Of a DNA stretch of 64,000 bases, positions 1 through 64,000 are shown piece by piece. Positions within the stretch are counted from its first letter, which is position 1. Each line of letters starts with the position of its first letter. The stretch spans positions 2,845 through 66,844 of the forward strand of contig JAYWCB010000010.1 in assembly GCA_043780835.1 (NCBI GenBank). Direction: 5' to 3'. The stretch is from Minisyncoccota bacterium (GTDB lineage Bacteria; Patescibacteriota; Minisyncoccia; Phycocordibacterales; UBA2100). Both the position numbers and the translations under genes were made by a program. Below the pieces are notes generated by a model. It made no database searches. It saw nothing but the letters and a program-made list of their open reading frames with translations, and was not told the origin of the DNA.

Positions 1-43
1 CAGTCTAGGCATCCACCATACGCCCTTACTCAGAACTCCCGCT
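1..43 (-). rRNA. rrl: 23S rRNA, 5'-terminal fragment (gene continues beyond left window edge)
   Basis: Reverse complement of 1-43 reads GGAGTTCTGAGTAAGGGCGTATGGTGGATGCCTAGACTG, matching the conserved 23S 5' end (…AAGGGCGCACGGTGGATGCCTTGGC…). Confidence 0.45.
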
Positions 44-667
44 AGGAATTCTGAGAACCGCGTAACTCGACTTGTCTTCTGGCACCGCTGCCTTTCCAAC
101 AAGTCATTGCTTTCTGCGTACCCCCTTACAAGAGGAGTACGACTTTTTTGATACTTTCGTATCGATTTGCTTGTCCACTTTCGTGGAACAATTTTTCCTA
201 CATCTCATTTGGGAAAGACCTTCTGTCTACCTTTCGGCAAATCAGGAGAACCCATTTGAGAGTTTTATTCTTGTTTGTATCCGTGACACAAAAGAAAAAT
301 CTTTATACATTACAAAGAAAAATCCCCTGCGATCAGGATTCTTGTTTCGCTCTTCGTGTGTCAACGAGCAAACGTATATGTTTTGCATCGATTACTCGAG
401 CATGAAAAAGACCGCTTTCGCGGCCACCGATACACGTGAGTTTCCTCCCGTCTAAGGCAGCCGATTTGCAGTGCTTTCCGAACACATACGTGAAAAGGAG
501 TATAGGCGAGGCGCTCCGGTATGTCAAATAAATGGCTAAGCTCTGCCCCCTGTGGACAATCGTGGGGATAGACTGGGGATAGTCATGTGAATAAAACGGC
601 TTGAAATCAATGGAAATACAAAGAAACAAGCCCTATGGGAGCTTGTTTCTTTGTATATTCTTTGGAC

Positions 668-976
668 TTAACGATTATTATCCTGCTGATTGCCGCGATT
701 ACCTTGCTGGCTTCCCTGCTGATGAGCCTGGTTGTTCTGACCATTTTGGCTATTTTGGCTATTTTGGCTATTTTGACCGCGTGCCTGTCCGCCTTTTCGT
801 CCTGCTTCTGATGCCTTCTGCCGGTCGTTGGCAAAGTTTGCCGGATTATTTTCCTTGCCCTGCGACTGTCCGCCCTTGGATGCGATTTCTCGCTGCTTGT
901 CTTGGTCCATTGAGGCGAACCCGCGGTTACTTGTATCCCCCTGATTTTGATTTCGATTATTATTGTTATCTGCCAT
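668..976 (-). CDS. KGG-repeat general stress protein (YciG/GsiB-like), Q/N/G-rich
   Basis: Translation has ASKGGQ and RKGGQARGQN KGG-type motifs plus a QNS repeat. The plus-strand ORF 601..981 (HFGYFGYF) is its antisense. Confidence 0.55.
   Translation of the reverse strand: MADNNNNRNQNQGDTSNRGFASMDQDKQREIASKGGQSQGKENNPANFANDRQKASEAGRKGGQARGQNSQNSQNSQNGQNNQAHQQGSQQGNRGNQQDNNR
743..775. repeat. 9-bp tandem repeat (attttggct x3-4) inside the KGG stress gene, encoding QNSQNSQNS
   Basis: Direct reading of tattttggctattttggctattttggctatttt. Confidence 0.8.
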
Positions 977-1015
977 GGTGATGATGTGAGTGAATAATGA
1001 TGATGTGATGAGCGA

Positions 1016-1156
1016 CTATTCGTTCGTGTCTTTTGCGGTTTGGTCGTGATCAAGTTTCGACGTATTTTGTTGGGTCTTTTCAGTCTGCAGATCGTCGTCT
1101 CGCATGCTTGAGGTTTTGTCCGACTGCTTGTTCTGATCGTCGTTTTTTTGATTCAT
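1016..1156 (-). CDS. small hydrophilic protein (46 aa, D/Q/K/N/T-rich), hydrophilin-like
   Basis: Manual translation gives MNQKNDDQNKQSDKTSSMRDDDLQTEKTQQNTSKLDHDQTAKDTNE. It sits in tandem with the KGG proteins and is below the ORF-track length cutoff. Confidence 0.3.
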   Translation of the reverse strand: MNQKNDDQNKQSDKTSSMRDDDLQTEKTQQNTSKLDHDQTAKDTNE

Positions 1157-1182
1157 AGTGAGTGAATGAGTTGGTTGATAGA

Positions 1183-1347
1183 TTACCGATTCCCGCGACT
1201 CGACCCCGATGAACGGGCGCCGTGACTTGCTTTGCCACCTTTCGAAGCGATCTCGCGCTGTTTTTCTTTATCCATCGAGGCAAATCCGCGATTGCTCGTG
1301 CCCGAGCTATTGGAACCTGTTCGTGAATTCGAATTTGAACGTGCCAT
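1183..1347 (-). CDS. small KGG-motif stress protein (54 aa)
   Basis: Manual translation gives MARSNSNSRTGSNSSGTSNRGFASMDKEKQREIASKGGKASHGARSSGSSRGNR. It shares the RGFASMD(K/Q)(E/D)KQREIASKGG segment with the 668..976 product. Confidence 0.5.
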   Translation of the reverse strand: MARSNSNSRTGSNSSGTSNRGFASMDKEKQREIASKGGKASHGARSSGSSRGNR

Positions 1348-1470
1348 ATTTTTTGTAAGGCATAACGCTGGTGATTAATATTCGACCGGCTTGTGAGCAA
1401 TAGTGACGCAACAGCAATGAAGCACCGGTTAAAGCGGCGCTGTAAGAATTCATGTGCAATTGCACGAGCT

Positions 1471-2160
1471 TTATCGCTCTGTAACAACCTCTTCAGCTTT
1501 CTGAAGATCTTCCGGATCTGAAATCTGAAACCAGAATGTAGCAGGTTCAAGCGTTATCGGTATGCCAGATACCTTCGAAGCTGCGAGAACTGTTTGCGGT
1601 AATCCGAATTCATTGCTCCCCTCACTTTTGGGGACCATGGGACATTGAAACAGGCGTGTGTCGAGAACATACATACTAGTTCCGATAATGCCGGGCTTGC
1701 CGCCGTGCGACCCCTCATCGATTCGATCAATGGTTCCGTCTTCGAGAAGAATAATTCGGCCGCCGGAAACAATGGGTGCCTCGTGCACTTGCATTACCCA
1801 GTCAGCTTTTGTAAGACAACGATTCGCATCATCTTTTGAATACATATCGTCCGACATCAAAACCATAAAGCGATCTTTCAAAAGCGGCGCAGCGCGCCAG
1901 AGCGCACCTGCCGTACCGTCGAGGACCTCCTGTTCTACATATAAAAGCTTTTTGCCGTTGTACTCGTTGCCCAGACGCTCTCGAATGAGATTTCCGAGAT
2001 ACCCCACAACAATAACGACTTCGTCGATTGAGTTCGGCAGGATATCGAGTTCTTGCTCGAGTAGTGATTTACCGGCAACTTCCAAAAGCGGCTTCGGACG
2101 AGATTCCGTGAGTACTCCCATTCTGGTTCCGCGACCTGCTGCCAAAATCACTGCTTGCAT
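1471..2160 (-). CDS. sugar-phosphate nucleotidyltransferase (NTP_transferase family)
   Basis: N-terminal AILAAGRGTRMG motif typical of glucose-1-P thymidylyl/guanylyltransferases. Confidence 0.7.
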   Translation of the reverse strand: MQAVILAAGRGTRMGVLTESRPKPLLEVAGKSLLEQELDILPNSIDEVVIVVGYLGNLIRERLGNEYNGKKLLYVEQEVLDGTAGALWRAAPLLKDRFMVLMSDDMYSKDDANRCLTKADWVMQVHEAPIVSGGRIILLEDGTIDRIDEGSHGGKPGIIGTSMYVLDTRLFQCPMVPKSEGSNEFGLPQTVLAASKVSGIPITLEPATFWFQISDPEDLQKAEEVVTER

Positions 2161-2193
2161 CTGACGATGATAGCAAAAAAAACTTACCGGTAG

Positions 2194-3099
2194 CTAGCGA
2201 TAATTTACCTCCGCCTTCTTCGCGACAATACCCGCATTGGTCCGTACACACCAACTGACTATTTCTGTTACTTCGTTGCCATAGCCATACACCATCCAGG
2301 TCATGTCGAGACCGGAGCCTAAAACCGGTACGGAAATTGTCATAGTAGGGTCACTCGCAGGAGGCGTTCGGCTCAATACACGAGCCCACTGTCTCAGCTT
2401 GTCGGCTTTTTGCTCCTCCGTGTACCCCATGTCTTTCCAATGACGCAGAAGTTGCCGGCTAAATTCAGATACCGCATCAAAAACGGCGCTTCTCATTTTC
2501 TGATTCTCCTTTGCCGGTGGATACGCACCGATAACACCTAAATACATCAGCGCTGAATTGCCCCACACAGAACCTTTTTTCCGGATCTCATCTTTCAGTT
2601 CCTGCATCAGATCCACGCCTTCTGGTGAACGCGCGAATTCGGGCAATATGACGGACACACTTTCTGAAGGATCGGTCGCCTTTTCAATAGCTGTCGCAGT
2701 TATGTCAACGCGCGGCTGTGCCTCGTCGACCGGTGCTTGTTCCGCCGGCACACGTGCCGGTTCAGTATGCGCAACGTGCTCAAGCGCCTGAGCCGCTGGA
2801 ACAGCTAAAGCCCCAGAGTCGGGTGATACGAAATCAAGCACGCCGAGTAAACTTCTATAAGATTTTGCATCTTCAGCTGATAGTTCCAATTCATCTCTTC
2901 CGGCGAAGTATCCATTTGCAAGGCTTACGACGTCATTGGCGGCCTGGTCATGTTCCGTATATTGAACTCTGGATATGTACTTGTCGCTGCGGATCCTCCG
3001 CGCCATTTCCTGCAGATCCTCTATCTTGATCCGCATCGGTCCTTCTGTCGTGAGTTTCCGTTGCTCAGACATACCCGTAGTCTGCTTAAACTTTTCCAT
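2194..3099 (-). CDS. hypothetical protein
   Basis: Long ORF with no recognisable motif; true start may be an internal Met. Confidence 0.4.
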   Translation of the reverse strand: MEKFKQTTGMSEQRKLTTEGPMRIKIEDLQEMARRIRSDKYISRVQYTEHDQAANDVVSLANGYFAGRDELELSAEDAKSYRSLLGVLDFVSPDSGALAVPAAQALEHVAHTEPARVPAEQAPVDEAQPRVDITATAIEKATDPSESVSVILPEFARSPEGVDLMQELKDEIRKKGSVWGNSALMYLGVIGAYPPAKENQKMRSAVFDAVSEFSRQLLRHWKDMGYTEEQKADKLRQWARVLSRTPPASDPTMTISVPVLGSGLDMTWMVYGYGNEVTEIVSWCVRTNAGIVAKKAEVNYR

Positions 3100-3181
3100 T
3101 TCCTCATGATGGCATGTGATACCAAAAATAGAAACCGCCAGCGTAGCTGGCGGTTTCCGGTCGAGGAGTGTGGGGGTCGAA

Positions 3182-3874
3182 TTAATCCTTGTGATGTGCT
3201 ATTTCCGAGCGGATGCGCTCGATAGCACGAGCAGCAGCGTCTTTCCCGCCGAGGCCAAACGCGAGACCGAACGCGAGTGATGCAGCAATGACAATTCCGG
3301 TGAAAAGTGTTTGCACAAATTCTGTCGCAACACCGAGCTGATTCAGTGCCGCGAGAACCGCGGTCACCCAGATCGCCCACTTAGCGACTGCGCCTGCCAA
3401 GTTCGCACCATGTGCGCCGGCGGCGCGAGCAGATCCCGCAACCAGGCCTCGTACCACTTCGGCAACGATCGCACCGAGAATCAATATGAGGGCCGCGACG
3501 ATTACCTGAGGCAGGTACAAGAGCACCACCGTCTGCAAGAAGATCGTCACTCGTGTGAGCCCGAGAATATCGAGAGACGCAACGAGAAACACCAAAACAA
3601 CGAACCACTGCACGAGTGTGCCCAAGATGTGTCCGACATCAAGATGAAACCCTGCTGATCGAGCCGCTTCGTCCATACCGGCGCTCCGCAATGCTTCGTT
3701 CAGTCGCAGTACGCGCACAATCTCTACAACGACGCGATAGAGTATCACGCCCACGATCCACCCGATCACAAACACAATCACTGCCGCAATGATTGCGGGC
3801 AGGAATTGCGCAACCGTATACCAGAGGTCGCTGAATGAGCCTTGCACCGCTCCCGCTGATTGAGTAACTAACAT
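3182..3874 (-). CDS. integral membrane protein with duplicated conserved-TM-helix repeats (MscS-associated type)
   Basis: Two internally similar hydrophobic repeats (…QTVVLLYLPQVIVAALILILGAIVA… and …VQWFVVLVFLVASLDILGL…). Confidence 0.5.
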   Translation of the reverse strand: MLVTQSAGAVQGSFSDLWYTVAQFLPAIIAAVIVFVIGWIVGVILYRVVVEIVRVLRLNEALRSAGMDEAARSAGFHLDVGHILGTLVQWFVVLVFLVASLDILGLTRVTIFLQTVVLLYLPQVIVAALILILGAIVAEVVRGLVAGSARAAGAHGANLAGAVAKWAIWVTAVLAALNQLGVATEFVQTLFTGIVIAASLAFGLAFGLGGKDAAARAIERIRSEIAHHKD

Positions 3875-4006
3875 ATATATGTATAAACCTATATTAAAGA
3901 AAAAGTATTAAGGTACGGTTTCGACCCCGTATACCGTTATGATAGCAATCTCGTTCATGGAGACGGCTCCCTTTGGGGAGCCGTGTGGATAGTTCTTTTT
4001 GACGAT

Positions 4007-4645
4007 TTATAACAGCCGCGTTTTGTCCAAGAGCACAACGTGCGGGAAATCGAGCGTGTCGCGAATGAGGCGGTCTTTGACAGTGATGCGGTATCGAAAC
4101 TCTGGAGTTGTAAACGCAGCGTAGCGGATTTCCCGACCAAACGCCGGCTCGAGCGAACGAACAGCTTTTTCCAAACGGCGCTCATTAATAGAGTCGGATG
4201 CGATCAGAATATCTGCCGGCCGCGTATCGTCGCCCATAAATGATCCGGAGAGGATGACTGCGGAGATTCTGCCGCCGCGCTTCAGCGCACCGACAATACT
4301 GTCGTAACGGACCGGCGAGACTTCGTGAATGAGCGCGGAAACTGCGCGCAAGTGTTTGAATTCACTGTTCGTAGACCACGCTGCCACTTTTGCATTACCT
4401 TTTACGACGCGTTTTGATTTGTTTGCGAGCGTAATCGATACCGCGCGGGCCGGTTTTACCATGCCGATTTTCACCAGCGATTTCACTTCTTTCAGCACCG
4501 CCTTTGGTGCAACCCCGCTCCGCTTCGAGATATCCGAGACAGTCATGACATCGTTTGTATTAAACACAAAAACACGCAGAATTCGGGCACGGTTCTTATT
4601 GTTAAGAAACTCGGGGAGAAAATCGTCTTTCAGTACAGCAGTCAT
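4007..4645 (-). CDS. wHTH plus minimal nucleotidyltransferase-like domain protein
   Basis: N-terminal HTH-like segment; C-terminal ILSGSFMGDDTRPADILIASD resembles the GS…D.D NTase motif. Confidence 0.4.
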   Translation of the reverse strand: MTAVLKDDFLPEFLNNKNRARILRVFVFNTNDVMTVSDISKRSGVAPKAVLKEVKSLVKIGMVKPARAVSITLANKSKRVVKGNAKVAAWSTNSEFKHLRAVSALIHEVSPVRYDSIVGALKRGGRISAVILSGSFMGDDTRPADILIASDSINERRLEKAVRSLEPAFGREIRYAAFTTPEFRYRITVKDRLIRDTLDFPHVVLLDKTRLL

Positions 4646-4712
4646 AGGCTCATACTACTACCCTCTCGATAGTCCAAATGGGGTGAAGTGTGGATAGATC
4701 GATAGACCCGTA

Positions 4713-5210
4713 TTAGACGGCTTGGTCAATTTTTATGATTTTGTGAGAATAATCACCCAATGCCGCTACTAGCGCATGAATGGATTTTTTTAGCACTGGA
4801 TGGATTAATTTTCCCGCGATGTCTGCAAGCGGCACGAGCACGAATGCCCGCTCGTGCATTCGTGGATGCGGAATGGTGAGCGTACTCGTGCGAAGCGAAA
4901 TAGACTCGTACAGCAAAAGATCGACATCGATCACCCGAGGGTCGAATTTACCCGCCTTTCTACGCCCCATCGCCTTTTCGATCATCTGACACTTTTCAAA
5001 CGCTCGCTCCGGTGAGAGGTCAGTTTGCACTCGACAGCAGATATTCAAACAGCGCGGTTTGCCGGGTCGGTAGAGCTTGTCGGTTACGTACATTGCCGAC
5101 GACTTTAGAATGCGAAACTCCGGTCCAAAGAGCCGCATTGCTTGTTCGAGGTTAGCCTCGCTGTGCCCGAGGTTGCTGCCCAGTCCTATGTAGACCGTGG
5201 CCATATACAC
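4713..5210 (-). CDS. folK: 2-amino-4-hydroxy-6-hydroxymethyldihydropteridine pyrophosphokinase (HPPK)
   Basis: IGLGSNLG, PRVIDVDLLLY and HPRMHERAFVLVPL motifs. Start is probably the third codon (Met3, 5204). Confidence 0.75.
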   Translation of the reverse strand: MYMATVYIGLGSNLGHSEANLEQAMRLFGPEFRILKSSAMYVTDKLYRPGKPRCLNICCRVQTDLSPERAFEKCQMIEKAMGRRKAGKFDPRVIDVDLLLYESISLRTSTLTIPHPRMHERAFVLVPLADIAGKLIHPVLKKSIHALVAALGDYSHKIIKIDQAV

Positions 5211-5324
5211 TCATCCTACCCTGTTTAAATTTGAATACAATCCGGTTTCTTCATGTGTTCGCTGAATTGACTTCTGGGTACTCATGGGGTCTTATGTGTT
5301 CGGGATATATTGTAGGAGCTGAGA

Positions 5325-5648
5325 ATGCACGAAATAAGCGAAGTGCTTGATTGGAAATTCGAGCGCCTTGAACTGCGAGGCCGCAGTCACGACTATTTGA
5401 AAAAACTTTACGGCCAGCATACTCTTGTACGTGAACTGGTTACACTACCGGTGACCACACTGACTGCGCACATACGAGCGAGCCACAAACGACCGGGGCC
5501 GATTGTGAATGACATCAAAGAATCACTCATGAATCATGGTCTTGAGCTCGGAACTGATCCGGCCAAACTGCCACACTCCGTTCATTCGAACGTGCGCGAT
5601 CTTTCGAAACTAGCGATAGCAACTCAAGCGGCTTCGGTGAAGCAGTAG
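5325..5648 (+). CDS. hypothetical protein
   Basis: Non-overlapped ORF in an otherwise empty stretch. Confidence 0.35.
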   Translation: MHEISEVLDWKFERLELRGRSHDYLKKLYGQHTLVRELVTLPVTTLTAHIRASHKRPGPIVNDIKESLMNHGLELGTDPAKLPHSVHSNVRDLSKLAIATQAASVKQ

Positions 5649-5679
5649 CCGCAGCGCTCCAAAAGGAAGGGAGGAAACC

Positions 5680-5904
5680 GTGCCCATCATCCACAATAGT
5701 CCGCGACGGACTATCATCGTGATCGATGAGGATGTTGGTAGCGTAACCGTGAGTATGACCAGGAAGCGTGCATGTCGTGAATCCGAACCAGAGCTTGCAC
5801 TCGATAAGGCGATCGTTCCTGATCAAGAATCCGCATTCGAACTTGTACACCAACATTTCGGTATGAGTGATGCCGAACTGAACGCTCTCATGAGAGCCAC
5901 ATGA
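5680..5904 (+). CDS. hypothetical small protein
   Basis: ORF followed by the bidirectional terminator at 5907. Confidence 0.35.
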   Translation: MPIIHNSPRRTIIVIDEDVGSVTVSMTRKRACRESEPELALDKAIVPDQESAFELVHQHFGMSDAELNALMRAT

Positions 5905-5906
5905 CC

Positions 5907-5934
5907 AAAAACCCGGCAGTGATGCCGGGTTTTT
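5907..5934. terminator. bidirectional intrinsic terminator (aaaaacccggcagtgatgccgggttttt)
   Basis: GC hairpin flanked by an A-tract and a T-tract, between convergent genes. Confidence 0.7.
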
Positions 5935-5963
5935 AATGTGAGCGTGTGCTCGGTTTGATTGAA

Positions 5964-6323
5964 TTACTTCAATGCGACCTTCCCACCGGCGGTTTCGATT
6001 TTTGCCTTGAGGGCTTCTGCGTCCTCCTTCTTCATACCCTGCTTGAGCATAGCCGGAGCTGATTCAACGAGGGTCTTGGATTCTGCGAGGCCGAGTGCCA
6101 ACGCCTCCTTAACCACCTTGATAACAGCGATTTTCTGTTCACCGAACGACGTAAGCTCGACATCGAACTCGGTCTTTTCGTCAGCCGCTGCTGCGCCTGC
6201 CGGTCCGGCAACTGCAACCGCCGCTGCGGATACGCCCCACTTCTCTTCGATTGTTTTCACGAGCGTATTGAGCTCGAGAACCGTCATCTTTTCGACTGCC
6301 TCTATGATTTGATCATTTGTCAT
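5964..6323 (-). CDS. rplL: 50S ribosomal protein L7/L12
   Basis: [19 protein letters not shown]… Ala-rich hinge … [15 protein letters not shown]. Start taken at the internal Met (6323). Confidence 0.9.
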
Positions 6324-6354
6324 ATTGTATAAATGATTGTTGTTCAATAAATAA

Positions 6355-6849
6355 TTACTGTTTTGTTCCTGCGACCGCGTCGAGCACAACAGCGAATCGC
6401 TGGCGCGGCGAATTAATCACCTGCGCAAACATTCCGCGCAGTACCTGCAGCGATGGGATGGTCGCGATCTCTTCCATTTGTGCACGATTCACAATCTTAC
6501 CCTCGAAAATTCCTCCGAGAATCTGAACGCGATTCGTCAATTTCTTTCCGAACTCATGCACGATGCGTGCGGCGACAGTGGCGTCGTCGCCTCCGCCGTA
6601 TGCAGCAGCCACTTCTCCGTCGAGGGTCATACCTTCGGTCGAGTGACCAAGCTTCTGAAGCGCGAGGCGGATGAGTGTCTTTTTTGCGACCGTGTATTTT
6701 ACGTTGTCTGAGCGCAGTGCACGGCGCATTGCCGTTTCGTCTGCGACAGTGATACCGCGAAAGTGTACAAAGACTGTCGATGTAGCAGACTTGAAAGACT
6801 CTGCGAGCGCATCGATGACCTGCCCTTTCTGTTCTCTGGTTTTAGCCAT
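6355..6849 (-). CDS. rplJ: 50S ribosomal protein L10
   Basis: [20 protein letters not shown]… is typical L10, directly upstream of rplL. Start taken at the internal Met (6849). Confidence 0.85.
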
Positions 6850-7046
6850 GTGCAAAAAAGTTACGTCTGTTACTAACAAGGCTGTCCGTCCCGAACGGAT
6901 TCGGGAAGACGGAGTGTTCGACCTCGGCAAGACTGACTCTCCGTTTGGAGACGCTCGCGTTCTCTGGCCTTGTGCGACGTATAATACTGATTTTATTGAG
7001 CGCGTCAAATAGCGATTTTACCGGCAGGGTTATGATTGAAGCGGTA

Positions 7047-7074
7047 TTGACTTTAAATTAATTAGTGTTAATAT
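7047..7074 (+). promoter_or_regulatory. sigma70-like promoter (TTGACT, 16-nt spacer, TGnTAATAT extended -10)
   Basis: Read directly, about 30 nt upstream of ORF 7107. Confidence 0.4.
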
Positions 7075-7106
7075 ACAGCTAGTTTCCTCTATGCGGAGTT
7101 ACCGGC

Positions 7107-7358
7107 ATGTCGCTATTTGCAACTCGTTATCGCACTCTTCCTACCGAGGCCAAAACGCTTCTGTCGGTCACGAACAAAGAATGCGGATTCGGCGTCGCTG
7201 CCGAACTCTGTCAGCATCTATTCAAAATGCATCACGATGGAATCGACGACCGATTCTGGGATAATGTCGACGATTCTGACGGCGCCGCGATTCTCGATAT
7301 CGCAAAGGCGCAGGGCATGAAAAAAGTCGGATCATTCGATCTGATGCAAATCGCATAA
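7107..7358 (+). CDS. hypothetical protein
   Basis: ORF with an upstream promoter-like element and a downstream terminator. Confidence 0.35.
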   Translation: MSLFATRYRTLPTEAKTLLSVTNKECGFGVAAELCQHLFKMHHDGIDDRFWDNVDDSDGAAILDIAKAQGMKKVGSFDLMQIA

Positions 7359-7433
7359 GTTCCCACGGACTGGAGGGCTCCATTACCGTGGCATCGCACA
7401 GCGCTCGTTCTTGCCCCGGAACAGTGCTGTGCC

Positions 7434-7473
7434 GGACTCCAGTATCGTTAGATACTGGAGTCCCTTCTTTTTA
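7434..7473 (+). terminator. intrinsic terminator (ggactccagtatcgttagatactggagtcc + T-tract)
   Basis: Perfect 13-bp stem followed by cttcttttt. Confidence 0.6.
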
Positions 7474-7579
7474 TTGCCGAACATCGGGCCATAACGGTAA
7501 GATGCCGACGGAACACTCCCGAGACAGTCCCCTCACTCTCTCGGAGTTAGAGCAGTGCCAGTGTCTGGTGCACTGCTTG

Positions 7580-7616
7580 AAACCCCGACCGCTTGTCCCA
7601 GCGGTCGGGGTTTTTT
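7580..7616. terminator. bidirectional intrinsic terminator
   Basis: aaaccccgaccgcttgtcccagcggtcggggtttttt. Confidence 0.65.
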
Positions 7617-7626
7617 CATTACTCAT

Positions 7627-7815
7627 TTATTGAACCTCTTCGAGCATCTTTGCTTTTGCCGCCGCCGCCGCCTGAGTTGTTGCACGTGCCGTAGCGTAGG
7701 AATTGACCGCATAGGTGAGTCCGAATGAGAGCGTGATCAGGGTCAAAAAACCCGTAAGGAATTTGATGAACGAACCCGCAGGTGTCGGCTGCTGCATAAT
7801 CCGATAATTATACAA
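7627..7815 (-). CDS. small membrane protein
   Basis: Hydrophobic 62-aa ORF bracketed by terminators. Confidence 0.35.
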   Translation of the reverse strand: MYNYRIMQQPTPAGSFIKFLTGFLTLITLSFGLTYAVNSYATARATTQAAAAAKAKMLEEVQ

Positions 7816-7817
7816 CG

Positions 7818-7845
7818 AAAGCCCGGCGTGAACGCCGGGCTTTTT
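7818..7845. terminator. intrinsic terminator (aaagcccggcgtgaacgccgggcttttt)
   Basis: Hairpin with flanking A-tract and T-tract, downstream of the M23 peptidase gene. Confidence 0.65.
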
Positions 7846-7846
7846 C

Positions 7847-8500
7847 TTAGGGAACTTTTACGAACTGGAGCGGGTTCGGGCACAATTTTTGCCATCGCTT
7901 CCACTCGCTCTGCGGACAGTAGCCGTCGATCGAATCGGGATCATCTGAAAACATCATCCATGCCTCTGCCGTCAACGCTTGGATATGCAGATGACTGAAC
8001 CATCCGCCGTTTTCGTGTGGCACACCGACCGTTGCAAAGATCTCTCCCGGCTTGAGTCGCTGAGTCAACTCGCACATCGGACGCGCAAGATGGGCATAGA
8101 TTAGCCATATCTGCGTATCTTTCAATTTCAGAAACACGCGATTTCCCCATCCATATGGCTCGGGATGATCGGTAGTGATACACACGACATGAGCATCACA
8201 ATCGATTGCGATTTCGGTACCTGCGGGAACGTTCACATCGATACCAAGATGCACGGGATCATCCATGCGGTCGAGGTACGTGCCACGCCATACGTGTCCA
8301 CGATGTTCACCGTATGATCCATACGACGCATCTACATTTCGGTGCGAATGGTATCGATCAAGTAACTCCTGTGTACCATCAGGTTGCGCATACGGATTTC
8401 TGACAGCACGGGATATACCTCTCTGTGCTGCATCAATACGGGAAATTGCATCAAGATCTACGGTTACGAGGCGCTTACCTCTGAGACTTGGAATTGTCAT
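7847..8500 (-). CDS. M23 family metallopeptidase (LytM-like)
   Basis: HLGIDVNVPAGTEI…, GWGNRVFL…YAHL and HLH motifs. Confidence 0.65.
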   Translation of the reverse strand: MTIPSLRGKRLVTVDLDAISRIDAAQRGISRAVRNPYAQPDGTQELLDRYHSHRNVDASYGSYGEHRGHVWRGTYLDRMDDPVHLGIDVNVPAGTEIAIDCDAHVVCITTDHPEPYGWGNRVFLKLKDTQIWLIYAHLARPMCELTQRLKPGEIFATVGVPHENGGWFSHLHIQALTAEAWMMFSDDPDSIDGYCPQSEWKRWQKLCPNPLQFVKVP

Positions 8501-8572
8501 AACATTCCCCTTCTATTGAATCTGTCGCAACCCTATCAAACTGAATTCCCGGGTCAACGACAGACGATTTTT

Positions 8573-8612
8573 ACAAAAATACAGCGCGGTCTGGTGACCG
8601 CGCTGTAAAAAC
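8573..8612. terminator. bidirectional intrinsic terminator
   Basis: acagcgcggtctggtgaccgcgctgt flanked by an A-tract and a T-tract. Confidence 0.6.
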
Positions 8613-8613
8613 A

Positions 8614-9321
8614 TTAGAGAACTTTATAGATATTGATTCTGCATTCCGCGGTGAGTCGGAAGCCGCGCGTCCGCAAAAATTCAAGGGCAACCGCGGTATC
8701 AACCGTCGGCTTTGTGGCATGTAGAAATTCGGGAATTGTCGTAAGTTCAAACGTGGCCTCTTCTATTGTTTCTCCCACGTGTGCGATTGCAGGGTGCGTG
8801 CGCATCGCACGCATTGCGGCTCGTTTTGCGAACGTTTTGTCGCCGCCGTTAATGCCGAGTTCGCGCTCAGCGTCGAAAAAAGATCCTTTAAATCCCGGCT
8901 CAAGAATGACGACGTGCGAATTCCACCGCAACACGCGAACCGCTTCGTCGAGTGCGGTTTCCATCATGTTCACCGGCACCTTGTGGAGCGAGAGTGAAAA
9001 GACCGCAATATCGAATACGCCACCTCCAACCGGTAAATCGATGAGTGATCCCCGCTCAAACCTTGCATGTGGTATAGCGCGTGCCTTTGCGCGACGAATA
9101 TTGAACGCATGCGGATCGATACCATAGAGGAGTCGCGGATTTCGCTGTGCGAACTCCGCAGTGTACCGACCGTCACCGCATCCGATTTCAATAATGCCGG
9201 AGCCTGCGAGCCCTATCTTTTGATCAAGGAGCTTCACGAATGAGTCTTCGGATCGCTTCATGTTCGATCTCCCCTGTTTTGATCTTCCTGCCGGCACTAT
9301 ATACCGAGTGGCCCAATACAC
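8614..9321 (-). CDS. class I SAM-dependent methyltransferase
   Basis: IIEIGCGDGRYT glycine-rich SAM motif. Start may be the internal MKRSED (9261). Confidence 0.65.
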   Translation of the reverse strand: MYWATRYIVPAGRSKQGRSNMKRSEDSFVKLLDQKIGLAGSGIIEIGCGDGRYTAEFAQRNPRLLYGIDPHAFNIRRAKARAIPHARFERGSLIDLPVGGGVFDIAVFSLSLHKVPVNMMETALDEAVRVLRWNSHVVILEPGFKGSFFDAERELGINGGDKTFAKRAAMRAMRTHPAIAHVGETIEEATFELTTIPEFLHATKPTVDTAVALEFLRTRGFRLTAECRINIYKVL

Positions 9322-9692
9322 TAGTCGTATTTACTTTGGGCGATATGGTAGTGCGGCAGGATTACTTTTTTATATAAAATGACGAGCGTGATTGTACTGA
9401 GTACAAGTACTGCGAGTGTGGATACAAGTGATTTCGCCTCGAGCTTTCCGACTGCAGTCGGTGTGATTAGAACGGCGCACATAGACGCGATGGTCCACGG
9501 GACTGCAAAGCGAAACCACCATCGATAGGCTTCGCCCTTCACCCACTGCATCGCGTAAAGCGCAGCTAAGAGCGGTAGTGTTGGAAGCAGTGCGTATGCA
9601 AGCCCCTGCCCAAATGAGCCACCACCAAACAACCAAAGAAGCGTGAGTAATCCCACGCAGGCCATCAGCACCCATTTGAGCTGATCCCTCAT
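9321..9692 (-). CDS. polytopic membrane protein
   Basis: Several hydrophobic segments. Confidence 0.4.
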   Translation of the reverse strand: MRDQLKWVLMACVGLLTLLWLFGGGSFGQGLAYALLPTLPLLAALYAMQWVKGEAYRWWFRFAVPWTIASMCAVLITPTAVGKLEAKSLVSTLAVLVLSTITLVILYKKVILPHYHIAQSKYD

Positions 9693-9701
9693 CCCCCTAT
9701 C

Positions 9702-10118
9702 CTACACCCACCTCTTCAACGCAGCCCTCTTGGTAACAATTATTACGAATGACGCGATAATAAAAATCAAAATCATACCAATGTCGATGATCCCTTTTGT
9801 ACTCGGCATTGGTAGCGACTGACTTGCATCATTCGGCGCAGCCATTGTCAGAAGTACGGTAAGCGGAACCCACCATATAGCGAATTTTGCCCAAGACTGG
9901 AAAACTTCTTCTCGCATGAAATATGTAACTAGTGAAAAAAACATTGTTGGAATAAAAATAAATAGAGATGCAGCCAGCGCGACCATGCTAAATGCACAAT
10001 CATAGTTTTCACGCGCACAAAGACCTGTCTTCCACGAGTTTGCTACCAAAAACATTACGATGACTCCCCCGATGGCAACAATCAAAACATTCCTTTTTGC
10101 AATAATTCTTGCATGCAT
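9702..10118 (-). CDS. polytopic membrane protein
   Basis: Several hydrophobic segments. Confidence 0.4.
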   Translation of the reverse strand: MHARIIAKRNVLIVAIGGVIVMFLVANSWKTGLCARENYDCAFSMVALAASLFIFIPTMFFSLVTYFMREEVFQSWAKFAIWWVPLTVLLTMAAPNDASQSLPMPSTKGIIDIGMILIFIIASFVIIVTKRAALKRWV

Positions 10119-10134
10119 ACCAGTTTTTGTGTCA

Positions 10135-13100
10135 CTAATATTTAATAATCATTGTACCTTGTTTCGTCAAAACCTGCGGAACGACGAGTCCGTTGAGTGT
10201 TTTAAGTTTCGAGCGTAAAAGCAATAACGCAGATTGAAGTGAAGGATCAGCTATATCATCTGCTGCCGTCGTATTTATGACATATGTTTTATCAACTAAA
10301 GATGAGTAGATCGAGAGCGCACGATCTGTAGGTGTTTTTATCGCGCTAATAAATAATGTGTATTTGCCAGTCTTGTCTGTAGACCAGAAATAGCGAATCG
10401 TTGTAGTAGCGTTCGTAGAAGAACCAGTGGAGTACGAAAATGAAGGGATGATCAAGGTTGCGTAATTAGACTGTGCCGTGTTTTTTTGGATGATTAAAGT
10501 TAGTGAATTTGCATAAGAGTCACTTACTTTTAACCCGGCAGCAGTAGCAATAACGCTTGCAACAGAACGATCATCTGTTCCCAAAAACTCAACGCGTTTT
10601 GTTGTGGTACCGAAACGTATTGTTACCTCTGGTGGCACGGTGTCAAATAATGTAACTCCTCCAATCCTAGGCAAGAGTGTTATATCCACATTTCCGTCAC
10701 CATTTGAATCTATTCGCATGGGAGAAACCGTTGTGATATCAGACTGGACGTCTAAACTAACTTTCGTTTGTGGTGTGGTCGGAATGTCTTTAAAGGTCGC
10801 TTTGGCAGTCTGCGAGTCGCCAATGAATTGCTCTACGCTGAAAGAGAATGTTCCCGTAGCATATCCGCTCATTATGATGCGATTGGCACTATCGGTACCT
10901 GAATACAAATACTTTACGCCGCCAAGTTCCATGTAATAAGTGCCTGGAATTCCTGCTTCAATCTCACCCGTAGATGTGGAAATGCCCGTGTGATTACCCG
11001 CTCGATCATACAGATCGAGAGTAAGGGGAGAATGTAGTTCATATCGCAGTCGTTTATTCACTGCATGAGGAGCTGCGAATGAGAGATATGAATACTTAAA
11101 AATCGGCTTTGTCGAACTTGATATATTATCTACGATAAAATTATCGAGATCTGTTATTTCGAGTATATCTTTATGATTAAAGGGTCGAAGAATGGTTCCA
11201 CCTGACGCAATAAGATGATCAATATTGTAGCTACCTATGTCCACCCAATAATCTTTGACGTTTGGTATTGATGCAGCCATCCATAGTGCGCTCGGCACCA
11301 CCACCGTTCCATCACCATCTACAGTAGTACTTGCCGTAAGCGTAAGTCCCTGATCGCAGAAATTGCTACAAAATACGGACTTTGTAGTGCTCGAGTATTG
11401 AATACTTTTCAGGGTTGTTGGAATTCCCCATCCGGCAATTTGTATTACTTGAATACCTGCAGGAGGTATCCACGCATCAAGAATCGCATGCGTATGTTGT
11501 GCTTGTGCTAGTAAGTAGGCATTCGCTTGTATAGGCATTGTTGTGTTTGAACTGGTTTTATCGACACGCTCATATGAGTCTATTAAGTACGAACCAAGGG
11601 TCTCTACCGAATGAATCGTGTTGCCATATTTCCCAGACCATACGGGAAGTGTCTGAGCATCAAACGTAACAACGGGATCGTCCACATAGGTAAAGTAGCT
11701 TTGCGAAGGCAATAGATTGTATGCAACCGGAGCGTTGGCCGAGAATTCTCGCCCGGCTTGAGCAGATATTATGAGAGGCAGATAATCTGAAGGCATGCCT
11801 TGTTTGTTTCCGTGTAGAATCGCTGCCACCGCCTGCGGTGTTCCGACCTGAGGAACAGCCACGAAAATGAGCTTATCGACATAGCGAGCGAATTCGGGGT
11901 GTGCTACGAGTAACGCCTTGATCACTAATCCACCGTTTGAATGCGCGACCACTGTTACTTTCCCCGTTCGAGAACTCGAGGCCAATCGCATTAACTCAGC
12001 GGCAATGTACGGAGTAGCAGTTGCATGCAGATACGATATCTTTCCATTCGAATTAACTCCGCTGCTTAAGATGTCATCCAATGAAAGTCTCCAGTCATAT
12101 GGCACAGCCGACCACTCATGTATTGAGGATGACGCGACAAGAGCATCCATCTTTTGCATGAAAGTTTTATAAATGTTCGGTCCGGCAGCAGATACATACG
12201 CCTCGTCTAGCACGTCACGAGTATATATTTCTGATTGTGGTGAAGTGATGTCTTCCTTCCCCTGATCATTAAGCTCCAAATTATAAACATCTGCATCCGT
12301 TTTCGGTTCCCAAATCTGATGCTGACTGTTCGGTGCCTCGTCAGGTCTTGCTGGTCGATACAGACGACTCCCTCCTACTCCCGGTAAGAACATAACATTC
12401 GAATTGCAGTTAAGAGTGCACGACGCAGTGGTGGTCGCGGTAGTGGTGGCTGTAGAAGTGGCGCCATTGGTGTGAATGCGGAATGCGTAGTCAATGTAGC
12501 CGGGTGCATTGAGGCTCGGATTTTGTAACAAATTAGCCCGATTATCAGTATCTCGACCGTATATGCAGCCGGTTGTTGATGCGTGGTACACGTCTGTTGA
12601 ATGTCCATAATACGTGCTGGCATATGTAGATGGGTATACCTGATACGAAAGCATTTGATAACAGCGAGAAGGATCGGGCGTAAAAGCGCTTGGGAAATCA
12701 AAATGATATGTGTGGTCGCCTTCGATTGTCTCTTGCAGATTTTGAGGTGTAAATTCATTGGTTTGTGCACTGGTTGCATCGTATTCGCGAATCGTTGCCA
12801 GTATAAGATTGCCCGGAACAGCACCAACACGAACATCAATCCCCGTTACCGCGTTCCCTTCGGAAAACGATCCGTTACCCAGATTCTGCAATGCCGCGCT
12901 TGTGCCCTGTGCAGCAAACGAAAAGTCCGCATTCAGACTGCCATATGTTTTACCTGTTGGAGTAATTGGTGGGGTCGCGGTGGCCACGTTTCCGTCGTCA
13001 TAAATCACAAACGAATAGTCGACGATGCCGTGGCCATTCATCGCAGGGTTTTGATTGAGACTACTTATATCGTCACTGTTATACCCGTATACACACCCTG

Positions 13101-13539
13101 CCGATGAGGCAGTATATTTTTGACTCGACCATCCATAAAAATCCACCGGCGTATTGTCGGATTCCGAGACGATCAATGTGTAACAACTGAATGAGTGCGG
13201 AGTGAAAGGTGCGAAAGCAAAATGATAGACCGCGCTGCCTGATGTTGCCGCCTGACCAGCAATTGCAAAATAATAGGTAACATTCCCCGTTACGATGTCG
13301 TGTTCCTGGATTTGGGTGTAGATCATGTTCCCGAGAGTCGTTGATGCGCGCACATCTACACCCGTTACTGCGGCCCCGTGTGTAAAGTTGCCGTTGCCGA
13401 GATTTTGAATACTCGAGTATGAAGACGGCACTTCAAAAGACCTATCAAACCCGACGTCTCCATGCGTTGCTGCAGCAGACATAGTAGGCAGTCCCAACGC
13501 CAAAGCCGCAATCGCCCAAGCGGCGATCTTTTTGTTCAT
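10135..13539 (-). CDS. large secreted protein: two ~200-aa N-terminal repeat domains plus a C-terminal alpha/beta-hydrolase (lipase/PGAP1/LCAT-like) domain
   Basis: Signal peptide MNKKIAAWAIAALALGLPTMSAA. Internal repeats QNLGNG(N/S)F(T/S)(H/E)G(A/N)AVTG(V/I)DVR. Lipase-type pentapeptide VVAHSNGG. Confidence 0.6.
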   Translation of the reverse strand: MNKKIAAWAIAALALGLPTMSAAATHGDVGFDRSFEVPSSYSSIQNLGNGNFTHGAAVTGVDVRASTTLGNMIYTQIQEHDIVTGNVTYYFAIAGQAATSGSAVYHFAFAPFTPHSFSCYTLIVSESDNTPVDFYGWSSQKYTASSAGCVYGYNSDDISSLNQNPAMNGHGIVDYSFVIYDDGNVATATPPITPTGKTYGSLNADFSFAAQGTSAALQNLGNGSFSEGNAVTGIDVRVGAVPGNLILATIREYDATSAQTNEFTPQNLQETIEGDHTYHFDFPSAFTPDPSRCYQMLSYQVYPSTYASTYYGHSTDVYHASTTGCIYGRDTDNRANLLQNPSLNAPGYIDYAFRIHTNGATSTATTTATTTASCTLNCNSNVMFLPGVGGSRLYRPARPDEAPNSQHQIWEPKTDADVYNLELNDQGKEDITSPQSEIYTRDVLDEAYVSAAGPNIYKTFMQKMDALVASSSIHEWSAVPYDWRLSLDDILSSGVNSNGKISYLHATATPYIAAELMRLASSSRTGKVTVVAHSNGGLVIKALLVAHPEFARYVDKLIFVAVPQVGTPQAVAAILHGNKQGMPSDYLPLIISAQAGREFSANAPVAYNLLPSQSYFTYVDDPVVTFDAQTLPVWSGKYGNTIHSVETLGSYLIDSYERVDKTSSNTTMPIQANAYLLAQAQHTHAILDAWIPPAGIQVIQIAGWGIPTTLKSIQYSSTTKSVFCSNFCDQGLTLTASTTVDGDGTVVVPSALWMAASIPNVKDYWVDIGSYNIDHLIASGGTILRPFNHKDILEITDLDNFIVDNISSSTKPIFKYSYLSFAAPHAVNKRLRYELHSPLTLDLYDRAGNHTGISTSTGEIEAGIPGTYYMELGGVKYLYSGTDSANRIIMSGYATGTFSFSVEQFIGDSQTAKATFKDIPTTPQTKVSLDVQSDITTVSPMRIDSNGDGNVDITLLPRIGGVTLFDTVPPEVTIRFGTTTKRVEFLGTDDRSVASVIATAAGLKVSDSYANSLTLIIQKNTAQSNYATLIIPSFSYSTGSSTNATTTIRYFWSTDKTGKYTLFISAIKTPTDRALSIYSSLVDKTYVINTTAADDIADPSLQSALLLLRSKLKTLNGLVVPQVLTKQGTMIIKY

Positions 13540-13638
13540 GACATACAGTATGCCAATCTATGAGCAATTCATCAACATATCCACATGTGTATACGTTATG
13601 TGCACAATACCTATTAGCGGTCCTATAGGATTGTTAAT

Positions 13639-14196
13639 ATGTCGAGTCAAATGGAGCAAAAACTTGTAAGAAAGTTGCGACGGACTAAAATGCAGGACGC
13701 TATACTCTCCTCACTCAAAATCGCCGGCATTTTAACCATCGCAATCGCCGCGCCAAATTTGGTGCAATTGTTAAAAAGACAGCTGACTAATCGCTCGATT
13801 CAAGGCGCATCTGAGCGACTTGCACAAAAAGGATTCATTGCATGGCAACATATAGACGGAAAAAGATTTATGCAGCTGACCGCCAAAGGAGAAGCGTATA
13901 TAAACGCAAGAACCATGTCGATCGCAAAGCCAAAACACTGGGACGGTAAATGGCGAATCGTCATATTTGATATTGCTGAGCCTCGAAGGAGGCACCGTAC
14001 ACAGTTGCGTAGAACGCTCATCGCGCTTGGTTTCAAACGGCTCCAAGATAGCGTGTGGGTATTCCCCTATGACTGCGAGGAGCTCATTACCCTTTTGAAA
14101 ACGGAGTATGGCCTTGGCAAAGAAGTTTTGTATATCATCGCGGATTCAATCGAGAGAGATTGGGAAATTATAGATCATTTTAAACTGAGGGATTAA
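13639..14196 (+). CDS. PaaX-like winged-helix regulator
   Basis: WDGKWRIVIFDIAEPRRRHRTQLRRTLIALGFKRLQDSVWVFP resembles the PaaX C-terminal signature. Confidence 0.45.
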   Translation: MSSQMEQKLVRKLRRTKMQDAILSSLKIAGILTIAIAAPNLVQLLKRQLTNRSIQGASERLAQKGFIAWQHIDGKRFMQLTAKGEAYINARTMSIAKPKHWDGKWRIVIFDIAEPRRRHRTQLRRTLIALGFKRLQDSVWVFPYDCEELITLLKTEYGLGKEVLYIIADSIERDWEIIDHFKLRD

Positions 14197-14295
14197 TTGC
14201 AGATTAGTGGTCCTATAGGAGCGTTAATGTGTACTTATGAATTGAAAGGTGTATGGAGACTGAGAGGGCTGTGAAGAAAAAGGACGGTCCTTTTT

Positions 14296-14430
14296 GGGGT
14301 GTGTGGTTGGGTGGGTGGGTGGGTTGGATGTTGGTGGGGTTTGCTGGAGAAGTGGGAGGATGTGGTGGAAGGGTGACGGTGGGAAAAGAAAAAAAGGGGG
14401 TGGAAATACATCGGTAACGGGGGGGGTGAA
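14296..14430 (+). repeat. G-rich low-complexity tract with canonical G-quadruplex motif (GGGTGGGTGGGTGGG at about 14308-14325) and a G8 run (14418-14425)
   Basis: Direct reading; lies in the intergenic region between convergent genes. Confidence 0.7.
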
Positions 14431-14452
14431 GTGAGAGGCTTTGCGATCTTCC

Positions 14453-15286
14453 CTATTTGATTCCGGCGTCGGTTTTGATTTGAGCAGCGAGCTGGGTTTG
14501 GCCTTGTTTGGTTGCGTTGTCGATTGCGGCCTGGAACATCGCCATTGCCTCGTCGGTACGACCGAGTTTTTTTAGATAGACAGCGAGCGTGTACTGCATG
14601 TCTACAGCACGCGGATTGGCAGCGATCGCCTTTTTGAGAATGTCTTCGGCTGCAGAGTTAGACGGTTTATAGGAAGTTTCGCTGTAAAGCGTAAACAAGT
14701 TGCGGTATGGGTTCGTGTCGTCAGGCTTGTTTACTATAGCTGCAAGAAATTCCTTTTCTGCTTTCGGGTAGTCCTTAAGATAACTCATGTACAGCTCGCC
14801 TAAATTATTATGCGATGCGTGATTTGATGGCCATTGCGCCGAAGTGTATTGCCAGACCTGCTTTGCGGTTTCGTAATTACCCGCCATGAAGTTCAGCGTG
14901 CCTACATTGATCCACGCGTTGAAATCGAGCTTGTCTTTTGCAATATCGTTAAAGGCCAATGCATAACCGGATTGCAATGTATGCTTTTCTGCAGGAGAAA
15001 GTTTTGCGGTGAATTGCAGAGCCATTGGAATAGTCGGGGCTTTATATGTCACCGTTGCTTTCTGACCATCCGTAAACGGCACAACGCGTGTGCTTCCGCT
15101 CTCTACCGCAGACTTGGTAAGGGCCGCAAACGTTGCGCTAGAAGTTGTAGCAGCAGATTTAGCATTCGTCTGCATGGCTAAGGCATGCTGATGATTCTGA
15201 TAGAGATAACCGGCCGCAATAAACGCGATCGAGATCACTAAAAGGGCGCTCGCTCTAAGTGTGGATTGATTCATGGTGGCCATCAT
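14453..15286 (-). CDS. TPR-repeat protein, N-terminal signal/anchor
   Basis: Hydrophobic N-terminus; repeated A/L/Y-rich TPR-like helices. Confidence 0.55.
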   Translation of the reverse strand: MMATMNQSTLRASALLVISIAFIAAGYLYQNHQHALAMQTNAKSAATTSSATFAALTKSAVESGSTRVVPFTDGQKATVTYKAPTIPMALQFTAKLSPAEKHTLQSGYALAFNDIAKDKLDFNAWINVGTLNFMAGNYETAKQVWQYTSAQWPSNHASHNNLGELYMSYLKDYPKAEKEFLAAIVNKPDDTNPYRNLFTLYSETSYKPSNSAAEDILKKAIAANPRAVDMQYTLAVYLKKLGRTDEAMAMFQAAIDNATKQGQTQLAAQIKTDAGIK

Positions 15287-15324
15287 ACATGAGACGAGTC
15301 GGCTTTGCAGCCCTTACCAAAACG

Positions 15325-15357
15325 AAAAGCCCTCTCTCCTTTCGGAGAGAGGGCTTT
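15325..15357 (-). terminator. intrinsic terminator after the large surface protein gene
   Basis: aaaagccctctctcctttcggagagagggcttt; a T-tract follows on the minus strand. Confidence 0.65.
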
Positions 15358-15415
15358 CGTCTATGACCGCGAGCTTACGCTCGGTGAAGTCATATGAGGT
15401 AATTCCTAAGCGGAA

Positions 15416-18400
15416 TTACTGATTACGTGTCTGGGTGATACCAGAGCTCGAGAGTCCAGGAACGCCACGACCGTTGCGCCAATCTGTATTAGCGGTGTCG
15501 GAGATGAGCGTTGTGGATGTCGAGTTTGGAGTCCAGAGGAAGTTCTGGGTCGAGACCGTACTCGTCGCACCCGTGTTCGTGCCGCTAGCATCTCCAAGAA
15601 GAATCGTCGTGATTGACGAACCAACCTGTACGCCTGTTACAGTCGCGCGAAGTTCGAAGTAGTACGTGGATCCCGCAGGAACCTGGACGATGCCTGCAGG
15701 TGTTGCTGTAACACCATTGGTGTTAACAACAATCGTCTGCGCACCAGTCACACCCGCTGTGTTCAACGGAGCTACGTTAAGCGGATTACCCCCGTTTACC
15801 GCGCTGCTCTGGAAGTCAGAGTTCTGGAATGCGTAGAGATTGAAGTTCGTTGCAGTTACAGACGAAGTCGCAACTGTGAACGTGAACTTCGTAATACCTA
15901 CGTCACCTCCAGCTCCTGCCAACACAGAGAAGCGGATGAGCTTACCGTCTGCAACACCTGTCGAGCTCATTGCTACCTGTCCAACGGACGGGAAGGTGCG
16001 CTCGATTCGTACGCCTTCAACATTTGTATTGCCTGTTGCGTAGATCGTGTTGCCAGAGTTGTTGCCGGTTGCCTTTGCTCCACTGAAGTTGAGCACGACA
16101 ACACGACCAGGTGTACCCACCTGACTTGGGCCAACGTTTGCAACGTTTGCCTTAATCGTGAGGACTACATCTGTGTCCTTCGGCAAGGTAACCGGTGTCG
16201 AGAGTGTCGACGTTGCGGTCAAGCTACCAGAAGTGAAGCTGATTGTACCTACCTGAGTTGCGCCGTTCCAGATTGTTGCCTGGAGAACGTCGGAGTTGAC
16301 ACCGGTAGAACCGGTGATACCGAGCTCAGTGAGGGACATGTCTTCACCTGTACCCTTGAGCTTGATAGCAGCTACCGTGATACCTACTGTACCGCCGGAA
16401 GCGAGAGTAAACGACGGTGACAAGTTCGATTGTGAAGCCACAAGCGCACTCGTACCGACAGTTTGCGTACCACTGTTAGAAGCAGTTGCAGTGAGGTTTG
16501 TTCCTGCTACGAGGGACGAACCGGACTGAACGCCTGTTGCAGCGTATGTGCTAGGCGTAGCAGGTACACCAGTGGTGTATCCGAGCGTAGCAGCAGACGA
16601 CAGGTTGCACTTAACAGCGAGGGTCACAACTGCGCCCTTAGCAACTGTAAGTGAGTTGTCGAACGTGAAGTTCGTAACACCGGTAGCGATCGGAGTGACC
16701 GTGTTGGAGCCGGTGTTTACAGCTGTCGTACCGTTCCACAGCTGACACGCGCTAACGCCCGTGATGTTGCTGAAGTTGACCGGCACCTGGTTCACGCGGA
16801 TGTCTTCACCCGACTGCGATGCGTCGAGCTGGATATTCGCGAGTGTTACAGCAGAGCCACCTGCAACGATCGACTGAGCTGCAGGACTTGCAGCTGCTGT
16901 GATGTTGAGAGTTGCACCACGAACAGTCATCGTGTTCAGGGTGAACGTAGAAGCTGGGATTACGACAGTGTTACCTGTCTGTTGGCCCGTGACTCCTGTG
17001 AAGTTTGCTGTGTTGACAGTAACTGCGTAGGTAGCACCGTTTGGTACACCTGTAGCTACCTTGCCCTTGATTGTGTAGACGTGTCGACCAGACTTGAGTG
17101 TGATCGAGTTGTTGAACGTAACCAAGGTGTTGACTGCATCAACCGGTCCTGCGAGCACTACACCGGCATCATCCACGAGGGTGACGTTGGTGAGCTGTGC
17201 AGAAGTTGATGTTGCCAAACCGTAGATGTTAAGCGCGATGGTTTGCACCGTAAGCGCCTCACCCTTGATATCTGCGACGAAGCCGCCGAGATTCTGGTTC
17301 GGGACGTTGACTGCGATGTTCTGAGATGGCACTTCTGTCGCGCGAGCGATAGAGGTAACCGATGAACCCTGAACAGTTACAGTTGAGCCTTGGAACATTG
17401 GCTGTGCTGGTGTGACACCAGTACCAAAGAAGCCAGAAGCGTGTGTGGACAACGACGACGGAGTTGCACCTGTAAAGGATGCAGACGTCGGCGTGATTCC
17501 GTAGCCGTAGGTTTGACCGACGATGTAGATGTCAGACGGACGATCGATATCGAATTCGATCACGCGAGTGTTCGAATTGGTACCGGTGATGTCTCCCATA
17601 ACGTACACATCGGCAGAATTACCCTTCGTCATCAGGATGCCACCAGCGACCGTAGTCGTGAAGTAGCGACCGTCAGCAGAGACCGTTGTCGGGTAGCTCG
17701 TGCCGTTGATGACTGTCATGACATTCGAGATGTCAGACGCGCTCGCGGAACCATTGAGGCGCCAACGAACTGAGAAGAGGCGAACGTCTTCCTGAGAACC
17801 CGCAGTGATGCGGATGCCTGAGAACTTAACTGCAGTATCACCGATGTTCTTTGTCTGAGCCGAGTTTGGATCAAACGAAGAGTTGGCGATGGTAGCTGTA
17901 CCAACAGAAAGCGAAGCATTGATTGTCTGGTTTGCGCCCGAGATCGGGAGTGAACCGGAAACTGTGCTTGTTGTGTTGATTCCAGTTACCTGGAGAGCAG
18001 CAACCTGTCCTGCGAATGCAGAGAGGTTGGCGTTCATGTTGCCGGCGACCGTAAAGGTCATCGACTGTCCAGCCTGGAGGGTCATCGTTTCACCGATGGT
18101 TGCCATGTGGTTCGTGTCGAATGTGCGCGGTGTTCCGATTTGGAGACCGTTTTGATCGAGAAGAACTACACCTGCAAAGACACCGTCTTGCGCGAGGCCG
18201 GTGCGAGTGACCGTGATGCCGTTGATTGTAACTGCAGCGTTCGACGAATTCGTGAGCGTGAAGTTAGTGAACGGTACGCGGGCAGATCCTGCCGGAGCGA
18301 GCGAGTTGGCTGGCTGTGAGCCTGCAGAAACCATAAGGGTTCCTGGAGTTGAGCCCGGAGGAGGCGTTGTGCCACCTGTCGTGCCGCCAGTTGTCGTGCA

Positions 18401-18853
18401 AAGCATGTTTGCCTTTGCGCGCGTGGAAACGAACCAGTTACCGGTTCCCTTCGAAAGTCCGTTCGGCGTGAGGATGTCTGCCGCGTACTTGTTCTGGAAC
18501 TTGACCACTGCACGCTTAGTTGCAGGACCAAAGGTAGATGTTTCGTTGCCAGCTGAACCAGCGCCGCTTACCGCGACCGTGGTGTCTGACGATTTGTTAA
18601 GGAATTTCTGCAAGTTCATGACTTCAGCTCCCTTTGAACCCATTTTGAGATTCGCGGTGAACGTGAAGCTGCATGAGGTGCTCGATGAAGAGCCCTGAAG
18701 TGCAGCGATTTGTGCGAGCAGTGCGTTGATTTGAGACTGCATGTCCATCGTGGTTGCTGCCTTTGCCGGAGCGGCAAAAGAGAAGACCGAGAGGATCATA
18801 CCGATACCCAAAAGCACAGCTGCAACATTCTTTGTTGCTAATGCTTTACTCAT
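15416..18853 (-). CDS. very large Thr/Ser/Gly-rich cell-surface protein with N-terminal peptidoglycan-binding-like domain
   Basis: Signal peptide MSKALATKNVAAVLLGIGMILSVFSFAAPAKA. PG_binding-like GSKGAEVMNLQKFLN…KRAVVKFQNKY. About 1000 aa of T/S/G/V-rich repeats. Confidence 0.6.
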   Translation of the reverse strand: MSKALATKNVAAVLLGIGMILSVFSFAAPAKAATTMDMQSQINALLAQIAALQGSSSSTSCSFTFTANLKMGSKGAEVMNLQKFLNKSSDTTVAVSGAGSAGNETSTFGPATKRAVVKFQNKYAADILTPNGLSKGTGNWFVSTRAKANMLCTTTGGTTGGTTPPPGSTPGTLMVSAGSQPANSLAPAGSARVPFTNFTLTNSSNAAVTINGITVTRTGLAQDGVFAGVVLLDQNGLQIGTPRTFDTNHMATIGETMTLQAGQSMTFTVAGNMNANLSAFAGQVAALQVTGINTTSTVSGSLPISGANQTINASLSVGTATIANSSFDPNSAQTKNIGDTAVKFSGIRITAGSQEDVRLFSVRWRLNGSASASDISNVMTVINGTSYPTTVSADGRYFTTTVAGGILMTKGNSADVYVMGDITGTNSNTRVIEFDIDRPSDIYIVGQTYGYGITPTSASFTGATPSSLSTHASGFFGTGVTPAQPMFQGSTVTVQGSSVTSIARATEVPSQNIAVNVPNQNLGGFVADIKGEALTVQTIALNIYGLATSTSAQLTNVTLVDDAGVVLAGPVDAVNTLVTFNNSITLKSGRHVYTIKGKVATGVPNGATYAVTVNTANFTGVTGQQTGNTVVIPASTFTLNTMTVRGATLNITAAASPAAQSIVAGGSAVTLANIQLDASQSGEDIRVNQVPVNFSNITGVSACQLWNGTTAVNTGSNTVTPIATGVTNFTFDNSLTVAKGAVVTLAVKCNLSSAATLGYTTGVPATPSTYAATGVQSGSSLVAGTNLTATASNSGTQTVGTSALVASQSNLSPSFTLASGGTVGITVAAIKLKGTGEDMSLTELGITGSTGVNSDVLQATIWNGATQVGTISFTSGSLTATSTLSTPVTLPKDTDVVLTIKANVANVGPSQVGTPGRVVVLNFSGAKATGNNSGNTIYATGNTNVEGVRIERTFPSVGQVAMSSTGVADGKLIRFSVLAGAGGDVGITKFTFTVATSSVTATNFNLYAFQNSDFQSSAVNGGNPLNVAPLNTAGVTGAQTIVVNTNGVTATPAGIVQVPAGSTYYFELRATVTGVQVGSSITTILLGDASGTNTGATSTVSTQNFLWTPNSTSTTLISDTANTDWRNGRGVPGLSSSGITQTRNQ

Positions 18854-19013
18854 AGTTATATTTTGACCTTTGTATTCCTGGCATTCAATAAAAGAATGCG
18901 AGGAACCGTACACGTATTCATTCGACGTGATTACCTGTACGTTTGTTTTGCGAACCCTCTATTAATAGAGTGTCCACTAATAATGTATTTGCTAACCCTT
19001 GGCTCCTTGCTAA

Positions 19014-19358
19014 TTGTCGACGCGGAACGAAGGGAGTAGCAGCGAGATGGGATGTGTCGTATACAGCGTTTCAATCGTGCCCGACACACGCGAAGCGTAT
19101 GAACGGGTCCGTCACACTTTGCAGTGTGTCGGATCGGGAAAATCAGAACGACGAAAACTCATGAGCATACGTTCATTCGTCATGCCTCATGAAAACATGG
19201 TGATGCGATCACCAGAATCTGTTTCAATATATAAAATGTCAAAGAGCGACACAGAGGGCAAGGTGCTTCCCTGTGCAACGCATGAAGTATGCGTCCGCAC
19301 AATTATATACTGGAAGCCTGAATACACCTGTCTGAGCAAAACTCCGTTTTGTGGATAA
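19014..19358 (+). CDS. hypothetical protein
   Basis: ORF only. Confidence 0.25.
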   Translation: MSTRNEGSSSEMGCVVYSVSIVPDTREAYERVRHTLQCVGSGKSERRKLMSIRSFVMPHENMVMRSPESVSIYKMSKSDTEGKVLPCATHEVCVRTIIYWKPEYTCLSKTPFCG

Positions 19359-19501
19359 CTTGTGAGTAAAAACGGCCCTAATTCAAGCCGATTCTACGTC
19401 CCCCAAGTTACCGGCGCAGGATACTGCACCGCCCCACAGGAGTCAATTAAGGAGACGTGCATCACCGGACTATATTTCACTGTAAAATAAGCCGCACAAT
19501 A

Positions 19502-20281
19502 TTACACCACACTGTAGCGGGACCACCGTTTCAAACCGGTCTTTGTGACCCGACCATCCGCAACGAGCCCCAGTAGCTCCCGCTGTATCATTTTCTCGCT
19601 GTATTCGGGCAAATTCGAACAAATATCCTTGATTCCCATCGAACCACTCGATCGCAGAATTTCCAATATACTTTGGGTACGCACGGTTGTTTGTCCATTT
19701 ATCGCATGCGACTTCACTGTCTCGGATACGACGCTTCCGGATCCAGAAGCGTCGCGTGTCATGGAAATGTCCTTAACGTCTTTTACGGCATAGGTCGGGC
19801 TTCGAACCGGCTGTGTGCCTACATCGAGTAGTTCCTCACGCGTTACAACCACACTTTCTGAGAAATTAGTCCTTTGTGATACCTGCATAAAATTACCCAA
19901 TTCGTCGAGCGCCTCAACGATTGCGGTCACATTTTGGGTGGAGGCAAATCCGGATATTGCCAGCATCCGCACGAGCGATATCAAATGCCTGATCGATGAA
20001 ACGACGGTAATAACACCGCCTGAATTCGGTGCCCGCATTTCATCGCGCACATCAAGCAGTGCTGCCAGCAATTTTGTAGATGCGCGACGAGCTTCGTGAC
20101 GGATCGATTCACCGGAATCAATGTGATTCGTGAGCAAATGGACAGCAGCTGCGATACGCTCAGCCCTCCGATATGCTCTATCAGCCGCTCGGTTTTCACC
20201 AAATGGATTGATACGGACATTCTGAGAGTCGAAGAATTTCCCAAGATTTTCTGTCTTTTGTACGTCTTTATGATCGTCCAT
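19502..20281 (-). CDS. hypothetical protein with C-terminal winged-helix domain
   Basis: Start taken at MDDHKDVQK. C-terminal LEILRSSGSMGIKDICSNLPEYSEKMIQRELLGLVADGRVTK is wHTH-like. Divergent from ftsK. Confidence 0.4.
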   Translation of the reverse strand: MDDHKDVQKTENLGKFFDSQNVRINPFGENRAADRAYRRAERIAAAVHLLTNHIDSGESIRHEARRASTKLLAALLDVRDEMRAPNSGGVITVVSSIRHLISLVRMLAISGFASTQNVTAIVEALDELGNFMQVSQRTNFSESVVVTREELLDVGTQPVRSPTYAVKDVKDISMTRDASGSGSVVSETVKSHAINGQTTVRTQSILEILRSSGSMGIKDICSNLPEYSEKMIQRELLGLVADGRVTKTGLKRWSRYSVV

Positions 20282-20462
20282 TTTAGGTAGCGCGATGTCC
20301 GATAGATATAAAGGACGTAATAGCGTTGGGCGATTATATAAAGGACGCGTGAAAACGCAACTTTTTGTGAGCCGTAGGGCACACGGCTTCTCGGACAATA
20401 CTCTTTGCATGGCTCTAGGACTGGATTTTTTGAGTATTCCGAGAGGTGGTGCGTGATATGAT

Positions 20463-22703
20463 ATGCGCATGAAAGACCGGGCAAAAGAGAAGTCTAAAAA
20501 AAATAACAAGAAGAAAACTGACGAGCTTCAATCCGCGGTGAGTGTGATTAGTAACGAGGCACTCCGTGGAGTGATCGCGATTTTTCTTTTTGCCATTTCA
20601 GGCTTTTTGATTTTGGCTCTTGCCGGTGTGGGGGGAACAGCAGGCGCATCGCTCTATCATGGTCTCTCGTGGCTTCTGGGCGTGGGTTATTTGCTGCTAC
20701 CACTCTCGATGATGATGCTCGCCATTCTTATTTTCCGCTCACTTGAGCGAAGTGTTTCGTGGGTCCACGTGATATCGATGGCAATATTTTTACTCTCGGC
20801 GCTCGGACTGATTTCGCTCGTGTATCCGATGGCCGGCGGTATTTTGGGAAATGCGATTTCTGCGCCGATTGTGTCTGCAGTGGACACGATCGCAACCGTT
20901 ATTTTTCTACTCGCATTTGTGATCATGGCACTCGTGGTCGCATTTGATATCCATCTGGGCGAAGTGGTGCGCTGGTTCAAAGGCTTGGTAGGGCCGCAGG
21001 CAATTCAAGACGGGCTTGTGCCTGTTGCACTTGAAGACGTGCCGGTAACAGGAATGACGATGGAGCCGGAGCACGATGAACCGGCACCTGAAGTGGCACC
21101 GAAACGAGAAAAGGAGCCGGAGATTAGAAAGTTTACCGATAAGGTTTCGGACGAAGGTGGGTTCCCTATTATTGCCGCAACCGGCAGCACCTACACGCCG
21201 CCGCCCGCATCGCTTCTGGCAAAAAATAAAGGCAAGCCCGAAGTCGGCGACGTGAAGGCCAACATGAACATCATTAAGCGCACGTTGCAGAATTTTGGTA
21301 TTCAAGTGGAAATGGATGAAGCATCCATCGGCCCGACCGTGACTCGCTACTCGATGAAACCGGCAGAAGGAGTTCGCTTGGCGAAGATCGTAGCGCTGCA
21401 GAGCAACTTGGAACTCGCACTCGCTGCATCCCCTGTGCGAATCGAGGCGCCTATTCCGGGTAAGTCGTTGGTCGGAATCGAAGTGCCGAATATTTCCCGC
21501 ACGACGCTCGGTATGGGTCCGATTATTTCGGACGAAGGCTTTACGGGTTCGGATAAATCGCTCCTGATCGCGCTTGGCCGCACGATAACCGGCACACCGC
21601 TGTTTGCGGACTTGGCGCGCATGCCGCACATGCTGGTCGCAGGTACAACCGGCGCCGGTAAATCTGCCACGATCAATGATTTCATTATCTCGTTACTCTA
21701 CCGCTGCGGACCGGAGAAGCTGCGGTTTATCATGGTTGACCCGAAACGGGTTGAACTTACCCTCTACAACCCGATCCCCCACTTGCTCACGCCGGTGATC
21801 ACCGACGCGAAGAAAGCAATCCTTGCACTCAAGTGGCTCGCAAAAGAAATGGAACGACGCTACAACATATTGGAAGCGGAGCGTGTGCGCGATATCGGTT
21901 CCTATCACGACACCATTCTAAAGCCTGCACTTGAACGTGGTCCGGTAGACGGAAAGCCTATGCCGGAAGCGATGCCCTATATCGTACTCATCATCGACGA
22001 ATTGGCGGATATTATGACGGCCTATCCACGAGAACTCGAAGGCGGTATCGTGCGTCTTGCACAGATGAGTCGTGCGGTGGGTATTCACCTCATTCTCTCC
22101 ACTCAGCGACCATCGGTGAAAGTTATTACGGGTTTGATTAAGGCAAACATCCCTGCACGTGTTGCGCTTCAGGTGTCGTCGCAAATCGATTCGCGCACTA
22201 TTTTGGACATGGGCGGAGCGGAAACACTTCTGGGTGCCGGCGACATGTTGTTCTTATCGGGCGAAATGTCGAAGCCGAGCCGTATACAAGCGCCGTATAT
22301 TTCCGAAGCAGAGGTAAAAAGCGTGGTTGCCTATATTGCCAAGCACAACGAACCTACCCTCGCGACCACGATCGATATGGCAGATAAGGTTGCCGGTGGG
22401 ACTGACGCAATATTCTCGTCGATGATCGGAAACGATAGCGAAGAGGACGATGACGCGCTCTACCCTCAGGCTAAGCAAACGGTCATTGAAGCCGGAAAGG
22501 CCTCTACATCGTACTTACAACGCAAACTCGGTGTCGGATACGCTCGTGCCGCAAAGCTCATCGACATTCTTGAAGAGCGCGGCGTGATCGGTCCGGCAGA
22601 CGGTGCCAAGCCGCGTGAAATCATCGGCGCCGGTAATGCTGATGAACTCGCCAGAGAACCGGCCGAGGGTCAGCTCATTGAAGAAGATCCGCGAGAGAAC
22701 TAG
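20463..22703 (+). CDS. ftsK: DNA translocase FtsK/SpoIIIE
   Basis: N-terminal TM helices, Walker A GTTGAGKS, motor-domain motifs, C-terminal gamma-domain-like segment. Confidence 0.9.
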   Translation: MRMKDRAKEKSKKNNKKKTDELQSAVSVISNEALRGVIAIFLFAISGFLILALAGVGGTAGASLYHGLSWLLGVGYLLLPLSMMMLAILIFRSLERSVSWVHVISMAIFLLSALGLISLVYPMAGGILGNAISAPIVSAVDTIATVIFLLAFVIMALVVAFDIHLGEVVRWFKGLVGPQAIQDGLVPVALEDVPVTGMTMEPEHDEPAPEVAPKREKEPEIRKFTDKVSDEGGFPIIAATGSTYTPPPASLLAKNKGKPEVGDVKANMNIIKRTLQNFGIQVEMDEASIGPTVTRYSMKPAEGVRLAKIVALQSNLELALAASPVRIEAPIPGKSLVGIEVPNISRTTLGMGPIISDEGFTGSDKSLLIALGRTITGTPLFADLARMPHMLVAGTTGAGKSATINDFIISLLYRCGPEKLRFIMVDPKRVELTLYNPIPHLLTPVITDAKKAILALKWLAKEMERRYNILEAERVRDIGSYHDTILKPALERGPVDGKPMPEAMPYIVLIIDELADIMTAYPRELEGGIVRLAQMSRAVGIHLILSTQRPSVKVITGLIKANIPARVALQVSSQIDSRTILDMGGAETLLGAGDMLFLSGEMSKPSRIQAPYISEAEVKSVVAYIAKHNEPTLATTIDMADKVAGGTDAIFSSMIGNDSEEDDDALYPQAKQTVIEAGKASTSYLQRKLGVGYARAAKLIDILEERGVIGPADGAKPREIIGAGNADELAREPAEGQLIEEDPREN

Positions 22704-22733
22704 CGATGCCTCTACACACGAAATGACCTTGTT

Positions 22734-23003
22734 ATGTTCTACGTGTATGTACTCCAAAGTATGAAAGACAACAAGCTGTACACAGGCTACACAAACGATC
22801 TCAGGCGAAGATTCTCCGAACATAACCTCGGTCAGAACAAATCAACAAAACCTCGTGTCCCTCTCAAGTTACTGTATTACGAAGCATATTCATCGCAGAC
22901 TGATGCGCAGAATAGAGAACGCAACATAAAACATTCCGCAGGTGCCAGAACCGCCCTTAAACGTCGATTACCAGACAGTCTGCGATTAGGTCATTTCGTG
23001 TGA
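22734..23003 (+). CDS. GIY-YIG nuclease domain protein (stand-alone, 89 aa)
   Basis: YVYVLQS…KLYTGYTNDLRRRFSEHN matches GIY-YIG. Confidence 0.65.
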   Translation: MFYVYVLQSMKDNKLYTGYTNDLRRRFSEHNLGQNKSTKPRVPLKLLYYEAYSSQTDAQNRERNIKHSAGARTALKRRLPDSLRLGHFV

Positions 23004-23392
23004 CAGGTATGCTCCCCTACCGTGACGGAAGAATTACTCGAATTACAATCATTCTTTTCTTTCTTCTGATAGCCGGGTACGCGTATTTTGAAGCGCGAGG
23101 CGTATTGTATGGCCCGACCATCCACGTGGTATCCGGTGTCACACAGGTAACCGATCCATTTATATCTATTCAAGGAAAAGCAGAGCGCATCGCGGATCTA
23201 TCCATGAACGGTCGTCCGATTTCGGTTACCGAGGACGGTGCGTTTAATGAGCCGTACCTGCTCGCGCCGGGACTCAATCGCATCATGCTTGATGCGACCG
23301 ATCGCTATGGCCGCACATCGCAGCAAATTGTGGAGGTGGTGTATACACCGAGCTCCACCGGAGTAAAACCCGCGGTCCCGAACGCAACTTAG
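23000..23392 (+). CDS. membrane-anchored hypothetical protein
   Basis: N-terminal TM helix ITIILFFLLIAGYAYF. Confidence 0.35.
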   Translation: MTGMLPYRDGRITRITIILFFLLIAGYAYFEARGVLYGPTIHVVSGVTQVTDPFISIQGKAERIADLSMNGRPISVTEDGAFNEPYLLAPGLNRIMLDATDRYGRTSQQIVEVVYTPSSTGVKPAVPNAT

Positions 23393-23445
23393 AGCCTTAT
23401 AAGCGCCTCCTCAAGCCTGCAACGCCCGTAGGTACACCGTGCGTG

Positions 23446-23477
23446 TTGCCCCAGGCACAGAGGCGGTCTGTATGAAT
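23446..23477 (+). promoter_or_regulatory. putative recA promoter (TTGCCC, 17-nt spacer, TGTATGAAT)
   Basis: Read directly, about 50 nt upstream of the recA start. Confidence 0.3.
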
Positions 23478-23526
23478 ACCTCATGGGGTATACTCAATGC
23501 ATTACCCCAAAACACACACGCACGAT

Positions 23527-24597
23527 ATGGCATTCGGAACGAAAAAGGTAAAAGCATTGAAAGAAACGGGTACGGGCACCGATAAAGACATAGAGCGGGC
23601 GCTCGCCGAAATAAAAACAAAGTTCGGCGACGACTCCATTATGATGTTGGGCGCAACGCCCAAAGTAGATGTAAACGCCATCCCCACCGGATCGATCGGC
23701 ATTGATTGGGCGCTCGGTATTGGCGGTATCCCCCGCGGGCGTATCATCGAAATTTTCGGTCCTGAAAGTTCGGGCAAGACAACGCTCTCGCTCCATGCAA
23801 TTGCAGAAGCGCAGAAAAAAGGCGGCATCTGCGCGTTTATCGATGCGGAACATGCACTTGATCCTGAGTACGCAAAGAAAATCGGCGTTGATATTGCATC
23901 GCTGCTCGTATCGCAGCCTGACACCGGCGAACAAGCGCTCGAAATCGTGGAAAGTCTCGTGCGCTCGGGAAAAATCGATATCATCGTTATCGACTCCGTT
24001 GCAGCCCTCACCCCAAAGGATGAAATTGAGGGTGATATGGGTCAATCGCACGTGGGTAAGCAAGCGCGTCTTATGTCTCAGGCACTCCGCAAGCTGACTG
24101 CGATCGTGAGTAAAACAAAGACGGTTGTCATATTCATTAACCAGATCCGTATGCAAATCGGCGTTATGTTTGGCAACCCTGAAACAACGACCGGCGGTAA
24201 GGCGCTTAAATTTTATACCTCGGTTCGTATTGATATTCGTCGTATCGCACAGATCAAGAAAGGTGACGAAACCATGGGCGGGCGGCATCGTGTGAAGATC
24301 GTAAAGAACAAAGTGGCGGCACCTTTCCGCGCGGTTGAATTTGATATGTTGTACGGCGAAGGGATTTCACGCGAGGGCGAAGCACTCGCACTCGGCGAAA
24401 AGCTGGGCTTGCTCGAAAAATCATCGGGCGGTTCGTATGCCATTGGCGAGATAAAACTCGGGCGCGGCTATGACGCTGCCCGTACGTACCTGCGTGAGAA
24501 TAAGACCGTATTGAACGAGCTCCTCAAAAACATCAAAAAACAACTCAACGAGCACGGCATGAGTTCGAAGAGCTCGGGTGGAAGCGCAGACGAATAA
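23527..24597 (+). CDS. recA: recombinase RecA
   Basis: Classic RecA sequence (GPESSGKTT Walker A and others). Start taken at [13 protein letters not shown]. Confidence 0.95.
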
Positions 24598-24613
24598 ACG
24601 AAAGCGAGCAATT

Positions 24614-24937
24614 CTATACGAAGAATAAAGACCCCACGCTCTCGCGTGGGGTCGTGTCGTGTGGCAAGGGTATTCCCCTCCCCGGTCCGGGACCGCGTCT
24701 TGTGGATGTGTACATGCGAATCAGAATCGAAACTACCGCACAGAGGAACGTGATGCCGCAGGTAAATGCAGCAAGGAACATCCAAAATAGATAGATTGTT
24801 CCGGGGTCCTCAAAAGTGGAGCAGAGCGCAAACAGTAGAAACAAAGTCCCGAATGCTGCAGCAACGATACAATCGCTGAGATACGGTGATCCGCGATGAA
24901 ACAAAATTCTCATGTTCATCCTCCGATGATTGTCCAA
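24614..24937 (-). CDS. small hydrophobic membrane protein
   Basis: Two or three TM-like segments. Confidence 0.25.
   Translation of the reverse strand: MDNHRRMNMRILFHRGSPYLSDCIVAAAFGTLFLLFALCSTFEDPGTIYLFWMFLAAFTCGITFLCAVVSILIRMYTSTRRGPGPGRGIPLPHDTTPRESVGSLFFV
24630..24653 (+). terminator. hairpin after recA (gaccccacgctctcgcgtggggtc)
   Basis: Strong stem but a weak U-tract. Confidence 0.4.
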
Positions 24938-25001
24938 AAGCAGCCTACACTATGTCGTGCCGAGTGGACAATACTCATTATTTGGCTAGAATACGCGCAC
25001 T

Positions 25002-25574
25002 ATGGCAATGCTCGCATACAACGAAGTGCTCCCTAAGCGGATCATTATCATCGACGATGAACCCTACGAAGTGCTTTCTGCGTGGGTTTTTCGCAAGCAG
25101 CAGCGCAAGCCGGTCAACCAGGTGAAAATGCGCAATCTCAAGTCGGGCTCAATGGCCGAACACACCTTCCATGTTTCCGATAAAGTAGAGGAAGCCGATG
25201 TGGAAAATCGCGTGGCGATGTTTATTTACGAGCGCAACGGCGAATGGTTCTTTCATGAATCAAAAGACAAATCAAAGCGCTTTACCCTCTCAGCGGAGCG
25301 TATCGGTGATGAGAGCAAATGGCTCAAGCCCAACACTGATGTCGATGTGAAATGGTTCGACGGTGAGCCCATTCAAGTGAAAATCCCGATCAAGGTGGAT
25401 CTCAAGGTGACTGAGGCACCACCAAATACGCGCGGCAATACCGCGCAGGGCGGCAACAAGCTTGTGCAGCTTGAAACAGGTGCTGCGATTACTGTACCGA
25501 TGTTCGTAGAGACCGGCGACATCATTCGAATCAATACAGAAACGGGAGACTACGTCGAGCGGGTAACTAAATAA
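25002..25574 (+). CDS. efp: elongation factor P
   Basis: Aligns along its whole length to EF-P (DDEPYEV…KMRNLKSG…VETGDIIRINTETGDYVERV). Confidence 0.9.
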   Translation: MAMLAYNEVLPKRIIIIDDEPYEVLSAWVFRKQQRKPVNQVKMRNLKSGSMAEHTFHVSDKVEEADVENRVAMFIYERNGEWFFHESKDKSKRFTLSAERIGDESKWLKPNTDVDVKWFDGEPIQVKIPIKVDLKVTEAPPNTRGNTAQGGNKLVQLETGAAITVPMFVETGDIIRINTETGDYVERVTK

Positions 25575-25617
25575 TGCACATCTTCATACACGGAGCGAGG
25601 GCCTCGTTCGTGCTTTA

Positions 25618-26199
25618 ATGGTCTACATGCCAAACTCTACATCGCAAAATAAATTCCAGAGAGAATCGTGGTGGCCTACAATCGGCGCAATTGTATTGCT
25701 CATCATTATCGTAATTCTTGGCGCGTTTTCGTATCAGTCCTACGCACACAACGTGGAGCTCTCAGCTGAAAACGGCGGATTGCATTCTCGTATGAGTCAG
25801 CTGACGGCGGACAAGGACACGCTCACTACCCAAATCGCCGAGTCGATCAAAGAAATAGCAAAATTGAAATGCTTGGGTGTATGGAACGGCGAAGCCTGTG
25901 TTGCGCCGAAAGTCTCAATAGTCGCTGAGCCGGCATCGGGCAAATCTCCGCTTGCTGTTGTATTGAAGGTTCGTGCACCTCACTCCAAATATGCTATCGA
26001 TTTTGGTGATGGCTCAGCGACAGTCGCGAGCTTGGGCGCAGAATGCACACCTGACATTGAGAAACTTTGTACGTTTACGATCAAGCATATGTACAAATTC
26101 TCGAACGCCACGAGCAGTACATTCGTAGCAAAGATTACGTCTGAAGGAAAAACTGACGCTTCAACTGAAATCAAACTGACGGATAAACACGTCGAATAA
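25618..26199 (+). CDS. membrane-anchored protein with PKD-like domain
   Basis: TM helix, coiled-coil-like segment, PKD signature …PLAVVLKV…YAIDFGDGS…. Confidence 0.45.
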   Translation: MVYMPNSTSQNKFQRESWWPTIGAIVLLIIIVILGAFSYQSYAHNVELSAENGGLHSRMSQLTADKDTLTTQIAESIKEIAKLKCLGVWNGEACVAPKVSIVAEPASGKSPLAVVLKVRAPHSKYAIDFGDGSATVASLGAECTPDIEKLCTFTIKHMYKFSNATSSTFVAKITSEGKTDASTEIKLTDKHVE

Positions 26200-26222
26200 G
26201 AAACGCGTTCTCATTCAAAAGG

Positions 26223-26248
26223 AAAAACCGGCTTTCGCCGGTTTTTTT
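26223..26248 (+). terminator. intrinsic terminator (aaaaaccggctttcgccggttttttt)
   Basis: Downstream of the 25618..26199 gene. Confidence 0.7.
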
Positions 26249-26279
26249 ATTTTTGGATGTACGGAAGCACCCCACGTGT

Positions 26280-26343
26280 CGGCTTGCTACTGCAAGCCGC
26301 ACGCAGGCCCCATCTCGCGATCCCATTCGCCGTCGCGAATGGG
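26280..26343. repeat. copy of the dispersed hairpin element family (H2 hairpin, loop TACT, then H1 hairpin cccattcgc-CGTC-gcgaatggg)
   Basis: Same GC-CGTC-GC hairpin and flanks (cgat…ctccgattcc) as the elements at 57231, 57403 and 59875. Confidence 0.55.
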
Positions 26344-26395
26344 CCCCACGCTCCGATTCCTTCTGTCTTCATTCAAACACTTTGTGTTTGCGAAA

Positions 26396-26427
26396 TAAAA
26401 AAAGCCCGGTTGGGACCGGGCTTTTTT
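26396..26427 (-). terminator. intrinsic terminator of the rpsF-ssb-rpsR operon
   Basis: aaaaaaagcccggttgggaccgggcttttttt immediately after the rpsR stop. Confidence 0.75.
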
Positions 26428-26624
26428 TATTTCTGAATGTAAGGCAGAAGGCCCATAAATCGCGCGCGCTTGACCGCCGCTTCTACAGCTCGCTGCTGCT
26501 TTGCTGTAAGGCCCGTTCGCTTGCGACCCATTACGCGACCGTGTGGATTGACGAATTGCTTGAGCAAATCGATATCCTTGTAGTCGACGTGTTGGATGTC
26601 ATTCTGTGTCAAAATGTTTGCCAT
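26427..26624 (-). CDS. rpsR: 30S ribosomal protein S18
   Basis: …DYKDIDLLKQFVNPHGRVMGRKRTGLTAKQQR…. Confidence 0.9.
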   Translation of the reverse strand: MANILTQNDIQHVDYKDIDLLKQFVNPHGRVMGRKRTGLTAKQQRAVEAAVKRARFMGLLPYIQK

Positions 26625-26810
26625 ATCTTAGAGATTCTTAGTGAGCCTTGCGAGCTTAGAAGCTCTTAGACCCGTACACTTTTTTCTTACACTCGTACTT
26701 GTACCATGTACACATCTTTGGTTCAAGTGAATGTAGATTATGTGTATTTATAAGCGAATGTTGGAAAAAGTGGCCGGGTTAAGAATTTGTAATCGCTGCG
26801 CTCAACAATT

Positions 26811-27269
26811 CTAAAACGGAATGTCGTCCGGATTAATATCATCTTTCGGGTAATCAATACCAGGTCCGGCTGATGGTATAGGCGCCTCGTCCATGTCGTC
26901 TGACTGCTGACGAGAACCACCTGCGCTCCCACCCCCTCCACCTGAGGCTCGCGGACCAAATTGAACGGCGTCTGCAATCACTTCGGTGCGATATTTCTTT
27001 TCGCCGTTTTGCTCCCAACTGCGGGTTTGCATGCGACCTTCGACATATACCGAGCTACCCTTCTTGAGGTACTGATTGACCGTATCGGCAGTGCGACCGA
27101 AGACGACGACATTGTGGAAGTCGGTTTGCTCTTGCTTTTTGCCGTCGCGGTCTTTATAGGTGCGGTTCGTGGCAACGGAAAAATTGCACACATTCATGCC
27201 GCTCGGCAGCGCTCGCAATTCAGGATCGCGCGTCAAATTGCCGAAAAGCATTGCCTTATTGAGATACAT
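26811..27269 (-). CDS. ssb: single-stranded DNA-binding protein
   Basis: OB-fold SSB N-terminus, Gly-rich tail, acidic C-terminal DDIPF. Confidence 0.9.
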   Translation of the reverse strand: MYLNKAMLFGNLTRDPELRALPSGMNVCNFSVATNRTYKDRDGKKQEQTDFHNVVVFGRTADTVNQYLKKGSSVYVEGRMQTRSWEQNGEKKYRTEVIADAVQFGPRASGGGGGSAGGSRQQSDDMDEAPIPSAGPGIDYPKDDINPDDIPF

Positions 27270-27275
27270 AGATTG

Positions 27276-27791
27276 TTAGTCGGTGGTGATATCCGAGAGC
27301 GCCTTGTCGAGATCTTCTTCTGAAACAGGAGCGCTTTCCTCGTCAGGGCGTCGGGCAGTGGTCTTGATAGTGTCTGTTCGCTTCACTTCACGAAGCGTCG
27401 GTGCCTTGATACGAGCACGTGTTTCCTCACGAACAGTACGGAACACGATGTGGCGGAGAATGCTTTTGTGTGCCTTGAGCATGTCCTCGAGCGAGAGAGC
27501 ACTCCCCACAACGGCCTCAAATTTAATCCAGCCGAAGTATCCGCGGTCCTGCGACGCCCACTTGTCGCCTTCGCGAGAGTTCATGTCGTAGGCGAGCTTG
27601 GTCAAGACTGGTGCACCTTCGGCAATGAACGAGCCGCCCTGCTTTTCGATAAAAGCACGGATTTCGCCGACGACTTTATCGACGTTTTCTTCGGCAACGG
27701 TCGAAATGACATGGTAGCCGACCTCGTAAATACGGGTGGCTGCCGCGTCTTCTGCGGTGGTATCAACTGTCTTCACTGTTTCTTCGGCCAT
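27276..27791 (-). CDS. rpsF: 30S ribosomal protein S6 with acidic C-terminal extension
   Basis: RIYEVGYHVIS…KLAYDM… plus operon context. Start taken at MAEETVKT. Confidence 0.8.
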   Translation of the reverse strand: MAEETVKTVDTTAEDAAATRIYEVGYHVISTVAEENVDKVVGEIRAFIEKQGGSFIAEGAPVLTKLAYDMNSREGDKWASQDRGYFGWIKFEAVVGSALSLEDMLKAHKSILRHIVFRTVREETRARIKAPTLREVKRTDTIKTTARRPDEESAPVSEEDLDKALSDITTD

Positions 27792-27836
27792 ATCTTTAGT
27801 CGGCGTACTGTAGCACATTTAAGCCGTGAATCGCAA

Positions 27837-27937
27837 GGCCCGTTAGAGAACGCCCCGCCACGGGCGCGGCTTCAGCCGTTTTGAGGGCGACTTTTCTCTA
27901 ACGGGCCAAGTCCCGGCCCGTAGCATGGGCTTTTTTT
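27837..27937 (-). promoter_or_regulatory. structured rpsF leader: 14-bp inverted repeat (GGCCCGTTAGAGAA and its complement), followed by hairpin gcccgtagcatgggc plus T7
   Basis: Direct reading. The core CCCGTTAGA(G)AA is shared with the elements at 34061/34154 and 63124/63213. Confidence 0.5.
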
Positions 27938-27958
27938 GGTCTTACACTTAAGGCGGGT

Positions 27959-28456
27959 TTACAGTGTAATGAGGGTCTTGAAATTGCCGCGGAAACCTTG
28001 CCCTTCTCCACTCGACTCCTGCTGTTCGCCATGTTTCAAAACAAACGTGCCGTTTTCGTTAAAAATGCCGATTTCGTCTCCAGATCCAGCAAACCAACAT
28101 AATGCCCCGGATACCTCACCGTCGCTCAGTGTGCCGTTTGAACCGTCTATTTCGGTACAGCTCCCCTGATACGTGCCTGCATCGTGGCTTTTGCCATCCC
28201 AGGTCACGGTAACCCGCGTCTTTGGAGCGTCACTCGGTTTCGATGCGGCATTGCTTACAGGAGTGAACTTCCATGTAACTGCATGCTTTGCGACCGATGC
28301 ACTCGTGGATGCATCTGCTATCGGTCGTGTGTTTGCATTATCAGCCGCATAGGTCGGCAGCTGCTGTTGTTTGAACGCGGCGTTGTTGCCGTAGCCAGCG
28401 TATATACCCCCCGCTACGAGAATAAGGACCGCCGCGATGAGGATATTTTTATTCAT
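27959..28456 (-). CDS. secreted hypothetical protein
   Basis: Signal peptide MNKNILIAAVLILVAGGIYAG. Confidence 0.45.
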   Translation of the reverse strand: MNKNILIAAVLILVAGGIYAGYGNNAAFKQQQLPTYAADNANTRPIADASTSASVAKHAVTWKFTPVSNAASKPSDAPKTRVTVTWDGKSHDAGTYQGSCTEIDGSNGTLSDGEVSGALCWFAGSGDEIGIFNENGTFVLKHGEQQESSGEGQGFRGNFKTLITL

Positions 28457-28539
28457 ACCTGAATACTAAAGACATGCGCGTCAATTGCAAGGTAACAAAA
28501 AGACCGGCTGCCTCCTTCGGCAACCGGTCTAAAACAATG

Positions 28540-29811
28540 TTACGCAGCGTTCGTCTGTGGATGCGCTTCGCGATGTGCAATCTCAGCACAAAGCGCGAGC
28601 ACGTGAGCTGCACGACGTACATCTTCCACGCGCGGCGAGGTGGGTGCGACTCTTATATGCCGATTCATCGGATCGTTTCCGAGCGGAAACGCAGCTCCTG
28701 CAGGAGTCAGTTTCAGGCCGACACCAGTGGCAAGCTCAACAACACGCTGCGCACTACCTGTGTTCATTTCGAACGAAATGAAATATCCGCCTTCCGGCCT
28801 GCTCCACGTCGCGATCCCCTTGCCGGCGAGTCCTTTTTCGAGCTCTACGTACACCGCCTTGAACTTAGGTTCGAGGATCCGGCGATGGCGGTTCATATGT
28901 GCCTTGATGCCTGTGAGGTTCTTGAGGAAACGCACGTGCTGCATCTGCCGGAGCTTATCGGGTCCGATAGTCTGCAGCGCGAGCCGCTTGCGGTACCACG
29001 CGATATTATCTGCGCTCGATGCAAGCATTGAGATCGCGGCACTCGGGAACGTGACCTTTGAGAACGATCCGAACATCCACATACGGTCTTCGCGTCGTGC
29101 AAGTCGTGCAAACAACATCACGTCTTGCGCCGGATGGCGCAATCCAACGAGATCGTGGTGGGCGTACGCATTATCCCAGAAAACCCGGAATCGAGACGAC
29201 GCTTTCATGGTGGCGATCGCACGCGTTGTTGCGCGCGAATAGGTAATGCCAGTTGGATTCGAGAACTTCGGCATGCACCACATACCTACAATCGACGGAT
29301 CGCGTGCGACGTACGAACGCACAATCTCCATGTCGGGACCATTCTCATCGTGCAGCACCGGAATCATTTCAATGTCGTTGTCCTCGCAGATCTTGAAGTG
29401 TCGATCGTAGCCGGGTACAGGGCAGATGAAGCGGAGCTTTCCGTTCCATCCTCCATGCAACCTCATCTGCACAATGCAGTCGTGCATGATGTTGAGACTC
29501 GAATTTCCGAGCACAAGCGTATTTTTCGCATTGGTTCCGAGGTACTGGGCTGCAAGCTTTCGCGCTTCAGGTAATCCGTCGGGATACCCGTAGTTCAAAA
29601 GATTCATTCCATACTCCGAATCCGTACACGGATCATCAAGCATTTTGAGCGAGAGCGCAATCTGCTCGTCCGAGGGTTTTCCCCTTGTCATATCCAAATC
29701 TAACTTATCGGCCTTCAGGAGGTCATAGCGGGCGCGGAGTGCCGCCATATACTGCGCATTCGGACCGTTTGGGGTATCAAGCATCGTGGAACTCCTCATA
29801 TTTCGACACAT
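28540..29811 (-). CDS. PLP-dependent aminotransferase (fold type I)
   Basis: …FGSFSKVTF… lysine motif region; overall class I/II aminotransferase-like length and composition. Start may be the internal MLDTPNG. Confidence 0.5.
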   Translation of the reverse strand: MCRNMRSSTMLDTPNGPNAQYMAALRARYDLLKADKLDLDMTRGKPSDEQIALSLKMLDDPCTDSEYGMNLLNYGYPDGLPEARKLAAQYLGTNAKNTLVLGNSSLNIMHDCIVQMRLHGGWNGKLRFICPVPGYDRHFKICEDNDIEMIPVLHDENGPDMEIVRSYVARDPSIVGMWCMPKFSNPTGITYSRATTRAIATMKASSRFRVFWDNAYAHHDLVGLRHPAQDVMLFARLARREDRMWMFGSFSKVTFPSAAISMLASSADNIAWYRKRLALQTIGPDKLRQMQHVRFLKNLTGIKAHMNRHRRILEPKFKAVYVELEKGLAGKGIATWSRPEGGYFISFEMNTGSAQRVVELATGVGLKLTPAGAAFPLGNDPMNRHIRVAPTSPRVEDVRRAAHVLALCAEIAHREAHPQTNAA

Positions 29812-29860
29812 TGTCGTTGCCTACCCTGAACAAACCATAGTTGGCCATGTGTGTAAAGAA

Positions 29861-30673
29861 TCAGATATTGAACACACGTCTCGCATTGTGCAGCAATTGT
29901 TCGCGCACAACCTCCTCATCTTCTCCGCGAATACCGGCGATCGCTTTTACGATATAGGGTACATATGACGATTCGTTTCGCTTCCCGCGATATGGAACGG
30001 GCGTAATGTAGGGCGCATCAGTTTCCGACAGGAGCATGTCGAGCGGCGTGTTTTTTACGACCTCATCGTAATCGTGCGTAAATGTAACGACGCCAGTAAA
30101 CGAAAGTGTGAATCCGATGTCGAGGAATTTCTTTGCCGTTTCCCAGTCGCCGGCAAAGAAATGTACGTCGCCCAATACCTTGGTGTGTGCCCTCAATACT
30201 TCGAGTGCATCGTCGTACGCATTGCGAATATGGAGCATGAGCGGTTTCTGCAAACGGTTTGCAAGATCGATCTGTTCGATAAACGTTTTGATCTGCACAT
30301 CCTTGGTATCTTCTTCCACACGGTAGTAATCGAGGCCGCATTCTCCGATTGCAATGACACGAGGCGATTGCGCGAGAGCTTCGTATGCCGCAGTGTCGAA
30401 TTGCTCCCCTCGAGAAGTGAACTCCTTGCCGCCTTCCCCAAGTTCTTTTTCATCGTGATACGACTTTGCAGTGTGCACCGGATGGAGTCCGATGGTGGCA
30501 TAGATGTGATCGTGCGCTTCGGCGAGCGCAACCGCTTCGCGTGAGGTGTCGAGCTGAGTACCAACCACGTTCATCCCGACACCGACATCGAGCGCTCGTT
30601 GAATCACCTCGTCGCGATCGTCCTTGTACGCGATGAAATTAACGTGCGTATGCGCATCAAAATATTTCATCAT
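29861..30673 (-). CDS. tatD: TatD family metal-dependent hydrolase (DNase)
   Basis: MMKYFDAHTHVNF…, GLHPVH, …GECGLDYY…. Confidence 0.8.
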   Translation of the reverse strand: MMKYFDAHTHVNFIAYKDDRDEVIQRALDVGVGMNVVGTQLDTSREAVALAEAHDHIYATIGLHPVHTAKSYHDEKELGEGGKEFTSRGEQFDTAAYEALAQSPRVIAIGECGLDYYRVEEDTKDVQIKTFIEQIDLANRLQKPLMLHIRNAYDDALEVLRAHTKVLGDVHFFAGDWETAKKFLDIGFTLSFTGVVTFTHDYDEVVKNTPLDMLLSETDAPYITPVPYRGKRNESSYVPYIVKAIAGIRGEDEEVVREQLLHNARRVFNI

Positions 30674-30679
30674 GATGGA

Positions 30680-30925
30680 TCAATATGTATTTTCATCTCT
30701 GCGCCGGACGTCGATAATAACGTTCTGACCGCCGAGTCTGCGAAAAATAACACGGACTTTCCCGACGCGCACTCGGTATTCGTCTTTTCTACCTTTTAAT
30801 TTCTTACAATCCAGGTCCATTACCTCTCCTGAGATGATGTCACGCATAATAGGGATGAGGCCCTCACGCTCCTTTCTTGAAACTTTCAGGAGAAATTTAC
30901 TTACCTTGTCCATGAAGTCTTTCAA
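30680..30925 (-). CDS. RelE/ParE family type II toxin
   Basis: …DEYRVRVGKVRVIFRRLGGQNVIIDVRRRDENTY. Overlaps the upstream antitoxin gene by about 29 nt. Confidence 0.6.
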   Translation of the reverse strand: MKDFMDKVSKFLLKVSRKEREGLIPIMRDIISGEVMDLDCKKLKGRKDEYRVRVGKVRVIFRRLGGQNVIIDVRRRDENTY

Positions 30926-31181
30926 GAGAGGCTAGAACTTCTTCGGCGGGGACCCCACCTTTGCGGATCTTGGTGAAATCAATGACTGTTTTCCAGCCTG
31001 GTCCATCAATCTCCTCGAGATCATACTCAACCTCGCTCGGAGGTACGATCGAAAACACCGGCTTTGAGTGTCGGAAGACGGTAAATTTCTTGCCCTTTCC
31101 TACAGCTTTGATGTAGGTATCTATGTTGTCACGCAACTCCTTGAGACCAATTATTGAATCCGTTGCTATGTATTTAGCCAT
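30897..31181 (-). CDS. Phd/YefM family antitoxin
   Basis: …GLKELRDNIDTYIKAVGKGKKFTVFRHSKPVFSIVPP…. Confidence 0.55.
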   Translation of the reverse strand: MAKYIATDSIIGLKELRDNIDTYIKAVGKGKKFTVFRHSKPVFSIVPPSEVEYDLEEIDGPGWKTVIDFTKIRKGGVPAEEVLASLERLHGQGK

Positions 31182-31276
31182 GCAATAAGTGTACTATTTC
31201 GTCACTTTTTCGTCAACATTACTGAGATCGCTCCAAAGCACCCGTACGTCGCCCGCGCGAACGTCAAAATGCTTCA

Positions 31277-31546
31277 TCAGGACTCGTTATCGTACCCCTT
31301 CACATCGCCGTTTTCCCGCATTTTCTTGTCTTCGTACGGCGCAACGAGCCGTCGATAGAATTCACGGGCGACACTCGAAAGCACTCCCATGACCTCGTTC
31401 AGGTTTCCGTACCGAATGCCTTTTCTTTCGGCATACGAGATGCATAGCCGTGTGATCACATAATTCAACTCGCCAGGACCGTCCGGCTTTAACTCGTTGA
31501 GTATCTTGTCGAAATCCGGCCGCTGTTCTTGTTTTATGTATGGCAT
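31277..31546 (-). CDS. hypothetical protein
   Basis: ORF in operon context between metG and the TA pair. Confidence 0.35.
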   Translation of the reverse strand: MPYIKQEQRPDFDKILNELKPDGPGELNYVITRLCISYAERKGIRYGNLNEVMGVLSSVAREFYRRLVAPYEDKKMRENGDVKGYDNES

Positions 31547-31558
31547 ACCAAAATACTA

Positions 31559-32989
31559 CTATTCTTTTCGCGGGAACAAATTCTCGGGTTTCTTGTTTGC
31601 GAGTACAGCGGCTTTTATTGCCGTACTCGTTGCAGGCATGAATGGCTTGAGTAGATATGCAATTTCATTTAGTTCAGTGACACATTCTCGGATGATTTGT
31701 TTTGCTTTGTCTTCGTCAGTTTTTATAAGCGTGAATGGGCGCTCGTTTGCTAACCGTTGATCGAGAGCCGAAATTCGCGCCCACACGTATTCCAGTGCCG
31801 CTGCAAAGTTAAACGATAGTATGGATTCTGAATACGCCGCGGCCTGCGTAAAGGAAGAGCTTTCGAAAATTGTCAGATGTGTCTCTGAGAGCTTTAGAAC
31901 ACGCGATGCAAGATTTCCAATACCATTCGCAAGATCGGCGTTGTACGCCTCTTTGAAGCGCTCCATGGTCACATCCGAATCATCGAACGGATGCACGTGA
32001 CGGGCAAGGAAATACCGCAGCGCATCAATCCCATACTCATCCACGATAGTCATCGGATCGATTACATTGCCGAGACTTTTCGACATCTTTTGACCACCGC
32101 TCGTTATGAAGCCGTGATAAAAGATTCGGTCAGTATTCTTAACCCCCGCAGACATAAGCATTCCCTGCCACATAATGCTCTGAAATCGCACCTGATCCTT
32201 ACCCGCCATCTGCATTACTTCGCCCTCATTCCAGAATTTCTGAAAATTCCCGTCTGTGTCCTCAGGCCATCCGAGGGTCGAGATGTAATTTGTGAGGGCA
32301 TCAAACCACACGTATATGACCTGCGAGTCATCACCCGGTACCGGTATACCCCATGGCATTTTTTCTTTTACTCGTGATATTGAGAAATCCTGGAGTCCTT
32401 TCTCGACAAATAGCCTCGCCTCGTGTCTGCGCCATTCGGGAACAATGACGCCCTCACGCGATACATAATCAAGGATCGACTGCTGGTATTTGCTGAGTAA
32501 AAAGAAATAATTCTCCTCTTCAAGTTCAATCAGTTCCATATTGGGATGGTTCGGACACTTGCCGTCCACCAGATCCGATTCCTGCATAAAAGCCTCGTCG
32601 CCCACGCAGTACAAACCTTTATAGGTGCGCTTTTCAATGTCACCCTGGGCAAGACATCGTTTCCAAATCTCCTGCGCCGCTGCAACGTGATGCGGATCTG
32701 TCGTTCGGACAAAATGCAGATCCGGAACAAGATTCAATTTGGTTTTGAGCTCGCGAAACTTTGCCGCATATCCATCAACGTATGCTTGAGTATCGGTACC
32801 AGCCTTCTGTGCAGCCTCGTAGAGCTTTTGCCCGTGTTCATCGGTACCGGTCGAGAAAAAGACTTCGTCACCGATAATTTTGCGATACCGGGCTGTGATA
32901 TCGGCCTGTACGAGCTCGAGCGCGAATCCGATATGCGGATCCGCGTTCACGTACGGAAGCGTTGTCGTCAAATAGAAGTTCTTCCCCAT
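31559..32989 (-). CDS. metG: methionyl-tRNA synthetase, short form lacking C-terminal tRNA-binding domain
   Basis: HIGH-type PYVNADPHIGFALELV, KMSKSLGN, MetRS insertion with C-x2-C…C-x2-C-like residues. Confidence 0.9.
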   Translation of the reverse strand: MGKNFYLTTTLPYVNADPHIGFALELVQADITARYRKIIGDEVFFSTGTDEHGQKLYEAAQKAGTDTQAYVDGYAAKFRELKTKLNLVPDLHFVRTTDPHHVAAAQEIWKRCLAQGDIEKRTYKGLYCVGDEAFMQESDLVDGKCPNHPNMELIELEEENYFFLLSKYQQSILDYVSREGVIVPEWRRHEARLFVEKGLQDFSISRVKEKMPWGIPVPGDDSQVIYVWFDALTNYISTLGWPEDTDGNFQKFWNEGEVMQMAGKDQVRFQSIMWQGMLMSAGVKNTDRIFYHGFITSGGQKMSKSLGNVIDPMTIVDEYGIDALRYFLARHVHPFDDSDVTMERFKEAYNADLANGIGNLASRVLKLSETHLTIFESSSFTQAAAYSESILSFNFAAALEYVWARISALDQRLANERPFTLIKTDEDKAKQIIRECVTELNEIAYLLKPFMPATSTAIKAAVLANKKPENLFPRKE

Positions 32990-32998
32990 AGGAGATGA

Positions 32999-34090
32999 CT
33001 ATGCCGCATTACGTACATGTTCCGCAAGCCTGCCCGATTCGATGTCTTTTACAAACTCCTGCAGCGTCGCCGCGACGGGAACAGATAATATGACCCCCAA
33101 AAACCCGGCGAGTTCCGCACCGATAATCAGCGCGAGGATGACAAGCAAAGGCGGCACACCCACAACGCGCGTCACCACCTGCGGATAAATGAGGTGATTT
33201 TCGAATTGTTGAATGACGGTGTAGATAATGACAACAGTGATACCAAGCACCGGCCCGCCGGCAACGAAGCCGATCATGACGGCCGGTGTTGCCGCCAATA
33301 TAGGCCCGAACACCGGGATTAATTCAAACAGCGCCGTGATAACAGCGAGAATGAGCGCGTGCGGTACCTGGAAAATAAGAAGCGAAAGGTACACGAGCAC
33401 ACCAATGAGAACTCCTAAAATAATCTGTCCCTGCATCCACAGACCGATTTTGTGCTGCGAGCGTTTCCAGAGATCTTGTACATACGCGCGATGTGAGCGC
33501 GGAGACACAATGCGAATGAAATCATCCACCCCGGTTTCGACGACCGCAAAGTAAAACGAAAAGACGATAATCAATACAAATGAGAACAGTCCGCCAAAAA
33601 TCTTTGTCGCGGCAGAAAATGTGTTACTCGCGGATCCAAAATCAAACAAACTACGGAAACTCGCGATCACGTCACTTCCGGATAAATTAGCGGACGAGGG
33701 TAATCCGAGAATGCTTGAGTACGCCGTATATGCGCTCGACTGCGTAAATGTATCAAGATACGACGGTAACGAAGCGGCGAACGTACCAAAATCTTTCAGA
33801 AGCGACGGAAAGAAAAAGTAGAATACCAAGAAAAACAGAGTGAACATAAACAAATACAAAATAAGCACCGCAACAACCCGCGGCAACGCATGCCTCGTCA
33901 TTGCACGCACGCCCGGTTCTACCGCAGACGATATGACGACTGCGGTGAGCACGATAAGCACGACGTCGCGCAAAATAAAAAGTATCCACGCAAGCACGAG
34001 GAAGACGATAGTCTTGAGGAGTGTTCCCGATGTAATCGTTACGTGGAGATTCCGCTCGTCCATCCCGTTAGAAATAGGACGCGGACACAT
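32999..34090 (-). CDS. AI-2E family transporter (PerM/YhhT-like)
   Basis: 8-TM profile and conserved AI-2E segments. N-terminus MCPRPISNGMDE is encoded by the repeated regulatory motif. Confidence 0.7.
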   Translation of the reverse strand: MCPRPISNGMDERNLHVTITSGTLLKTIVFLVLAWILFILRDVVLIVLTAVVISSAVEPGVRAMTRHALPRVVAVLILYLFMFTLFFLVFYFFFPSLLKDFGTFAASLPSYLDTFTQSSAYTAYSSILGLPSSANLSGSDVIASFRSLFDFGSASNTFSAATKIFGGLFSFVLIIVFSFYFAVVETGVDDFIRIVSPRSHRAYVQDLWKRSQHKIGLWMQGQIILGVLIGVLVYLSLLIFQVPHALILAVITALFELIPVFGPILAATPAVMIGFVAGGPVLGITVVIIYTVIQQFENHLIYPQVVTRVVGVPPLLVILALIIGAELAGFLGVILSVPVAATLQEFVKDIESGRLAEHVRNAA

Positions 34091-34186
34091 TGGATGTGTC
34101 GCACCCTACTCGACTACTACTCATAAACTCGACGCTTCTGCCATGCTCTGATTCCGCGCGTCCGCGATTTCTAACGGGATCCATGC
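34061..34186 (-). promoter_or_regulatory. inverted-repeat RNA stem enclosing the start codon: arm L 34061-34086 (in CDS), arm R 34154-34186 (5' UTR); core ATCCCGTTAGAAAT
   Basis: Direct reading. Arm R is about 90% identical to 63213-63241. Confidence 0.5.
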
Positions 34187-34196
34187 CCGCATCCTA

Positions 34197-35315
34197 TCAC
34201 GGAGCGTTCCTTTGAGTGATGGTTTGATCAAGTATTTTCCTAACTAAATGATGGGTGTTCCCATGCCGTAGAAGCCCCAGATATGATTGCATTATCGGAT
34301 CATTTTCTGCCACCTCGCGTGTATTTTTGCACGCACGACACTTAGTAGACCTTCGAAGCACGCGATGACGCGGAAAGTGCACCCATCCGAGAAAGTCCAC
34401 GCCGCTCGCGAATGTTTTTATAAATACCTTATCTGGATGCAACTCGAGCTTGAGTTTTTCATGCAGAAATGCCGCGATCTTCGGCAACAATGAGTCAAGG
34501 CGCGGCCTTGATGCAGAGAGTATTACGAAGTCGTCCGCGTAGCGAATGTAGTGCTTCGCTTTGAGCGTCTGCTTTACGTATTGATCGAACTCGTTCATGT
34601 AGATATTCACAAGCAGCTGACTCGTCAGATTACCGAGCGGCAATCCCTTTAAAGTGGAAGGTTTAGCCTTCCACTTTACTCCTCTGCTCATATCCCTATC
34701 TTCGCGCGGTCGCGTAGAAATAGGGATACCGGATCGGAAACTATGGACGACGTTTTTGATGAGCTCAACAGTGCGGATGTCGGGAATATACCCACCTACG
34801 ATGTCGAGAAGGATTGATTGATCGATGCTTGCGAAGAACTTTCGGATATCGCACTTGAGCACCCAACAGGTGCGGGTGTGATTTTTTGATACTTTGTATG
34901 CGAATTCCCGGAAACGATTCATCGCTTTGTGGGTTCCCTTTCCTTTTCTGCATGAATACGAATCTGCGATAAACGTGCGGTCGAAGAACGGGTAGAGTTT
35001 GCGATACAGCGCGTGGTGTAACAGTCGATCGCGTACGCTCGCCTTGTGAATGTCGCGGGGTTTGGGGTCGGATATCTTGAACGCCTCGTATCCGTCGTGA
35101 CGATACGTACCGTTCCTTAGATCGGTATGCAAGGCAAGAACATTACGCATTAGACTAGCTCGAAATTCCTGCACATCCTGCTTCTTTTGTTTTCCCCGCA
35201 CAAATTCTCTCCACGCCGCAAGAAGATTTACAACCGAAATGATATCCTCGTATGAGTGGCTGAAAACTCTCCGAGACTGGACCCCCCCCAACGGCTTTTG
35301 CCTGTTATTGAGCAT
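34197..35315 (-). CDS. DGR reverse transcriptase
   Basis: NLLAAWREFVRGKQKK…LRNGTYRHDGYEAFKISDPKPRDIH…VRDRLLHHAL (bRT-like N-terminus). Motif 4 LPLGNLTSQLLVNIYM (the SQ variant typical of DGR RTs). RYADDFVIL active site. Confidence 0.8.
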   Translation of the reverse strand: MLNNRQKPLGGVQSRRVFSHSYEDIISVVNLLAAWREFVRGKQKKQDVQEFRASLMRNVLALHTDLRNGTYRHDGYEAFKISDPKPRDIHKASVRDRLLHHALYRKLYPFFDRTFIADSYSCRKGKGTHKAMNRFREFAYKVSKNHTRTCWVLKCDIRKFFASIDQSILLDIVGGYIPDIRTVELIKNVVHSFRSGIPISTRPREDRDMSRGVKWKAKPSTLKGLPLGNLTSQLLVNIYMNEFDQYVKQTLKAKHYIRYADDFVILSASRPRLDSLLPKIAAFLHEKLKLELHPDKVFIKTFASGVDFLGWVHFPRHRVLRRSTKCRACKNTREVAENDPIMQSYLGLLRHGNTHHLVRKILDQTITQRNAP

Positions 35316-35678
35316 GCAAAGAAATTGTACATCCTCTGGCTTCCCATACGGCGCAACATGGCACGGGATGAGCGTTTTGGAATCGGCAAACGAATCGACG
35401 AACTTTTGTTATCTGCACTCGAACAATTGCGAGAGGCTTCGTATAGCTCGGGAAGCGGAAAAATAACACTCCTCGGCAAAATTTTGCAAAGCACCGATCT
35501 GCTTCGCTTTTTCTTCCAATTGGCGTGGGAAGGTCAAATTCTCCAACAAAGACAGTACATTCTCCTTGCGGAAAATACGGAGAGTCTCGGCAAAATGGTC
35601 GGCGGATGGCGCAAAGGATTGATTGCAAAAACCCCGCCCCAAGAAAATAAATCCGTGAGCGGGGAAAGAAAAGAGTAG
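35256..35678 (+). CDS. avd: Avd-like accessory variability determinant (four-helix-bundle protein)
   Basis: Helical ORF. LWLPIRRNMARDERFGIGKRIDELLLSALEQL is similar to the Bordetella phage BPP-1 Avd segment YLYPIAQSIPRKHGVAREMFLKCLLGQVEL. Lies on the strand opposite the RT and overlaps its annotated start by about 60 nt; start may instead be at Met35 (35358). Confidence 0.5.
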   Translation: MAENSPRLDPPQRLLPVIEHAKKLYILWLPIRRNMARDERFGIGKRIDELLLSALEQLREASYSSGSGKITLLGKILQSTDLLRFFFQLAWEGQILQQRQYILLAENTESLGKMVGGWRKGLIAKTPPQENKSVSGERKE

Positions 35679-35788
35679 CGAGACAGGACCTGGTTGCCGT
35701 CGTTCCACCTATTCGGGTTCTCGATCGAGTTGGCCTCTACATTCCAGCCACCGTTGTCGGAGTTCCAGTTGGCGTTGACCGCCCAGAG
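35677..35788 (-). repeat. DGR template repeat (TR), 112 bp, AAC/AAT-rich in sense orientation
   Basis: Identical to the VR except at 16 positions, all A in the minus-strand (sense) TR. Encodes …NANWNSDNGGWNVEANSIENPNRWNDGNQVLSR. Confidence 0.85.
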
Positions 35789-36035
35789 CCATATTGTGCA
35801 TTGAGTCACCTATGCCACTGCCCTTTGACTACTCTCAGAGCTGTATCGTATGTGGGACCTCAAAGTCCTCCAACGCAATGCACCGATTCTTAATCTTTTT
35901 TAAGAGCTTCTGCTCGCGCGCTTCCAAGAGATCTCTCCGTTGAAATTCTGACGATGCAAATAACCCGAGGCGCTGCGTGAAATTTGTTACACGTCACACC
36001 AGAGCACTCCTCGCTATGTAGTATACAAAAGAAAA

Positions 36036-36071
36036 GACCCTCTGAAACTGTTTTTAAAGTTTCAGAGGGTC
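36036..36071 (-). terminator. perfect 14-bp hairpin (gaccctctgaaact / agtttcagagggtc) about 50 nt downstream of the VR; terminator and/or DGR cruciform element
   Basis: Direct reading. Confidence 0.55.
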
Positions 36072-36122
36072 AGAAAAGCTGAGGGTTTAAAGTAAAACCC
36101 CAAAGAGAACAAGTGAGAAGAA

Positions 36123-36722
36123 TCAGCGAGACAGGACCTGGTCGCCGCCGCCCCACCTACGCGGGTCCTCGATCGAGTTGGCCTCTACACCCCAGCCACC
36201 GCCGTCGGAGCCCCAGCGGGCGTAGACCGCCCAGAGGATGCCGTTCACGTCGCGGATATACACAATGTTGGCATACCCGCTGGTGAGGAGCGGTCCGACT
36301 TCGCCCTTGCCCTGCTTCGAGAGCAGCGCAAAGAACTGACCGAGCTTGATCTCGCACTTTTCGGCGAGTACCGTAATGATCGGAGTATCGAGCGAGTGTT
36401 CCAGGAGCTTGTGCGCCTTGATGTCGGAGGCATCGCAGATACCCTCAAAAAGTCCGAGGAAGTTCGTGCTGAAGTTGTGGCCGATCCATGCAATACGCAC
36501 CGCAGCCTTCTTTGTGTCGACCGTGAAGTAGTCGGCAGCCTTAAAACCTTCGACGCCGGCGACCGAGGTGGTCGTCACGAGTTCGAGGAGCTTCTTGGGC
36601 TCGCTCGGCTTAGCGACAACGACATGTAGATCTCCGGCGAGTAGACGCATGAATGCGTCTTCGCCCCCGATCTTGTTGATGCCCGCCTCAATCTGGCCAA
36701 GGGTGAGATTGCCATATTTCAT
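36123..36722 (-). CDS. DGR variable (target) protein, 199 aa, no signal peptide
   Basis: C-terminal 37 aa encoded by the VR (…WAVYARWGSDGGGWGVEANSIEDPRRWGGGDQVLSR*). Confidence 0.75.
   Translation of the reverse strand: MKYGNLTLGQIEAGINKIGGEDAFMRLLAGDLHVVVAKPSEPKKLLELVTTTSVAGVEGFKAADYFTVDTKKAAVRIAWIGHNFSTNFLGLFEGICDASDIKAHKLLEHSLDTPIITVLAEKCEIKLGQFFALLSKQGKGEVGPLLTSGYANIVYIRDVNGILWAVYARWGSDGGGWGVEANSIEDPRRWGGGDQVLSR
36125..36236 (-). repeat. DGR variable region (VR)
   Basis: 112-bp copy of the TR with all 16 differences at TR adenines. Confidence 0.85.
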
Positions 36723-36869
36723 GATGGACTCCTTCCCGGCTGTTTGCCGGTGACTTCTCGCTTCCCGCGAGTTGAGGGGCCGTTGACATTTGCCACAGCA
36801 GAAAAGCTTCTTTCATAAAGGCCTGTCTGCTGCGGCAAATCAATTGTCAAAGTGCGCAACCTATTTATA

Positions 36870-38159
36870 TTATACTATACGAGAGGCCAACTTGTCAATA
36901 GGTACGCGCTTCTGGGCACCTGTATCACGGTCGCGAACAGTCACTGTGCCCTCGAGATCCGGGTTTTCACCAAGAGTGTCGAAGTCGATCGTGATACAGA
37001 ACGGCGTGCCGATCTCATCTTGGCGGCGATAGCGCTTGCCGATGTTGCCGTTGTCATCCCACATGATCTGCGGGATATCCTTTTTGAGCATTAAATATAC
37101 TTCTCGCGCCTTCTGCACGAGTTCGGGTTTGTTTTTGAGCAACGGGAAAACCGCCGCTTTCACCGGTGCAACGGCTGTATTAAAGGCAAGATAGGATCGC
37201 GGTTCGCCGCCGAGTTCGTCTTCCCGGTATACCGAGGCAAGCACAGCAAGAAATGTACGATCGACTCCAAACGAGGGTTCAATGACATGCGGAACGAGTT
37301 TGTCCCCTTCTACATCGTCCTGAAATTCAAGACTTTGACCCGAGCCCGTTTGGTGCGCTTTCAAATCGAAGTCGGTGCGATATGCGAGACCGTACAATTC
37401 TTTGCGACCAAATGGGAAATCAAATTCAAAATCGATGGTGCGCTTCGAGTAATGTGCCCGGTCGCCGTCTGCAACTTCGAGCTCGTGTACCGCTGATCGC
37501 GCAATGCCGACAGCCTCGTTAAAGGCATGCACGTTTTCACGCCACATTTCAAATGCTCCTTCCCATGTTTCCGGTCGCACAAAATATTCAATTTCCATCT
37601 GTTCAAGTTCGCGCACGCGGAAAATAAAGTCTCGTGGAGCGATTTCATTGCGAAACGCTTTTCCGATCTGTCCGATACCGAACGGGAGCTTCGGGTGGAA
37701 TGAGTCAACGACATTTTTGAAATTCACAAAAATCCCTCCCGCAGTTTCCGGACGAAGATATGAAACAGCAGCTTCGCCTTCGGTCGCGCCGATCTTCGTC
37801 TCAAACATCATATTGAACTGACGAACTTCGCCGAATGCGCCGCCGCACTCGGGACACGCCTCGCCCACGTGATCGACACGAAAGCGGCGTTTGCATTTTT
37901 TGCATTCAACAAGCGGGTCTGAGAAACCGCTCACGTGGCCGGACGCTTTCCACACCTCCTGATTCATAAGGATCGCGGCATCGAGTCCGTACATATCATC
38001 GCGATTCTGCACAAACATGCGCCACCATATATTCTTGATGTTATTTTTGAGCTCAACGCCAAGCGGACCGTAATCCCATGTACCGGCGAGTCCCCCATAT
38101 ATTTCTGAGCCCTGATACACAAAGCCCTTACGCTTCGCGAGCGAGATGATTTTTTCCAT
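36870..38159 (-). CDS. glyQS: glycyl-tRNA synthetase (class II, alpha2 type)
   Basis: MEKIISLAKRKGFVYQGSEIYGGLAGTWDYGPLG… Start taken at the MEK Met. Confidence 0.9.
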   Translation of the reverse strand: MEKIISLAKRKGFVYQGSEIYGGLAGTWDYGPLGVELKNNIKNIWWRMFVQNRDDMYGLDAAILMNQEVWKASGHVSGFSDPLVECKKCKRRFRVDHVGEACPECGGAFGEVRQFNMMFETKIGATEGEAAVSYLRPETAGGIFVNFKNVVDSFHPKLPFGIGQIGKAFRNEIAPRDFIFRVRELEQMEIEYFVRPETWEGAFEMWRENVHAFNEAVGIARSAVHELEVADGDRAHYSKRTIDFEFDFPFGRKELYGLAYRTDFDLKAHQTGSGQSLEFQDDVEGDKLVPHVIEPSFGVDRTFLAVLASVYREDELGGEPRSYLAFNTAVAPVKAAVFPLLKNKPELVQKAREVYLMLKKDIPQIMWDDNGNIGKRYRRQDEIGTPFCITIDFDTLGENPDLEGTVTVRDRDTGAQKRVPIDKLASRIV

Positions 38160-38210
38160 CGTTACATCCGACATATCAGAGGAGTGTACCGAAGCGCGGC
38201 CGTTTAACAA

Positions 38211-40235
38211 CTATTTGGAAACCGTTGCATTTGCCGGCAAGAATCCCGCATCGGGGTTTACCGTGAATCCGTTCGACGACTTACCAATTTGGCCGAGATT
38301 GGTCGTCACATCGGGCGTTGCTTTGCGCGTTACGATCGCGCCGGTTGCCTCATCGGTACCGGTCAACGTAACGTTTTGCACCAGTACCGGCTGCTCTCCG
38401 ATTTGACTGGTCGACGGAGTAAATCCGACAGAAATCGCGATTTGCCGGGGCTGCGTGCCGTTTTCTCCTGCGCCAGGTGCGATATCGCCGAGATCCCACG
38501 TAAACGTGCCGTCGTATTGATTGAACGTGAGATTTTCCGTGCGGGGCGCGTGTGACCCGATCCATCGCACGTATGAAGGTAATTTTGCTTTCACCTTTGC
38601 GTTTGTGAGCTTGCTCGACGTGTTTGTAATAGTGAACACGAGTGCTAATTGTGTTTCGGTGCCGGCTTTCGGCGGCATCGGACCGGACACCCCAAACGGA
38701 TTTTGGGTGTAGAGCGCTTGTGCCGCGAGCTGGAGATCCGTAGCGAGCCGCACCTGCGCGCGGGCTGATGATTGCAAATTTTGCGGCACTCCGGTTTCCG
38801 ATAATCGTTTCCCTGCCGCGTTCACACTAATGTCGATTTTCGGATCCGCCGTTGCAGTTTTTGGCTCGGGCATTTTAAATGAAAACGAGACGGTTCCTTT
38901 TTTCCCGGGAGGAAGCGTGCCGAGATCTCCTGCGGTAGATGTTTTATCCCATATCACCGTGTCGTCGGACGATCGATAGAACCCGTCATTTACCCGAACA
39001 CTTTCGCCATTCACGAGCAGTCCGTTGAGACGCGCCACGATCACCGCGTCGTTAATTTCAACCGTGAGATTATTTTGATACTCGATCGTAACCGTTACCG
39101 TCGTGCCCGGCTCTGCGATCGGGAGGTTCATTTTAGGTTGTGTTTCGAAATCGCTCGGCGTCGTCGTTGATTGACTCGAGTTTGTAATAATAGAAAGGCC
39201 AAGAAATGCCTGCGCAATTTTCATCTCATATGAGTTGTCGGCGAGTTTCGTCGAAACGCCGGATGATGTTGCGGTGCGCGTGCCCGCCGAAATGCGAAAC
39301 ACTCGCTTGTCTCCCTGCTCCCCCGCAAGCGTTCCCTGTACAAGAATTGATTTACGCTGGCCCGGCGCAAAATCCCCGAGTGTCCACGTGGTACCTCGTG
39401 CGGGCTCCGGCGTCGCACTCGAAAATTTAAATCCAAACGGGTAAGTCATATCCAGTACCACGTCGCGCAATGGCGCACTCGCGTTTGATGCGACACTCAC
39501 GGTGAACTGCACCGGTTGACCGGATGTGGTTTGGGAATTCCCGTCTACAGAAATAGAAAGTGGCGATGATGTAAACGTGAGTCCATAATCCTGATTCGCA
39601 ACGAAAATAGCGCTCGATCCCTGCACGCGGTATTCAAGCTCGACTTTCACGTTTGCATTCTGTCCGCTCGCGCCGGCAAAAACGGCCGAAATCGTACCCT
39701 GGCGCCGCCCTCCCGGTTCGATAGTGCCGAGCGATTGTCTGAGACTCGGCATGTCGGTGGCAAAATCAGCGACAGAGCGCGTCCCTTGCGGGAATGTCAC
39801 CAACAGATCAGCGAGCTCAAGCGGAACGCGATTTCGATTTACTACGGTGATCTGTAACTCAACCGGTTCGCCGCCCGCAATTTGCGGCGGTCCTGAGACC
39901 GAAATATCAATATTCCCCGGATTTGCAGGATGACTGCCTCCGCCGAACAAAAAATAATATCCAAAGAAACCGGCGGCCGCGACGAAAAATAATACCGAGA
40001 TCACGAGGAACCATTTTAAAATCGCACGGGTTGTACCGATGAATCGTGGTGCGACACGCATTTTATCGAGCTCCGGCTCCTGTGTTTTCCAGTCATCGCC
40101 GACAATTTCGCGATCGTGTTCAAGCTCGCGACGAGGTCGCTCGTGAAGTTGGCCGGAAAGTTTCCGCGAATACATCGCTCGACGCAATTGTTCGATTCGC
40201 TCCTTGTCGTGCTCCGAGGGTTCCATCACGACCAT
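38211..40235 (-). CDS. large membrane-anchored extracellular protein (beta-rich, Ig-like repeats probable)
   Basis: N-terminal cytoplasmic segment, single TM FLVISVLFFVAAAGFFGYYFLF, then about 600 aa rich in T/S/G/V. Confidence 0.45.
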   Translation of the reverse strand: MVVMEPSEHDKERIEQLRRAMYSRKLSGQLHERPRRELEHDREIVGDDWKTQEPELDKMRVAPRFIGTTRAILKWFLVISVLFFVAAAGFFGYYFLFGGGSHPANPGNIDISVSGPPQIAGGEPVELQITVVNRNRVPLELADLLVTFPQGTRSVADFATDMPSLRQSLGTIEPGGRRQGTISAVFAGASGQNANVKVELEYRVQGSSAIFVANQDYGLTFTSSPLSISVDGNSQTTSGQPVQFTVSVASNASAPLRDVVLDMTYPFGFKFSSATPEPARGTTWTLGDFAPGQRKSILVQGTLAGEQGDKRVFRISAGTRTATSSGVSTKLADNSYEMKIAQAFLGLSIITNSSQSTTTPSDFETQPKMNLPIAEPGTTVTVTIEYQNNLTVEINDAVIVARLNGLLVNGESVRVNDGFYRSSDDTVIWDKTSTAGDLGTLPPGKKGTVSFSFKMPEPKTATADPKIDISVNAAGKRLSETGVPQNLQSSARAQVRLATDLQLAAQALYTQNPFGVSGPMPPKAGTETQLALVFTITNTSSKLTNAKVKAKLPSYVRWIGSHAPRTENLTFNQYDGTFTWDLGDIAPGAGENGTQPRQIAISVGFTPSTSQIGEQPVLVQNVTLTGTDEATGAIVTRKATPDVTTNLGQIGKSSNGFTVNPDAGFLPANATVSK

Positions 40236-40281
40236 TCTATCATTGTGTCGTCCTTGACTCGGTGCTGTTCCCGAGATTTGA

Positions 40282-40572
40282 TTGATCCCAGTGCGTTTAG
40301 AGTGCGTATCAAAACAACCGTTATTCCCGGGAGGACATCAAATGATTGTGACAGTGCGGGTCAAATGTCCAAAACATAGGACACTCGAACGAAAAGTGGA
40401 CGAAATGGATTTCGAAATCAAAGGGCCGTTTTATACCGGCAACGTGATTTCATTCCTCGCGGGTATTACCGGGCAGATCGTTGCGAAGCTTTCCAATGAA
40501 TACATTGAAGTGGAGGTCACGCCGTCCGACTACTCGAAATGCAAGGAAAGCGGTTTTGAACCGATCTTTTGA
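40282..40572 (+). CDS. hypothetical small protein
   Basis: ORF followed by the hairpin terminator at 40583. Confidence 0.3.
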   Translation: MIPVRLECVSKQPLFPGGHQMIVTVRVKCPKHRTLERKVDEMDFEIKGPFYTGNVISFLAGITGQIVAKLSNEYIEVEVTPSDYSKCKESGFEPIF

Positions 40573-40582
40573 TGCATTGAAC

Positions 40583-40604
40583 TAGCCGCCTCAAAAGGCG
40601 GCTA
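40583..40604. terminator. bidirectional hairpin terminator (tagccgcctcaaaaggcggcta)
   Basis: Between convergent genes. Confidence 0.55.
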
Positions 40605-40609
40605 TTCTC

Positions 40610-42424
40610 TTAGTCTTCGCGCTCGTATAAGAGGTCGTCGGGCAGACGGAACAGCCCTTCATCGTTTCGCTTTTGTTCGATGAAATGAGAAATGAATCCC
40701 ACCGTACGTGGAATGATAAACAGTGCATTGAAAAATTCCGCGTCGAGCAGTTCGCCTATCTCCTGGTTGGAGTACCCGTCCTTTTCCTGCAAGAGATCGA
40801 GTACGAGTGCCGCCATGACGCCGTCAACATTTAAAATAAGATTACCGTTTTTTGCAGTCGTCACGGATTCAATGGCACGAGCAAAATCGTAGTGCGGATG
40901 TCGAGAAAGCAGTTCTGCAAATTCTGAGAGTGCTGCCACGCGCGGATCAGGAATACCGACCCGATATTTTCTATGACCGATCCCGGAGAGCAACTGCCCT
41001 GCCTTATTTTTTGCTTCCACATACGCGGCAGCGTCGGCGGCTGATGTCATGCCGTCGTGCCAACACCGTGCCGCATCGTTCACCGCGCCGCCAAAGCGCG
41101 GACCAACGGTCAGGAGTCCGGAGACCAGCGAAGAAACCATATCTTTCCCTGCGCGCGCGGTCACCATAGTGTTTACCGCGCCGGACACATGACCACCGTG
41201 ATCAATCAGAAGTTCAAATATATTTTCTACACATGCGGCTGTTTCTGCAGACACGGTGCGGCCGAGCAACGCCTTAAGAGCCGCAGCGGCAAATGCGTTT
41301 TCAGGCTGCTTCGTGAGCGTCCCACCCTTTACAAAAACCGGAACCGCATCGAGGTCGACTATTTTACGCGATGAAAGAATACTTGGTTTCCGTTCCATAA
41401 ACACCTTCGTATCAATGACCGTATCATGAATGAGTGGGAGCGAAATCTCGGCGAGCGCATGCAGAAAAAGAGGAAAGGTTTCCGGCGCGATCGCACCCGC
41501 ACTATTGAGCGCGTCACGTTTTGCACGCGCGCTTTCATCCTTTCTCGCAACAAGTGCCTTTGCATGCCCGAATTGCATTCGCTCATCAAATGCTTCGTCT
41601 ATGATTCCGGCAATGTAACAAATGATGGGTTTCGTGAGCTGTTTTGATTTCAGTAGTTCAACGATTTCATATTCGTCTGCGCCACCGAGTTCGCCAAAAT
41701 ACACAATCGCCTTTGTGGCGGGATCAGATTCTGCCAGTGCGAGAACCTGTGAAAGTGCCGTGACCGGAAACCGGTCGCCACCGATCGAGAGAGAAAACGA
41801 CACGCGCTTCCCTGCCTGCACTACGGCGCGAATCAGCTCATTGGTCATACCTCCGGATGTAGACACGACCGCAACAGATCCTTCGGTTGCAAGTTTCCCC
41901 GCTTCGATTTGTGCCACATCTGTACCGCCGATCGCACCAAGTTTTAAGTATTTTGGAACGAGTAATCCCACGCCGGATGATCCGGCGATAAGATAGTTCG
42001 CCCCAAATTTCGCAATGAGCTCGGTCGCGTGATTTTCAGGTACGTTTTCAGCAAAGAGATGTCCGCCGAGTGCATCAGGAAACGCAGAAAAGAAACCGAT
42101 TGTTGAGGCGAGGGTGCGACGTCCTGACAGGGCGTTGAGCATCCATTGCACGCGAGCATGCGATGCTTTCGGGACATGCGCATAGTCGCGATAGCATGGG
42201 ATCAGAATCTCTGATGTGCCGAAAAAGAATTTCTGAGCTTTTCGCGTGCCGGAAATGATCCCGATAATAGACGGACGAGATTTGCCTGAAAGCGCATCGA
42301 AATCAAGTATGGACTGCACAATTCCCGGATGATTTCCGACGACGAGAATCCCGTCTGCTCCACTTCGTATTCGTTCAATGAGCGTCATATTATTGAATGA
42401 AAACAATAGCTTCTTCCACTGCAC
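40610..42424 (-). CDS. aclA: ATP-citrate lyase large subunit-like (CoA-binding/CoA-ligase + citrate-synthase-like C-terminal domain)
   Basis: Succinyl-CoA-synthetase-alpha-like N-terminal half. C-terminal GIGHRKYRVGIPDPRV matches the citrate synthase/ACLY GIGHRVKS…NPDMRV motif. Confidence 0.6.
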   Translation of the reverse strand: MQWKKLLFSFNNMTLIERIRSGADGILVVGNHPGIVQSILDFDALSGKSRPSIIGIISGTRKAQKFFFGTSEILIPCYRDYAHVPKASHARVQWMLNALSGRRTLASTIGFFSAFPDALGGHLFAENVPENHATELIAKFGANYLIAGSSGVGLLVPKYLKLGAIGGTDVAQIEAGKLATEGSVAVVSTSGGMTNELIRAVVQAGKRVSFSLSIGGDRFPVTALSQVLALAESDPATKAIVYFGELGGADEYEIVELLKSKQLTKPIICYIAGIIDEAFDERMQFGHAKALVARKDESARAKRDALNSAGAIAPETFPLFLHALAEISLPLIHDTVIDTKVFMERKPSILSSRKIVDLDAVPVFVKGGTLTKQPENAFAAAALKALLGRTVSAETAACVENIFELLIDHGGHVSGAVNTMVTARAGKDMVSSLVSGLLTVGPRFGGAVNDAARCWHDGMTSAADAAAYVEAKNKAGQLLSGIGHRKYRVGIPDPRVAALSEFAELLSRHPHYDFARAIESVTTAKNGNLILNVDGVMAALVLDLLQEKDGYSNQEIGELLDAEFFNALFIIPRTVGFISHFIEQKRNDEGLFRLPDDLLYERED

Positions 42425-43538
42425 GCGTGATCACATCATCAGAGCCATGTACCGAGCCAAAAAGTCTCTCTTTTTCCAAAAAAGATTTCATAAGGGACAG
42501 ACCAGCCGCTTCATTAGGTCCGCCGCGTCGCACAAACACGCGAATTCCCTGTTCCCTTAATGGCGCTGCGACTTCCGAAAGCGCATCGATAATGCCCAGA
42601 AACGTCTTTTTTACGTCGGTGAAATTGGCAACGCCGCCGGCAATCACGAGTGCTTTTTTGGGCGCCTCAGATGCAAGGAGGAGCGAGAGGATTTCTTTTG
42701 CATATAAATACGTCTCCTCGCGCGTTGGTCCACCGCTGTATTCGCCGTAGTTGGCAAGGAGCGATCCCGCACCCTGCAATTGCACTTCATCGGCGATGAC
42801 GATGGATCCACCGCCGCCGGAGAGCAGGAAAAAGAGGGCGCCGTTCGGATTGATTACCGAGAGCTTCAGCGACGCGGGGGTTGTTGCGGCAAGAGCTTCA
42901 ACGCGACTTTCTGCCGGATGTTTTGCTTTTTGTTTGATGACATCGGAATCAGTCCACGAATCTCGCAGGAAAAATTCGCCCGCACTGTCGACGAGCGCCG
43001 CCGCATCGAGCAAAACTGCGGATCCATTTAAAACGACGAGCGGATTGATTTCGAGAAATGCAAAAAATTCTTTTTCGAACGCATCACCCACGCGCGCAAA
43101 AAACGCTTCCGGTATACCGGTCGACGATGCGATTGACGCCACGTCTTCTTTTTTTGTAAGCATGTATGTATGCACCGCTTCGGGATGCGCTTCGATATCG
43201 ACGCCTCCGTCTTTTGCGTGCAAAACGCGAATTCCGTCCCGCACACGCTCAAATGATATGTATTGATCGAGGGTCGCATCGTGATCCATGTATGGGTCGA
43301 GCAAGAATTGCGTGAATCCTTTTTCCTCCCACGCCGCTATCGCAGATTTAATTTCTGCGTCGCTTTTATCCACCACAAGAAGCCCCTGCTTGAAGCGCTT
43401 CTTGATCCCTTGATCCACCTTTGCGACCCACCGCCCCGCTGGAATAGAAATCGCTCCTGTGTGCAATTGCACACCGGTATACGAATCTCCGAGAAGGATT
43501 TTCTTCGCCTTATATTCGCTGAGCTTTACACGCGCCAT
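42390..43538 (-). CDS. aclB: ATP-citrate lyase small subunit-like (ATP-grasp, SucC-like)
   Basis: MARVKLSEYKAKKIL… SucC/AclB-type N-terminus. Overlaps aclA by 35 nt. Confidence 0.6.
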   Translation of the reverse strand: MARVKLSEYKAKKILLGDSYTGVQLHTGAISIPAGRWVAKVDQGIKKRFKQGLLVVDKSDAEIKSAIAAWEEKGFTQFLLDPYMDHDATLDQYISFERVRDGIRVLHAKDGGVDIEAHPEAVHTYMLTKKEDVASIASSTGIPEAFFARVGDAFEKEFFAFLEINPLVVLNGSAVLLDAAALVDSAGEFFLRDSWTDSDVIKQKAKHPAESRVEALAATTPASLKLSVINPNGALFFLLSGGGGSIVIADEVQLQGAGSLLANYGEYSGGPTREETYLYAKEILSLLLASEAPKKALVIAGGVANFTDVKKTFLGIIDALSEVAAPLREQGIRVFVRRGGPNEAAGLSLMKSFLEKERLFGSVHGSDDVITRAVEEAIVFIQ

Positions 43539-43540
43539 AT

Positions 43541-43978
43541 TTATAGCTTGAGCCTGTACGGATTTGTTTCTTTGAGTTCGAATCCTAGTTTTTGATACAG
43601 TTTGTTCGCTGCAACACGCGACGGCCGGGACGTGAGCGCTATCGAAACAGCTCCAAAAGACTTTGCGAGCTCTATCGTTTTGGATACGAGCTGCTCTCCA
43701 AGACCCTGTCCTCTATACGCACTGCTCACGACAACATCCTCAAGGTGAGAAACAAGCTTGCCCACTTTGGGCATTACATAGAGCGTAGCGACACCAATGA
43801 TCGTGTCGTCGTCATTGACCGTAACCATGATGATATTCTTTTCCTGCAATAACACCTGAACTCTTTCGAGGGTAGCCTTAGGAATATTTTCAGAATCGGG
43901 GCTCAATTCTTGCATCAATAGATTGAGCTGCTCAACGCCATCAGGCGTGATGGACGTACGACGCGAAATGGTAATCAT
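43541..43978 (-). CDS. GNAT family N-acetyltransferase
   Basis: …VVSSAYRGQGLGEQLV… acetyl-CoA-binding motif A. Confidence 0.7.
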   Translation of the reverse strand: MITISRRTSITPDGVEQLNLLMQELSPDSENIPKATLERVQVLLQEKNIIMVTVNDDDTIIGVATLYVMPKVGKLVSHLEDVVVSSAYRGQGLGEQLVSKTIELAKSFGAVSIALTSRPSRVAANKLYQKLGFELKETNPYRLKL

Positions 43979-44077
43979 TGCTCGAGAGTACCGTTAGAGT
44001 GGCGTCCGTGCAATCTGCAGTTTCTATATACAAGGCCGCAGCAGTGCTGCGGCCTTTCTTTACGGACAGAACAATTC

Positions 44078-44227
44078 TATTTCTTCTTCGTTTGAGCCTG
44101 CTTGCGTTTCTCGGCCTCTTCCCGTTCAGCGCGCTTATCACCTTCCGGTGAATGACGCTTTACCATTCCTTCGCCTGCGGCGCGCACAATATCCGGGTCT
44201 TCAGACGTTGATTTCTTATTTCCCATG
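44078..44227 (-). CDS. small Lys/Glu-rich protein (49 aa)
   Basis: Manual translation gives MGNKKSTSEDPDIVRAAGEGMVKRHSPEGDKRAEREEAEKRKQAQTKKK. Confidence 0.3.
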
Positions 44228-44302
44228 ATCTCCTCCTTGGTTCGTGGGGTAGGTCAAACGGTACACCCGTTGCATCCATCGTCAATATGCAAAGATACGC
44301 AC

Positions 44303-44875
44303 TTAGAGATGTGTCTCAGCGATCGCACGATTGATCGACTTCAGCATTATTTCTTTCAGAATTTCGGCTTCCTGCATGTGGTCGCTTCCGTACTGTGTGT
44401 GTGTGAAAAGAGTTGTTTTGAGCGCTTCTGCCGACACGTACCCGAGCGCAAAGAGCACGCGGGCAACGGAGACAATTTCGATCGTGGGAATCGCGAGGAC
44501 CTCGGTGCTCATCAGGACGCGATGCGCTTCGGCAAGCACATCGAAGAGGTATTCGTTCTTTTCTTCACCCGCGACCACTCTGAGCGTCAACTCAGAAATG
44601 CGCGCAAACGCTGAAATCCCGGAGACCGATCCCGTGGGAAGTGAGCGCGCACTCGCCCCCGCCATCCGCCATCCGCGCTTCCCTTTTACGAGCGACGTCA
44701 TGGAGCAGCTGTACAATTGAGATGCGTAGCGCATTTTTGAATGTTCCGAACGGACTGCACTCGCACGTGCACGCACTAATCCGAAATCACGCGTCATGAG
44801 TGCGAGGGTTCGATCTGCTTCTCCGCGCTCGGAACTGCCGAGCACGATCGCTTCCGTGTGATATTTCTGATACAT
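44303..44875 (-). CDS. recO: DNA repair protein RecO-like
   Basis: N-terminal OB-fold-like EAIVLGSSERGEADRTLALMTRDFGLVRARA… Weak similarity. Confidence 0.45.
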   Translation of the reverse strand: MYQKYHTEAIVLGSSERGEADRTLALMTRDFGLVRARASAVRSEHSKMRYASQLYSCSMTSLVKGKRGWRMAGASARSLPTGSVSGISAFARISELTLRVVAGEEKNEYLFDVLAEAHRVLMSTEVLAIPTIEIVSVARVLFALGYVSAEALKTTLFTHTQYGSDHMQEAEILKEIMLKSINRAIAETHL

Positions 44876-44883
44876 CGGATTGT

Positions 44884-47778
44884 TTATCGCTCTAGTGTGA
44901 CTCGCTTTTTGTCGGCCTCGGCGAATCGGAGTGCGTCGACCTTCGTAGATACCTGCAGTTCTACGGCGTATTTTTTTAAAATAACTATTTCATCGGGCAT
45001 TGCTTCAATGAGCGCACCCGCGATGACGTCTGTAGGTGCGAGCTCCGAATCTTTTCGTGCGCCCTGCAACAAGCGTCTCACTTCGCGCACAAGCCCCTCT
45101 TCCAGCAGTGCCTCGGTGACGACCGTATCGAGCTTTACGCCCGGCTCGTCCATAAAAATTACCTCTTTTACGTTGACCTCGTCTTTTATCAAATCGAGAT
45201 GTTCTTGAATACCAGGTGTATCACGCGCATACAGATCAGTTTGACCGATATGGAGTGCAGCAAGAGGTTGTCGCACATTGAGCTTGAGCACCTCTCGCTC
45301 TTTCAGCGCATTTGAAACAATGAGGCGTGTTGCAAACATGCGCGTGAGTTCTTGCGCAGCATTTGTATCGTGCGGTAGGATTTCCGGCCACATCGACAAA
45401 TGCACACTTTCTTCGTCTTCTTCCTCGCGCACTGCCCGGAATAAATACTCCGCATAAAACGGCATCGCAGGCGCCATTACACGCGCGAGCGTGTGTAACA
45501 CATACCGAAGCGTTGCGAGCGCGACGGTCTTGTCGCTACCCGCAACCTTGAAACGCTCGCGAGAGCGTCGCAGATACCATACGGAAAGATCGTCGATAAA
45601 CTGCGCGAGCGGACGCGTGGCGGTATCAAGCTCGTATGTTTCGTATCCGTCGGTACTCTCCCCCACGAGCGCATTCACGCGCGCCACGATCCACCGATCA
45701 AGCACGTGCGCACTCTTAAAGTCGCGCACCGTGCCATCGGCATAGAGATTGTAGAACTCGAGCACGTTGTTGAGTCGCCCGATATTTTTCTTTACGATTT
45801 CGTCAACACCTTTTTCTGAAAACATCAGGTTTTCGGCCTGCATGACCGGTGACGTGAGGAGATAGAATCGAAGCGCATCCGCGCCATATTTGTTTACGAC
45901 TTCCATTGGATCGGGATAGTTCTTCAGCTTCTTCGCCATCTTCTTACCATCTTCGGCGAGCACGATGCCGTTGACGATGACGTTTTGAAACGCGTTCTTT
46001 TCGAGCAGTGCTCCACCGAGTACGTGCAGGTAGTAGAACCACGCACGCGTTTGATCGAGCCCTTCCGCAATAAACTGCGCGGGAAACGCAGCATCAAACT
46101 TTTCTTTATTCTCAAACGGATAGTGGCGTTCCCCGTATGGCATAGAGCCTGAATCAAACCACGTGTCGAGCACGTCGGGGACACGCTTCATCGTACCGCC
46201 GCAGCTGCACGCAACGGTGATCCCATCGACGACGTGCTTATGGAGATCATCGACTGTTTTCCCGCTCGCCTCTTCGAGTTCGGTCGCACTGCCGAAAACT
46301 TGTTTTTCTTTACAGTCCACGCATACCCAAATTGGCATGACGCTCGCCCAAAAGCGCTGACGACTGATTGACCAATCGCGCGCGCCGCTCAGCCACATTC
46401 CGAAACGGCCTTCTTTGATGTGCTCAGGTGACCACGAAATATTCTCGGCATTTTGGAGAAGATTCGGCTTGATGCCGGTCACATTTACAAACCACGACGA
46501 GGTCGCGTAGTTCAAGAGTGGCGTGTCGCACCGCCAGCAATGAGGATACGGGTGTACGATATTCTCTTTCGAGAAAAACGTACCGTACTCCTGCAGATAT
46601 TTCAAAACAGCGATGTCGGTACCGAGACGCACCTTATCATCGTCGGAATTCGGTTTTACTTCCATGCCTGCAAACGCGGTGACCTCGGGCTTCATCGTGC
46701 CGTCGAAATTCACATGCTGCACAAAAGGAAGGTTTACCTGCTTGAGTAGTTCCCAGTCGTCGGCACCGAATGCGGGGGCCTCATGCGCAATGCCCGTACC
46801 ACTGTCTGCAGTAACAAAATCTGCGTGATACACCTTCCACCCGTTTTCACGATTCTTTAACGTCTCGTCTTTGCTGTAGTAGTCGAACGGCGGCTCATAT
46901 TCGAGACCAATAATCTCAGAAGCACTGATCGGCCGGACGATTGAGGATGGTTCAGGAATAGGGCTTTTATCTCGTATTTGCGCAACGATAAAATTGTCCC
47001 CCTCTTTCTCAATCAGCACATATGGAATATCCTTCCCGACAGCGAGTGCCACGTTACCCGGTAGCGTCCAGGGAGTCGTGGTCCATGCGAGAAAATATGT
47101 ATTTTCAGGAAATCCGTGTTTCTCCGGATCTTTCATCTTGAACTTCACCGTCACCGAAATGTCTTTTACTTCTTTGTACCCCTCACTCACCTCTTGTTGA
47201 GAGAGTGTGGTTTCGCAGCGCGGGCAAATATGCATCGAGCGATAATCTTCGTACACGAGTCCTTTGTCGTAGATCGTTTTAAAAACCCACCACACGCTCT
47301 CCATAAAATCCTTATCCATTGTGCGGTACGCATGCTCCATGTCTGCCCATCTGCCGATACGCGGAATAATCTTTTCCCATTCATGCGCGTATGTGAGCAC
47401 CATTTCGCGGCATCGTTCGTTGAACTTCGCAACGCCGTACGCCTTGATGTCTTTCTTATGTTTAAAGCCGAGCTCTTTCTCGACGATGTTTTCAATCGGA
47501 AGGCCGTGACAATCCCATCCCCAACGGCGAGGCACATGATAGCCGCGCATCGTCCAGTAGCGAGGCACCACGTCCTTGATTACCGAAGCAACGATGTGGC
47601 CGTAATGCGGTAGGCCGGTTGCAAAGGGTGGGCCGTCATAAAATACGTAGTCGCCCTTCGGTGCGTCTTGCGCAAGCGACTTCTCGAAAATCTTGTTTTC
47701 ATTCCAAAAAGCGAGGATATCTTCCTCCCGCTTGGCGACTGATGATTTATCGACGTTTTCAGCCAGCTTTTTGTCCAT
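44884..47778 (-). CDS. ileS: isoleucyl-tRNA synthetase
   Basis: HIGH-type GLPHYGHIVA, KMSKS-type (KKMAKKLKN), CP1 editing domain. Start taken at MDKKLAENV. Confidence 0.9.
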   Translation of the reverse strand: MDKKLAENVDKSSVAKREEDILAFWNENKIFEKSLAQDAPKGDYVFYDGPPFATGLPHYGHIVASVIKDVVPRYWTMRGYHVPRRWGWDCHGLPIENIVEKELGFKHKKDIKAYGVAKFNERCREMVLTYAHEWEKIIPRIGRWADMEHAYRTMDKDFMESVWWVFKTIYDKGLVYEDYRSMHICPRCETTLSQQEVSEGYKEVKDISVTVKFKMKDPEKHGFPENTYFLAWTTTPWTLPGNVALAVGKDIPYVLIEKEGDNFIVAQIRDKSPIPEPSSIVRPISASEIIGLEYEPPFDYYSKDETLKNRENGWKVYHADFVTADSGTGIAHEAPAFGADDWELLKQVNLPFVQHVNFDGTMKPEVTAFAGMEVKPNSDDDKVRLGTDIAVLKYLQEYGTFFSKENIVHPYPHCWRCDTPLLNYATSSWFVNVTGIKPNLLQNAENISWSPEHIKEGRFGMWLSGARDWSISRQRFWASVMPIWVCVDCKEKQVFGSATELEEASGKTVDDLHKHVVDGITVACSCGGTMKRVPDVLDTWFDSGSMPYGERHYPFENKEKFDAAFPAQFIAEGLDQTRAWFYYLHVLGGALLEKNAFQNVIVNGIVLAEDGKKMAKKLKNYPDPMEVVNKYGADALRFYLLTSPVMQAENLMFSEKGVDEIVKKNIGRLNNVLEFYNLYADGTVRDFKSAHVLDRWIVARVNALVGESTDGYETYELDTATRPLAQFIDDLSVWYLRRSRERFKVAGSDKTVALATLRYVLHTLARVMAPAMPFYAEYLFRAVREEEDEESVHLSMWPEILPHDTNAAQELTRMFATRLIVSNALKEREVLKLNVRQPLAALHIGQTDLYARDTPGIQEHLDLIKDEVNVKEVIFMDEPGVKLDTVVTEALLEEGLVREVRRLLQGARKDSELAPTDVIAGALIEAMPDEIVILKKYAVELQVSTKVDALRFAEADKKRVTLER

Positions 47779-47791
47779 ATGGGTGTCATCG

Positions 47792-47830
47792 TAACAAAAA
47801 ACGAAGCCCGGTGCGAAAAGTCGCACCGGG
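47792..47830 (-). terminator. hairpin plus U-tract about 12 nt upstream of the ileS start (attenuator, or terminator of the upstream small ORF)
   Basis: Minus-sense cccggtgcgacttttcgcaccggg followed by cttcgttttttgtt. Confidence 0.5.
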
Positions 47831-47859
47831 TCGATTGAGAACAGGGTCCTCATACAAAT

Positions 47860-48042
47860 TCAGATCGTAGAAAAACGGCACTCATTCCTGACACGGACTG
47901 GCTTGTCTCTGGCATGTGCGGCGATGAAATCGTCGTACGCGTGACGATCTTCGCAGACCGTCTCGATGGCCTTGCTTCCGACAAGCAAAAATACAGCTCT
48001 GGGGAATTGCAGCGAACTCGCATCGACAGCAATCTGTTGCAT
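47860..48042 (-). CDS. small protein (60 aa) with consensus RBS
   Basis: GGGAGG 7 nt upstream of the ATG. Confidence 0.35.
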   Translation of the reverse strand: MQQIAVDASSLQFPRAVFLLVGSKAIETVCEDRHAYDDFIAAHARDKPVRVRNECRFSTI

Positions 48043-48124
48043 TTTTTCCTCCCGATTCAGAACACAGAGGTAATTCCTCTGCCGTATAAAAGCGTATCAA
48101 GCCCCGCAGTACGCGCAAGTGCTC

Positions 48125-49831
48125 CTACATTTTTTCCGGGGCAGGAATACCAAGAATCCAGAGACCGTTTTTGAGAGTGTTTCGAACTGCGTTTACCACA
48201 GCCACTTTGTGCGCAGCCGCTGGCGTGCCGTCGAGAATCTGCTCTTGCGCGTACCAACTGTTATATGCCGAAGCGAGCTCGGTGAGATACGTGGTCACGA
48301 TATGCGGCTCCATAAGAACGGACGCTTGTTCAATAACTTCCGGAAATCGATGCAGGAGGCGTGTGACGAGAGACGGCGGCGCCTGCAGATCAGCGTGCGC
48401 ATGGATGCCCTCTGCTTTTGCCCGCTCTACAATCTGATGTGCGCGAGCGTGGGCATATTGCAGATACGGCCCCGAATCTCCTTCGAGCGAAAGCGCCCGC
48501 TCGCGATCAAAAATAATATCCTTACCGCTCGCCTGCTTAAGAATTTGGAATTTAATAGCGGCGACTGCAACATCATTTGCAAGCTGGTCTTTATCGTCAG
48601 CACGACTCTCCGCTGCGCGCGCCTTTGCAGCACCAGAAAGCTCATCAAGGAGAGCCTCTCCGGTAATAACATCACCGGTGCGGGATGACATTTTTCCAGT
48701 CGGGAGCCGCATCATGCCGTGCGTAATGTGCGTGGTCTTACCCGCGATTCCTGCGAGTTCGGGGATCAGGAGCGCGGCGGCTCGAACCACGCGAAAATAA
48801 TCTTTTTGTTCGGAAGCCGTTACCGTCACGGACACATCCGGAACCCAGCCAAACATGTCATTTTTAGATTTATAGAGTCCGAGTTCTTTTGCCTCATACG
48901 TTGGCAAGCCCTGAGAGGTTATGAATACTCGTGTATGCAATGTCGGATCAACATCTTCTCCCTTGAATACGATAGCGCCGTCGCTCGACATAAAGACCGC
49001 AGGAGTATTTTCTTCTACTATCGTTTTGCCGATCCACCAACAAAGACTTTCATAAAAATAGTAGTCGAAATAATCCTCAGTACCGGTGTGGTTTTGCACC
49101 TTTTCCATACCGACCTGTGCGTAGATTTTTTCGAATGCCGCCTGTGATGACAACAATCCTGTTTTGTAGTGTTCGTTGATGAGTGGATCTTCGCGCGTGT
49201 ACACTTTTTTATTGATGGCATCGATATCCGCCTTGTTGTCTTCGTACAGTTTTGATCCGTACGCATATGCTTCCCCCCACGAAAGTTGGGGCTGCTGCAT
49301 TTTCCCCCAAATGGATTTGGCAACGTGCAGCCCAACATCACCCTGATAGTTCGCGCGCCGCACGTCGGCTCCTGCAAATTCGGACAATCGCGCAACAGAT
49401 TCACCGATAGCATTGCTCATTAAATGACCAATGTGGAACTCCTTGAATGGATTCGGATCGGTGTATTCGAACAGAACCTTCTGATGCGATGGCGCATTTC
49501 TTCCCCACGCTTCATTCGAGGCGTATCCCACGGTTTCGGCAATTTCTTTCGGTGAAAGCGTGACATTGATAAATCCCGGTCCCGCAATCGTAATGGATTC
49601 GATGCCGTCTATTTCGCCTAAAGCCGCCACTATTTTTTCGGCTAGCTCTCGTGGCGGAATACCGGTCTGTTTTGAGTATTTCATCGCGACGCCCGTCGCG
49701 TAGTCACCATGAGAAATATCGAGCGGATACTCGATTTTTATGTCTGTGGCTGCCACTTCGATATCGTAGTTTGCGAGCGCTGCTGCAAGTGCGACACGCA
49801 ATCGATTTGAGATCGCTTCAGGAATTAACAT
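48125..49831 (-). CDS. argS: arginyl-tRNA synthetase
   Basis: ArgRS N-terminal add-1 domain; catalytic core with HIGH-like segment. Confidence 0.85.
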   Translation of the reverse strand: MLIPEAISNRLRVALAAALANYDIEVAATDIKIEYPLDISHGDYATGVAMKYSKQTGIPPRELAEKIVAALGEIDGIESITIAGPGFINVTLSPKEIAETVGYASNEAWGRNAPSHQKVLFEYTDPNPFKEFHIGHLMSNAIGESVARLSEFAGADVRRANYQGDVGLHVAKSIWGKMQQPQLSWGEAYAYGSKLYEDNKADIDAINKKVYTREDPLINEHYKTGLLSSQAAFEKIYAQVGMEKVQNHTGTEDYFDYYFYESLCWWIGKTIVEENTPAVFMSSDGAIVFKGEDVDPTLHTRVFITSQGLPTYEAKELGLYKSKNDMFGWVPDVSVTVTASEQKDYFRVVRAAALLIPELAGIAGKTTHITHGMMRLPTGKMSSRTGDVITGEALLDELSGAAKARAAESRADDKDQLANDVAVAAIKFQILKQASGKDIIFDRERALSLEGDSGPYLQYAHARAHQIVERAKAEGIHAHADLQAPPSLVTRLLHRFPEVIEQASVLMEPHIVTTYLTELASAYNSWYAQEQILDGTPAAAHKVAVVNAVRNTLKNGLWILGIPAPEKM

Positions 49832-49845
49832 GCGGAGATTGTACC

Positions 49846-50481
49846 TTAGGAAGCACTAATGGCGTCCCACACACGCTCATGGATATCTGTTGCAGACTCT
49901 CCTTTTTTACAATCTACCGTTCTCCATGTTTTGTCTTTTGCCCGTCTGTTATACAGGTCGGCGACACGTTTCTGGTATTCCTGATCCTGCTCATGCTGAT
50001 CAAGCGCGTGTCCCGCATCGTCCATATGATCTTTCGCGAGCTCTACCGGGAGCTTGAGGTAAATGACTCGATGCGGTTTCGGAAGACCGAGCTCTTCGAA
50101 CATAATATTTTCAACGAGTTTTATGAAATGGCTACGCGTAGCGCCCTCAACTTTCGCGCCGTGATATGCGATGGTACTTGGCACATAACGGTCAAAAACC
50201 ACAAAGCCAGTCTTCAGAGACTCAACAAGGCCTTCCTTTTGAGTTGCAAAATCGAGGAGGTACGGCATTGCAGAAAGGTATGGCGAAAGATTTTTGAAAT
50301 CGCCGAATTTACCGGAGAGCGCATTTCGAACAACTTTGCCGATCGGTTTTTCGTAGTTTGGGGTCTGCATCAGTTTTACCTGGTGCCCCTGTTTTCGCAG
50401 CCGATCGACAAGCAATTTTGCCTGCGTCGCTTTGCCCGAGCCGTCGATGCCCTCAAATACGATGAGTGTATTGGTCCTCAT
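49846..50481 (-). CDS. tmk: thymidylate kinase
   Basis: LIVFEGIDGSGKATQ P-loop. Start taken at MRTNTL. Confidence 0.85.
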   Translation of the reverse strand: MRTNTLIVFEGIDGSGKATQAKLLVDRLRKQGHQVKLMQTPNYEKPIGKVVRNALSGKFGDFKNLSPYLSAMPYLLDFATQKEGLVESLKTGFVVFDRYVPSTIAYHGAKVEGATRSHFIKLVENIMFEELGLPKPHRVIYLKLPVELAKDHMDDAGHALDQHEQDQEYQKRVADLYNRRAKDKTWRTVDCKKGESATDIHERVWDAISAS

Positions 50482-50508
50482 ATGCGCCAGTATTCCTTTG
50501 AGCGCCTT

Positions 50509-50544
50509 AAAAAGCAACAACCCCTCATATGAGGGGTTGTTGCT
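50509..50544 (-). terminator. intrinsic terminator after rplK
   Basis: gcaacaacccctcatatgaggggttgttgc plus a T-tract on the minus strand. Confidence 0.7.
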
Positions 50545-50558
50545 GGATGTAGGAGTGT

Positions 50559-50987
50559 TTACTTCGTGTCGACGTCGACGCCCATGGATCGGGCAGTTCC
50601 CGCGATGATCTTTTTTGCGTGCTCCAAATCGAGCGCGTTCAAATCTTCCATTTTTTCGGTTGCAATATCCTCGAGCTGTTTCTGAGAAAGCTTTGCGATC
50701 TTGGTTGAATGCGGCTTGTCGGAGCCTTTATCCTTGCCTATTGCCTTGAGGACGAGGCGCGATGCCGGCGGCTTCTTGATGATGAATGTGAATGTTCGGT
50801 CCTTGTAGACGTTCATGACAACCGGAACGATGGTGCCCGCGAGCGGTCGAGTGAGCGTATTGAACTGGTTGACGAATTCACCGATATTGACGCCGGCCGG
50901 GCCGAGCGCCGTACCAACCGGTGGCGCAGGAGTGGCAGCACCCGCTGCAATCTGCAATTTAATGATTTTTGTGATTTCTTTTGCCAT
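50559..50987 (-). CDS. rplK: 50S ribosomal protein L11
   Basis: [35 protein letters not shown]…. Confidence 0.95.
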
Positions 50988-51004
50988 AAATATTTAGTTT
51001 CTGT

Positions 51005-51550
51005 TTATACACGCTGCACCTGATCTGCTTCGAGCTCCACCGGAGTCTCACGCCCGAACATCGGAACTAACACCTTAACCTTTCCGCGCTCTTCGTCAAT
51101 CTCGCCCACTTTTCCTTCCAAGTCTTTGAAGGGTCCGTCGACGATCACCACCGCGTCTCCTTCTGCAAGATCAATCGCGTGGCGAACAGTATCCCCCTCG
51201 GTGCGCTTGAGAATCTTCTCAACTTCCGCCGGCTCGAGCGGCACGGCCTGGTTTGCGGTACCGACGAATCCGGTTACCTGCGGTGTGTTTCGTACCACAC
51301 TCCATGCGTCATCCGTTGCAACCATGTCTACGAGCACATAGCCCGGGAAGATCTTTTCTTTCGTTTCAGTGCGCTTACCGTTTTTAATCTTGATCTTCTT
51401 TTCGGTCGGGACAACGACATTGAAAATCCGGTCACTCATGCCGAATGATTCGACACGCTGGCGAAGATTGCGGGCGACCGCGTCTTCATACCCGGAATAG
51501 GTATGCACCGCGTACCACTGTCGCTCCGTTCCGTATGTTTGTTTTGCCAT
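51005..51550 (-). CDS. nusG: transcription antiterminator NusG
   Basis: WYAVHTYSGYE… NGN domain; KOW domain with GPFKDLEGKV. Confidence 0.9.
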   Translation of the reverse strand: MAKQTYGTERQWYAVHTYSGYEDAVARNLRQRVESFGMSDRIFNVVVPTEKKIKIKNGKRTETKEKIFPGYVLVDMVATDDAWSVVRNTPQVTGFVGTANQAVPLEPAEVEKILKRTEGDTVRHAIDLAEGDAVVIVDGPFKDLEGKVGEIDEERGKVKVLVPMFGRETPVELEADQVQRV

Positions 51551-51574
51551 AGCGAAATGCTGTTATCAATAATA

Positions 51575-51853
51575 TTACTTCTTGCTTGTAGGAATACTGA
51601 AGTCGATCGGAGTCGTGGTTGAGGTGGACGAAGCCACAGGCGTGGTCTGCTGCGTCTTCGAAGCGACGGGCTGCACACCGGCGAGACGCGCAAGCGTCGT
51701 GGTGAATAAGAAGTCGAAAAAGCCCAAATACAGTGCGATGAAAAGTGAAATAGCGATAACGAGCGCCGTGTAGACGGTGGTCTGCGCACGCGTCGGCCAC
51801 GAAACGTGACGGAGTTCTGCCTGTGTTTCTTTGATGTAACTGAGTACGGACAT
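51575..51853 (-). CDS. secE: preprotein translocase SecE (with Thr/Ser-rich C-terminal tail)
   Basis: …KETQAELRHVSWPTRAQT… plus a single TM. Position upstream of nusG. Confidence 0.75.
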   Translation of the reverse strand: MSVLSYIKETQAELRHVSWPTRAQTTVYTALVIAISLFIALYLGFFDFLFTTTLARLAGVQPVASKTQQTTPVASSTSTTTPIDFSIPTSKK

Positions 51854-51921
51854 ACGGTCAATCGGTTAGTTGTGTGGCTAAAAATTAGACATTTTTAAAA
51901 CCCCTTCCGGGGCTTGTATGT

Positions 51922-51949
51922 ATAATATCTCTTTTTAGTGGAGTGTCAA
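51922..51949 (-). promoter_or_regulatory. consensus sigma70-like promoter for secE-nusG-rplK (TTGACA, 16 nt, TATTAT)
   Basis: Minus-sense reading: gaTTGACActccactaaaaagagaTATTATacat. Confidence 0.55.
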
Positions 51950-51987
51950 TCCCTGCGACTTCTCTGCGACGCAGGGATATGCGTGCG

Positions 51988-52278
51988 CTATTTTATGGTG
52001 GTGAGGAATTTCACGAGGGCTTTTGCTTGAGGATTTTTCGAGATCGCATAACACATCATGCGGCCGGACTTTTTTGAGGTCACAATATCGGCACCCGCCA
52101 GAACTGCGAGTTGATGGCTTACTGCCGAGTGCGTCATATCAAGCTCCTCTGCTATATCTTGCACCGCAAGCTCCTTGTGTTTTGCTAATGCAAAGAGAAT
52201 CGATGCGCGGGTTGAGCTTGCAGCTAGTTTTAATAATCGTGCAGCATGCGCGGCGCGCTTTCTTTCGGCAGTTCCCAT
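51988..52278 (-). CDS. ArsR/SmtB family transcriptional regulator
   Basis: …RASILFALAKHKELAVQDIAEELDMTHSAVSHQLAVL…. Confidence 0.7.
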   Translation of the reverse strand: MGTAERKRAAHAARLLKLAASSTRASILFALAKHKELAVQDIAEELDMTHSAVSHQLAVLAGADIVTSKKSGRMMCYAISKNPQAKALVKFLTTIK

Positions 52279-52282
52279 ATAG

Positions 52283-53098
52283 TTATCGAATTTCGTACGT
52301 AATATTTACCTGAGACGTTATTTTGTTCTGTCCCGTCGGAATTTCTGGTGAAGGCGGGGTGGCTGCTGTTGATTTCGCCATAGAATCCATCGCGACACCC
52401 CCGCGTGCATATGCATAGGGCTGGTTGGAGTTTTCACTAAACCCGACGACTCGTACGATCGACACACCGAGAGAGCCGGCGAGCTTCTCCGCTTTCACCT
52501 TTGCGTCTGCGATTGCCTTGTCGCGAGCGTCTGCCTCAAGCTTGTTTTGATCGTCGATAGTGAAAGAAAGTCCCGATACGGTAGACGCGCCGCGAGAACC
52601 TACCCCTGAAAGCAATTCCCCCGCTTTGGTGGTGTCTTTTACTTTCACCGTGAGGGTTTGCGTGACCTCAAAACCGACGAGTTTCTGTGAACCCGGTTGG
52701 CAGTACCCTGTGGAACAAACACCATTGGAATATTCATACTGCGGATTCACATTGTAATCAGTAGTCTGGATGTCTTTTGCAACAACGCCGGCGTTTTTGA
52801 GGTACGCAACAACGTCGTTGTTCTTTTTTGTTGCAGCAGTTTGTGCTGTTGCAACGTCTTTTGCGCGCTCCTGAATCGTGACGCTAAAGGTGGCGGTATC
52901 AGGCACTGCAAACACATCTCCCGTGCCTGACACACTAATCGTATTACTTGCGGAAACTCCGCTTCCGATAAATGCGATACTCTTGAATGCATACATTGTT
53001 GCGGCGAGGAGAAAAAACGCAAGGAGCGCAAGCGCAAGTGTGCCTGCGGTTTTCATCCAGTACGTGGTGCGTGCAATATCCTGTTCTGTTGGAGTCAT
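52283..53098 (-). CDS. SIMPL/DUF541 domain protein (YggE-like), membrane-anchored
   Basis: N-terminal TM. ISVSGTGDVFAVPDTATFSVTI… is typical of DUF541. Confidence 0.6.
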   Translation of the reverse strand: MTPTEQDIARTTYWMKTAGTLALALLAFFLLAATMYAFKSIAFIGSGVSASNTISVSGTGDVFAVPDTATFSVTIQERAKDVATAQTAATKKNNDVVAYLKNAGVVAKDIQTTDYNVNPQYEYSNGVCSTGYCQPGSQKLVGFEVTQTLTVKVKDTTKAGELLSGVGSRGASTVSGLSFTIDDQNKLEADARDKAIADAKVKAEKLAGSLGVSIVRVVGFSENSNQPYAYARGGVAMDSMAKSTAATPPSPEIPTGQNKITSQVNITYEIR

Positions 53099-53162
53099 AA
53101 AAAATGAAGGAAATATTAATTTTTAAACATAGTACCATCCTGACGCTCCGTTCAGGTTGGGC

Positions 53163-53360
53163 TTACATGTTTAAGGTTGCGCTGTAGGTAGAGAGGTACG
53201 AAGGAATAGCAAATATGAGTCCGATGAGGGGTAGTACTACGGCAAGAACAGAAACGATAGCCGCAACGAGGAAGTATTTCCTTGTCTTTTCTGCTGAAAC
53301 GTAGACCATTTCGACCTTCTGTTCTATTGAGTCGATGCGTTTTTTGAGTTCAGGATCCAT
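53163..53360 (-). CDS. small membrane protein
   Basis: Single TM. Confidence 0.3.
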   Translation of the reverse strand: MDPELKKRIDSIEQKVEMVYVSAEKTRKYFLVAAIVSVLAVVLPLIGLIFAIPSYLSTYSATLNM

Positions 53361-53393
53361 ACAGCAAGTATATCAGCCGCCTGTGGGCGGCTT

Positions 53394-54077
53394 TTATGAT
53401 TGTACGTCACCCATAAAGAGACGATATTCGCTTTCGAATGCCCAGATTGAAATCCGGTAGATTCCGTATGTAATAAAAAACGCCGAGGCGATATCAATGG
53501 AATAATGAATATGCCCCATTAATACGATGATAACGAAAAAGAGACACGATCCCATGAAAACGTTTCGGATCCAGAGCACATGTGAATATGCGAGCGCCCC
53601 GAGAAATGTCATACCGGTATGGCCAGAGAAAAACTGATCCGAGCCGAAAAATGCATTCGTAATCGTTGCGCCGAAGTTACTTGCGTAGTGGGCCTCGGGC
53701 GGCCCCAGATGCGTGAGGAGCGTGAAGCCTGATCGTACCAATATGAAGAGTGTCAGTCCGTGCAATACAAACGGAATACTTTTCGGCTGAGAGAGGACAA
53801 TGAGTGTCGCAAACGCAATCACAACGAACGTGCCGTAGACGAAAAATTCGTCAACCTCGAACACCGGGAAGTTTGAAAGTAATAGGTCTTCAACAGCAGG
53901 ACCGGCCTGCACGGTGGCCCGCTCAATCGCCCAGAAATTCACGTACAGGGCACCACAGAGTACGAGCAAAGATACCAAGAGAGAAATTACGTACCCCCGC
54001 GTATGCCACACGGCGCTGTAATCGCGAGCAAGTCGTGAAGCGCTCAACCATGCCGCTGCTGTGGGCGTTGTTGCCAT
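53394..54077 (-). CDS. PAP2-superfamily membrane protein (sphingomyelin-synthase-like)
   Basis: SGHTGMTF and GHIHYSIDI resemble PAP2 motifs 2 and 3. Confidence 0.45.
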   Translation of the reverse strand: MATTPTAAAWLSASRLARDYSAVWHTRGYVISLLVSLLVLCGALYVNFWAIERATVQAGPAVEDLLLSNFPVFEVDEFFVYGTFVVIAFATLIVLSQPKSIPFVLHGLTLFILVRSGFTLLTHLGPPEAHYASNFGATITNAFFGSDQFFSGHTGMTFLGALAYSHVLWIRNVFMGSCLFFVIIVLMGHIHYSIDIASAFFITYGIYRISIWAFESEYRLFMGDVQS

Positions 54078-54097
54078 GAACGAAAGTATACCGCCGC

Positions 54098-54739
54098 GTG
54101 CACCGTGCGCGAACAGTGAACAGGTATACTTTGGCCATGGAATTTGCCTCGCTTACTTCGCTCGTCCTTGCCTATCGCTACTGGATCATCTTTCCTATTG
54201 CTTGCATCGAGGGACCGATCTTTTCGCTGTTTATGGGCACTCTTGCAGCGCTCGGATATTTCGACGTTTTTCTTGCCTACCCTATTTTAGTTGCGGGCGA
54301 CCTTATCCCGGATGCGGTCTTGTACTACATCGGTAAACGGGGCCAACGTTCACGTCTGATTGAAAAGTACGCGAGCAAAATCGGTATCAGCGGTGGAAAC
54401 TTCGCACCAATTGAGCGCATGTGGCACGAACATCCTCGCAAAATGATGGCTTTTGCGAAACTTGCACTCGGGCTTTCGACTCCGCTGTTGGTGTCGGCGG
54501 GGCTTGCCGGAGTAAAACCCCGCATTTTTTTCGGCGTTGCGATTCCCGTAGCACTCGCACAACACGTGGCACTACTGGCCCTTGGTTTCTATTTCGGGAA
54601 TTCGTATGAATTTGTAAAACGATATATGGGACACGCCGAATTTCTTATCATTATGGTTGTTGTGTTCGGATTTCTCTATTACCTCTTTGCGCGACGTATG
54701 AAACGACAATTCTTAAAGAAGGAGAACGCAATGCAATGA
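54098..54739 (+). CDS. dedA: DedA family membrane protein
   Basis: …PIACIEGPIFSLFMGTLAALG…VAGDLIPDAVLYYIGKRG…. Confidence 0.7.
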   Translation: MHRARTVNRYTLAMEFASLTSLVLAYRYWIIFPIACIEGPIFSLFMGTLAALGYFDVFLAYPILVAGDLIPDAVLYYIGKRGQRSRLIEKYASKIGISGGNFAPIERMWHEHPRKMMAFAKLALGLSTPLLVSAGLAGVKPRIFFGVAIPVALAQHVALLALGFYFGNSYEFVKRYMGHAEFLIIMVVVFGFLYYLFARRMKRQFLKKENAMQ

Positions 54740-55866
54740 AAATAGCAATCTGCACTGACATGTACCTGCCGCAGCTCGGCGGCGTTGCGGATTCCGTTGT
54801 GCTACAGGCACGGAGTTTGCGTGGACTCGGGCACGACGTGCGCATATTCGCTGCGCATATGCGTGGCGAGGCAGCCGACCCACTCGTAACGCGTTTTACG
54901 TCGATCGAACTATTCGGTGGTACGTTTTGCATCGTCTCCCCCTTCGGCATTCACACGGCACTCAAAACATATCGCCCGGATGTGATTCACGTGCACTCAT
55001 TCGGCACAATCGGACTCATGGCGCGATACACTGCAAAGAAACTGGGCATTGCGGCGGTCGGCACCAATCACAGCTCTCCCGTTGATTATCTGCATTATTT
55101 TTACTTGGACGCCGAGCCGTTTCGCTCTTTAATTCTGCGATTTGTAGCGTGGTTTTACGGAGGGTTTCATGTAGTTACCACTCCGACGTCGCAACCGATG
55201 GACGTACTCCTGAGCGCCGGCCTGCGGCGCGTTATGACGACGATCATTTCAAATGCAGTCGATGTCGGGGCATTTCGTCATTTTGATGAGAAAGAGACAC
55301 TCCGTGATCGCATCGGTCTCTCGCATCGAGCGGTCCTCGTCTTTGGCAGACTGGCCAAAGAAAAGAATCTCGATCAAGCCCTCAAAGTATTTGCAGAAGT
55401 CCATAAGCGAACAAACGCGCAACTCGTCATCATCGGTGACGGACCCGCACGGGACGAACTCGAGACTCGTGCCCGCTCGCTTGGTATAGCGCAACAGACG
55501 TTTTTCATGGGCCGCCTGTCCGGTGATGCGCTTGTTGCGGCGATCAATGCGTGTGACGTTATGCTCACGACCAGCCGCTCCGAAATACAACCGATGACCA
55601 TTCTGCAAGTGAATATATGCGGCGTGCCCGTTGTCGGCGCACGTGCAGGTGGCGTGCCGGAGTGTATCGATGACGGGGTCTCCGGCTACGTCGTCGATCC
55701 GGAAGACACGAATGCATTCGTAGACCACGTTTCGCGGCTTCTATCGGATCACTCGTTGGCCGAGAAAATGGGAAGGGCTTCGCGTGAGCGCGTTTCCAGA
55801 TTCGATCCGGTAAAAATAGCGCTTCAATGGGAACGACTTTTTCGCACATTACCCGGCGTTATTTGA
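54736..55866 (+). CDS. glycosyltransferase family 4 (GT-B)
   Basis: MKIAICTDMYLPQLGGVADSV… and C-terminal E-x7-E region. ATGA overlap with dedA. Confidence 0.75.
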   Translation: MKIAICTDMYLPQLGGVADSVVLQARSLRGLGHDVRIFAAHMRGEAADPLVTRFTSIELFGGTFCIVSPFGIHTALKTYRPDVIHVHSFGTIGLMARYTAKKLGIAAVGTNHSSPVDYLHYFYLDAEPFRSLILRFVAWFYGGFHVVTTPTSQPMDVLLSAGLRRVMTTIISNAVDVGAFRHFDEKETLRDRIGLSHRAVLVFGRLAKEKNLDQALKVFAEVHKRTNAQLVIIGDGPARDELETRARSLGIAQQTFFMGRLSGDALVAAINACDVMLTTSRSEIQPMTILQVNICGVPVVGARAGGVPECIDDGVSGYVVDPEDTNAFVDHVSRLLSDHSLAEKMGRASRERVSRFDPVKIALQWERLFRTLPGVI

Positions 55867-56371
55867 CGTGGCGATACATAGGCCGAATGCACAACAGATA
55901 CACGTTGGCCAGTGTGAAGAGCCCTGCACCGAACCATGCGGCAGGCAACGCTACGGATGTGCGGGTAAGACCGAGCACAACGACACATAAGGCAGTACCC
56001 AGAAGATCGATGAATATCTTTTTTCGAAGCGTTGCATTGTACGGCGTCTTTCCGAGCAGGTTGGCGTATTTTACGGGAGCAATCGCAAACACAATGAGTG
56101 CGAAAAAAGAAAACGCGAGCGGCGTCCCGATTGAAAGACCCAAAGCGATGTACGCAACCATGAGCGCGAGGTCGATTGCAGTTTGAATGATAGACGTAGG
56201 TGTCCACGCGCTATAAAAACGGACCGAGAAATACGTATTAATGGTGAGCACTGTATAAAAAAGTGCATTCGGCAGGGTGAATTGCGATACCGTATCGTGA
56301 AAAAACAAAGACGAGATCCCGACGATAGAAAAGAGGATTGTTGCGGCGAGTGCGCGAATTGCAGGCGTCAT
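55859..56371 (-). CDS. polytopic membrane protein
   Basis: 5 TM-like segments. Confidence 0.4.
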   Translation of the reverse strand: MTPAIRALAATILFSIVGISSLFFHDTVSQFTLPNALFYTVLTINTYFSVRFYSAWTPTSIIQTAIDLALMVAYIALGLSIGTPLAFSFFALIVFAIAPVKYANLLGKTPYNATLRKKIFIDLLGTALCVVVLGLTRTSVALPAAWFGAGLFTLANVYLLCIRPMYRHVK

Positions 56372-56373
56372 AT

Positions 56374-57087
56374 TTATCGGATGTCTTTATACTGTTCGTG
56401 GTACGGACGACCAAATAATACCGGCCACCAGAAATTGAGTATGTAGTTCATATTCGTGCGGAAATATCCCTCAGCTGCAAAGCGCCGCATCGACGTGATG
56501 ATGTAAAAATCCATTCTGAATACCGTCTTCCCCTGCGTATGCAATCGTTTTGCGAGCGTCATATCCTCTCCGTAAAATACAACGTCCGGATCAAAACCAC
56601 CGATCGCCTCCATCGCGCTTCGACGCACGATAAAATTTGCGCCGAATAGCATGTAACCGATTGCTCGATACATGAGCGGTGCGCTCGCCCACCATCCGAG
56701 ACTGAGCTGCAATCGCCAGAGCATGGACGGCGCATCGAAATATTTTGCCGGGCCACTCCACGAGACGCCGTTCGGATAGCGCGCAATAAGCCGCTCAGCA
56801 GTGCTGTACCACTGCGCAGGCAATCGACAGTCCGCGTCAATATATGCGACGAACTCACTGGTCGTTGCTTCTAGTCCTGCCTGCCGCGCTTTGGTGAGCC
56901 CTTTATCTGTGACCTGCACTATGCGTACGCGCGGATAGCGTCGTACAATTTCTGCAGTCTCATCGGTGGATGCGTTGTCTATGACGACGATTTCCTTGAA
57001 ACGTGCAGCGTGCGCAACCACCGAATCGAGGCACGGTCCGATGTACTTCGCCTCGTTATGAGCGGGAATTACCAGAGAAATTTCCAT
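56374..57087 (-). CDS. glycosyltransferase family 2
   Basis: SLVIPAHNEAKYI…IDNASTDET…YIDADC. Start taken at MEISLVIPAHNE. Confidence 0.8.
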   Translation of the reverse strand: MEISLVIPAHNEAKYIGPCLDSVVAHAARFKEIVVIDNASTDETAEIVRRYPRVRIVQVTDKGLTKARQAGLEATTSEFVAYIDADCRLPAQWYSTAERLIARYPNGVSWSGPAKYFDAPSMLWRLQLSLGWWASAPLMYRAIGYMLFGANFIVRRSAMEAIGGFDPDVVFYGEDMTLAKRLHTQGKTVFRMDFYIITSMRRFAAEGYFRTNMNYILNFWWPVLFGRPYHEQYKDIR

Positions 57088-57149
57088 ATTGGACGACGTA
57101 ACCTTCATAGTACACAACTACATACACCGATATTTCATTTTTCGCCAGT

Positions 57150-57547
57150 CTGGGCGGCTATAGATCAATGGGTGAAGCGCCCGCGTTTTTGAATTATTTT
57201 GGGCAGTAGGTCACGGTCAAGCGCTCGATCCTGCGCCGTCGCGCAGAATCTCCGCCTGACCACGCGCGGGCATCCCCGCGTACTCGCGGGGCCCCAGCCC
57301 TTGCTTTCGATTCCCTGTAGCCGTCCACAAAATAAAATTCATCAACGCTTCGCGTTTTTGAATTATTTTGGGCGGCTACAAGTGAATAGGCCAAGCGCTC
57401 GAAATGTTGCCGTCGCAACATTTCTCCGCTCGGCCCTGCTCACGTCGTCCCGCCTGCTGGCGGGTCCCGCGACGCTCGCTTTCGATTCCCGATAGCCTGC
57501 ACCAAAAAGCATATTACAGAAACGCTGCGCGTTTCTTCCATTGTTTT
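57150..57547. repeat. tandem array (about 2.5 units of about 175 bp) next to tRNA-His. Each unit carries a tRNA-His 3'-end copy (tgggcggctacag), hairpins H1 (GC-CGTC-GC) and H2, and an inverted copy of the tRNA T-arm/acceptor (ttcgattccctgtagccg)
   Basis: Direct reading. Direct repeats at 57152, 57201 (degenerate), 57369 and 57548. Covarying hairpin stems between units. Confidence 0.7.
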
Positions 57548-57622
57548 TGGGCGGCTACAGGGAATCGAACCCTGATCGAGAGCTCCACAAGCTCCAGTGT
57601 TAACCGTTACACCATAGTCGCC
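57548..57622 (-). tRNA. tRNA-His (anticodon GUG) with encoded G-1
   Basis: Cloverleaf folds with D-stem GTGT/ACAC, anticodon arm GGAGC-TTGTGGA-GCTCT, T-arm CAGGG-TTCGATT-CCCTG. Confidence 0.8.
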
Positions 57623-57681
57623 ATCTCCTCTAACAATTGATTTATAGCAGAATCAAGCCCGCAGCGCGAACGCGTATGCAC

Positions 57682-58779
57682 CTATCGTGTCTCCTGCAAA
57701 AGATTTATGACTGTATCGCGCACAACGGTAAAGTTGATCCGTCCAATAAACTGCCCTCGTTCAGTAAGCACGTTTACGCGCCATGATCCGGGTTCCGGGT
57801 TTTGTTTTTGAGAATACCCGCGGAAACCGCCATCGCGCCCGCCGCGTATTTCAAACCTGACATCGCCTCGTGTTTCCCATTGCCTCGTTCCCTTGTTATA
57901 AAACTGCCACTGATGGCGCAGGATCGTGGAAAGGCCTGATGGTGCAAATACAGCGGTGAATACATACGCATTATCACCGTCGTTGAGTGCGATGTGTGCG
58001 GGTATACCGAGATAGCGAACTCCAAACGATTTCATTTCCCCGCTCAACGTATATTCGTTTTCCGTTCGCTCTACGAGATGATAGACCCCTCCCTCTTTGA
58101 GCGCGAGTGGAAGTGGAGGAATAATATTGGAGAAATACAGCACATTGAAGAGCATAAAGAGGGCGGCGAGTGAGCGCGTAGTCGTGGACTGAGCGGCAGT
58201 GAACCGTTCCGGCGTGAGTGCACGCAACAGTCCGGTAAACAATCCGATAATAACAACGCTCGAAGCGCCCGCAAGCAAAAACATGGCGGGACCGATCGTT
58301 TTAAATATGAGCGGCAAAAAGAATATAAAGAAAGAAAACAGCGTGGTGAAGTACATCGATATTTGAAATGGAAGTTTTTGATACAGCATGCGAAACCGCT
58401 CATTTCCGATAAGCATGAATGCAAGCGCGAATACAAAGACCCACGACACCGCGACACCTGCGCTGCGACTGTATAAACTCACATACCCGCTAAATAATGC
58501 GCCAAAGAAAAATTGCACCGCAACTGGAAGAAATGGCGACACGGTAAGCAAAAATCTCTGTTCAACACGACCCGACTCTATCAGATTGAGTAATACAATC
58601 GCGATACCGACGAGTACAAGATACGAAAGCATCAACATATTTCCGAATGGTGCGTCCACGCGCTTCAGCACGATGAAATTATCAATCAAAAAGCCCGCAA
58701 TGAGTGAGAGCGGAGAGATGTAACGCTCATACCATTGAATGAGCTCTTCTATATTCTGAGGAAGATACTGACGGATCAT
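57682..58779 (-). CDS. membrane protein with several N-terminal TM helices and a C-terminal extracytoplasmic domain
   Basis: Hydrophobicity pattern only. Confidence 0.45.
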   Translation of the reverse strand: MIRQYLPQNIEELIQWYERYISPLSLIAGFLIDNFIVLKRVDAPFGNMLMLSYLVLVGIAIVLLNLIESGRVEQRFLLTVSPFLPVAVQFFFGALFSGYVSLYSRSAGVAVSWVFVFALAFMLIGNERFRMLYQKLPFQISMYFTTLFSFFIFFLPLIFKTIGPAMFLLAGASSVVIIGLFTGLLRALTPERFTAAQSTTTRSLAALFMLFNVLYFSNIIPPLPLALKEGGVYHLVERTENEYTLSGEMKSFGVRYLGIPAHIALNDGDNAYVFTAVFAPSGLSTILRHQWQFYNKGTRQWETRGDVRFEIRGGRDGGFRGYSQKQNPEPGSWRVNVLTERGQFIGRINFTVVRDTVINLLQETR

Positions 58780-58844
58780 GGATATAGAAATAATAGCAAA
58801 TCCACCGGTCCCCCAGGTATTTGAATACGAGTCGTTTCAATAAC

Positions 58845-58875
58845 AAAAAGCCGGATATCGATCCGGCTTTTTGTT
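58845..58875. terminator. bidirectional intrinsic terminator (aaaaagccggatatcgatccggctttttgtt)
   Basis: Downstream of tRNA-Leu. Confidence 0.65.
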
Positions 58876-58897
58876 ATGGACTTTTTTCCAATTTTTG

Positions 58898-58982
58898 TGC
58901 CCGGGACAGGACTCGAACCTGCACGCCCATAACAGGCTTTACCACCTCAAGGTAAAATGTCTACCAATTTCAACACCCGGGC
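58898..58982 (-). tRNA. tRNA-Leu (anticodon GAG), class II with long variable arm
   Basis: Acceptor GCCCGGG/CCCGGGC, anticodon arm TTACC-TTGAGGT-GGTAA, T-arm GCAGG-TTCGAGT-CCTGT. Confidence 0.8.
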
Positions 58983-59036
58983 ATCACTGCTTCGCGATTA
59001 TACGCATCGCTTTCACTATTATCAATCTGATGTACA

Positions 59037-59070
59037 CAAAAGGCCCCGAGTGGGGCCTTTTGTGTTTGTT
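59037..59070 (-). terminator. intrinsic terminator after rplS (aaaaggccccgagtggggcctttt…)
   Basis: Hairpin with flanking tracts. Confidence 0.6.
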
Positions 59071-59072
59071 TT

Positions 59073-59528
59073 TTATGCCTGTTCGATTGCGGCTGACTCT
59101 TCGGCAGAGGGAGTTGCAAGTTCAATCGGCGCCTGGTCTTCTTCAAGACCCGTAACAACCGGTGCCGCCGACTTATTGACGAGGACGGTGCGGCGAAGCA
59201 TACGACGAGCCTCGCGAGCAACTTTGTCGCGAAGGAAATAGAGCTTGGCGCGGCGCATAGTTGCGCGCTTTACGATCTCAATTTTGTCGATCATCGGAGA
59301 ATAGAGCGGGAAAATCTTCTCGACACCTACACCACTCGATACACGGCGAACCGTAAAAGTACCGCCTGCCTCCGTGCCGTGCTTGCGCGCGAGTACGAGA
59401 CCCTCGAATGTCTGGATGCGGGTTTTGCCCTTTTCCTCGATTTTCTGGTGCACACGAACAGTGTCTCCGGAGCGGAGGTCTAATGTCTTGCGTGCTTGCA
59501 CATCTACCGGTGAAATTGTGAACGCCAT
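59073..59528 (-). CDS. rplS: 50S ribosomal protein L19 with C-terminal extension
   Basis: …[34 protein letters not shown]…[31 protein letters not shown]…AKLYFLR. Start taken at MAFTISP. Confidence 0.85.
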
Positions 59529-59730
59529 AACGTCGCGGCACTGTAACATGCAGGACCTGCAAGGGCAAATTACTATAGAAAAGGACCGGAAGCGTGTGCT
59601 CACGGCCCTTTGTAGTGCGGCTCAGCCGCGAAGATCAATGGCCGCCGTGGCCGTCTTCGTCGTTGGCAACATTCATCTCGAATTAAACACAAGAAGACCG
59701 ACAGCAGCTGTCGGTCTTCTTGTGTTTCTG

Positions 59731-59803
59731 TGGGCGATACAGGACTCGAACCTGTGACCTTCGCTGTGTAAAAGCGTTGCTCTACCAACTGAGCTAATCG
59801 CCC
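59731..59803 (-). tRNA. tRNA-Val (anticodon UAC)
   Basis: GGGCGATTAGCTCAGTTGGTAGAGC…TTTACAC…GGTTCGAGTCCTGTATCGCCCA. Confidence 0.75.
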
Positions 59804-59839
59804 GTTCCGCATCACCTTATCGTATTTATGTCTTTACAC

Positions 59840-60075
59840 CAATTGCCCTCGGTTGGAAACGCCCGCGACTAAACGATTGCCGTCGCAATCGCTTGTCTGG
59901 GCACCGCCTCACTGTCTCGCAAGCTTGCGAGACATCGTTCCGGCGTTCGATTCCAACACGCACAGCGCGCAGGCGCTGTGCTCTCGGTCAAAACATACGT
60001 TTTGCCCTTCGGTATCTGGGAAACCCACGGTTTTCCCAAGCCTTCCTCCACGGGAAACTTCCGTTTCCCGCCCCC
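59840..60075 (-). ncRNA. highly structured spacer between tRNA-Val and tRNA-Arg. Hairpins: H1 gattgc-CGTC-gcaatc; tgtctcgcaag/cttgcgagaca; cacagcgc-gcag-gcgctgtg; cgggaaac-ttcc-gtttcccg. Also an inverted T-arm-like segment ggcgttcgattccaac. Possible co-transcribed ncRNA or repeat-element copy
   Basis: Direct reading of multiple perfect stems; no protein-coding potential. Confidence 0.35.
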
Positions 60076-60115
60076 TTCCCTAACCGAGGACACCTCGTTC
60101 GCTTCGCTCACTCTG

Positions 60116-60187
60116 TGCCCCCGGTTGGAATCGAACCAACATAGACGGCTTAGAAGTCCGCTGCACTATCCATTGTGCTACAAGGGC
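60116..60187 (-). tRNA. tRNA-Arg (anticodon UCU)
   Basis: Acceptor GCCCTTG/CGGGGGC (two G-U pairs), D-stem GCAC/GTGC, anticodon loop CTTCTAA, T-arm GTTGG-TTCGATT-CCAAC. Confidence 0.7.
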
Positions 60188-60224
60188 CGAAGTTGAATCG
60201 TATCCGTCTGTTGCAATACGTCAA

Positions 60225-60551
60225 TTACTTTGTAGGGTCGGTCACTTGAGGCGTCGTCGTTTTGCTGAGTTCAAAATTCGCCTTTCGCTCCGAAAACTTT
60301 GCAAGCGCACTTTCAAGTTGCGTACGATCGATCGCCGTTTTCTGTTGCGTGCTCGCGTCGATGGTTGTCGCAGACATAGTCGACATGACCGCCGAAAACT
60401 CCCATATACCGAAGAAAATTACGAGGCCCGCAGCAATGATTGCACCCAAGAGAACCGTTCGCCAATACGCCTCCGCAATTGGCCTGAGATTTTCCGGCTC
60501 ATGCCGAGCTTCATAAAGCTCTTTGAAAGAATCATGCTGTGCATCTTTCAT
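60225..60551 (-). CDS. small membrane protein downstream of pilO
   Basis: Single TM. Start taken at MKDAQHD. Confidence 0.35.
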   Translation of the reverse strand: MKDAQHDSFKELYEARHEPENLRPIAEAYWRTVLLGAIIAAGLVIFFGIWEFSAVMSTMSATTIDASTQQKTAIDRTQLESALAKFSERKANFELSKTTTPQVTDPTK

Positions 60552-61099
60552 ATTGATACCGAAATTAAAGTCTGCACGCGGATACGTACAGAAATATGCC
60601 ATGGCGGCAGTTTGGGATCGGACGACTGCACTTTCTCAATATCCATCTGATCTATCGATGAAAGCAACGGAAGTTTTTCGTAAAGTTCAGCCGCGTGCAT
60701 CACCTGCACAAACGTCCCCGAACCCTGTACGTTGAATACCACCGCACGCAGTGTATCGCCCGACTTGTCCAGTTGCTGCGTGCCGGTAACCGCGGCATCG
60801 CTCACCGTGGCCTGAATTGCCGCACTCTTTCCGGCGGCGTCTATAAGATCGATAATGGGTACCACGTCTGCGCCCGCAATCGCCGAAAGTTCGGCGCGTT
60901 TATCTTTTGTGCTTTCAGCAAGCGCTTGAACACGTTTATTTAATGCTGCCTGATTCGCTTTTGTGAGCGCGGCAATCGAATCATTTGATCGCTGTACTGC
61001 CGTGGTCTCGATGAGATTCGCGGCAAACACAACAGCTCCCCACGAAAGTATCGCGAGGGCCACCATGATCCATGAAATCAATTTTATGCGTTTCGTCAT
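60548..61099 (-). CDS. pilO: type IV pilus assembly protein PilO-like
   Basis: N-terminal TM and coiled coil, position after pilM-pilN. Confidence 0.45.
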   Translation of the reverse strand: MTKRIKLISWIMVALAILSWGAVVFAANLIETTAVQRSNDSIAALTKANQAALNKRVQALAESTKDKRAELSAIAGADVVPIIDLIDAAGKSAAIQATVSDAAVTGTQQLDKSGDTLRAVVFNVQGSGTFVQVMHAAELYEKLPLLSSIDQMDIEKVQSSDPKLPPWHISVRIRVQTLISVSI

Positions 61100-61100
61100 A

Positions 61101-61610
61101 CTAAAATTTGCCGGAGAGCGTTACAGAAAACTGACCACTGGTGCCCACGAGCGCTGCTACAGGTACTGAAACACTCGAAAACATACCGTCGTTTTCGAGC
61201 GCCGTGCGATATGCAGTGAGCGCATCGCGATTCGCGGCGCCGGCAAGCTGTATATTTTTTGACGCACCGACATATCGTATGCGTTGAACCGTCACACCTT
61301 TCGGTCGCAACGCGAGCGCGCGCTCAATGGCCGCCGACGGTGATGACGTTGCAAAGATAATAGGAGTAAGTGCCGACAAAAGCGCCTGTGATTTCGACAT
61401 ACTTTTAAGACTCTCGGCGGCAGATGAACCTTGCGCGCTCATTTGCGCCTCGGAGAGCGTATTTGATTCCAGTGCGAAATAACTCGGCATAAGAGCAATA
61501 AACGCGAGCATCGCGAGGCCGATGCATACGAGTGAAAGCACGATCAAAAAACGTGCGCGGTGCATCGCCCAGAGAGATTGTTGTGCCGGAAGCGGAAGAA
61601 CGTTTGTCAT
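61101..61610 (-). CDS. pilN: type IV pilus assembly protein PilN-like
   Basis: N-terminal TM, PilN-like length and position. Confidence 0.5.
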   Translation of the reverse strand: MTNVLPLPAQQSLWAMHRARFLIVLSLVCIGLAMLAFIALMPSYFALESNTLSEAQMSAQGSSAAESLKSMSKSQALLSALTPIIFATSSPSAAIERALALRPKGVTVQRIRYVGASKNIQLAGAANRDALTAYRTALENDGMFSSVSVPVAALVGTSGQFSVTLSGKF

Positions 61611-61615
61611 ATGTA

Positions 61616-62671
61616 TTAGAGTCCCCGAAGCGCAAGGCCGATGGCCGTCGCAAATTGCAATGAGTTATGTTTGTCGATCGGCGGTATGTAGTCGTCGAAG
61701 TCAGTCACATGGCGCCACACATTGCCTCTGAGCGCTTTCGCCTGAACACGTCCTGAAATGTAATCGGACAACCCACGGAGATTTGCGTTCCCTCCCACGA
61801 GAATAACGCGACCGACGGGCGTCATACGTTCTCCATGTTCATTACGCCGGGTATCCCAATAGTGGTAGTGGCGTGCGACCTCATCTGCAAGCGCTGCGGC
61901 TGCACCGCTCACGGCATCTAATTGCGACGGCTTGTCTTTTCTTGATGCTAAGAGTCCTTCGTCATTTTTGAATCGTTCCGCGTCTTCATGCGTCATCGAG
62001 AGTTTACCTACAAGCATTCGGTCAATCAGATCGCCGCCAACTTCCACGGTCGACGTAAAGATCGGGACCCCGCGCTTCACAACGGCAAATCCGGTGCGCG
62101 CTCGTCCGAAATCAACAAGCAGCACGATCGGCTCTTCGGCATCCGATGATGAAACGGCGCGTGCAATCGAGCGTGCTTCAACCTCGAGGGATAAAAGCGT
62201 AATGCCCGCGGCCGAGAACGCCTCCACATACGCTTGCGCGACATCGCGCGGAAACACAACCACGCTGATTTCTTCGCTTCCAGTATCGTCTTTCGAAATA
62301 GTACTGTAATCAAACACTGCGGCACTTGGTGGAATCGGTACGCGACCTTCAAATTCAAACTCAATCATGCCCATAATCTGATCGCGCGCAGTTCCGCCAG
62401 GCACCTGCATACTAAACACATAGGCCGCTTCTTCGGGCAGCGCGGCGTGCGCGCATGTAACGCCCTTCAATTCTGTCCGCACCTGTTTCAACACCTCGGC
62501 AAGCGCATGGATATCGTGAATAACACCGTTGATAACGATGCCGGATTTGAGTTGTATGTCGCCATGCGTCTGCACACGTAGTCCACGCTCTGCAGGTAGC
62601 AGCGTCAGCCATTTTATTGATGAGTCCGAAATATCCACGCCGGCCGCGCGCGGCATCAAAAGTTCAGGCAT
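61616..62671 (-). CDS. pilM: type IV pilus assembly protein PilM (actin-like ATPase fold)
   Basis: …AAGVDISDSSIKWL…, …LLVDFGRARTGFAVV…, …ILVGGNANLRGL… Start taken at MPELLMP. Confidence 0.7.
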   Translation of the reverse strand: MPELLMPRAAGVDISDSSIKWLTLLPAERGLRVQTHGDIQLKSGIVINGVIHDIHALAEVLKQVRTELKGVTCAHAALPEEAAYVFSMQVPGGTARDQIMGMIEFEFEGRVPIPPSAAVFDYSTISKDDTGSEEISVVVFPRDVAQAYVEAFSAAGITLLSLEVEARSIARAVSSSDAEEPIVLLVDFGRARTGFAVVKRGVPIFTSTVEVGGDLIDRMLVGKLSMTHEDAERFKNDEGLLASRKDKPSQLDAVSGAAAALADEVARHYHYWDTRRNEHGERMTPVGRVILVGGNANLRGLSDYISGRVQAKALRGNVWRHVTDFDDYIPPIDKHNSLQFATAIGLALRGL

Positions 62672-62775
62672 CGGAAACCAGCGCGCGAGGCGCCGAGAGA
62701 ACGATTGCTTCGCATTCGAAAGAGCCGTGGGATCAGACGACCACATCGCTCGATTATATCAGGAGCGAACGACTA

Positions 62776-63183
62776 TTACTTCAATGTTGTTCCGCGTGGG
62801 ACTTCGCGCTCAGGTGAGAGCAGCGCAACACCAGAGTCATCAGATGCTGCAATAAGCATTCCCTGACTTTCAACACCACGAAGTGTTCGTGGTGCAAGAT
62901 TCACGATATAGGGGAGTTGTTTTCCGACGAGATCCTCGGGGGTTTTCCATTCTGCGATACCCGAAACAATAATGCGTGTTCCATAGTCACCGAAATCAAT
63001 GGTGCACTTAAGTAATTTATCGGCGTTTTCAATTTTCTCCACAGCGAGGACGGTGCCGAGGCGAATATCAAGCTTTGCAAAATCTTCGTACGAAATCTCC
63101 GGCTTATTCTGAGGAGTTTCTTCCACCCCGGTAGAAACAGGTCGCGGAAGGTTCGTTTCGGGACTATTGGAATCTAATGTCAT
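62776..63183 (-). CDS. stand-alone tRNA-binding domain protein (CsaA/Trbp111/EMAP-II-like OB fold)
   Basis: …KLDIRLGTVLAVEKIENADKLLKCTIDFGDYGTRIIVSGIAEW…QGMLIAA…. Confidence 0.7.
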   Translation of the reverse strand: MTLDSNSPETNLPRPVSTGVEETPQNKPEISYEDFAKLDIRLGTVLAVEKIENADKLLKCTIDFGDYGTRIIVSGIAEWKTPEDLVGKQLPYIVNLAPRTLRGVESQGMLIAASDDSGVALLSPEREVPRGTTLK

Positions 63184-63241
63184 AAAAAAGCATTTAAAAA
63201 AATATGATTGTTGCGACCGCGGTTTCTAACGGGGTCCATGC
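63124..63241 (-). promoter_or_regulatory. inverted-repeat RNA stem enclosing the start codon: arm L 63124-63147 (in CDS), arm R 63213-63241 (5' UTR); core CCCCG(T/G)TAGAAAC
   Basis: Direct reading. Arm R is about 90% identical to 34154-34186. Confidence 0.5.
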
Positions 63242-63242
63242 A

Positions 63243-63635
63243 TTAGTCTACACGGCCTGTTTTGATATCCAAATAGCGCTGCAAAATAACCGCGGCTGCG
63301 GCGGAATCATCGTGCCGGTCGTCCGGTGCGTAGCGATTGGCCTCGATTGAGCTCCCCGCTTCCCACGACGATGCAATCGGAATATCAAGGACTTCCTTCA
63401 GGTCGATCACAAAGTTTTTTACGTGTGTCGTTATCGGATTCGGCACACCGCCATAGCTTTTTGTGTCGCCAATGACGATGAAATCGATCTTTTCTTCACG
63501 TACAAGCGCTTTAATCGTATCAATCACACCGCGCATGTTTGCAATGGTGGCGCGAGGAAAGGCAATGGTGCCGTTGGCATCGGACACCGCAAGTCCGATG
63601 CGTTTGCCGCCGTAGTCGATGCCAAGGAATTTCAT
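63243..63635 (-). CDS. ruvX: Holliday junction resolvase-like RuvX/YqgF
   Basis: MKFLGIDYGGKRIGLAVSD…. Confidence 0.85.
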   Translation of the reverse strand: MKFLGIDYGGKRIGLAVSDANGTIAFPRATIANMRGVIDTIKALVREEKIDFIVIGDTKSYGGVPNPITTHVKNFVIDLKEVLDIPIASSWEAGSSIEANRYAPDDRHDDSAAAAVILQRYLDIKTGRVD

Positions 63636-63637
63636 AT

Positions 63638-64000
63638 TCAGAATTCCCGCGTTTCGTTGTTGTGGAGTGCTTTGAATTCAATACCATGAGGCGCGATGAT
63701 AGATTGGATGATCTGAGGTATAAATCCGGTCAATTGAGGATTAAGAATCATATCGTGCACGGGGAAAGCGGTCTTTGGTTTTAGTTCAATCGCATAATCA
63801 ATCGCTTCGGATAAGCGCATCCACGGACCCGCAACGGGTAGCGCAAGTATTTCAACAGCGACATTCGGTTTGATAAACGAATCTCCCGGGTACCACAGTC
63901 GATTGGCGACAAGGAAGCCCGTGTTTTGAATTCGTGGAATCGTGGAATGTATTTCTTCGTGTATACCCGAAACGCCGGAAATCAGCACTCCCCCAATTTC
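63638..64000 (-). CDS. MBL-fold metallo-hydrolase, C-terminal part (N-terminus beyond window end)
   Basis: …YPGDSF…VEILALPVAGPW…AFPVHD… Truncated by the window. Confidence 0.4.
   Translation of the reverse strand, partial: EIGGVLISGVSGIHEEIHSTIPRIQNTGFLVANRLWYPGDSFIKPNVAVEILALPVAGPWMRLSEAIDYAIELKPKTAFPVHDMILNPQLTGFIPQIIQSIIAPHGIEFKALHNNETREF

Follow-up and report, generated by a model that had tools for sequence, protein, structure and literature searches.

Structured modules in the 3' trailers of tRNA and tmRNA genes of Paceibacteria, closed by arms that match the neighbouring tRNA 3' end

We show here that Paceibacteria carry a large, previously uncatalogued family of structured modules located in the 3' trailers of tRNA and tmRNA genes. 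The small hairpin with a CGTC loop that recurs in the 64,000-nt stretch of DNA analysed (hereafter the window) is helix P3 of one such module, of some 130-140 nt in the predicted fold. The closest analogue is the RtT RNA of Escherichia coli (RF00391), which has the same architecture and is not homologous; the two are of the same kind, and the modules are not members of the RtT family. A frame whose closing stem is copied from the 3' end of the neighbouring tRNA is otherwise known only from these RtT repeats, and a literature search found no earlier description in Patescibacteria.

Four perfect hairpins with a CGTC loop are present in the window, at the places where a first-pass annotation of this DNA had reported them, with stems of 9, 6, 10 and 7 bp, each closed by G-C/C-G, so that closing pair and loop are indeed constant. 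All four lie on one strand and in intergenic DNA. Among the 55 perfect hairpins of the 64-kb window with a stem of 6 bp or more, CGTC is the most frequent tetraloop, and 100 dinucleotide shuffles gave a mean of 0.21 and a maximum of 2 such hairpins, versus the 4 observed. The bare 8-mer GCCGTCGC is mildly enriched (9 sites in the window for 4.6 expected). It had been proposed that non-complementary flanks would betray chance occurrences: complementary flanks were found at exactly the four named copies, and the remaining five sites have zero flanking pairs. A second hairpin type, described with TACT, TGCT and AGCT loops, is also there (in + strand letters, TACT at 26288 and 57281, TGCT at 57455 and AGCT at 59922). 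The hairpin element was therefore real, its strand was misread, and its closing helix and three-way junction were missed: the folded strand is the - strand, on which the loops read GACG and AGUA, AGCA or AGCU.

Read along the tRNA strand, the order of elements is tRNA, spacer hairpin, 5' arm, a hairpin whose tetraloop is ANYA, a long one whose tetraloop is C-GRCG-G, and 3' arm (Table 1). Tandem G.A internal loops occur in both internal hairpins. Upon folding, the two arms pair to form the closing helix P1, which makes the whole a three-way junction. The 5' strand of P1 is the reverse complement of the 3' end of the upstream tRNA, and its 3' strand is a direct copy of the same end. The ttcgattcc-like pieces noticed earlier around the hairpins are thus tRNA-derived as supposed, not as loose T-arm fragments but as inverted and direct copies of the neighbouring tRNA 3' end. 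This one frame holds at least four types of payload: subtypes I, II and III (the latter with its hairpins swapped), and core X.

Table 1. Coordinates of tRNA genes, modules and hairpins in the window
Feature	Position	Strand	Details
Module D, subtype III, hairpin order swapped	26255..26360	-	R2 23 bits, E=1.6e-4
Module D second hairpin	26267-26311		loop AGUA 26288-26291
Module D first hairpin	26316-26350		loop GACG 26331-26334
CGTC hairpin	26322-26343	+ (letters)	cccattcgcCGTCgcgaatggg; 9-bp stem; intergenic
Stub of third His unit	57151..57183	-	last 33 nt only (..GCGCUUCACCCAUUGAUCUAUAGCCGCCCA); direct-repeat family D13
Module A, subtype I, second tandem copy	57194..57335	-	covariance model R1 133.2 bits
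Module A P1	5' strand 57310-57335; 3' strand 57194-57214		3' strand degenerate
Module A P3	57215-57261		loop GACG 57237-57240
CGTC hairpin	57231-57246	+ (letters)	ctgcgcCGTCgcgcag; 6-bp stem; intergenic
Module A P2	57264-57304		loop AGUA 57281-57284
Module B, subtype I	57366..57507	-	covariance model R1 133.7 bits; fold -78.4 kcal/mol; arm match
Module B P1	5' strand 57485-57507; 3' strand 57366-57387		5' strand antisense to tRNA-His 3' end
Module B P3	57388-57436		loop GACG 57411-57414
CGTC hairpin	57401-57424	+ (letters)	gaaatgttgcCGTCgcaacatttc; 10-bp stem; intergenic
Module B P2	57438-57479		loop AGCA 57455-57458
Spacer hairpin, tRNA-His to module B	57518..57536	-	
tRNA-His(GTG)	57549..57621	-	ARAGORN; Rfam tRNA 56.8 bits
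tRNA-Val(TAC)	59730..59803	-	downstream partner of tRNA-Arg
Module C, subtype II	59845..59966	-	R1 25.6 bits, E=1.1e-5; R2 15.5 bits
Module C P1 3' strand	59845-59860		UUUCCAACCGAGGGCA
Module C P3	59861-59902		loop GACG 59881-59884
CGTC hairpin	59874-59891	+ (letters)	cgattgcCGTCgcaatcg; 7-bp stem; intergenic
Module C P2	59905-59945		loop AGCU 59922-59925
Module C P1 5' strand	59949-59966		GUGUUGGAAUCGAAC; antisense to Arg T-loop and T-stem
Module core X	59985..60110	-	different payload, same frame; core-X loci n=6
tRNA-Arg(TCT)	60115..60187	-	ARAGORN, Rfam

The window contains four tRNA genes (His, Leu, Val and Arg), all on the - strand according to ARAGORN and Rfam. Modules were found where hairpin copies had been placed, i.e. 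beside tRNA-His (A and B), between tRNA-Val and tRNA-Arg (C) and by rpsR (D). The arms of modules B and A are templated by the 3' end of tRNA-His (..TTCGATTCCCTGTAGCCGCCC), which does not encode CCA. The P1 helix of module B joins ..GGCUAUCGGGAAUCGAA to ..CUUGUAGCCGCCCA, the terminal part of the P1 3' strand and a copy of the tRNA-His 3' end (compare ..UUCGAUUCCCUGUAGCCGCCC in the tRNA itself). The stub beyond module A is 76% identical to 57369-57401, and the His array is about 2.2 units long.

In the same manner, the 3' end of tRNA-Arg is the template for the arms of modules X and C, and the 311-nt Arg-Val spacer of the window holds these two modules, each with its own Arg-derived arms; the interval 59840-60075 corresponds to module C and most of core X. 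Core X has a 5' arm, GUGUCCUCGGUUAGGGAA, that is antisense to the Arg 3' end; its 3' arm reads CCCAGAUACCGAAGGGCA, and two hairpins (60050-60071 and 60016-60039) and a conserved string, GUGGAGGAAGGCUUGGGAAAACCGUGGGUUUCCCAG, lie within it. In module C, GUUGGAAUCGAAC pairs with UUUCCAACCGAGGGCA, to be compared with ..UUCGAUUCCAACCGGGGGCA in tRNA-Arg. Module D is an orphan with no tRNA nearby, situated after the rpsR terminator and before the terminator of the convergent gene. It is the best match in the window of R2, a covariance model of subtype III that was built without D, which indicates that all four hairpin copies belong to one superfamily. Covariance modelling, which had been suggested for these copies, thus brought them together through the R1 and R2 searches.

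The predicted structure is strongly supported by covariation. In an alignment of 10 clean subtype-I copies, mean column identity was 72%, and many junction bases were invariant. Among its 34 base pairs, 21 showed compensatory double changes (RNAalifold). Overall, 98.5% of the cells pair, versus 33-46% in slid controls, and none of 500 shuffles reached the observed values, which bears out the suggestion that selection acts on structure rather than on sequence. An independent alignment of subtype III gave compensatory changes at 16 of 30 pairs.

We also examined which strand is folded. G.U pairs outnumbered A.C pairs by 22 to 2 in subtype I and by 11 to 2 in subtype III, and some G.U pairs occupy fixed positions, one being present in 8 of the 10 subtype-I copies and another in all 7 subtype-III copies. 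The tRNA-sense strand folded better than its complement in 39 of 41 elements, by 9.5 kcal/mol on average (p=6e-8), and genuine tRNAs displayed a fold asymmetry of the same sign. Taken together, the wobble asymmetry, the invariant G.U pairs and the fold stability designate the tRNA strand as the folded one and favour an element that folds as RNA. Folded single-stranded DNA tolerates G.T wobbles too, so that strand asymmetry alone is compatible with a role at the DNA level. The closing helix often extends into the A/T tracts of the trailer, which leaves no free tRNA-like acceptor end.

The arms were compared with their own tRNA and with the other tRNAs of the same locus. Their own tRNA was the best match for 35 of 40 5' arms, compared with antisense tRNAs, and for 33 of 40 3' arms, many matches being exact over 19 nt. 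The direct copy runs from C56 of the T-loop (CGAGUCC, CGAUUCC or CAAAUCC) to the discriminator plus 0-2 nt, and the inverted copy spans approximately T54 to N70. A single long palindrome extends from the tRNA 3' end over the spacer hairpin and its A and T tracts and through the 5' arm. In a census made independently of the core, 48 of 243 tRNAs proved to have, at most 420 nt downstream, an exact inverted repeat of their own 3' end over 10 nt or more, versus 1 of 235 in the upstream control.

Units are bracketed by direct repeats of 17-54 nt of tRNA end and trailer, and several of these repeats reach into the trailer (29 nt at L005 Val, 24 nt at L069 Arg, 17 nt at L010, 54 nt at L005 His). The duplication was therefore a DNA event, not the copying of a mature tRNA. 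Copying of mature tRNA was rejected on this ground, and also because, of 13 clean cases, only about 3 have a CCA behind the 3' arm. The remnant of a convergent antisense tRNA gene was discarded as well, a 3' arm with T-loop and T-stem sequence not being predicted by such a model. These observations raise a mechanistic puzzle, namely how a tRNA-gene piece of about 19 nt came to flank a foreign payload in two copies of opposite orientation.

To place the modules in their genomic context, we used the ribosomal protein L19 (rplS), which situates the window among Kaiserbacteria/Paceibacteria, in the candidate phyla radiation, and a sample of relatives comprising 80 syntenic loci (718 kb). A scan of the 80 loci for the GACG hairpin returned 11 clear relatives, or 12 with a weaker match in L028. 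All share the strand of a tRNA gene that precedes them by 100-200 nt, or by 270 nt in the case of L028. Four false positives of the junction-motif regular expression (L046, L047, L050 and L038b) were dropped after alignment. Searches with covariance models were more productive: R1 gave 55 matches in the 718 kb, and R2, built from 7 subtype-III copies with no window sequence, gave 50. Once merged, these amount to 63 distinct elements in 40 of the 80 loci. Among the 63, 49 begin within 110 nt of a preceding tRNA on their own strand, which bears out the tie to tRNA genes suspected at first reading; 6 are second tandem copies, 2 are cut by locus ends, and 6 are orphans. The position most typical of the family, almost without exception, is 25-60 nt behind a same-strand tRNA or tmRNA.

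The search was extended to metagenomes with the subtype-I junction motifs. This retrieved 113 stretches, from which 80 loci were fetched, containing 84 pattern matches. A tRNA precedes 46 of the 84, at a median distance of 111 nt, and at least 19 anticodon types are followed by such a match. Several of the apparent exceptions lie behind a tmRNA, whose 3' end is copied perfectly, or behind tRNAs that contain group I introns. Chance accounts for about 10 of the 84, which lie inside GC-rich coding DNA.

The likeness to RtT concerns the whole architecture. RtT RNA (rttR) corresponds to the 178-bp repeats of the E. coli tyrT/tyrV operon, and the RF00391 model, used there as a positive control, detected four units at 133-137 bits in this locus. 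Each unit terminates in a 19-nt copy of tRNA-Tyr that begins in the T-loop, and in the Rfam consensus the closing strands, GgGaaGGAU/AUCCuuCcC, represent one inverted and one direct copy of the tRNA end, with branched hairpins enclosed between them. Both RtT and the modules are thus found in 3' trailers, on the tRNA strand, as tandem units of which the last is fractional; in both, the unit ends with a copy of about 19 nt of the tRNA 3' end starting in the T-loop and is closed by the inverted copy, and GAGAA follows the 5' arm. They differ in that RtT is associated with tRNA-Tyr only, in enterobacteria, whereas the modules follow at least 19 tRNA types and tmRNA. The modules are further distinguished by their four or more payload types, spacer hairpin, GRCG and ANYA loops and lack of an encoded CCA. 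Sequence models did not cross-detect the two: RF00391 had no match in the window at its gathering threshold (45 bits), nor at E<=10 over 56900-60400, and R1 scored at most 5.7 bits on the E. coli tyrT region. More generally, the 4227 covariance models of Rfam 15 retrieved only the four tRNAs at gathering in the whole window, and at E<=10 over 56.9-60.4 kb no model, those of known self-cleaving ribozymes included, matched the modules.

What could these modules be? The explanation that we regard as rather probable, based on context and predicted folding, is that of a host RNA: the module would be co-transcribed with its tRNA, fold by itself, and be excised from the precursor to give a stable small RNA, in the way that the tyrT transcript of E. 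coli yields RtT RNA. The Arg-Val spacer is informative in this respect. Seven relatives have a spacer of just 1-4 nt, which points to a dicistronic precursor, and in nine others, including the window, modules fill it. On the - strand of the window, no terminator-like site was found between tRNA-Arg and tRNA-Val, nor between tRNA-His and module B. The earlier suggestion that the Arg-Val spacer contains a co-transcribed non-coding RNA is consequently rated as probable. No T run comes after the GACG and ANYA hairpins, and they do not qualify as intrinsic terminators; only the separate spacer hairpins are sometimes terminator-like. A stable spacer hairpin was present in all 34 first-copy elements examined, with a T-rich 3' side in about 14 of them, so that termination before the module is possible in these cases, a point that we count against this explanation, as we do the lack of a free tRNA-like acceptor end on the closing helix.

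Under the host-RNA explanation, a protein or another RNA would make putative contacts at the invariant loops, the G.A motifs and the G.U pairs, and our best guess for function is a candidate protein-binding small RNA released in the course of pre-tRNA processing. In the DNA, recombination between direct repeats of the tRNA end would permit loss, tandem amplification and exchange. The inverted arm would probably result from a replication template switch around the spacer palindrome, and the direct arm probably from a next switch around the folded payload. Template switching is documented as a source of RNA hairpins and perfect stems (PMC8794818). We nevertheless infer this origin of the arms only weakly, and it is the least secure step of the account; the consistency of the T54 and C56 boundaries, which random template switching does not obviously predict, was counted against it.

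Comparison of closely related loci gave indications in two directions. L008 and L023, whose L19 proteins are identical, have cores 95% identical; copies linked to Leu(GAG) in 8 genomes differ mainly by compensatory changes; and the orphan pairs L008/L027 and L007/L009 are each conserved at a shared locus, show compensatory changes and have arms that correspond to no tRNA. Orthologous copies with compensatory change and conserved orphan pairs indicate retention in place. L005 and L006, from near-identical genomes, have the same flanks, yet the modules in their Arg/Val spacers differ; within L005, the cores linked to Leu and to Val are 87% identical, a level seen between orthologues; and arms are often freshly perfect. 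Patchy occupancy, 87% core identity and fresh arms fit a selfish mobile element as well as a host RNA. The range of L19 identities was too narrow for a correlation with core divergence.

The main rival, which we consider rather unlikely, is a mobile DNA element that is non-autonomous and comparable to REPIN/RAYT, IS200/605, integron attC or CTX phage. A folded single DNA strand would be the substrate of a recombinase encoded elsewhere, with the loops as recognition sites, and insertion would take place at the T-loop or the 3' end of any tRNA or tmRNA gene. Besides the patchy occupancy in close relatives, this would account for several and tandem copies per locus, for a spread, with arms templated locally, over tmRNA and no fewer than 19 types of tRNA, for cores at different tRNAs of one genome being as alike as orthologues, and for direct repeats that sometimes take in trailer DNA, a sign of DNA-level duplication; the G.T wobbles would be tolerated in folded DNA. 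REPINs undergo a similar hairpin-preserving evolution. However, no transposase, integrase, Y1 HUH protein or other recombinase was found among the approximately 60 ORFs of the 64-kb window, whose sole reverse transcriptase is part of a diversity-generating retroelement; the first-pass annotation had suggested looking for an associated enzyme elsewhere in the genome. The subtype-I pattern had no match in viral contigs, and seven matches of the subtype-III 18-mer in such contigs were attributed to chance, none of them fitting R1. Within one genome, copies share only about 70-87% identity and preserve their structure by compensation, unlike decaying MITE copies; G.U pairs invariant at fixed positions are typical of RNA; and orphan copies are kept at orthologous sites. 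Finally, we know of no transposition chemistry that yields both an inverted and a direct copy of 17-29 nt of its target.

Individual mobile systems differ from the modules in other respects as well. REP and REPIN sequences resemble them as short extragenic hairpins in many diverged copies, with compensatory stems and a short signature, often by terminators. REPINs, however, are simple inverted pairs of REPs not tied to tRNA ends, without target-derived arms or long direct repeats, and they co-occur with a RAYT gene, of which the 64-kb window has none. The earlier proposal of an IS200/IS605- or integron-type recombination site was not sustained, given the lack of a recombinase among the window ORFs, the direct target repeats and arms devoid of a conserved box. 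IS200/605 elements insert without target duplication, 3' of a fixed tetra- or pentanucleotide, and have subterminal hairpins at both ends; here, repeats of 17-54 nt are present and hairpins are internal to the junction. The R''/R' boxes of integron attC sites (RYYYAAC...GTTRRRY) were not recognized in the arms, which have no invariant columns and track the local tRNA, and neither cassette ORFs nor an integrase were found in the window.

A more speculative reading, unlikely in our opinion, is that the frame made of inverted end, payload and direct end marks a new propagation mechanism, by which small structured RNA/DNA cassettes would copy themselves behind any tRNA or tmRNA gene, with arms templated by the target, the same process having produced the E. 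coli RtT repeats. This could proceed by reverse transcription, or by programmed template switching with the palindromic TCGA of the T-loop as its anchor. If such propagation did occur, payloads I-III and X could be protein-binding or catalytic RNAs carried by this vehicle.

Scars of prophages or ICEs whose tyrosine integrase crosses over in the T-loop are largely refuted and very improbable. The direct repeat would then be the identity block of attL and attR, and the interior what was left after deletion of the cargo. Indeed, the direct repeat extends from the T-loop to the tRNA 3' end, like the attP/attB blocks of T-loop-targeting integrases, and Williams is said to have distinguished in 2002 sublocation classes of integrases within tRNA genes, T-loop targeting among them. 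The att sites of tRNA-integrating elements and the target duplications of tRNA-targeting casposons likewise share with the modules a direct duplication of 14-25 nt of a tRNA 3' end, from the T-loop or near the 3' end. In those systems, however, the repeats flank kilobases of cargo with an integrase or casposase, are specific to one tRNA, and come without an inverted copy or a conserved RNA-like core. The interior of the modules is only 110-190 nt long and has no ORF, and its conserved covarying structure is not that of a random remnant. Moreover, the same core follows at least 19 different tRNAs, when one attB per integrase is expected, the inverted arm is left unexplained, and no integrase is encoded nearby among the window ORFs. 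As for a neutral by-product, i.e. functionless hairpin-rich DNA left by template-switch palindrome extension around tRNA terminators, we give it hardly any credence: it fits the one long palindrome made of tRNA 3' end, spacer hairpin and 5' arm, and template switching as a documented source of perfect stems (PMC8794818), but it accounts neither for cores with invariant loops and junction bases at hundreds of loci and many tRNA types, nor for compensatory changes and the strand-specific wobble bias.

Other structured RNAs were compared with the modules. As in tRNA-like domains (TLD of tmRNA, mascRNA, viral TLS, minihelices), the closing helix has the sequence of an acceptor stem on a T stem. 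The modules differ from these domains by the absence of a T-loop, of a D-loop analogue and of a free NCCA end, and by the extension of the helix into the trailer; ARAGORN and the Rfam tRNA clan detected no cloverleaf or tRNA-like domain in them, only the four true tRNAs. Three motifs were rejected: a K-turn, as the GA/GAG internal loop, judged by eye, does not fit the 3-nt-bulge register; an MS2-type operator, as the ANYA hairpin has no bulged A two pairs below the loop; and a hammerhead-like junction, as CUGANGA is absent and Rfam was negative.

Genomes of the candidate phyla radiation are tiny and have little spare DNA, yet half of the 80 related loci contain at least one module. This frequency, together with the compensatory upkeep, speaks for an unrecognised class of small RNAs tied to tRNA expression, with a new type of selfish element that exploits tRNA ends as the alternative. 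The E. coli RtT repeats, long unexplained, now gain a broad set of analogues, which opens their origin and function to comparison. In metagenome-assembled genomes, the modules will mislead the annotation of tRNA flanks, the prediction of att sites and the calling of ORFs.

Modules, the folded units behind tRNA or tmRNA genes whose arms copy the adjacent tRNA 3' end, carried more than the subtype I payload found behind tRNA-His. A second payload type, core X, was set in the same frame of tRNA-derived arms. In the window and in the five other loci where it was found, core X contained a single covarying hairpin and the invariant string GUGGAGGAAGGNUUGGGAAAACCGUGGGUUUCCCAG, which includes a Shine-Dalgarno-like GGAGGA. 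The frame was also found behind tmRNA genes, where the 3' arm of a subtype-I-like module perfectly duplicated the 3' end of the tmRNA, CGATTCCCACCACCTCCACCA. In a related metagenome contig (L138/L139 set), a tRNA gene interrupted by one group I intron was likewise followed by a module.

Inside the E. coli RtT units, an inverted copy of the tRNA-Tyr 3' end, GGGGAAGGAT, pairs with the terminal direct copy of that same end, a feature on which, to our knowledge, no emphasis has been placed for RtT. Like the CPR modules, RtT units have GAGAA after the 5' arm.

Coordinates of the features (window positions unless a locus is named)
Feature	Location	Strand	Remarks
Core X	59985-60110	-	also in L003, L026, L045, L130, L182
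tmRNA gene, then subtype-I-like module	L156 7044-7561	-	also L142, L159/L163
Group I introns in related metagenome contigs, LOOT RNA in one contig	L139 3408-3660, 7574-7769; L138 332-449		
E. coli RtT units	L201 = NC_000913.3 1286300-1288000		
Promoter-like site TTGACC-16 nt-AATAAT	57193-57220	-	10/12 matches
Reverse transcriptase (RVT_1) of diversity-generating retroelement	34197-35315	-	
bAvd-like ORF of diversity-generating retroelement	35256-35678		
Small ORF with PaaX central/Cas2-like domain	13639-14196	+	
Phd/YefM-type antitoxin-like ORF	30897-31181	-	27.3 bits, slightly below Pfam cut-off
Two adjacent ORFs with ATP-citrate-lyase-type domains	40610-43538	-	

One module, in the metagenome locus L160 (element at oriented position 1479-1525), had no adjacent tRNA. 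Just upstream of its spacer hairpin lies the C-terminal end of a transposase-like ORF (..TPVEYRNHLLARGG*), which, judged by eye only, reads like an IS3/rve-type transposase.

In module A, one of the two subtype I modules of the window, the conserved 3' junction (CGAGCGCUUGACC) and the trailer are overlapped by the promoter-like site, itself located some 80 nt upstream of a glycosyltransferase gene (57117-56374).

Elsewhere, the window carries a diversity-generating retroelement (34197-36722). It contains a 112-nt direct repeat (35677-35788 and 36125-36236, 86% identical) that is probably its TR/VR pair, the VR copy being at the 3' end of an ORF on the - strand (36123-36722). The PaaX central/Cas2-like ORF has one copy of a 30-nt direct repeat at each end (13613-13642 and 14203-14232, 87% identical), the whole spanning 13613-14232. 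In the ATP-citrate-lyase-type ORF pair, which is unusual in a reduced CPR genome, one ORF combines a Citrate_bind and an ATP-grasp domain and the next a CoA-ligase and a citrate-synthase C-terminal domain.
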